This document shows, piece after piece, positions 1 through 24,335 of a DNA stretch of 24,335 nucleotides (positions are counted from its first letter, which is position 1; each line of letters starts with the position of its first letter). Origin of the DNA: Candidatus Firestoneibacteriota bacterium (GTDB lineage: Bacteria > Oederibacteriota > D2-FULL-39-29 > JBDRBU01). The position numbers and the translations under genes were made by a program. Location of the stretch: assembly GCA_043822305.1 (NCBI GenBank), contig JBDRBU010000103.1, positions 1 to 24,335 on the forward strand, read 5' to 3'. The notes under the pieces were generated by a model that was not told where the DNA came from, did not search any database, and saw only the letters and a list, made by a program, of their open reading frames with translations.

Positions 1-141
1 TCTTGATAAGATACTACGGTTTTATTGTTGTAGATGAGTGGCAGTTTTTGGGGTTTTATTGTTGTAATAGTGACATTTAATAGTGGTTTTTTGAGGATTT
101 TATCGCTGTAAATTAACAAGGTTTTATTGCTGTAAATAACA
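1..141 (-). mobile_element. Terminus of a DDE transposon (Tn7-like; IS21/IS481-type not excluded); the body lies left of the window
   Basis: The minus strand from 141 reads TGTTATTTACAGCAATAAAACC. Four direct copies of TACARCRATAAAAYC lie at 120-134, 96-110, 52-66 and 18-32. The TGT coincides with the point where ORF 124-504 runs into CYLQQ-stop. Confidence 0.7.
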
Positions 142-504
142 TGAGCAAATAAAACCTGTCTCCATATCCCTTCCAGCGTCTTGTATAGTAGAAAAATTTT
201 TTTTAAATAATTGTCTATACTCTTGTTCTCCAACAGTTGTTTTTATCCAATCTTTTCTTAATTCTTCTAACTTTTCCATTAACAACTTATTTTCTTTTAC
301 TTCACTTTCTGCTATTATTGTAACTTGTGATTTATCTAATTGAATCTCTCCATAAATAGTTTCGACTTTTATTTTATCCTTATCTGAATAAGTAATATCA
401 CCCCTAACTTCCTGCCCGTCTTTTAAGCGTATTATCTCCCCTAAACTTATAGCAGGAGAAAAAACAAAACATATTACAGTAATAACAATAATGCTTTTTT
501 TCAT
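124..504 (-). pseudogene. Secreted hypothetical protein, probably 3'-truncated by the transposon insertion at 141
   Basis: AGGAGG RBS; signal-peptide-like N-terminus (MKKSIIVITVICFVFSPAISLG); small beta domain IRLKDGQEVRGDI; the last five codons and the stop are encoded by the putative transposon end. Confidence 0.6.
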
Positions 505-602
505 ATTACATTACCTCCTGTTTCAATTTATTTCTGTTATACTCAATCACTTCTATTTTTTATATTCTTACATTTTAATCCATCAGATATAACTTTATTT
601 TC

Positions 603-1100
603 TTAAAACCCAAATTTCCTTTTAGGCTTTTCTGGTGGTTCTAATAGTCTATGTATTTTATTTATTTCCATAAAAACAACTTTGAATTGTTTATCATGTT
701 CTTCTAATTTCTTTTTTATATCATCATGCGTAGATAATATTTGTCTTAATCTTGTGAAAGTCCTCATTATTTGGATATTTACTTGTATTGCCCTTTCGCT
801 ATTAAGAACTGATGAAAGCATTAAAACACCATGTTCTGTAAAAGCAAATGGCCTCTTTCTAAGTCCCAACCTGATTGAATTGGAAGTCACAATTTGTGAC
901 TTCCAATTATTCATTTCTTCTTTTGTTAATTGAACCATAAAGTCAGGCGGAAACCTTTTTATATTCCTTTTAACCGCTTGATTTAACACTTTTGTTTCTA
1001 CTCCGTAAAGTTCTGCAATATCTCTATCCATCATTACTTTTAACTCTCTTATTTGATATATTTTACTTTCTATTCTTTCCTGTGGAATTAAATCTGGCAT
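603..1100 (-). CDS. ORF6N domain DNA-binding protein
   Basis: Motifs IYQIRELKVMMDRDIAELYGVETKVLNQAVKRN..RFPPDF and PFAFTEHGVLMLSSVLNSERAIQVNIQIMRTF, with a C-terminal KRKFGF; AAGGAG RBS. Confidence 0.9.
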   Translation of the reverse strand: MPDLIPQERIESKIYQIRELKVMMDRDIAELYGVETKVLNQAVKRNIKRFPPDFMVQLTKEEMNNWKSQIVTSNSIRLGLRKRPFAFTEHGVLMLSSVLNSERAIQVNIQIMRTFTRLRQILSTHDDIKKKLEEHDKQFKVVFMEINKIHRLLEPPEKPKRKFGF

Positions 1101-1157
1101 TATATTTTCTCCTTTCTTTTAAACTTAATATAATTATATACCTGCTTAATCAAATAT

Positions 1158-2168
1158 TCAACAAAAATTACCACAAAATTTGGAAATATCCCTTATTAAA
1201 CTAATAATTTCATCTTTATCGTTACCTTCGGCTAATTCTGGAAAAAATCTGTCATACCTTAACACTACAGGAAAAATCTCTACTTTATTAATGCTTAAAG
1301 TATCTTTATTAAAGAAGCATTTCAAGATAATGCTTTTATTTGTTTTGGAAGTTTCTTTTGTCTTGTCAAAAATAAAATTTCCAAGACTATAAACAATGAG
1401 TTTGCCTTTATAAATCTCTAAACCCTGTAAAACATGCGGATGATGGCCGATTATTAAATCACAGCCATTATCAATAATTTTATGAGCCAAATCCCTTTGA
1501 GAGTTAGTTGGTGTAAACTCCTTTTCTTCACCCCAGTGTAATGAAACAATAACAATACTAGAGATTTGTTTAGCTTTTTTCACATCTTCTAATATTAGAT
1601 TTTCATCACTCTTATAAACACCTGATTCATCTTCTTTTGCCAAATAAATCTCAGGACAGACCAAAGTAGATGCTATAAAAACAACTTTAATATTATCAAC
1701 CTTTATAATTTTTAATTCTCTTGCTTTATCCAGATTTTCACCAGCACCGACTGTGACTATACCTTTCTTATTCAAAACATCTATTGTTTTAACAATTGTT
1801 CCTTTACCACCACCTTTAGAATGATTATTGGCTAAAGATAAAATATCAAAACCAGCTTCTTTTAACCCATCAGAATAATCAGAACTTGCTTTAAATACAT
1901 ATCCGGTTAGAATTGGTTTTTCTTTAGATGGATCTCTGGCCAGAGAACATTCTAAATTGCCAAAAGTAATATCCGCAGACGAAATAATGGATTTTACTTT
2001 CTCGTAAGGATAAACAGGGGGCTTCTTTTCTAACACAACATCAACATATCTGCCAAGCATTATATCGCCAACAGCAATAAGACTAAGAGTCTCGCAAAAG
2101 CATTCTGAAATTAATAAAATATAAAATAAAACCCACATTAAATGGGGACAGCCACTATTATTTTTCAT
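1158..2168 (-). CDS. capA: CapA family (PGA_cap) metallophosphatase-fold protein
   Basis: Motifs AVGDIMLGR, GNLE, LSLANNH, SLHWGEE, IGHHPHVLQ and YSLGNF; N-terminal hydrophobic segment. The true start may be the ATG at 2138. Confidence 0.9.
   Translation of the reverse strand: MKNNSGCPHLMWVLFYILLISECFCETLSLIAVGDIMLGRYVDVVLEKKPPVYPYEKVKSIISSADITFGNLECSLARDPSKEKPILTGYVFKASSDYSDGLKEAGFDILSLANNHSKGGGKGTIVKTIDVLNKKGIVTVGAGENLDKARELKIIKVDNIKVVFIASTLVCPEIYLAKEDESGVYKSDENLILEDVKKAKQISSIVIVSLHWGEEKEFTPTNSQRDLAHKIIDNGCDLIIGHHPHVLQGLEIYKGKLIVYSLGNFIFDKTKETSKTNKSIILKCFFNKDTLSINKVEIFPVVLRYDRFFPELAEGNDKDEIISLIRDISKFCGNFC
2142..2156. repeat. GGGACAGMCAC-family dispersed repeat at the capA 5' end
   Basis: ATGGGGACAGCCACT; related copies at 13184-13227 and 21458-21472. 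Confidence 0.55.
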
Positions 2169-2194
2169 AATTCGACGGTACTCGGGTCGTCCCT

Positions 2195-3910
2195 TTAAAA
2201 CAATCCTACGACCTTACCATCTTTATCAAGATCAACCTTTGTTCCAGCAGGTATAGAAGGAAGGCCGGGCATTGTTCTCATATCTCCACAAAGTGGATAT
2301 AAAAATCCAGCACCTATAGAAGCACGAATATCTCTTACTGGAATTATGAAATTAGTCGGTCGTCCCTTTAAACTCGGGTCGTGAGATAAAGAAAGATGAG
2401 TCTTGGCCATACATATTGGCAGTTTATCCCAGCCTAAACTCGTATAAAGTTTTACTTTCTCCTCTACCTGTGGAGTATAAGAAACATCCTTGGCCCCGTA
2501 AATCTTCGTGGCAATAGTATGTATCTTTTCCTTAATAGAAACATTAAGTGGATAAAGGAAACTAAACTTGGATTTTTTCTCGCATGCTTTAACAACTGCA
2601 TTTGCTAAATTAACACCACCAGCACCTCCCTTTTCCCACACTTCTGAAAGAACGGCATCTTCAGCCCCAGCTTCTTTTGCTTTGTTTTTTATAAATTCTA
2701 TCTCTTTATCCGTGTCTGTTGTAAATCTATTTATAGCCACGACCACAGGTACTCCAAAAAGCATCGCATTTTGAATCTGCTTTTCAAGATTACAAACACC
2801 TTCAGAAATTGCTTGAATATTTTCCTTAATAAGTTCTTCAGGTAATGGCCTGCCGGCAATTACAGTAAATTTACCCGAATGCATCTTTAATGCTCTAACC
2901 GTACAAACCATCACCACACAATTTGGAACAAGTTTTGAATATCTGCATTTTATATTCATAAACTTTTCCATCCCACAATCTGCACCAAAACCTGATTCAG
3001 TAACAACATAATCTCCTAATTTAACGGCCATCTGGTCGGCTAATATAGAATTATTACCATGGGCTATATTAGCAAAAGGACCGGCATGAACAAAACAAGG
3101 TGTCTGCTCCGTTGTTTGAAGTAAATTTGGTTTAAGCGCATCCCTCATTAAAACGGCCATTGAACCTGCTACTTGCAAATCTTCTGTTGTTATAGGTTTT
3201 CCATCTTTTGTAAACGCAACTACAATTTTTCCTAATCTTTTTCTTATATCTTTCAAACTTGTTGTTAAAGCAAGTATGGCCATAACCTCAGATGCAACAG
3301 AAATATCAAAACCAGTTTGTCTTGGGACCCCTTCGTCTTTCCCACCAAGCCCAATAATTATATTTCTTAAGGCCCTATCACTAACATCTACTACTCTTCT
3401 CCATGAAATATTATTCATATCTATATTAAACTTATTTCCTTTACATAAATGGTTATCTAAAAACGCAGCACATAAATTATGTGCTAAACTAACAGCATGA
3501 ACATCCCCGGTCAGGTGTAAATTAAAATCTTCCATAGGTAAAACTTGTGAATAGCCGCCACCAGCCGCACCACCTTTTATACCAAAAACAGGACCTAAAG
3601 ATGGTTGTCTTATAGTCGTTATTACTTTTTTACCAATCTTGGCTAAACTTAAAGATAATCCAATCGTTGTAACAGTTTTACCTTCTCCAAGTGGAGTAGG
3701 AGTAATAGCCGTAACATCAATATATTTTGCCTGCTTTTTGCCTTTCAATCTTTCTAAGATTTCCAACTTAATCTTAGCCTTATGGTCCCCATATAATTCC
3801 AATTCACTTCTCTTTAGACCAATAGAACTTGCTATATCAACAATTGGCTTTAGTTTTATAGCCTGAGCAATTTCTATATCTGACGGAACTTTAACAGATT
3901 TTGTTTTCAT
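2195..3910 (-). CDS. fhs: Formate--tetrahydrofolate ligase
   Basis: Motifs TAITPTPLGEGKT, GIKGGAAGGGYSQV, HAGPFANIAHGN, ICMAKTHLSLS and MRTMPGLP; GGAGGAG RBS. Confidence 0.98.
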   Translation of the reverse strand: MKTKSVKVPSDIEIAQAIKLKPIVDIASSIGLKRSELELYGDHKAKIKLEILERLKGKKQAKYIDVTAITPTPLGEGKTVTTIGLSLSLAKIGKKVITTIRQPSLGPVFGIKGGAAGGGYSQVLPMEDFNLHLTGDVHAVSLAHNLCAAFLDNHLCKGNKFNIDMNNISWRRVVDVSDRALRNIIIGLGGKDEGVPRQTGFDISVASEVMAILALTTSLKDIRKRLGKIVVAFTKDGKPITTEDLQVAGSMAVLMRDALKPNLLQTTEQTPCFVHAGPFANIAHGNNSILADQMAVKLGDYVVTESGFGADCGMEKFMNIKCRYSKLVPNCVVMVCTVRALKMHSGKFTVIAGRPLPEELIKENIQAISEGVCNLEKQIQNAMLFGVPVVVAINRFTTDTDKEIEFIKNKAKEAGAEDAVLSEVWEKGGAGGVNLANAVVKACEKKSKFSFLYPLNVSIKEKIHTIATKIYGAKDVSYTPQVEEKVKLYTSLGWDKLPICMAKTHLSLSHDPSLKGRPTNFIIPVRDIRASIGAGFLYPLCGDMRTMPGLPSIPAGTKVDLDKDGKVVGLF

Positions 3911-3928
3911 ATCTCCTCCAATTTTTTA

Positions 3929-3961
3929 ATTCCCCCTTAATAAAGGGGGTCAGGGGGTTGT
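3929..3961. repeat. CCCCCTT-N4-AAGGGGG palindromic dispersed repeat, copy 1 (flxA-fhs spacer)
   Basis: ATTCCCCCTTAATAAAGGGGGTCAGGGGGTTGT; a near-identical copy lies at 14601-14632. Confidence 0.85.
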
Positions 3962-3971
3962 TCTTTTCATT

Positions 3972-4799
3972 TTAATATTCATCCGGCAATTCTTTTAAAT
4001 CTTTATAACTAAATACCGGGCCATCTTTACAGACATAAATACTTCCGATATTACATCGACCACATTTACCCAGACCACATTTCATCTTCATCTCTAAAGT
4101 AGTTATAATTTGTTCCGGAGTAAAACCTAAATCAATTAATTCTTTTAACACAAATTTGATCATAATTGGCGGACCACAGGTAATGGCTACCGTATCTACA
4201 TTCGATGGTTTCATTTCTTTAAGAACTGCCGGGACAAATCCTACTTTATGCTTCCATCCTTCATCCCCTTTATCTGCTGTTAAAACAAGTTCTAAATTAG
4301 AAATCTTCTGCCAATCAATTAGTTTATCCTTATAACAAATATCTAACGGACTTCTGGCACCATAAAGTATCGTTATCTTTTTATAATCATTTCTTGTATC
4401 AAAACTATATTCAATAGGAGAACAAAGCGCAGCCAGACCAATGCCACCACCTATAAACAATAGATTTTTACCTTTAAAATCATCAAAAGGAAACCAATTA
4501 CCGTATGGACCTCTTAGACCAACTATATTTCCTACTTCTAACTCATGAATTGCTTCTGTAACCAATCCAGTTTTTTTTATACTGCATTCAATGAAATCTC
4601 TTCTTGTTTGTGAATTGGCAAAGGTGAAAACCGCTTCTCCTACTCCAAAAACAGATAATATTAAAAACTGACCGGCCTTCCAGGTAAAATTCTTCTTTAC
4701 TTCTAAATCAGTAAATTCAAATTTAAAACTCTTTACATCGGGTGTTTCTTCTTTTACTTCTACAATTTTTGCTGTATGTGGTAAATAGATATTATTCAT
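3972..4799 (-). CDS. flxA: FAD/NAD(P)-binding oxidoreductase with a C-terminal 2Fe-2S motif (FlxA/AsrB-like)
   Basis: Motifs GLRGPYGN, IGGGIGLA, CGPPIM and MKCGLGKCGRC..VCKDGPVF; last gene of the hdr-flx cluster. Confidence 0.85.
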   Translation of the reverse strand: MNNIYLPHTAKIVEVKEETPDVKSFKFEFTDLEVKKNFTWKAGQFLILSVFGVGEAVFTFANSQTRRDFIECSIKKTGLVTEAIHELEVGNIVGLRGPYGNWFPFDDFKGKNLLFIGGGIGLAALCSPIEYSFDTRNDYKKITILYGARSPLDICYKDKLIDWQKISNLELVLTADKGDEGWKHKVGFVPAVLKEMKPSNVDTVAITCGPPIMIKFVLKELIDLGFTPEQIITTLEMKMKCGLGKCGRCNIGSIYVCKDGPVFSYKDLKELPDEY

Positions 4800-5830
4800 T
4801 TTACCTCTTCCAAAACTTTTCTTACATCAATTCCAACCGGACAATATTTTATACATCTTCCACAACCAGTGCAAAGTTCTTCCTTAAAATTATCAACATG
4901 ATATTTAAACTTATGCATAAATCTCTGTCTAAATCTTCTTTTTGAATCAAACCTTGGATTTATTCCTCCAGCCATTTTTGTAAATGTCTCAGACATACAA
5001 GTATCCCAGGTTCTGTTTCTCTCACCATTTATATAATCAAAGATTTTTTCAGTAATATCAAAACAATAACAAGTTGGGCAGACGAAAGTACAAACCCCGC
5101 ATTTAACACAAGGTAAATGAACAGCATCCCAGTAAGAAGACTCAAAAGCATTATCTAATTTCTTTTTGATTTCAACTGTATCTATTTTTTTAACAATTTT
5201 TGATTCTGACCCCTTTTTAAATTCTTCCTTTAAATTACTATCGTTCTCGTTTACACTTTCAAAATATTTTTTATAGTCATTAACTAATTTTTGCCCATTG
5301 GAAGTTAAAACATCAACTAAATATTTATCTTTTTTTATTTCTGTGAACAATAAATCACTCCCCATTCCACTCGCCGGGCTACCATCCTTAAATGAAGTGC
5401 AAAAACAAGTAATCTCTGGATTTTGACATGAAACAGTTAAGATTAAAGTATTCTGCCTTCTTGAAAGATAATATTCATCTTTGTATTCTGCCCAGTTAAA
5501 TAATTTGTCAACAACATTAAATCCCCTGGCATCACAAGGGCGGCACCCAAAAATTATAGTTTTTTTTATTTCTTCGTCATGTTTTAATTCAATACTATGA
5601 TGGGTTTTCTTAAAATCAAAAAACTTTTCTGATTGTAAATATACTTTATCTTTGGCCGTAGTATTGGTCAGCAAAACATTACCCTCATACTCATCAAAAG
5701 AATTTATCACTCCATATAAAACAGTATTTTCATTGTCTCGTTTAGGAGCATAAACATTATAAGTTTTCATTAAATCTTCAACAAATTGTTTTAAATTATC
5801 TTTTGTTATTGCCTGTTGCATATTTTTCAT
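4796..5830 (-). CDS. flxB: 4Fe-4S dicluster protein (FlxB/AsrA-like)
   Basis: Motifs GCRPCD, CFC, CVKCGVCTFVCPTCYCF, RFRQRFMHK and CTGCGRCIKYCP; ATGA overlap with flxA. Confidence 0.85.
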   Translation of the reverse strand: MKNMQQAITKDNLKQFVEDLMKTYNVYAPKRDNENTVLYGVINSFDEYEGNVLLTNTTAKDKVYLQSEKFFDFKKTHHSIELKHDEEIKKTIIFGCRPCDARGFNVVDKLFNWAEYKDEYYLSRRQNTLILTVSCQNPEITCFCTSFKDGSPASGMGSDLLFTEIKKDKYLVDVLTSNGQKLVNDYKKYFESVNENDSNLKEEFKKGSESKIVKKIDTVEIKKKLDNAFESSYWDAVHLPCVKCGVCTFVCPTCYCFDITEKIFDYINGERNRTWDTCMSETFTKMAGGINPRFDSKRRFRQRFMHKFKYHVDNFKEELCTGCGRCIKYCPVGIDVRKVLEEVK

Positions 5831-6159
5831 CTGCCTTTATATATTACCTTTCCTGTTTTTAGAATTTCACTTATGAAGTCTGCCTTCTCTCTATGTCTAA
5901 CTTCTTCCATATAAAACAAATTAGGTTCTATCCTACTGTCTATTTCACGTCTTAATCTAAACAATAATTTCCCCTTCTCTAAATAATCCATCTTGCCTTT
6001 TTTACTAACAAAAACAGCAACATCTATGTCGCTATTTTCTTTAGCTAATCCTTTTGCATGCGAACCATACAATACTACCATTTTTAAATCCAAAAAAAGT
6101 TTTACATTATTTATATATTTTTTTAATTTGTCTTTAACATCTTTATTATCCATTGGCAT
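5827..6159 (-). CDS. Minimal nucleotidyltransferase (MNT, antitoxin of HEPN-MNT pairs)
   Basis: GS-x10-DxD motif (LYGSHAKGLAKENSDIDVAV), IEP, C-terminal EILKTG; GGAGG RBS; ATGA overlap with flxB. Confidence 0.9.
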   Translation of the reverse strand: MPMDNKDVKDKLKKYINNVKLFLDLKMVVLYGSHAKGLAKENSDIDVAVFVSKKGKMDYLEKGKLLFRLRREIDSRIEPNLFYMEEVRHREKADFISEILKTGKVIYKGR

Positions 6160-6300
6160 AATTCCTCCGTTTCTTTAAGAATTATCTTACATTTTTTATT
6201 AGATAAAATAAAGATATCTTTTACTTTTTAACATTGCATATGCGGTTCTTAAATCGTAATTTGCAATATCAATCCAATATTTCACGGTTTTCTCATTCAT
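6123..6300 (-). pseudogene. HEPN-domain toxin remnant with an internal deletion and frameshift
   Basis: Manual translation: 6300-6208 gives MNEKTVKYWIDIANYDLRTAYAMLKSKRYLY (HEPN N-terminus); after a 1-nt shift, 6206-6123 gives LSNKKCKIILKETEELCQWIIKMLKTN* (HEPN C-terminal helix). Lies directly upstream of the MNT gene. Confidence 0.8.
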
Positions 6301-7142
6301 TACATTATCTCCTCTAACTTTTCATCATGTTTAAAAGTAGAGAGTGGCGGTCTTGTAGTTTCATCAGCACCACTCACATATCCAAATAATTCATATGCAT
6401 CTTTTGTGATTTTTTTAGTTATAAGTCTTAAGGGAATACCGACCGGACAAGCATTATCACATGCTCTGCAGTCAGTACATCTTCCAAATACATGGTGCAT
6501 CCTGATTAACTGAAATAATTTATTTTCTGCATCAGTAACCTTTTTATTTATATACTCCGGCCTAGCCCTTTGTTCAAAACAATCCGGACAATAACAAACC
6601 GAACAAACCTGTCGGCAGGCATAACACCTGATACATTTTTCAAATTGTTCATTCCAGAACTTTTCTTTTTCTTTTGGAGATAATTTTTCAAAATCTTTTA
6701 TATCCTTGCCATCATCTGGTTTAACCGCAAACTCTTTAACAGTTCCAATCAAAATTTCAAGATTCTTTGGAACTTTTTCATCACAATAGTCACATTTTTC
6801 AGCAAGTTTACTTATATTTTTCTTCTCTACAACACCTTCACAAACAACACTAATTATTGTAACATTTTCTTTAGATATTTGATGTTCCTTTATCAACTCT
6901 CTAATTGATTTAACATCACAACCCTTAGCCACAATTCCTATTTTAAACTTTCTCCTTTTTGGTAAATAAACTGCCAAATTATTTACACAGTATTTATTTA
7001 TAACTAATTTTCCAACATCTTCTATTTTATTTATAAAGACTGGTCTATTTAAAATATCATAACCTCTCTCATATCCAATAATCCAGTCAACTTTCTTTTC
7101 GGAAAGTAATTTTTTTGCTATTTCCTGCAATTCCTTATCCAT
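6300..7142 (-). CDS. flxC: 4Fe-4S dicluster protein (FlxC, FrhB/FdhB-like)
   Basis: Motifs KGCD, CIRCYACRQVCSVCYCPDC and GRCTDCRACDNACP; cluster position. Confidence 0.8.
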   Translation of the reverse strand: MDKELQEIAKKLLSEKKVDWIIGYERGYDILNRPVFINKIEDVGKLVINKYCVNNLAVYLPKRRKFKIGIVAKGCDVKSIRELIKEHQISKENVTIISVVCEGVVEKKNISKLAEKCDYCDEKVPKNLEILIGTVKEFAVKPDDGKDIKDFEKLSPKEKEKFWNEQFEKCIRCYACRQVCSVCYCPDCFEQRARPEYINKKVTDAENKLFQLIRMHHVFGRCTDCRACDNACPVGIPLRLITKKITKDAYELFGYVSGADETTRPPLSTFKHDEKLEEIM

Positions 7143-7569
7143 TTTCTTTCCAATCCTTTACATTTTCTACAACTTTCTTTACCACATCTGCAAATTTCTT
7201 TCCTTCTGAAGCAGATACCCAACTTGCATGAAACCTTCTTCTATCTATTCCAAAATATTCCAATAATCTTTTTAAATGAGAATATCTTCTTCTCCAATAA
7301 TAATTCCCTTCAGTATAATGACAATCACCTGGATGGCATCCTGAAACCAAAACACCATCCGCACCCTTATGAAATGCAGATATAACCAGCATAGGATCCA
7401 TCCTGCCTGTGCAAGGAATTCTAATAATTTTAATATTTGCTGGATAAGTCATTCTACTTAACCCAGTCAAATCCGCTCCAGCATAACTGCACCAGTTACA
7501 CAAAAACCCGACTATATTTACATCTTCTTTCACTTTTTCCACTTTCCCCACTTTACTCACTTTTTCCAC
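7135..7569 (-). CDS. flxD: MvhD/FlxD 2Fe-2S subunit
   Basis: Motifs FLCNWCSYAGADL, IPCTGR, GADGVLVSGCHPGDCHY and WVSASEG. The start is uncertain because several GTGs lie in the 9-bp repeat. Confidence 0.9.
   Translation of the reverse strand: MEKVSKVGKVEKVKEDVNIVGFLCNWCSYAGADLTGLSRMTYPANIKIIRIPCTGRMDPMLVISAFHKGADGVLVSGCHPGDCHYTEGNYYWRRRYSHLKRLLEYFGIDRRRFHASWVSASEGKKFADVVKKVVENVKDWKENG
7525..7569. repeat. Degenerate 9-bp tandem repeat, 5 units, hdrA/flxD junction
   Basis: Minus strand GTGGAAAAA GTGAGTAAA GTGGGGAAA GTGGAAAAA GTGAAAGAA. Confidence 0.75.
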
Positions 7570-9541
7570 TTGTTACCACTTCAATTTCTTCCATTATCTG
7601 CCTGTCTGTCCATCCTTTCAAATCAACTGCTTTTGAATAACAACTTCCAACACAGGCACCACATCCCTTGCATACACTTTCTAATACCTTAGCCACATGT
7701 TTAATTTCGCCTTTTCTAACCTCTTTATCTTCCATCTCAATAGCACTATATGCACAAACATTATAACAGGTCTCACAACCACTACAAACCAATTGATTAA
7801 CATTGGCTATCATTGGTTCTACTTCCATTTTATCCTTTGAAAATAAACCAATTACCTTAGAGGAAGATGCAGATGCTTGGGCCACAACATCCGGAATATC
7901 TTTAGGAGCCTGACAGGCACCGGCCAGAAATACTCCGGCTATTACTGTTTCTACTGGTGCTAATTTTGGATGAAGTTCTGTATAAAATCCATACTGGTCA
8001 TATGGAATATGAAAAAGTTGGGCTAACTCTTTAGCGTCCTGTTTTGATTCTAATCCATTGGCTAAAACTACTAAATCGGCTAAAATATCAACCTGAGCAC
8101 CCGTTAAGGTATCTGCACCTCTCACTAATAATTTATCACCTTTCTCATATATTTTTGAGACTCTTCCCCTTAAATAAATTACTCCATATTCATTCTGTGC
8201 CCTTTGAACAAATTCCTCATAGCCCTTACCAAAGGCTCTTATGTCTATATAAAAAATATACGCTTGTGTCTCTGGATAATGGTCTTTTAGAAGCATGGCT
8301 TGTTTTGCCGTATACATACAACAGACTCTGGAACAATAAGGCCTGCCTTTCGAGTCATCCCTTGAGCCAACACATTGTATAAATACTACATTTTTTGGCT
8401 CTTTTTTATCCGAAGGTCTGACCACATGTCCTTCTGTAGGGCCTGAAGAGTTTATCAATCTTTCAAATTGCATACTTGTTATTACATTTTTAATTTTACC
8501 ATAACCATACTCACCGTAGTTACTATGGTCATATATATCAAACCCGGTGGTCATAACTATAGCCCCAAATTTTTCTGAAATAATTTCATCTTCTTGTGTA
8601 TAATTGATAGCCCCGGCTGGACAAACTTTCTCACAAACTTTACATTTACCTGTTAAAAAATATGTGCAAGTAGTTTTGTCTATAACAGGAATATTTGGAA
8701 CTGCCTGCGGGAATGGAGTATATATTGCTTTTCTAAATTCTAACTTTTCATTAAACTCCGATAACGCTTTTTTTGAAGGACATTTCTGGGTGCATATTCC
8801 ACATCCAATACATTTTAATATATCAACTGAACGGGCTTTCTTTTTAATTTTTATATCAAAATTCCCCACATAACCACGAACTTCAACAATTTCACTATAG
8901 GTCATTAAGGTAATATTTTTATTCTGTGTCAAGGCAACCATCTTTGGCGTTAAAATACAGGCAGAGCAATCCAGAGTAGGAAATGTTTTATCAAGTTGAG
9001 CCATCCGACCACCAATAGACGGTGTTTTTTCAACTAAAGTTACCTTAAAACCAGCTTCGGCTATATCAAGTGCTGATTGAATTCCAGCAATTCCTCCTCC
9101 GACCACTAACGCTTTTTTTTCAATCGGTACAAACATCTTAGATAATGCATCATTTCTTCTTACCTTGGCCACTGCCATTTCAACTAATCTCATTGCTTTT
9201 CTTGTAGCAGATTCTTTATCATCGCTGTGAACCCATGAACCTTGTTCTCTGATATTAGCAATTTCCAATAAATATGGATTTAATCCAGCCCTCTCTATTG
9301 TCTTTCTGAAAGTATTTTCATGCATTCTTGGAGAGCATGCGGCCACCACAACTCTATCTAAATTGTTCTGCTTTATAGAATCAATAATCATATTCTGTCC
9401 AGGGTCAGAACACATATACTTATACTCTTTTGATATTTTAACACCAGGAAGATTTGAAGCAAATTCCGCCACCTTAACAACATCAATAACCCCCGCAATG
9501 TTAGTTCCACAATGACATATAAAAACACCTATTCTGGCCAT
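7553..9541 (-). CDS. hdrA: Heterodisulfide reductase subunit A
   Basis: Motifs RIGVFICHCGTNI, VVAACSPRMHE, GGGIAG, LDKTFPTLDCSACIL and QCVGSRD..CSRVCC, plus several ferredoxin motifs. Confidence 0.97.
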   Translation of the reverse strand: MARIGVFICHCGTNIAGVIDVVKVAEFASNLPGVKISKEYKYMCSDPGQNMIIDSIKQNNLDRVVVAACSPRMHENTFRKTIERAGLNPYLLEIANIREQGSWVHSDDKESATRKAMRLVEMAVAKVRRNDALSKMFVPIEKKALVVGGGIAGIQSALDIAEAGFKVTLVEKTPSIGGRMAQLDKTFPTLDCSACILTPKMVALTQNKNITLMTYSEIVEVRGYVGNFDIKIKKKARSVDILKCIGCGICTQKCPSKKALSEFNEKLEFRKAIYTPFPQAVPNIPVIDKTTCTYFLTGKCKVCEKVCPAGAINYTQEDEIISEKFGAIVMTTGFDIYDHSNYGEYGYGKIKNVITSMQFERLINSSGPTEGHVVRPSDKKEPKNVVFIQCVGSRDDSKGRPYCSRVCCMYTAKQAMLLKDHYPETQAYIFYIDIRAFGKGYEEFVQRAQNEYGVIYLRGRVSKIYEKGDKLLVRGADTLTGAQVDILADLVVLANGLESKQDAKELAQLFHIPYDQYGFYTELHPKLAPVETVIAGVFLAGACQAPKDIPDVVAQASASSSKVIGLFSKDKMEVEPMIANVNQLVCSGCETCYNVCAYSAIEMEDKEVRKGEIKHVAKVLESVCKGCGACVGSCYSKAVDLKGWTDRQIMEEIEVVTSGKSE

Positions 9542-10413
9542 TATAATAACCCCTTTGATTGCAACACTTTTTTCGGATTTATAAAATGCTTGTCAAACAT
9601 TAAATCTAAATGATTATAACCTAAGGCTAGACCAATTAACTGTGTCCAATATAAAACTGGTATATTAAGGTCTGATTTATTTTTTTTCATAATCTCTGGC
9701 TGTCTTGCATCTAAATTAGATTGACATAAAGGACAAGCAACTATAATTAAATCCGCACCAACATCCTTTGCTTCTTTTAAGATGTTACCGGTAAGTTTTA
9801 AAACTATATCTTTTTTAGTTAATGAAAACGCGGCACCACAACATTCTGTTTTATAATACCACTTCACAGGTTCTGCACCTAAAGTTGTAACTAAATTATC
9901 TAAAAATTCCGGGTCTTCTATTTTATCATAATCACAAACTTCTTTCGGCCGGGTTAACAAACATCCATAATAACAAGCAACCCTTAATCCCTTTAACTCT
10001 TTTTTTATCTTTTGCTTTAAATTATTAAGTCCATATTTTTCTATAATAACTCTTGAAAGATGTAAAATCTCAACTTCTCCTTTATATTCCTCGCCAATCA
10101 ATTCTGTTATGTCTTTCTTTAATTCTTTATCATTTTTAAGATAAATATCTGCTAATTTTAACCGTGAAAAACATGCCGAGCATGGAGAAGTAATAGGAAG
10201 TTTCATCTTTTCAGCTTTTATTAAATTTTTCACTGGAAGTGCAACCGCTGTTAGTTCAGAAGTAATATGAGCCGTTGTTGCCCCACAACAAACCCAGTCC
10301 GGAATTTCCACTAATTCAATACCCAAATCTTCACAGATCAATCTTGTCGTGATATCATATTCCTTCGCGGTTGAATGCAATGAACAACCAGGAAAGTAAG
10401 CAACTTTATACAT
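9541..10413 (-). CDS. hdrB: Heterodisulfide reductase subunit B
   Basis: Two CCG domains: YFPGCSLH..WVCCG..CSAC and YYGCLL..ECCG..ACPLCQ. Confidence 0.95.
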   Translation of the reverse strand: MYKVAYFPGCSLHSTAKEYDITTRLICEDLGIELVEIPDWVCCGATTAHITSELTAVALPVKNLIKAEKMKLPITSPCSACFSRLKLADIYLKNDKELKKDITELIGEEYKGEVEILHLSRVIIEKYGLNNLKQKIKKELKGLRVACYYGCLLTRPKEVCDYDKIEDPEFLDNLVTTLGAEPVKWYYKTECCGAAFSLTKKDIVLKLTGNILKEAKDVGADLIIVACPLCQSNLDARQPEIMKKNKSDLNIPVLYWTQLIGLALGYNHLDLMFDKHFINPKKVLQSKGLL

Positions 10414-11002
10414 CGGTTTCGTAAATCCTTTCTTTTTCCTTTTTTCTTATTTTCTTAAATAAGATAAAATTCTTCCATAACTCTATTGGATTTTTTATAA
10501 AATGAGGAAATATTCCTATCTTACCCTTTAAAAACATCTTTACTCCCATAGGAAAAACATCTTTAAATGGATGAAGGCTAAGTAAATTATAAGCACCAAT
10601 CATACCCAATTCGTAAATCCTGCCGGTAAATTCTAAAGATTTCAAAAATATCCAGTCAAAAATAGGAATCTCTCTATCGGAAGTTTTATACTTGCCGGCC
10701 TGTGCCATGATTCTTAAAGTATCCATAATTTTGGCAATATCAATTTCTCGAGGACATCTTGTTGTACAGGTTACACAGGATACACAAAACCAGGAAGTAT
10801 TACTACTCATAGATTCATCATGCATCCCTAATTGAATCATGCGAATGATTTGATTGGGTGGGTAATCCATAGCAAAAGCAACTGGACAACCAGCAGAACA
10901 TTTCCCACACTGATAACAATTAGAAATCTTCTGTTTGCTTAATCTCTCAACATCTTTTCTAAACCCATATTTTAGATTTTCCGTCTCTAAAAAGAATTTC
11001 AT
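10406..11002 (-). CDS. hdrC: Heterodisulfide reductase subunit C
   Basis: Motifs CYQCGKCSAGCP and WFCVSCVTCTTRCP. Start moved to the ATG at 11002 because the track's GTG at 11023 lies on the promoter. Confidence 0.92.
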   Translation of the reverse strand: MKFFLETENLKYGFRKDVERLSKQKISNCYQCGKCSAGCPVAFAMDYPPNQIIRMIQLGMHDESMSSNTSWFCVSCVTCTTRCPREIDIAKIMDTLRIMAQAGKYKTSDREIPIFDWIFLKSLEFTGRIYELGMIGAYNLLSLHPFKDVFPMGVKMFLKGKIGIFPHFIKNPIELWKNFILFKKIRKKEKERIYETDV

Positions 11003-11011
11003 AATATTTAT

Positions 11012-11040
11012 ATTATACCACAAAAAGGGGTCAGAGTCAT
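11012..11040 (-). promoter_or_regulatory. Sigma70-type promoter for hdrCBA-flx
   Basis: ATGACT-17 nt-TATAAT with an extended -10 (TGTGGTATAAT); only 9 nt separate the -10 from ATG 11002. Confidence 0.7.
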
Positions 11041-11064
11041 TAATTTAAATATTCACTCAACCCC
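11027..11064. repeat. GGGGTCAGAGTC-family imperfect hairpin repeat
   Basis: GGGGTCAGAGTCATTAATTT followed by AAATATTCACTCAACCCC; the 13-mer GGGGTCAGAGTCA recurs inverted at 23119-23131. Confidence 0.7.
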
Positions 11065-11107
11065 ATTACTATACATTTTCGGCAATTTCTACTTATCATT
11101 CTGCTTA

Positions 11108-11142
11108 TGTCATTGCGAGGGACGGAGTCCAGAAGCAATCTC
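11108..11142. repeat. GTCATTGCGAG...GAAGCAATCTC palindromic element
   Basis: TGTCATTGCGAGGGACGGAGTCCAGAAGCAATCTC, with ATTGC/GCAAT outer arms and GGAC/GTCC inner arms; resembles a widespread dispersed repeat (from recollection). Confidence 0.65.
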
Positions 11143-11196
11143 ATCCCTTCAAAACACCTCGATGGTATTACATGTTGCCGAGTTGTTAGATGCTAT

Positions 11197-11241
11197 CTAT
11201 TCTCTTTCTTGTTAAATTCTGATAATAATTCTATAGTTCAT
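11197..11241 (-). pseudogene. Possible remnant of a RelE/ParE toxin
   Basis: The ATG overlaps the antitoxin stop (ATGA) and reads MNYRIIIRI*QERE*, resembling the first strand and the last residues of ParE-like toxins. Confidence 0.45.
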
Positions 11242-11429
11242 TTGCTCACTATTCTCTGACAAACATCCTTCCATGGAGAACCTAAATCAGGATTTTGGTG
11301 ATACGCTTCTAATCTTTCATCGATTAGTTTTTTTTCTTCTTTAGTTAATTCAACCGAGTCGGCTTCTACAGCTATCGTATCCCAAATGTCCTCTACCAAT
11401 TTCTCGTAAAAGTCAAAGATTTGATACAC
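11238..11429 (-). CDS. Putative addiction module antitoxin (TIGR02574-like), probably 5'-truncated
   Basis: LVEDIWDTIA..LTKEEKKLIDERLEAYHQNPDLGSPWKDV; the usual N-terminal LS..ER segment is missing. Confidence 0.75.
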   Translation of the reverse strand: MYQIFDFYEKLVEDIWDTIAVEADSVELTKEEKKLIDERLEAYHQNPDLGSPWKDVCQRIVSK

Positions 11430-11454
11430 TAAAATTTTTCTCGCTTTCGAAAAC

Positions 11455-12750
11455 TTACACTTTCTTTTCCCATTTTAATAAATCCATCACAGACGATAAT
11501 GTAGAACCTTCTATAATTTCTTTACGAATTCTGTTTTCTTTTTCCAGGACATCCATGGCTCTGTTTGTATATTCCACTGCTTTTTCAGATGGAATTACTA
11601 TTACACCATCATCATCACCAATTATCCAGTCACCTGGAAAAACTTTTTGTCCACCAATATTCACTGGCACATTTATTTCCCCAAATCCTTTTGGTTCACC
11701 GGCATTTGAGGTAATGAGTTTTGAAAATGCTGGAAATTTTAAATCCCTTATCTCTTTGGTGTCTCTAATAGCACCATCTATAACAACACCAGACAACTTT
11801 TTTCTTGCCGAACTATGAGTTGCAAGTTCTCCCCAAACAGCCGGGCCAACTCCACCCGCATCTATAACAATCACATCACCTTCACCAGCCATATCTATGG
11901 CTTCTACTGGTTTTGCCCAATCACCCGGATATGTTCTAACTGTAACCGCTTTTCCAATCATCTTCACACCCTTTACGATTGGATATATATCTTTTAAAGA
12001 CGGTAACCTATGCAACGCATCCGAAATATTTGCCGTAGAAACCAAATTTAAAATTTTAGCTATATCTTTTTCCCCAATTCTTTTATAAAGATTAGTTGGA
12101 ACTTTTTTTAACGAAAGCATTGCTTTTTTTATAACCTGCGTTGCTTTTTTTGCATCCTGTGATTTTGTAATTGCCCCGCCTGCTATTATTATTTTTGCTC
12201 CACATTTTACAGCCTCAACAACATTTTCAGAATTAATTCCACCAGCAACTGCAACTGGAATATTAACCTCTTCACAAACTTTTTTTAAAGCTTTAAAAGG
12301 ACCTTCACCTCTCATCTGCTCATCAATAGAAGTATGAATTCCTATATAATGGACACCTAATTTTTCAACTTCTTTTGCTCTTTTAACAATATCTTTGACT
12401 TCTATCATATCCACTATAATTTCTGCACCATAGTTCTTAGCCGCTTCAACACATTCCGAGATAGTAGAATCAGACGCAACACCCAGAACATCTATAATTT
12501 TTGCTCCGGCTTTAGCCGCCATTTCAACTTCTGCTCTTCCTACATCCATAGTCTTCATATCAGCCACAATAATTTTTCTTGGAAACATTTCTTTTAGTTT
12601 TCTTATGAAATGTAAACCTTCTGCTTTAATTAATGGTGTTCCAACCTCAAGCCAATCAACACCACCAGCAACGGCCTCTTTAGCTACCTTTAAGGCTCGA
12701 TGCATATCTACAAAATCCAATGCAACTTGAAGTATTGGTTTATTTATCAT
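11455..12750 (-). CDS. hxlA: 3-hexulose-6-phosphate synthase fused to an RraA/HMG-aldolase-like domain
   Basis: N-terminal LQVALD, WLEVGTPLIK, VADMKTMD and AVAGG; C-terminal STANISDA, AVWGELA, IDGAIRD and GDDDGVIVIP. Confidence 0.9.
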   Translation of the reverse strand: MINKPILQVALDFVDMHRALKVAKEAVAGGVDWLEVGTPLIKAEGLHFIRKLKEMFPRKIIVADMKTMDVGRAEVEMAAKAGAKIIDVLGVASDSTISECVEAAKNYGAEIIVDMIEVKDIVKRAKEVEKLGVHYIGIHTSIDEQMRGEGPFKALKKVCEEVNIPVAVAGGINSENVVEAVKCGAKIIIAGGAITKSQDAKKATQVIKKAMLSLKKVPTNLYKRIGEKDIAKILNLVSTANISDALHRLPSLKDIYPIVKGVKMIGKAVTVRTYPGDWAKPVEAIDMAGEGDVIVIDAGGVGPAVWGELATHSSARKKLSGVVIDGAIRDTKEIRDLKFPAFSKLITSNAGEPKGFGEINVPVNIGGQKVFPGDWIIGDDDGVIVIPSEKAVEYTNRAMDVLEKENRIRKEIIEGSTLSSVMDLLKWEKKV

Positions 12751-13170
12751 TTATTCTCCAATAATTTGAACTATCAACTCTCTTTCACGCACTCTATTAT
12801 CAAAGTCAATAAATATTATTTGTTGCCAGATACCTAATTGAAGTTTTTTATTAACAAATGGAACGACTAAAGATGGGCCAAGCAGCGTAGATCTAATATG
12901 AGAATGGCCATTGGCATCAGAATGAGATAAATTATGCGCATAATTTTCTCCTTCTGGAACTAACTTACTGATGAAATTTTTTAAATCAGAAACCAAACCC
13001 GGCTCATATTCCATTGTCGTCACAGAACCTGTTGCCCCTGGAACAAATACAGTTACTAGACCCGAAGTTACTTCCGAATCCTGAACCCTTCGATCAACTA
13101 AATTAGTCACATCCATTATATCAACATTTCCTTTTGTTTTAAATTTTATTTTTTCTGTATAGACTGACAT
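12751..13170 (-). CDS. yjbQ: YjbQ/UPF0047 family protein
   Basis: Motifs GATGSVTTMEYEPGL, NGHSHIRSTLLGPS and LGIWQQIIFIDFD. Confidence 0.92.
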   Translation of the reverse strand: MSVYTEKIKFKTKGNVDIMDVTNLVDRRVQDSEVTSGLVTVFVPGATGSVTTMEYEPGLVSDLKNFISKLVPEGENYAHNLSHSDANGHSHIRSTLLGPSLVVPFVNKKLQLGIWQQIIFIDFDNRVRERELIVQIIGE

Positions 13171-13183
13171 ATCATCATCCTTT

Positions 13184-13227
13184 AATAGGGACAGACACCC
13201 TATTTTTAAAAGTGGACAGCCACCTTT
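13184..13227. repeat. Two tandem GGGACAGMCAC-family hairpins
   Basis: AATAGGG-ACAGACA-CCCTATT (perfect 7-bp arms) followed by AAAGTGGACAGCCACCTTT. Confidence 0.75.
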
Positions 13228-13239
13228 ATCAAAAAAAAT

Positions 13240-13311
13240 TTATTCTACGGTAACACTTTTTGCTAAATTTCTTGGTTTATCCACATCACATCCTTTCTCA
13301 ACGGCACACAT
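13240..13311 (-). pseudogene. glmS: 23-codon ORF matching the GlmS C-terminal tail (glmS 3' fragment)
   Basis: Manual translation MCAVEKGCDVDKPRNLAKSVTVE*; the ATG lies 2 nt after the stop of the gamma subunit gene. Confidence 0.85.
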
Positions 13312-13313
13312 AA

Positions 13314-13853
13314 TTAACCTTTACCAATTTCATACCCTTTTTCTAACGCTTTTTTATTACATTCTAACATGTCGAGATATCTTTTGGATATTACATTTCC
13401 TAATGAGATTATTAAAGAATCTAACCTCAAAACCTTAGTTTGGGCAATATAAACTCCTAAAGCCATCATATTTAAAACCCTTGGATTGCCTATTTCTTTA
13501 GCCAGATCATTAAACGGCACTTTTATAACTTCCGCGTCTTTTCTTTTTATATCTCTTTTAATTAAAGAAGAATTAAGTATTATTAGCCCATTCTTAGAAA
13601 GTGTTGTTTCATATGTATCAATACCTATATTATCCAGACCAATTATTGTTTTAGGATTTCCAACAACCGGCGAAAAAATTTCCGAATCTGATATGACGAC
13701 AGCACAGTAAGATAATCCCCCTCGCTTTTCCGCACCATATGAAGGGAGCCAGGTGATATGTTTATTTTCTTTTAAAGACGCATATGCAAGTAATGTTCCG
13801 GCTAAAAGCACACCCTGACCACCGCTTCCACATATAATTAAATTCGTTTCCAT
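13314..13853 (-). CDS. 2-oxoacid:ferredoxin oxidoreductase gamma subunit
   Basis: Motifs GSGGQGVLLAG, WLPSYGAEKRGG, NMMALG and NKKALEKG. Confidence 0.93.
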   Translation of the reverse strand: METNLIICGSGGQGVLLAGTLLAYASLKENKHITWLPSYGAEKRGGLSYCAVVISDSEIFSPVVGNPKTIIGLDNIGIDTYETTLSKNGLIILNSSLIKRDIKRKDAEVIKVPFNDLAKEIGNPRVLNMMALGVYIAQTKVLRLDSLIISLGNVISKRYLDMLECNKKALEKGYEIGKG

Positions 13854-13854
13854 T

Positions 13855-14598
13855 TTATTCCTTTGTTCTGTCTTTAATCACCCCAACCGGGAAATAACTC
13901 ATCATCTTTTCTTTTACAAATTTTAAGGCATCTAAGGGATTTAATCCCCAGTTAACGGGACACTGGGAAAGAACTTCGACCAAACTAAATCCAAGTCCGT
14001 CTATTTGATTTTGAAATGCTTTTTTAATTGCCTTTTTTGCTTTTAAAACATTTGCCGGATTTATAAGTGTAACTCTCTCTAAATAAACTGCACCTTCTAA
14101 ACTAGCCAGTAGTTCGCAAACTTTAAGCGGGTAACCAGCCAATTTAGCATCTCTTCCATCTGGAGTAGTCGTCGTCTTTTGCCCGAGTAAAGTAGTGGGA
14201 GCCATCTGACCACCGGTCATACCATAATTTGCATTGTTTATAAATATAACGGTTATATTCTCGCCACGATTTGCGGCATGAACTATTTCATTAGCCCCTA
14301 TGGAGATTAAATCCCCATCACCTTGATAAGTAAACACTATTCTCTCAGGTAAAACTCTTTTTATTCCTGTGGCTACTGCTGGCGGCCTTCCATGCGGTGC
14401 CTCAGTTACATCAAAATTAAAATAATCATATGCAAAAACAGCACAACCTACAGGAGCAATACCAATCGTTTTTTCTCTCACATCTAACTCATCTATAACC
14501 TCGGCCACAAGTCTATGAACAATCCCATGCCCGCATCCGGCACAATAGGTGGTAATCGCATCCTTTAAACTTTCCGGTCTACCAAAAATCTTTTTCAT
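13855..14598 (-). CDS. 2-oxoacid:ferredoxin oxidoreductase beta (TPP-binding) subunit, Vor type
   Basis: Motifs [38 protein letters not shown] and CPVNW. Confidence 0.93.
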
Positions 14599-15689
14599 CT
14601 ATTCCCCCTTAACAAAGGGGGTAGGGGGTTGTCTTCTTTCACTTCTTTCACTTCTTTCACTTTCCCCATTATCTCCTCTGGTGATGGAACTCCTCCACCA
14701 GGTCTTCCGTAAAAGAATACTTTTGATTTATCAACTACGGCTAACTTAACATCTTCAATCATCTGTCCTAAATTCTGTTCGACAACCAAGATTTTTTTTG
14801 CTTTTTTAGAAACTTTATTTAAAATATCATCTGGAAATGGCCAAAGTGTAATTGGTCTAACTAATCCAATTTTAACCCCTTTGGTTCTACCTAACTCTAC
14901 TGCACCTTTAGAAATCCGGCCAACTATCCCCTGGGCCACTATTAATATTTCTGCATCTTCTACTTTGTATAATTCACATTTTATTTCTTTTTCTTCTATA
15001 ATCTTATATTTTTCTGCTAAATGCCAGTTATGTCTTTCTAATATTCCTGGAGCCATCATCAAAGAATACAAACATCTTGGTTTTCTTCCTTTGCATCCAT
15101 CTAACGCCCAATCTTTTGGAGGCAAATCCCTCTTAGAAATTTCTTTAAAAACCGCTGATTCCATCATCTGTCCCAATATACCATCACTTAAAATCATTAC
15201 CGGAATTCTATATAAGTCAGCAAGGTCAAATGCAGTAACAGTTAAATCTATAGCCTCCTGAATAGTTGTAGGAGCCTGGACTATTAATCTATAATCTCCA
15301 TGTCCACCACCTTTAACTGCTTGAAAATAATCTGCTTGTGAACCCTGGATACTACCTAATCCTGGTCCACCTCTTTGCATATTAATAATAACCGCTGGAA
15401 GTTCTAAAGCTGCAAGATAAGAAATCCCTTCCATTTTTAAACTAATTCCTGGACTTGATGAAGAAGTCATCGCCCGTACTCCAGCAAGAGAAGCACCCAT
15501 AACCATATTTATCGCGGCCAGTTCGCTTTCTGCCTGAATAAAAACTCCACCAACTTCAGGCATCCTCCAGGACATATACTCAGGTATCTGATTTTGTGGC
15601 GTAATTGGATACCCCGCATAAAATCTACAGCCTGCTCGAACGGCTGCTTCGGCTATGGCTTCATTTCCTTTAATTAATATTTTTTTCAT
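14595..15689 (-). CDS. vorB: 2-oxoacid:ferredoxin oxidoreductase alpha subunit (VorB-like, 3-methyl-2-oxobutanoate dehydrogenase)
   Basis: Motifs [32 protein letters not shown] and RGGPGLG. The homologous start is the ATG at 15689; the upstream ATG at 15725 adds repeat-derived residues. Confidence 0.9.
14601..14632. repeat. CCCCCTT-N4-AAGGGGG palindromic repeat, copy 2 (inside the vorB 3' end)
   Basis: ATTCCCCCTTAACAAAGGGGGTAGGGGGTTGT, translated as [10 protein letters not shown]. Confidence 0.85.
14634..14669. repeat. 9-bp tandem repeat in the vorB 3' end
   Basis: TTCTTTCAC x3 plus TTTCCCCAT, translated as [12 protein letters not shown]. Confidence 0.8.
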
Positions 15690-15734
15690 TTCATCTACTT
15701 CTTTCACTTCATCCACTTCTCCCATTTTCTTTAC
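15690..15734. repeat. Degenerate 9-bp tandem repeat, 5 units, delta/alpha junction
   Basis: TTCATCTAC TTCTTTCAC TTCATCCAC TTCTCCCAT TTTCTTTAC. Confidence 0.7.
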
Positions 15735-15937
15735 TTATGTATTTCTATCGCCACATCCGGGCACATAATTGCACACAAAGAGCAACCTGTGCATTTCTCC
15801 CTATCGCCGGCAAATTCAGCATAAAAAAATCCTTTAGAGTTGATATTGCTTGAAAGTGATATTAATTTTTTAGGACAGAATTCTAGACAGTAAGAACAAC
15901 TTTTACATTTTTCTTTATTTATTTCTACTTTTTTCAT
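15731..15937 (-). CDS. 2-oxoacid:ferredoxin oxidoreductase delta subunit (2x4Fe-4S ferredoxin)
   Basis: [12 protein letters not shown] and [13 protein letters not shown]. Confidence 0.92.
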
Positions 15938-17127
15938 ATTCTTTCCATAACCTTTTTGATACCGCGTAAGGCTTGTTTAATCCTATCCTCGTTTTCAACA
16001 AGAGCAAATCTAACATAACCTTCCCCATATTCTCCAAACCCTATTCCAGGAGATACGGCTACGGCACCTTCTTTAAGTAGTATCGTTACAAATTCTAAAG
16101 AGCCCAAACTTTTAAACTTCTCTGGTATTTCAGCCCAAACAAACATAGTAGACTTGGGCTTCTCAATATTCCAACCTATTTTATTCAGTCCATCTACTAA
16201 AACATCTCTTCTTTTTCTATAAACTTCAGCAATCTCTTGGACACAATTTTGATCTCCTTTCAAGGCACATATGGCTGAGACTTGAATAGGAGTAAATATT
16301 CCATAATCCATATAACTTTTTAACTTTGCTAAATCTGAAATGATTTTTTCATTTCCAAGTGCAAAGGCTATCCGCCAGCCGGCCATATTATACGATTTAG
16401 TTAAAGAGAAAAGTTCGACCCCAACATCTTTTGCGCCTTTTACCTGTAAAAATGACGGTGCTTTATACCCATCAAAAGTTAAATCTTTATAAGCAAAATC
16501 ATGAATCACTATTATATTCTCAGATTTAGCAAAAGCGACAACATTTTCAAAAAATTTTAAATCTACAACAGCGGTCGTAGGATTATGCGGATAACTTATA
16601 ATTAAAAGTTTTGGTTTTGGCCAAAACTTTGTTTTTTTTATCCTTTCTAAGTTTATAACAAAATTATCCTCCTTAGTCAGTGGTATGCTTATAACATTAC
16701 CCCCGGCAATGACAATACTATAAAGATGAATGGGATAGGTTGGATTTGGAACAAGTGCAGAATCTCCTTCATCTATCAGGGCTAAGGCCAAGTGGGATAT
16801 CCCTTCTTTGGCTCCAATTGTAGCAATAATTTCCCTTTCCGGGTCCAATTCTACATTAAAATCTTCTTTGTATCTATGGGCTATTGCTTTTCGTAAATGA
16901 AGAAGACCCTTTGATATAGAATACCTGTGGGTTTTAGGATCTCTGACCACTTCACAAAGTTTATCCACTATATGAATTGGGGTTGGCCTGTCTGGATTAC
17001 CCATACCCAGATCAATGACATCAACACCTTTTGTTCTTTCTTCAATCATTAGGGTTCTAACCTTACCTAATGAATATGGCGGTAATCTTTTCATTCTATT
17101 AGAATAAAACATATTATATATCCTCAA
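15934..17127 (-). CDS. alaC: Class I/II PLP aminotransferase, AlaC-like
   Basis: Motifs [43 protein letters not shown] and [13 protein letters not shown]; the LL-DAP aminotransferase family is not excluded. Confidence 0.75.
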
Positions 17128-18022
17128 AATGTGTAATTTTTTTCAATTCTTTAAACCTATTATAGATATTTTTTTTAGATAATGTCCGAAATCTATTTAG
17201 ACTAAAATCTTCTACACAATAAGATGCAGTAACTGTACCAAAAATCAGTGCTTTCTTAATTTCATCCTGACTTAAACGCTTACATGTTGATATGTAACCC
17301 ATAAAACCACCGGCAAAAGAATCTCCGGCTCCTGTTGGATCAAATACATTTTCTAATGGATAGGCCGGTGCTGCAAAATGCCAGCCATCAGAAAAAAGCA
17401 AACTACCATGTTCGCCTTTTTTTATGACAACAATCTTTGGTCCTAAACTTCTAATTTTTCTGGCCGCTAAAACCAAATTAGAAACACCACTTAGTTCTCT
17501 TGCTTCTGAATCATTCATAAAAAAAATATCCACCATTTTTATGAGTTTTAACAATTTTTTCAAATCATTTTTTATCCAGCATTCTATTGTATCACCAGCA
17601 ATCAATTTTGGTCTTGAAATCTTATTTAAAACATCAAGTTGTAAAGTTGGATTTATATTACCCAGAAAAACATATTTACTATTTTTATAAATATCTGGTA
17701 TGTCGGGAGAAAAGTTAGCAAAAACATTTAACTCTAATTTTTTCGTTTCTCTGATATTTAAATCATATTTATATTCTCCGGTCCATCTAAATGTTTTACC
17801 CTTTTCTATTTTTAAACCAGTTATATCTATGGCTCTCTTCTTAATCTCATTAATAAACTTTTTTGGAAAATCTTCTCCGACAACGCCAACTAATCTTACT
17901 TTATTAAAATAACTGGCTGCATATGAAAAATAAGTAGCAGAACCTCCCAGAACTTCTTTTACAGTTTTAAAAGGTGTCACGACTGTATCTAGGGCTATTG
18001 AACCTACCACGATTAAACTCAT
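17114..18022 (-). CDS. PfkB family carbohydrate/nucleoside kinase
   Basis: Motifs GGSATY, NDSEA, KKGEHG and [12 protein letters not shown]. Confidence 0.92.
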
Positions 18023-19242
18023 TTCTCACCTACAAAACAAACCTTATTCCTACCACTTGCTTTGGCCAGATATAATCCCTTATCGGCTGCTTCTACCAGA
18101 ACATCAGGTGATGTACCATCTCGACCATAACTGGCGACACCCAGACTAACAGTTACTTTTCCACTATGTTGATTTTCTCTAGACTCAAAAGGATATTTTT
18201 CTATGACCTGCCTTATTCTTTCGGCTAAGACTATGGCCCCTTCCTTTGATGTTTCAGGAAGTATCACCATAAATTCTTCTCCACCGTATCTTGCAACTAA
18301 ATCCACTTTTCTGGTCATATTTTTTAAAATTTGGCCTATTTCTATAAGAACAGAATCCCCAGCTAGATGACCATTTATATCATTATAATTCTTAAAATGA
18401 TCAACATCAAGCATAATCATTGATAGTATTCCTTGCTTCCCGTATCTTGAGATTCTATCTATTTCATCCTTAAGTTTTTCATAAAAATATCTATGATTAT
18501 AGACATTGGTTAAGCCATCAACAATAGCCAGATACTCAATTCTTTCATAAAGTTTAGCATTTTCTATGGCTATAGCCACCTGATTAGCAAAAAATGTTAA
18601 AGGGACTAAATCCGATTCTTCAATAGGTCTCTTATTAATAACATTGTCCGCCAATAAAACCCCAATAGATACATTTTTGATTACCAGCGACAAAACAACA
18701 TACTCTTTAAACCCTAATAAACTTACAAATTCCTGTGAACACCGGTGATCATTAGGAGCATCTCTTATGATGTAACTTTTTTGTTCAATAGCCACTCTGG
18801 GAATAATGTCTAACGACTTATCTAACTTGAAAATATGGTCATTTAACATATTAAAATCCACTCCAAGCGAAGCAATTGGTTTTAGTATTTCCTTTTTTCT
18901 CTTATCCCTTTCTAATGAATATATTAATACTCGATCATAATGTAACTCTTCTGTTAAATTTTTAAGAACTATCTTCAAAACATCGTCTAATTTTGTTGAA
19001 CTTCTTAAGGCATGAGTTAATTGTTCAACATAACTTAGTTGCTTATTTACAGTTGCCAGATACTTAATTTGTTTATAATTTTTAAGATCAACACAAATTA
19101 AAGAAAGAAAACCTACAATCCATAATAAAAAAACCCAAAAATTCCATTTACCACCACCTATAAGAAATAAAACAAAAAATAAAAAAAGGTAGGTGACAGA
19201 ACATCTCATTAACTTATAAAATAATGCTTTAATTATTATCAT
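18019..19242 (-). CDS. Membrane-anchored GAF-GGDEF diguanylate cyclase
   Basis: Two N-terminal TM segments; GAF domain ending QVAIAIENAKLY; DGLT, DVDHFKNYND and GGEEF, with an RxxD I-site (RKVD). Confidence 0.93.
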   Translation of the reverse strand: MIIIKALFYKLMRCSVTYLFLFFVLFLIGGGKWNFWVFLLWIVGFLSLICVDLKNYKQIKYLATVNKQLSYVEQLTHALRSSTKLDDVLKIVLKNLTEELHYDRVLIYSLERDKRKKEILKPIASLGVDFNMLNDHIFKLDKSLDIIPRVAIEQKSYIIRDAPNDHRCSQEFVSLLGFKEYVVLSLVIKNVSIGVLLADNVINKRPIEESDLVPLTFFANQVAIAIENAKLYERIEYLAIVDGLTNVYNHRYFYEKLKDEIDRISRYGKQGILSMIMLDVDHFKNYNDINGHLAGDSVLIEIGQILKNMTRKVDLVARYGGEEFMVILPETSKEGAIVLAERIRQVIEKYPFESRENQHSGKVTVSLGVASYGRDGTSPDVLVEAADKGLYLAKASGRNKVCFVGEK

Positions 19243-19254
19243 AACCTTTCAATG

Positions 19255-19315
19255 GTAGTCGCAGACTCTTTAGTCCTGTACCCGAGTATAACGAGTGGTA
19301 CAGGGTTAGCCTGCG
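19255..19315. repeat. GTAG-type REP-like hairpin with a second palindrome nested in its loop
   Basis: GTAGT, outer arms CGCAGACT/AGCCTGCG (7 of 8 pair), inner arms CCTGTACC/GGTACAGG (8 of 8). Confidence 0.65.
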
Positions 19316-20256
19316 GTATTTACTTCCTCTAACTGGGAATTAGCCTTAAAAGAACTTCTAACAAACGGACCTGATAAAACAAACTTAAATCCAATTTTTT
19401 CAGCATCACTTTTAATTTCCTCAAACTCTTCCGGTGGAACAAATCTTTGAACACTTATATTGTTCTTTGAAGGTCTTAAATATTGCCCTATGGTCAATAT
19501 ATCACACTTTACTCTTTTTAAGTCTGAAAGTATACCCCGCACCCTTTGGTGGTGCGTGGGTAAACCCGATATTTCCTCTCTTGTTTCGCCCAATCCCAGC
19601 ATAAATCCAGACTTAGTTAATATAGAATGATTTAACTCTTTCACTATTTTTAAAACTTCTAATGACCTATTATAATTTGAAGATGGTCTAACTAATTTAT
19701 AAAGTCTTGGTACTGTTTCAACATTATGAGCAAAAACATCCGGATTTTCATCAACTATCTGTTTTATAAATCTTATATTGCCTTTAAAGTCTGGTGTTAA
19801 AACTTCAATTTTTAAATTATGAATTTTCCTTAACTCCCTCATGACCTGAACAAACTGACCGGCTCCACCATCTTTTAAATCATCTCGTGTAACTGAAGTA
19901 ATAACAACATATGATAATTTTAATTTCAAAACAGCATCTAATATTTTTTTGGGCTCATCATTATCAACTTTTAAAGGGACGCCACAAATTATATTACAAA
20001 ACCTGCAATCACGAGTGCAAATATTACCCAGGATTAAAAAAGTGGCAACTTTCCTAGAAAAACACTCTATAATATTTGGACATTTAGCACTCTCACATAC
20101 TGTATTTAACTTACCCTTTTTTATTAAATTATATGTCCTGTTAAACTCAGAATTAGCTGGAAATCTTTTTTTTAACCAGTATGGTAATCTTAAATAGTCT
20201 GTTTGCCGTGGCAAACAACTATTCCTAATATTATTTGTTACATTATGGAAAGTCAT
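19306..20256 (-). CDS. lipA: Lipoyl synthase
   Basis: CX4CX5C (CESAKCPNIIEC), radical SAM CX3CX2C (CTRDCRFC), TSVTRDDL, HNVETV, TIGQYL and VRSSF. Confidence 0.96.
   Translation of the reverse strand: MTFHNVTNNIRNSCLPRQTDYLRLPYWLKKRFPANSEFNRTYNLIKKGKLNTVCESAKCPNIIECFSRKVATFLILGNICTRDCRFCNIICGVPLKVDNDEPKKILDAVLKLKLSYVVITSVTRDDLKDGGAGQFVQVMRELRKIHNLKIEVLTPDFKGNIRFIKQIVDENPDVFAHNVETVPRLYKLVRPSSNYNRSLEVLKIVKELNHSILTKSGFMLGLGETREEISGLPTHHQRVRGILSDLKRVKCDILTIGQYLRPSKNNISVQRFVPPEEFEEIKSDAEKIGFKFVLSGPFVRSSFKANSQLEEVNTAG
19534..19563. repeat. 30-bp palindromic element inserted in frame in lipA
   Basis: Arms TACCCCGCACC and GGTGCGTGGGTA (one bulge); encodes LPTHHQRVRG; ACCC direct repeat at 19534-19537 and 19564-19567. 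Confidence 0.8.
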
Positions 20257-20259
20257 CGT

Positions 20260-21441
20260 TCATTTTTCAGTTAAGGCTGCAATTCCTGGAAGTTCTTTAC
20301 CCTCGATAAATTCTAATGAAGCACCTCCACCAGTTGATATATGGGTAATTTTATCTGATACCCCTGCTTTTTTTATCGCAGATACAGAATCCCCGCCTCC
20401 AACAATTGAAACTGCTCCACTCTCCGCTATTACCCTCGCCAGAGCCGTAGTTCCTTTAGCAAAGGCATCAACTTCAAATAAGCCAAGTGGACCATTCCAG
20501 AATATGGTCTTTGCTTTCTTTATTGCTTTCCCAAATTCCTCAATTGTCTTAGGTCCTATATCAAGGGCTATATAATTGTCTGGAATATCCGAGACCACCT
20601 TCATATCTGTTGGTGAGTCTTTCTTATCTGCAACCACATGGTCTACGGGAAGTAGTAATGGAATATTTTTTTCTTTGGCATTTTTTAAAATCTCTTTTGC
20701 CATTTCAACCTTATCTTCCTCAATAAGAGATTTCCCAATCTTAATTCCCTGTGCTTTTAAGAATGTATAAGCCATTCCTCCACCAATAATTAAAGCATCT
20801 ACTTTTGTAAGTAAATTATTTAACAAATCTATCTTGGAAGAAATTTTTGCTCCTCCAATAATGGCCATTAAAGGCTTAGATGGATTACTTAAGACTAACC
20901 CCAAATATTTTATCTCTTTTTCTATTAAAAATCCTGCGGCCGACTGTTTTACATATTTTGTTATACCTTCTGTTGAAGCATGGGCCCGATGAGCTGTTCC
21001 AAAAGCATCGTTTACATAAACATCGGCTAATTCTGCTAAAGACTTTGCGAATCGAGGGTCATTTTCTTCTTCCTCTGCATGAAATCTTACATTTTCTAAG
21101 AGTAAAATATCTCCATTTTTCATTTGAGAAATTGCATAGTTAACTTTATCACCTATGCAGTCATCTACTTGTCCAATTTTTTTGCCAATCAGTTCTTCTA
21201 ATTTTTTTGCTACAGGTGCCATTCTTAGTTTATCAACCACTTTTCCGTCCGGTCTACCCAGGTGTGAAACGAGTATTACCTTTCCACCATTATTAGAAAT
21301 ATATTTTATCGTAGGTAATGCCTCTCTTATTCTCGTATCATCTGTTACCTTTAAATTACTGTCAAGTGGAACATTAAAATCAACTCTAACCAGCACTCTT
21401 TTACCCTTAAATTGTAAATCCCTTATAGATAGTTTTCCCAT
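20260..21441 (-). CDS. pgk: Phosphoglycerate kinase
   Basis: Motifs [32 protein letters not shown] and [11 protein letters not shown]. Confidence 0.99.
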
Positions 21442-21457
21442 AATTCAAACTCCTTTT

Positions 21458-21485
21458 ATAGGGACAGACACCTTTTTTTGACCCC
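21458..21485. repeat. GGGACAGACACC plus TGACCCC repeat at the left flank of the R-M cassette
   Basis: ATAGGGACAGACACC is identical to 13185-13199. Confidence 0.7.
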
Positions 21486-22373
21486 TTATTTATAAAACAA
21501 ACTCATCTCTTTCTGTCCACTGATTGTAACTTTACTTTTCTTGTTTTGTGGTCCATATCTTCCTGTAAATTCACCCATTTTTTTTCTTTCTTCAAAAGTT
21601 TTTATTACAATATGTTTATTTATTTCTTCTTTGACGAATTTTAATTCGCTTTCATAATTATTCAACCTGTTTTTAGCAAATTTAACATATTCTTCGGAAA
21701 TTTCTATACCAATGTAATCCAGTCCCAATATCTTTGCGGCAACTAAAGTTGTTCCACTCCCAGCATATGGATCAATGACTACTCCCTTTTTATTATTCAT
21801 AATTGAATAAATCGCCCTGATAGGCAATACTAACGGAAAAGGTGCTGGATGTGAATTTGTTCGCTCGGGAGAAAATCGCCAAATAGAAGTTAATAAAGCA
21901 TGTTTTGACTTTAATTCTTCACCGATTAAATTTTTCTCTTTTGGTTTGTAAAGCCAATATATTCTTTCCTCTACTTGCCAGAATCTCCAGCCCCTTATAT
22001 TGGCCGCTATCATTCTATCCCAGATTATTTCTTGTCTAATTGCCCACTTTGTTTGCCTTAACCAATCCATAGGATGAAACATCTCACCTCTTTCCCATCT
22101 TATTTTGTGATTGTAAAAAAATGACCCACCGAGTTTAGTAATTCTGAAAATTTCATTTAAAACCATTATTTGATTTTTCTGATATTCATCTTCATGTATT
22201 TTGTCTACGGCACCCTCATATTTTACATTTTTTACTAACCAACCCTTTTTATTCTCACCTTTATTATAAGGTGGTGATGTTATCCCAACATCAACAATTT
22301 CATCTGATAAAGTTTTCAAAATTGTCAAGGCATCGCTTTTAATTATTTTATTCAGATATTCATCTGATTTCAT
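21486..22373 (-). CDS. Beta-class amino DNA methyltransferase (probably m4C)
   Basis: Motif IV TSPPY precedes motif I DPYAGSGTT; HPAPFP. Confidence 0.93.
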   Translation of the reverse strand: MKSDEYLNKIIKSDALTILKTLSDEIVDVGITSPPYNKGENKKGWLVKNVKYEGAVDKIHEDEYQKNQIMVLNEIFRITKLGGSFFYNHKIRWERGEMFHPMDWLRQTKWAIRQEIIWDRMIAANIRGWRFWQVEERIYWLYKPKEKNLIGEELKSKHALLTSIWRFSPERTNSHPAPFPLVLPIRAIYSIMNNKKGVVIDPYAGSGTTLVAAKILGLDYIGIEISEEYVKFAKNRLNNYESELKFVKEEINKHIVIKTFEERKKMGEFTGRYGPQNKKSKVTISGQKEMSLFYK

Positions 22374-23080
22374 TTTGCTCTTCCTTCTAAAAATTCATAA
22401 AAACCTTTGATTATATATAGTTTATATTTTGCTAATTCATCTTTATTTAAAAGATAGGCAATTTTTAAATTTGGGCTTTTAATAAAATCCTTGTAATCAA
22501 AATCTGCACTTCTTAAAAATTGCCCTTTTGTGCTTTCACTTCCCTTTAATTTTCTCTGCCATTTCTGTATTTTTATTTCCAAATTTTTCACAAAATCTGA
22601 AGAAGTAAAAGGAAACTCAATAATATAAACAAGTTTACCGTCTACAAATCCACTTACTAGCATATTTAAATCTTTTTCTTGTTTGTCTTTTTGCAATCTT
22701 GCGGGAGTATAATCAGTAAAATTTCCTCCACCATTTAATTTTGACGGTCTTGTTTTTCTTTCACCTCTTTTATGTTTTTCAAGTTCTTCAGTACCAAAAT
22801 TTTTGGGTTTCGCCTCACATTTCATAGTCCTTCCAGGAATAAAAGTGTCTTGTTTAAAACCATTATACCCTATTTTGCCTTCTTTATGTTCATATCCTGC
22901 TAATGTAATGGTTAAAAACTCTCGTATTGTTGATGAATTCTTGTCATTTATATACATCGTCAGTAAATCAACAAGCATTCCTATAATAGTATCTTTGGAT
23001 TTACCTATCAAATAACTGCTTAGCTCTCTATGGGTTCCCGTTGAATAGATTTTTACTACATTTGCCAATTCTTGATTCAT
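22370..23080 (-). CDS. Putative type II restriction endonuclease
   Basis: ATGA-coupled to the MTase; basic 236-aa protein with GYNG..CEAK resembling PD-(D/E)xK; GAGGTG RBS. Confidence 0.55.
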   Translation of the reverse strand: MNQELANVVKIYSTGTHRELSSYLIGKSKDTIIGMLVDLLTMYINDKNSSTIREFLTITLAGYEHKEGKIGYNGFKQDTFIPGRTMKCEAKPKNFGTEELEKHKRGERKTRPSKLNGGGNFTDYTPARLQKDKQEKDLNMLVSGFVDGKLVYIIEFPFTSSDFVKNLEIKIQKWQRKLKGSESTKGQFLRSADFDYKDFIKSPNLKIAYLLNKDELAKYKLYIIKGFYEFLEGRAK

Positions 23081-23096
23081 GTTTTCACCTCTTCAA

Positions 23097-23131
23097 GTTA
23101 TCTGTCTCAAAAAATAATTGACTCTGACCCC
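23097..23131. repeat. GGGGTCAGAGTC plus degenerate GAGACAGATAAC repeat at the right flank of the R-M cassette
   Basis: Minus strand GGGGTCAGAGTCAATTATTTTTTGAGACAGATAAC, starting in the gap stop codon. Confidence 0.65.
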
Positions 23132-24147
23132 TATTTTTTTGAAATGTATAAGGCTAATTCAACTACTCTATTTGAATAAGCCCATTCGTTGTCATACCAG
23201 GCTACAACTTTAACCATATCATTATCAATAACCATGGTACACATTGCATCTACTATTGCGGATTTTTCATTTCCACAAAAATCTATAGATACAAGTGGCT
23301 TATCACAATATTCAATGTATTTACTCATCTTAGAATCTTCTGATGCTTTCCTTAATGATGCATTCACTTCCTCAACAGTAGTCCTTTTTTCCAAATCAGC
23401 AACTAAATCAACGACTGAAACATTTGGAGTAGGAACTCTCATAGAAAATCCTGTAAGTTTTCCTTTTAACTCAGGAAGCACCAACCCTACTGCCTTTGCT
23501 GCACCTGTTGTTGTTGGTATCATAGAAAGCGCCGCTGCCCTTGCTCTTCTTAAATCCTTGTGCTCCAAGTCTAATATTCTCTGGTCATTTGTATATGAAT
23601 GAATTGTTGTCATCAAACCTCTTTTTATACCAAAGTTTTGCATTAAAACTTTACAAACAGGTGCCAAGCAGTTTGTAGTACAAGAAGCATTTGAAATGAT
23701 AAAATGTTTTTGTGGGTCATATTTTTCTTCATTAACTCCCATAACAATTGTAATATCTTCGTTTTTTGCTGGAGCAGAAATTATAACTCTCTTTGCTCCG
23801 GCATTTAAATGCGCAACTGCTTTTTCTTTTTCTGTAAACTTTCCGGTAGATTCAATAACTATATCAACTCCCATTGATTTCCAGGGTAAATTAGCCGGCT
23901 CTTTCTCTGATAAAACTTTAATTTCTTTTCCATTAATCACTAAACTATTTTCTTTTGAACTCACATCCCCTGGAAAAATTTTATGAATCGAATCATGTTT
24001 AAACAAATGTGCTAAAACTTCTGCTTTTGTTATATCATTCACCGCTACAAAATCCAATTCCTTCCATGCTTCTTTATTCAAAGCTGCTGCTCGTAGTACA
24101 AGCCTTCCTATCCTACCAAATCCATTTATTCCAACTTTTACTGCCAT
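23131..24147 (-). CDS. gap: Type I glyceraldehyde-3-phosphate dehydrogenase
   Basis: Motifs [30 protein letters not shown] and WYDNE; AAGGAGGT RBS. Confidence 0.99.
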
Positions 24148-24170
24148 AATTTTACCTCCTTGTTAATATG

Positions 24171-24192
24171 TAGTACATATTACTATGTACTA
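24171..24192. promoter_or_regulatory. Perfect 9-bp inverted repeat upstream of the gap RBS (operator or hairpin)
   Basis: TAGTACATA-TTAC-TATGTACTA. Confidence 0.5.
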
Positions 24193-24335
24193 ATTACGGT
24201 TCTTCAGGTTTGATTGTAGAAAATTTATTTAATATTTCTACCTTTGCCTGAAGCCTCCTTTAATTTGAATTTATCCTAATTTAAGGTTAGGATATTGACC
24301 TTTTTACAGTTCAATTCTTCACTGTGTATTTTATC

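Follow-up and report, generated by a model that had tools for sequence, protein, structure and literature searches.

A CA-3′ tip is typical of DDE transposons, and such a tip with a near first site and co-oriented further sites is the common design at the ends of elements whose DDE transposase works with an AAA+ partner. TGT/CA-3′ tips followed by several subterminal sites occur alike in Tn7-like elements, the IS21 family, phage Mu and the Tn552/Tn5053 group. Tn7-like elements usually use fixed or guide-defined sites, with random-target pathways existing in Tn7 itself, and the ends of Mu (L1–L3 and R1–R3) show a TG tip, several unevenly spaced sites and near-random insertion. Several direct repeats lie close to the ends of Tn916-like elements, which enter varied AT-rich sites; in recombinase systems of this kind, the core sites differ from the arm sites. 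For Tn7-like ends, the available text of PMC8649781 names arrays of three to four sites as the uniting feature, with the outermost site at a median of 12 bp from the boundary. For IS21, the available text of PMC10122671 describes ends with two or more direct repeats at a distance of 23 bp, an indispensable terminal CA, and insertions with 5-bp duplications and no clear target preference; it places a longer spacer between L1 and L2 at the left end of Mu, and its authors stress the likeness of IS21 to both Mu and Tn7.

The stretch of DNA analysed here (the window, 24,335 nucleotides) is contig C103, taken from its first base, of a genome bin of 125 contigs and 2.15 Mb. We conclude, with a probability of roughly 0.8, that positions 1–141 are the outermost 141 bp of a transposable element, with several transposase sites arranged behind a TG(T)...CA tip, and we infer from this layout an enzyme of the group of DDE (retroviral-integrase-fold) transposases that comprises IstA of IS21, MuA of Mu, TnsB of Tn7 and those of Tn552/Tn5053. 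Such a true mobile-element boundary would be missed by annotation pipelines; it explains why the contig ends where it does, and why one open reading frame here and one on a second contig (C105) finish in element-derived codons.

Three junctions at one boundary

The assembly breaks at repeats, with overlaps of 141 bases. A bin-wide comparison of contig ends yielded 47 groups with a common 141-mer, from which it follows that the genome is riddled with repeats; insertion sequences abound in it. C103 and C105 begin with 141 bases that are 100% identical and diverge exactly at 141|142, and nowhere else in the bin is this 141-bp end present. Given an assembly that breaks at 141-base overlaps and two contigs that start with the same 141-mer, the sequence is a repeat whose last base is position 141, the A of a plus-strand ...ACA-3′ (minus-strand TGT); a repeat boundary at 141|142 is expected to yield just such a contig, with its start 141 bases ahead of the divergence.

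A third junction comes from run X1, an unrelated sample and the only public run that holds part of the stretch. Its contig (247 nt, at a depth of only 2.5) matches positions 19–141 at about 91% identity, with 11 substitutions and one insertion. Beyond 141|142 it continues for 23 nt that are unlike the window, and inwards of position 19 it is again unlike the window, so that the similarity stops just inside site 4 (Table 1). The flanks from position 142 onwards, which begin TGAGC in C103, CAATA in C105 and CCATA in the X1 contig, are mutually unrelated. The junctions number at least two in this genome and one in another sample. The original prediction had placed a transposon boundary behind a minus-strand TGT at 141, with the body outside the window; three junctions that share one boundary bear this out, and a real mobile-element end whose body lies off the contig is well supported.

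The region's place at the edge of a contig, in a metagenome bin that is fragmented, could also suggest an assembly artefact or a chance repeat, with no mobile element involved. This is extremely improbable in view of the identical 141-mer on two long contigs with clean divergence, the copy of about 91% identity with the same boundary in another sample, and a site count far above chance. C103 and C105 were also considered as the two sides of one simple insertion and rejected: their flanks show no duplication (TGAGC versus the complement TATTG), and each flank contains the 5′ portion of another gene, directed towards the element. It is conceivable that both contigs stem from a single copy whose ends are perfectly inverted over 141 bp or more, with flanks that were later rearranged.

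The shortest contig in the bin measures 2016 bp, and an overlap with the end of a further contig exists for just four of the 47 shared 141-mers; most collapsed repeats of the genome are likewise absent from the bin. With most collapsed repeats missing and all contigs at or above 2016 bp, the absence of the element is uninformative about its size.

The remainder of the window is chromosomal housekeeping, encoded throughout on the minus strand: gap, pgk, lipoyl synthase, pyruvate:ferredoxin oxidoreductase, heterodisulfide-reductase-like genes and formate–tetrahydrofolate ligase. Positions 1–1200 contain no promoter, terminator or Rfam feature of note.

Terminus and site array

On the minus strand, positions 141 to 135 spell the terminus TGTTATT, and four co-oriented 15-bp sites on the same strand lie between 8 and 124 bp from the tip (Table 1). 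Their invariant core, obtained by repeat search and alignment, is TACA.C.ATAAAA.C. The degenerate motif TACARCRATAAAAYC, with at most one mismatch, has four matches in the 24,335-base window, all of them within 18–134 and on the minus strand, where 0.02 are expected by chance; none of 100 shuffles reached four. Across the 2.15-Mb genome, 28 places lie within two mismatches of a site, six of them in the two copies of the end and the other 22 scattered.

Table 1 Features of the element end, its junction and arrays with a matching unit in other contigs
Feature	Position	Strand	Remarks
Terminal 141 bp of the mobile element	1..141	-	Extends leftwards off the contig; conserved functional part about 19-141
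Terminus, 5′-TGT on the minus strand, ...ACA-3′ on the plus strand	139..141	-	Three junctions break here
Site 1, TACAGCAATAAAACC	120..134	-	Starts 8 bp from the tip
Site 2, TACAGCGATAAAATC	96..110	-	24 bp after site 1 (start to start)
Site 3, TACAACAATAAAACC	52..66	-	44 bp after site 2 (start to start)
Site 4, TACAACAATAAAACC	18..32	-	Innermost; 34 bp after site 3 (start to start)
First five flanking bases, TGAGC	142..146	.	Target duplication according to the original prediction
Small secreted-type ORF, 126 aa	124..504	-	Last five codons and stop supplied by the element end
ATACAGCAATAAAACC arrays	L009:1485-1531, L010, L013:3226-3288, L014:4374-4436, L015:3-65		

Re-reading of the sequence, together with the repeat search and the alignment, reproduced all coordinates, motifs and spacings first proposed for the end, as well as the remark that a reading frame crosses the TGT. 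The further proposal that the sites are stepped by multiples of 10 bp survives in part: spacings of 24/44/34 bp are confirmed in the window, but there are only three of them, and the X1 relative has 45 bp in place of 44. The inserted base that makes this difference speaks against a strict 10-bp rule.

Six of the eight listed X1 substitutions, and the one-base insertion (behind position 75), fall in the 29-bp spacer at 67–95. Site 2 carries none of the eight, and site 3 carries two (G53A and T60C), at positions where the genome’s own sites differ and to letters that site 2 uses. This pattern suggests selection on the sites, as judged from few changes on one low-depth contig in a comparison that covers sites 2 and 3 and the spacer, sites 1 and 4 and the tip falling outside it and three of the 11 differences, near the ends of the aligned piece, being unlisted.

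If the end works as its layout suggests, transposase subunits would bind the four 15-bp sites, and the one on site 1, the presumed binding site that positions cleavage, would bring the active site to the ...ACA-3′ end at 141. The inner sites would help to build the paired-end complex, after which the freed 3′ end would be joined to staggered target positions, with a predicted duplication of 5 bp.

On the other side of the junction, the flank at 145–158 reads AGCAAATAAAACCT, close to an inverted copy of site 1 with one base added, and forms a 10-bp perfect inverted repeat with 119–128. Its score was reached or exceeded in 13 of 300 shuffles, and the resemblance is probably due to chance; a remnant of an earlier end, or a target preference, would be alternatives.

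Genes at the insertion points

The C105 flank encodes a DUF4062 domain, as found by profile search, and aligns at 74% identity to residues 12–135 of P0002. This protein is among 46 longer homologues, mostly proteins of about 480–500 aa that combine DUF4062 with HATPase_c_4. Homology stops at the junction, where nine element-encoded codons lead to a stop. The gene on C105 is truly cut by the element end, at about residue 131–136 of about 491. In a tblastn search of the bin, the remaining 350 or so residues of this gene were not found and only paralogues were returned, the best of these a full-length one on C78 with about 50% identity. Because the bin lacks whatever lay beyond the insertion in the cut genes, a simple insertion is indistinguishable from an insertion accompanied by an adjacent deletion or inversion.

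In the window, ORF 124–504 consists of 121 native codons followed by TGT TAT TTA CAG CAA TAA from the element. It matches no Pfam family, and a word-based search found only the ORF itself. A full HMMER search returned 21 proteins that cover only its first 60–83 or so residues, so that residues 84–121 have no covering homologue in either the word-based or the full HMMER search. That the element had inserted into a gene, as originally proposed for this ORF, applies to the C105 copy, which truncates a protein of about 491 aa; for ORF 124–504 an interruption is at most possible, its residues 84–121 being without a homologue. A 64-aa paralogue of the first half of the ORF, with about 80% protein identity, is encoded at G000 C118:23374-23556 (L003:1505-1699); it ends at the point from which ORF 124–504 runs on for 60 residues more, without a homologue.

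Next to the insertion, and outside the element, positions 603–1100 (minus strand) encode an ORF6N-domain protein (KilA-N/Rha-like DNA-binding domain, E = 2e-33). Genes of the ORF6N type are frequent in mobile DNA.

Relatives and class of the element

Among the 125 contigs of the bin, no element body, opposite end or transposase linked to the end was found, and with one side of each insertion to go by, no target duplication was seen. By shared-end comparison and short-word blastn, none of the contigs joins the 141-mer from its inner side, and the sites occur at no contig end apart from those of C103 and C105. A junction scan of the bin gave no contig end with a TGT junction beside the predicted duplications, a scan of all contig ends gave no other array of at least three sites of a related motif, and a motif scan gave no other site cluster in the genome. 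Outside the bin, 60 relatives searched by DNA had no match to the end, and in 98 other genomes of the phylum the terminal 22-mer, at three or fewer mismatches, had six single matches versus four for the control, none accompanied by a second site. A two-site pattern found no end in the GTDB genome contigs (one match, a coding repeat), eight loci in the JGI metagenome contigs, none of which is a transposon end (five tandem 16-bp arrays, one 25-bp tandem inside a phage-like ORF and two coding repeats), and nothing in the IMG/VR viral contigs. A TGT-plus-site pattern gave 50 loci in the viral contigs, none with more than two matches within three mismatches; in two of them a second match lies 125 and 387 bp from the first. 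Plasmids and phages had no blastn match to the end, the motif strings had no relevant occurrence in the papers searched, and the motif is absent from the supplement of PMC8649781. The site array provides a ready-made probe for a transposase whose ends are without relatives in the large public collections covered here.

In its behaviour, the element resembles an insertion sequence of low target specificity; neither its body nor its opposite end and genes were assembled into the bin. Three unrelated flanks make low target specificity a simpler reading than a special target selector, and such low specificity points to an insertion sequence or a Mu-type element rather than to a site-specific or RNA-guided relative of Tn7. 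We lean the same way on account of the insertion inside a gene and the presence of at least two junctions in a 2.15-Mb genome crowded with insertion sequences. Four sites spread over 124 bp, and the abrupt loss of X1 similarity just inside site 4, lean instead towards a larger element.

An insertion sequence of the IS21 family (istA plus istB, about 2–2.6 kb), the collapsed contig of which was dropped from the bin, is a possible though tentative identification. Sites 1 and 2 lie 24 bp apart behind ...ACA-3′, close to the 23 bp between the paired repeats of IS21 elements (L1/L2 and R1/R2, for example in IS5376), and the terminal CA, low target specificity and multicopy disruption of genes are likewise shared with IS21 as the available text of PMC10122671 describes it. 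The genome is full of insertion sequences, another IS21 member with two to three repeated sites per end among them, and with no contig in the bin below 2016 bp, a short collapsed repeat would be missing from it. By contrast, two further sites follow here at 44 and 34 bp inward, and the resulting array of four over 124 bp exceeds the usual two or three compact repeats. No istA or istB is linked to the present end, the only istAB pair in the bin has different end repeats (AAATTCCATAG), and a compact element with a gene nearby would not be expected to lose similarity to the X1 relative directly inwards of site 4.

The istAB pair belongs to a complete IS21-family element at G000 C19:172-2314, joined to C71. 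Its istA product has 472 aa and contains an rve domain, for which no second gene was found in the bin; its istB product has 252 aa. The ends of this element carry AAATTCCATAG repeats about 17–23 bp apart, in three copies at one end and two at the opposite one, and follow the same repeated-site principle as the present end with another motif. These genes were considered as the source of the present end and rejected, since the end repeat differs.

The present end fits the description of IS21 ends (PMC10122671) and that of Tn7-like ends (PMC8649781) alike, as far as the available text of these two sources goes. The original prediction had favored a Tn7-like or CRISPR-associated transposon, with TnsB sites and a non-canonical insertion site that implied an unusual target selector, a reading that we consider doubtful. 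The arrangement does match the array set out in the available text of PMC8649781, where a TGT tip and a short terminal segment precede three or four co-oriented sites within about 90–150 bp, at least three of them near the tip and spaced by no more than 75 bp: here, 5′-TGT ... ACA-3′ stands at a true boundary, fixed at 141|142 by three junctions, the first site begins 8 bp in, and four spaced sites fall within 124 bp. In addition, X1 similarity stops abruptly inside site 4, as it would where an end abuts variable cargo. However, no fixed or guide-defined attachment site was found, the three flanks being unrelated and at least one insertion lying in mid-gene, and at least two junctions occur in a single 2.15-Mb genome. 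The site core is 15 bp long, whereas Tn7 sites measure roughly 20–22 bp, neither tns genes nor an opposite end are seen here, and no end with the site pair appeared in the GTDB, JGI or IMG/VR scans. Profile searches of the 125 contigs did not find PF09299 (the C-terminal domain of TnsB/MuA), PF06527 (TniQ) or PF08722 (the N-terminal domain of TnsA), and PF09299 turned up in none of 99 genomes of the phylum either; this weighs little against a Tn7-like element given that its body is unassembled and that the profiles were silent in all 14 control genomes.

Since Tn7 itself has random-target pathways, the unrelated flanks lower the claim of Tn7 without excluding it. It is quite improbable that the end derives from a Tn7-like (possibly RNA-guided) lineage with diverse in-gene insertion and without a relative in 185,579 species genomes, the JGI metagenomes or IMG/VR. 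If this were nevertheless the case, such insertion would imply a target-selection module unlike those based on TnsD/TniQ, TnsE or Cas guidance.

The end of a Mu-like transposable prophage is unlikely, and so, to the same degree, is an origin from one of the other members of the DDE group. The TG tip, the several unevenly spaced sites and the seemingly random insertion all recall Mu ends, but two fixed junctions in one small genome would be unusual for a prophage, the present end has no linked phage genes, and the phage and viral collections searched yielded no relative. The Mu-transposase C-terminal domain (PF09299) was also not found in this genome, and a profile search found it in none of 99 genomes of the phylum, a weak objection because the control genomes were silent as well.

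Several direct repeats close to an end, and varied AT-rich insertion sites, would also be expected if the sites were arm-type sites of a tyrosine recombinase at the edge of a Tn916-like integrative/conjugative element with loose target choice. A motif 8 bp from a TGT/CA tip is instead the layout of DDE transposon ends, core sites would differ from arm sites in such a recombinase system, and the three flanks have no core sequence in common, all of which makes this origin very unlikely.

Several other repeats were encountered in the searches. Contigs from marine metagenomes contain intergenic head-to-tail arrays of three to about ten units, with a 16-bp unit, ATACAGCAATAAAACC, that includes the exact 15-bp site of the element (Table 1). 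These arrays lie between ordinary chromosomal genes and show no transposon features; the match is probably a coincidence of an AT-rich motif. Within the bin, the last 141 bases of the window (24195–24335) form the tip of an insertion sequence other than the present element and of high copy number; its end, GGTTCTTCAGGTTTGATTGTAGAAAATTT..., closes at least ten contig ends (C25, C77, C91, C92, C93, C102, C103, C104, C105 and C106), among them the right end of C105, and a sister family of insertion sequences (GGTTCTTCAGGTTCTATTGTAGAG...) closes about ten more. The right ends of C28 and C107 each carry three copies of AAAAATCGATAC with a 35-bp period, a tandem or dispersed repeat.

What the first reader, a model, noticed from the sequence alone, without database searches (positions are those of the whole stretch)
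13240..13311. Stand-alone GlmS C-tail mini-ORF, an orphan attTn7-type sequence inside a metabolic operon
Seen: a clean 72-nt ORF, MCAVEKGCDVDKPRNLAKSVTVE*, 2 nt after the Vor gamma stop. No other glmS sequence is recognisable in the window, and two repeat hairpins follow it. Established: PRNLAKSVTVE is the conserved GlmS terminus containing the Schiff-base lysine, and the DNA encoding it is what Tn7 TnsD recognises. 3' gene duplications are also a typical scar of integrative elements. Inference, in order of plausibility: an integration or rearrangement scar; a deletion remnant; a secondary or decoy Tn7 target; a translated peptide that mimics the GlmS tail. The intact frame, an ATG right at the edge of homology and a Tn7-like end 13 kb away make the latter options worth testing.
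Basis: partly seen in the sequence, partly recalled or inferred. Interest (0 to 1): 0.75.

Follow-up and report, generated by a model that had tools for sequence, protein, structure and literature searches.

The report
Leftover stub of lost glmS gene
A 72-base reading frame between two metabolic genes is the leftover end (and probably also the start) of the sugar-amine gene glmS, which this bacterium no longer has; it is most likely a harmless scar, not a working gene or transposon landing site.

Summary
On the minus strand, 13240-13311 reads MCAVEKGCDVDKPRNLAKSVTVE*, 2 nt after the vorG stop. Its last 21 codons are a true GlmS C-terminus (glmS HMM E 2e-7; 20 of 21 residues and 58 of 66 nt identical to a same-class glmS).

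It is not a remnant at an ancestral glmS site. In 9 genomes of the order and in one closer metagenome contig, vorG and yjbQ abut or overlap. This genome has 146 nt there, so about 110-140 nt are extra. They hold the stub, a T-run and two hairpins.

The hairpins belong to a 76-copy repeat family that also forms the inverted ends of a tyrosine (Y1) transposase cassette, a 'TIRtron'.

The assembly (96.8% complete) has no other glmS but has nagB. In the order, 8 genomes have nagB without glmS and 3 have the reverse.

The first 7 nt (ATGTGTG) equal the start of full glmS genes (MCG...). My best reading (0.45) is a glmS copy that once sat here and collapsed by an in-frame internal deletion. Capture of a 3' fragment is the main rival (0.30).

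The full 36-bp TnsD site equivalent is present, but I found no Tn7 targeting genes and no inserted element. Low interest.

The parts
13240..13311 (-). 23-codon ORF MCAVEKGCDVDKPRNLAKSVTVE*. Codons 3-23 plus the stop (13240-13305) are the glmS 3' terminus. Codons 1-2 plus the next G (13305-13311, ATGTGTG) equal the 5' start of full glmS genes.
13240..13275 (-). The last 36 bp of the ORF. In E. coli this stretch is the TnsD binding site (attTn7). It encodes PRNLAKSVTVE unchanged.
   Evidence: for the sequence. Passages of PMC2918618 for 'last 36 bp of the glmS ORF'. No binding test was done.
13312..13316 (-). The vorG stop codon TAA (13314-13316) and the 2-nt spacer before the ATG. AAAGG, 6 nt upstream of the ATG, could serve as a ribosome binding site.
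   Evidence: read from the sequence.
13205..13239 (-). A/T-rich linker (a run of eight T) and the first hairpin AAAGGTGGCTGTCCACTTTT. This is the GGTGGCTGTCC variant of the repeat family, which has 6 copies in the genome.
   Evidence: centroid fold.
13182..13204 (-). Second hairpin AATAGGGTGTCTGTCCCTATT. This is the GGTGTCTGTCC variant of the family (33 copies). The same sequence type forms the inverted ends of the Y1-transposase cassette on contig C100.
13171..13181 (-). Ribosome binding site (AAAGG) and spacer of yjbQ, whose ATG is at 13170.
12751..13170 (-). yjbQ (TIGR00149, 112 bits over its cut-off). This is the downstream neighbour. It abuts vorG in relatives.
13314..13853 (-). 2-oxoacid:ferredoxin oxidoreductase gamma subunit (vorG-type). 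This is the upstream neighbour. Its C-terminus ...ALEKGYEIGKG resembles that of relatives (...AIEKGYEIGKK).

Best explanation
The mini-ORF is the collapsed remains of a glmS gene and has no function of its own.

After this lineage split from its nearest sampled relative, a glmS copy came to lie between vorG and yjbQ, followed by two copies of the genome's transposase-end repeats (inferred). An in-frame internal deletion then removed codons 3 to about 587. What stayed is the start codon, the Cys-2 codon, the last 21 codons and the stop (inferred from the sequence).

The rest of glmS is gone from the genome (shown for the assembly). Glucosamine-6-phosphate is presumably made or recycled through NagB (inferred).

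The stub is carried along inside the vor-yjbQ-hps transcript. It may be translated by coupling to vorG, but nothing indicates that the peptide or the DNA site is used.
For: (1) True glmS tail: HMM E 2e-7 at model positions 584-607. It shares 20 of 21 residues and 58 of 66 nt with the same-class genome G012. Five of the 6 differing codons are synonymous, and GC is 0.36 against 0.32 in G012 and 0.316 for the genome.

(2) Lineage-specific stretch: between the VorG and YjbQ matches lie 5-34 nt in 9 genomes of the order and 146 nt here. In metagenome contig L055 (VorG 84% identical) the two genes overlap by 16 nt.

(3) The first 7 nt, ATGTGTG, equal the start of full glmS genes. G010 and G012 have ATG TGT GGA; G004 and G011 have ATG TGC GG. 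All encode MCGIVG. Only 161 of 72,730 ATGs in this genome are followed by TGYG.

(4) Cys is not a normal residue before the Ala of the tail. Among 65 species with exactly this 21-residue tail it is M in 47, V in 10, T in 7 and A in 1, never C. So TGT is better explained as codon 2 of glmS.

(5) Young age: all 11 invariant C-terminal residues are intact. Third-codon positions of the flanking genes are only 63-67% identical to L055, so the stub is much younger than that split, or it is constrained.

(6) Genuine loss of glmS: no match over the cut-off in the 96.8%-complete assembly, while the control rang in 14 of 14 genomes. A nagB is present over its cut-off. In the order, 8 genomes are nagB+/glmS-, 3 are glmS+/nagB- and 1 has neither.
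Against: No relative has glmS at this position (0 of 10 loci), so a whole-gene insertion must be assumed with no direct trace.

Only 2 nt separate the vorG stop from the ATG, an unusually tight junction for an inserted gene.

A 5-nt direct repeat TATGT flanks the extra DNA (TTATGT at the left, ATATGT at the yjbQ start). L055 has TTATGTCA at its yjbQ start. So ATGT at the left edge could be a duplicated yjbQ start, leaving only 'GT' unexplained. 7.7% of ATGs in the genome sit in TATGT.

The assembly is a draft of 125 contigs, and a glmS in the missing 3% cannot be excluded. In the sister family glmS lies on short contigs (5.9-11 kb).

nagB and glmS coexist in at least 9 genomes of the phylum. 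The complementary pattern is therefore local, and kin are not independent.
Confidence: 0.45

Rival explanations
1. Captured 3' fragment. Only the last 65-70 nt of glmS, together with its downstream spacer, were copied here from a glmS locus by illegitimate recombination or template switching. One side was anchored by the shared transposase-end repeat and the other by the microhomology (T)ATGT at the yjbQ start. No full glmS ever sat here. The source gene was lost later or is unassembled.
For: The stub directly adjoins two copies of a 76-copy repeat family, which could supply one-sided homology. TATGT flanks the extra DNA on both sides, and L055 has TTATGTCA at the yjbQ start. This needs no whole-gene insertion into a tight operon junction. 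I did not check that note.
Against: This leaves the match of ATGTGTG to the glmS start as coincidence. After ATGT, 'GT' must be filler or a native Cys, Ser, Gly or Arg codon. That residue is Cys in 0 of 65 exact-tail species and in 1 of 20 other tails. No other copy of the tail exists in the assembly as a template.
Confidence: 0.3
2. Attachment-site scar of an integrative or Tn7-like element. An element that carries or targets the glmS 3' end entered here, or beside glmS, and left a duplicated tail when it was lost.
For: 3' gene duplications are typical of site-specific integration (general knowledge). The contig ends in transposon-like repeats, at window 1-140 and 24201-24335. The stub holds the full 36-bp equivalent of the TnsD site (passages of PMC2918618).
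Against: No integrase or transposase gene lies among the 25 ORFs of the window. Only about 70 nt lie between the stub and yjbQ, and they are filled by the hairpin repeats. There is no TniQ match in the genome; there is no TnsA_N match either, though that control rang in no genome. Both flanks are syntenic with relatives. The repeat at 1-140 is 13 kb away across housekeeping genes.
Confidence: 0.07
3. Selected element. The stub is kept because it works, either as a surviving or decoy attTn7 landing pad in a lineage without glmS, or as a translated 23-residue peptide that mimics the GlmS tail.
For: The frame is intact, all invariant residues are kept, there is an AAAGG 6 nt before the ATG, and the ATG is 2 nt after the vorG stop, which would allow translational coupling.
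Against: It occurs in one genome only. None of 10 orthologous loci has it. I saw no stand-alone tail in the 98 other genomes of the phylum: every match lay in an open frame of 70 aa or more, and the short frames I opened were cut by a contig end or were disrupted full-length genes. No Tn7 targeting gene was found. The peptide lacks everything of GlmS except the tail. A recent origin explains the intactness equally well.
Confidence: 0.06
4. Assembly artefact. The stub was stitched in by a mis-join in a metagenome assembly.
For: The genome is a 125-contig draft with 2% estimated contamination. Short repeats lie next to the stub.
Against: Two mis-joins within 146 nt would be needed. One would be at a 7-nt overlap, far below any assembler word size (inference). 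Both flanks are syntenic with relatives, the hairpins are this genome's own repeats, and the stub's GC (0.36) fits the genome (0.316).
Confidence: 0.03

Closest known systems
Gene relics (short pseudogene fragments left by deletion)
   Same: A short, non-functional piece of a once complete gene lies in an intergenic spacer. The gene is otherwise missing from the genome.
   Different: The relic is not at the gene's ancestral position. It seems to join the first 7 nt to the last 65 nt in frame, so it still reads as a clean ORF.
attTn7, the TnsD target at the end of glmS (Mitra, McKenzie & Craig 2010, PMC2918618; passages read)
   Same: [quoted passage not shown] According to that paper, this stretch carries all the information needed for Tn7 insertion about 20-25 bp past the stop.
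   Different: There is no glmS gene attached, no element inserted downstream and no TniQ/TnsD-family gene in the assembly. An insertion there would split the vor-yjbQ-hps operon.
TIRtrons and TIR repeat families of TIR-associated tyrosine transposases (Di Nocera et al. 2013, PMC3733652; passages read)
   Same: The two hairpins carry GGGACAG or GGACAG, read on the opposite strand. Other copies of the family carry the full GGGGACAG, which fits the paper's TIR motif GGGGWSAS. An inverted pair of the same sequence flanks a Y1 transposase gene on contig C100. Solo and paired copies are dispersed, as described for some TIR families.
   Different: That paper does not describe gene fragments carried beside such repeats. 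Whether the transposase had any part in placing the stub is open.
Insertion with long target duplication
   Same: It leaves leftover copies of the last codons of glmS as scars, without a recombinase gene nearby.
   Different: There the tails follow an intact glmS and bracket cargo blocks. Here there is a single tail, no glmS and no cargo.

Membership tests
GlmS (glutamine-fructose-6-phosphate aminotransferase, TIGR01135) | Score over the curated cut-off across about 607 positions (N-terminal amidotransferase domain and two SIS domains) | tested here: not met
   30.5 bits against a cut-off of 418; only model positions 584-607 match.
GlmS (glutamine-fructose-6-phosphate aminotransferase, TIGR01135) | Conserved C-terminal tail ...DVDxPRNLAKSVTVE | tested here: met
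   20 of 21 residues identical to G012. All of PRNLAKSVTVE is kept.
GlmS (glutamine-fructose-6-phosphate aminotransferase, TIGR01135) | N-terminal Met-Cys (the Cys nucleophile) followed by GIVG | tested here: inconclusive
   M-C and the next G are present (ATGTGTG), as in four full glmS genes. GIVG is absent.
attTn7 (TnsD-dependent Tn7 target) | 36-bp TnsD binding sequence at the end of the glmS ORF with conserved non-wobble bases | tested here: met
   The last 12 codons encode the invariant residues. The criterion comes from passages of PMC2918618. This is a sequence comparison only; binding was not tested.
attTn7 (TnsD-dependent Tn7 target) | Tn7-like element end about 20-25 bp downstream of the stop | tested here: not met
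   The 69 nt between the ORF's stop and the yjbQ ATG hold only a T-run and two hairpin repeats.
attTn7 (TnsD-dependent Tn7 target) | TnsD/TniQ and TnsA genes in the genome | tested here: not met
   PF06527 gave 0 matches and PF08722 gave 0 matches in the 96.8%-complete assembly. The PF08722 control rang in no genome, so that half is weak.
TIR repeats of a TIRtron (Di Nocera et al. 2013) | The same sequence in inverted orientation flanking a Y1 (HUH) transposase gene | tested here: met
   On C100, inverted copies at 22946 and 23679 flank a 223-aa ORF. The PF01797 match there is 60.2 bits, over its cut-off.
TIR repeats of a TIRtron (Di Nocera et al. 2013) | Dispersed family of solo or paired copies; motif GGGGWSAS | tested here: met
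   76 copies fit the pattern used. Many of them read GGGGACAG on the opposite strand. The two copies beside the stub read GGGACAG and GGACAG.
att duplication by an integrative element | An integrase or element between two copies of the gene's 3' end | tested here: not met
   There is one copy of the tail in the genome. No recombinase family appears among the 25 window ORFs.
Conserved small protein or leader peptide | The ORF is present at the same place in related genomes | tested here: not met
   It is present in 0 of 10 orthologous vorG-yjbQ loci.

The most novel reading that the evidence does not exclude
The stub is kept by selection as a free-standing attTn7-type landing pad, or as a translated GlmS-tail peptide, in a lineage that has replaced GlmS by NagB. 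In that case the conserved 'address' of glmS has outlived the gene.
Probability: 0.05. Interest if true: 0.7.

Novelty: new member of a known kind. Interest (0 to 1): 0.3.

Why it matters
Mostly as a caution and a small piece of natural history.

A perfect, ORF-shaped glmS tail can be a young scar rather than a gene or a transposon site.

It also dates a recent loss of glmS in a lineage that carries nagB. In this order the two genes are almost mutually exclusive, which is a testable case of one enzyme taking over amino-sugar supply.

It also shows that operon junctions in this genome are places where extra DNA accumulates, such as the transposase-end repeats and the transposase cassette.

If the stub proved to be a working Tn7 target, it would be a natural example of an attTn7 uncoupled from its gene.

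Tried and rejected
Read mapping: the look-up of sequencing runs listed no run for window 12700-13900. Misassembly, population variants and expression therefore could not be checked.

Native glmS locus: homologues of the genes that follow glmS in G011 lie on G000 contig C70 after parB. The 318-nt spacer there holds other GC-rich hairpins but no glmS remnant. A homologue of the gene next to glmS in G004 lies on C39, and there is no remnant there either.

Recent foreign origin of the tail: 65 GTDB species, nearly all Clostridia, encode exactly this 21-residue tail. Their best nucleotide identity is 56 of 66, below the 58 of 66 for same-class G012. A recent transfer from one of them is not indicated.

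Phage attP idea: tblastn of the peptide against phage records gave 21 records. Four rows are annotated as glmS genes and the other 17 records carry no annotation. I opened none of them, so nothing pointed to a phage att site, and I did not follow this up.

Context of the closest tail: glmS of G012 sits after glmM, not near vor genes.

Known RNA or signals: there is no Rfam match near gathering score in 12900-13500. The consensus scan found no promoter- or terminator-like site inside the extra DNA. The 156-nt RNA fold is no more stable than shuffles (z 0.36).

Repeat position: 31 of 76 repeat copies lie within 60 nt upstream of an ORF start, against 28% of random positions. This is too weak to build on.

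Full report
**1. The observation**

The ORF is on the minus strand. Window 13240-13311 (-) reads MCAVEKGCDVDKPRNLAKSVTVE*. It starts 2 nt after the TAA of a 179-aa 2-oxoacid:ferredoxin oxidoreductase gamma subunit, 13314-13853 (-).

The surrounding genes all lie on the minus strand. They are an alpha subunit of VorB type (531.8 bits, over its cut-off), a beta subunit, the gamma subunit, then the mini-ORF, then yjbQ (12751-13170) and a fused hexulose-6-phosphate synthase/RraA-like gene (11455-12750).

The NCBIfam glmS model matches 13243-13314 (-) at model positions 584-607 of 607 with E 2.0e-7. BLAST of the peptide finds the ends of full-length glmS genes in three genomes of the same order at E 8e-9 to 4e-8.

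**2. It is extra DNA, not a remnant at an old glmS site**

I located the orthologous VorG and YjbQ genes in the 11 other genomes of the order.
- Nine have both genes on one contig. The distance between the two matches is 5-34 nt, against 146 nt in this genome.
- The other two, G008 and G011, gave no orthologous pair.
- A metagenome contig with a closer VorG (L055, 84% identical) has vorB-vorG-yjbQ-hps, with yjbQ starting 16 nt inside vorG. A second metagenome locus, L056 (43% identity), was not examined.

So about 110-140 nt are specific to this lineage. The C-terminus of VorG (...ALEKGYEIGKG) still resembles that of relatives (...AIEKGYEIGKK), so the left edge of the extra DNA lies at or just before the stop codon.

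**3. What the extra DNA contains**

After the stub come a run of eight T and two hairpins, AAAGGTGGCTGTCCACTTTT and AATAGGGTGTCTGTCCCTATT. These two hairpins are the only structures kept in the centroid RNA fold. The stretch as a whole folds no better than shuffles.

- The second hairpin has many near-identical copies in the genome. There are 31 copies within two mismatches of the 17-nt core.
- A looser pattern finds 76 copies: GTCGCTGTCC 36, GGTGTCTGTCC 33, GGTGGCTGTCC 6 and AGGGCTGTCC 1.
- Pairs of a short and a long variant, as here, also occur on contigs C39 and C57.

I followed that lead.
- The genome has six Y1_Tnp matches over the Pfam cut-off.
- On contig C100 an inverted pair of exactly this repeat (at 22946 and 23679) flanks a 223-aa Y1 transposase ORF.
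- The left copy supplies the last codons and the stop of the upstream ORF. The right copy supplies the ATG of a trpF-like ORF.

Read on the opposite strand, many copies carry GGGGACAG. This fits the TIR motif GGGGWSAS that Di Nocera et al. 2013 give for 'TIRtrons', and that paper also reports dispersed solo and dimeric TIR families (PMC3733652, passages). The 'two repeat hairpins' are therefore members of a known kind of repeat. The stub itself has no second copy in the genome.

**4. Where the stub came from**

Across 99 genomes of the phylum, 77 have a match to the peptide.
- The best matches are from the same class and order: G012 at 95% over residues 3-23, and G004, G011 and G010 at 86%.
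- At nucleotide level the 66 nt from GCC to TAA share 58 positions with G012, 55 with G011, 51 with G010 and 49 with G004.
- Against G012, five of the six differing codons are synonymous. GC is 0.36 for the stub, 0.32 for G012 and 0.316 for the whole genome.

A degenerate DNA pattern for exactly this 21-residue tail found 65 of the GTDB species genomes, nearly all Clostridia. Their best nucleotide identity is 56 of 66. Nothing points to a recent foreign donor. The stub looks like this lineage's own type of glmS.

No other genome of the phylum showed a stand-alone tail.
- Among the 76 other genomes with a match, every open frame holding the match was 70 aa or longer.
- Four frames were shorter than 200 aa (G087 70 aa, G067 104, G065 140, G057 143). 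I opened three of them, plus a 260-aa second copy in G059, by tblastn. They are a gene cut by a contig end (G087) or full-length genes with frame disruptions (G057, G065, G059 contig C4).
- By coordinate arithmetic the frame in G067 runs to the start of its contig. I did not open it.

**5. Is glmS really gone?**

The glmS model finds nothing over its cut-off in the 2.15-Mb assembly (125 contigs, 96.8% complete), while it rings in 14 of 14 control genomes. The other six matches are amidotransferase or SIS paralogues. tblastn with two relatives' GlmS agrees.

In the order the picture is as follows.
- glmS is over cut-off in G004, G010 and G011 only.
- nagB (TIGR00502) is over its cut-off in G000 and seven others (G001, G002, G003, G005, G006, G007, G009).
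- nagB is absent from the three glmS holders.
- G008 has neither gene.

This complementary pattern argues that the absence of glmS is real and not a binning gap. There are cautions. Kin are not independent. The glmS contigs of the sister family are short, 5.9-11 kb. In the wider phylum at least nine genomes hold both genes. That NagB supplies glucosamine-6-phosphate here is an inference.

**6. Age**

Between this genome and L055, the flanking genes are 81-85% identical in nucleotides and only 63-67% identical at third codon positions. An unconstrained 66-nt piece of that age should be heavily altered. The stub keeps all 11 invariant residues. So it is much younger than that split, or it is constrained. 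An intact glmS sequence must therefore have been available to this lineage recently.

**7. The ATG**

Full glmS genes of four relatives start ATG TGY GGn ATA GTn GG, encoding MCGIVG. The mini-ORF starts ATG TGT G and then continues with CC GTT GAG, the Ala-Val-Glu of the tail. The first seven bases thus equal the 5' end of glmS.
- In this genome only 161 of 72,730 ATGs are followed by TGYG.
- Cys is not a usual residue before the Ala. It is M in 47, V in 10, T in 7 and A in 1 of the 65 exact-tail species. One of the 20 other tails I held has C.

A deletion from the G of codon 3 to the G of that Ala codon gives exactly the observed in-frame ORF. This is why I rank 'collapsed glmS gene' first, at 0.45.

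The counter-argument is that TATGT occurs at both edges of the extra DNA, and L055 has TTATGTCA at its yjbQ start. ATGT may then be a duplicated yjbQ start from a microhomology junction, with only 'GT' left over. 7.7% of ATGs in the genome lie in TATGT. That supports capture of a 3' fragment, perhaps anchored by the neighbouring repeat, at 0.30. Both readings make the stub a scar, and I cannot separate them without closer relatives or reads.

**8. The Tn7 and peptide ideas**

According to Mitra et al. 2010, the TnsD site is the last 36 bp of the glmS ORF. It carries all the information needed for insertion, which occurs about 20-25 bp past the stop (PMC2918618, passages).

The stub contains that stretch, with the invariant residues encoded. 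By sequence it could be a target. However:
- nothing is inserted in the 69 nt before yjbQ;
- no TniQ-family match exists in the assembly, and there is no TnsA_N match either, although that control rang nowhere;
- the repeat block at window 1-140 is a collapsed contig-end repeat shared only with contig C105, 13 kb away across housekeeping genes.

The peptide could be translated, since AAAGG lies 6 nt before the ATG and the ATG is 2 nt after a stop. But the ORF occurs at none of 10 orthologous loci, and I saw no stand-alone tail elsewhere in the phylum. I give function 0.06.

An assembly artefact would need two mis-joins within 146 nt, one of them at a 7-nt overlap. I give it 0.03.

**9. Verdict**

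This is a genuine and rather neat molecular fossil of glmS. It sits in lineage-specific DNA next to transposase-end repeats, in a genome that otherwise lacks glmS and has nagB. It belongs to a known kind (gene relics and rearrangement scars), so interest is low (0.3). The by-products are the nagB/glmS pattern in this order and the repeat family's habit of sitting at gene junctions.

Noticed in passing
Whole genomes of the order (G000-G011); nagB of G000 at contig C39 18842-19573 (-): nagB and glmS are complementary in this order. Eight genomes have nagB without glmS, three have glmS without nagB and one has neither. In the wider phylum at least nine genomes have both. This may be a recent switch of the route to glucosamine-6-phosphate, even within one genus (g3).
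   Followed up: partly
Window 13186-13202, 13214-13224 and 21459-21475; G000 contig C100 22946-23695: There is a repeat family, GGTG[T/G]CTGTCC / GTCGCTGTCC, with 76 copies. An inverted pair flanks a 223-aa Y1 transposase ORF on C100. The left copy supplies the upstream ORF's stop and the right copy supplies the ATG of a trpF-like ORF. A second pair of the GTCGCTGTCC type brackets another Y1 match on contig C51.
   Followed up: partly
Window 1-140: Four direct copies of about 16 nt, GGTTTTATTG[T/C]TGTA, lie at irregular spacing and end in ...AACA. The stretch is identical to the first 140 nt of contig C105 and then diverges. It looks like the end of a transposon whose body is not assembled. 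Its type is unknown.
   Followed up: partly
Window 24201-24335: The last 135 nt are identical to the ends of 11 other contigs and 84-89% identical to four more places. This is a collapsed high-copy insertion sequence that breaks the assembly.
   Followed up: no
Window 14595-15725 (-): The alpha subunit has Lys/Glu/Val-rich low-complexity ends ([15 protein letters not shown]... and ...[22 protein letters not shown]). Similar GAAAGTGAAGGAAGT-like stretches run into repeat copies on contig C26.
   Followed up: no
G000 contig C70 12130-12447: The spacer between parB and a TPR-like gene holds GC-rich hairpins (CCCCCTTTGTTAAGGGGG and related) of another repeat family.
   Followed up: no
Window 21486-23080 (-): A 295-aa adenine DNA methyltransferase-like ORF overlaps by 4 nt with a 236-aa ORF that has no NCBIfam match. 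It may relate to the 'dead methyltransferase partner' noted earlier for another piece of this genome (e1-7657663). I did not check this.
   Followed up: no
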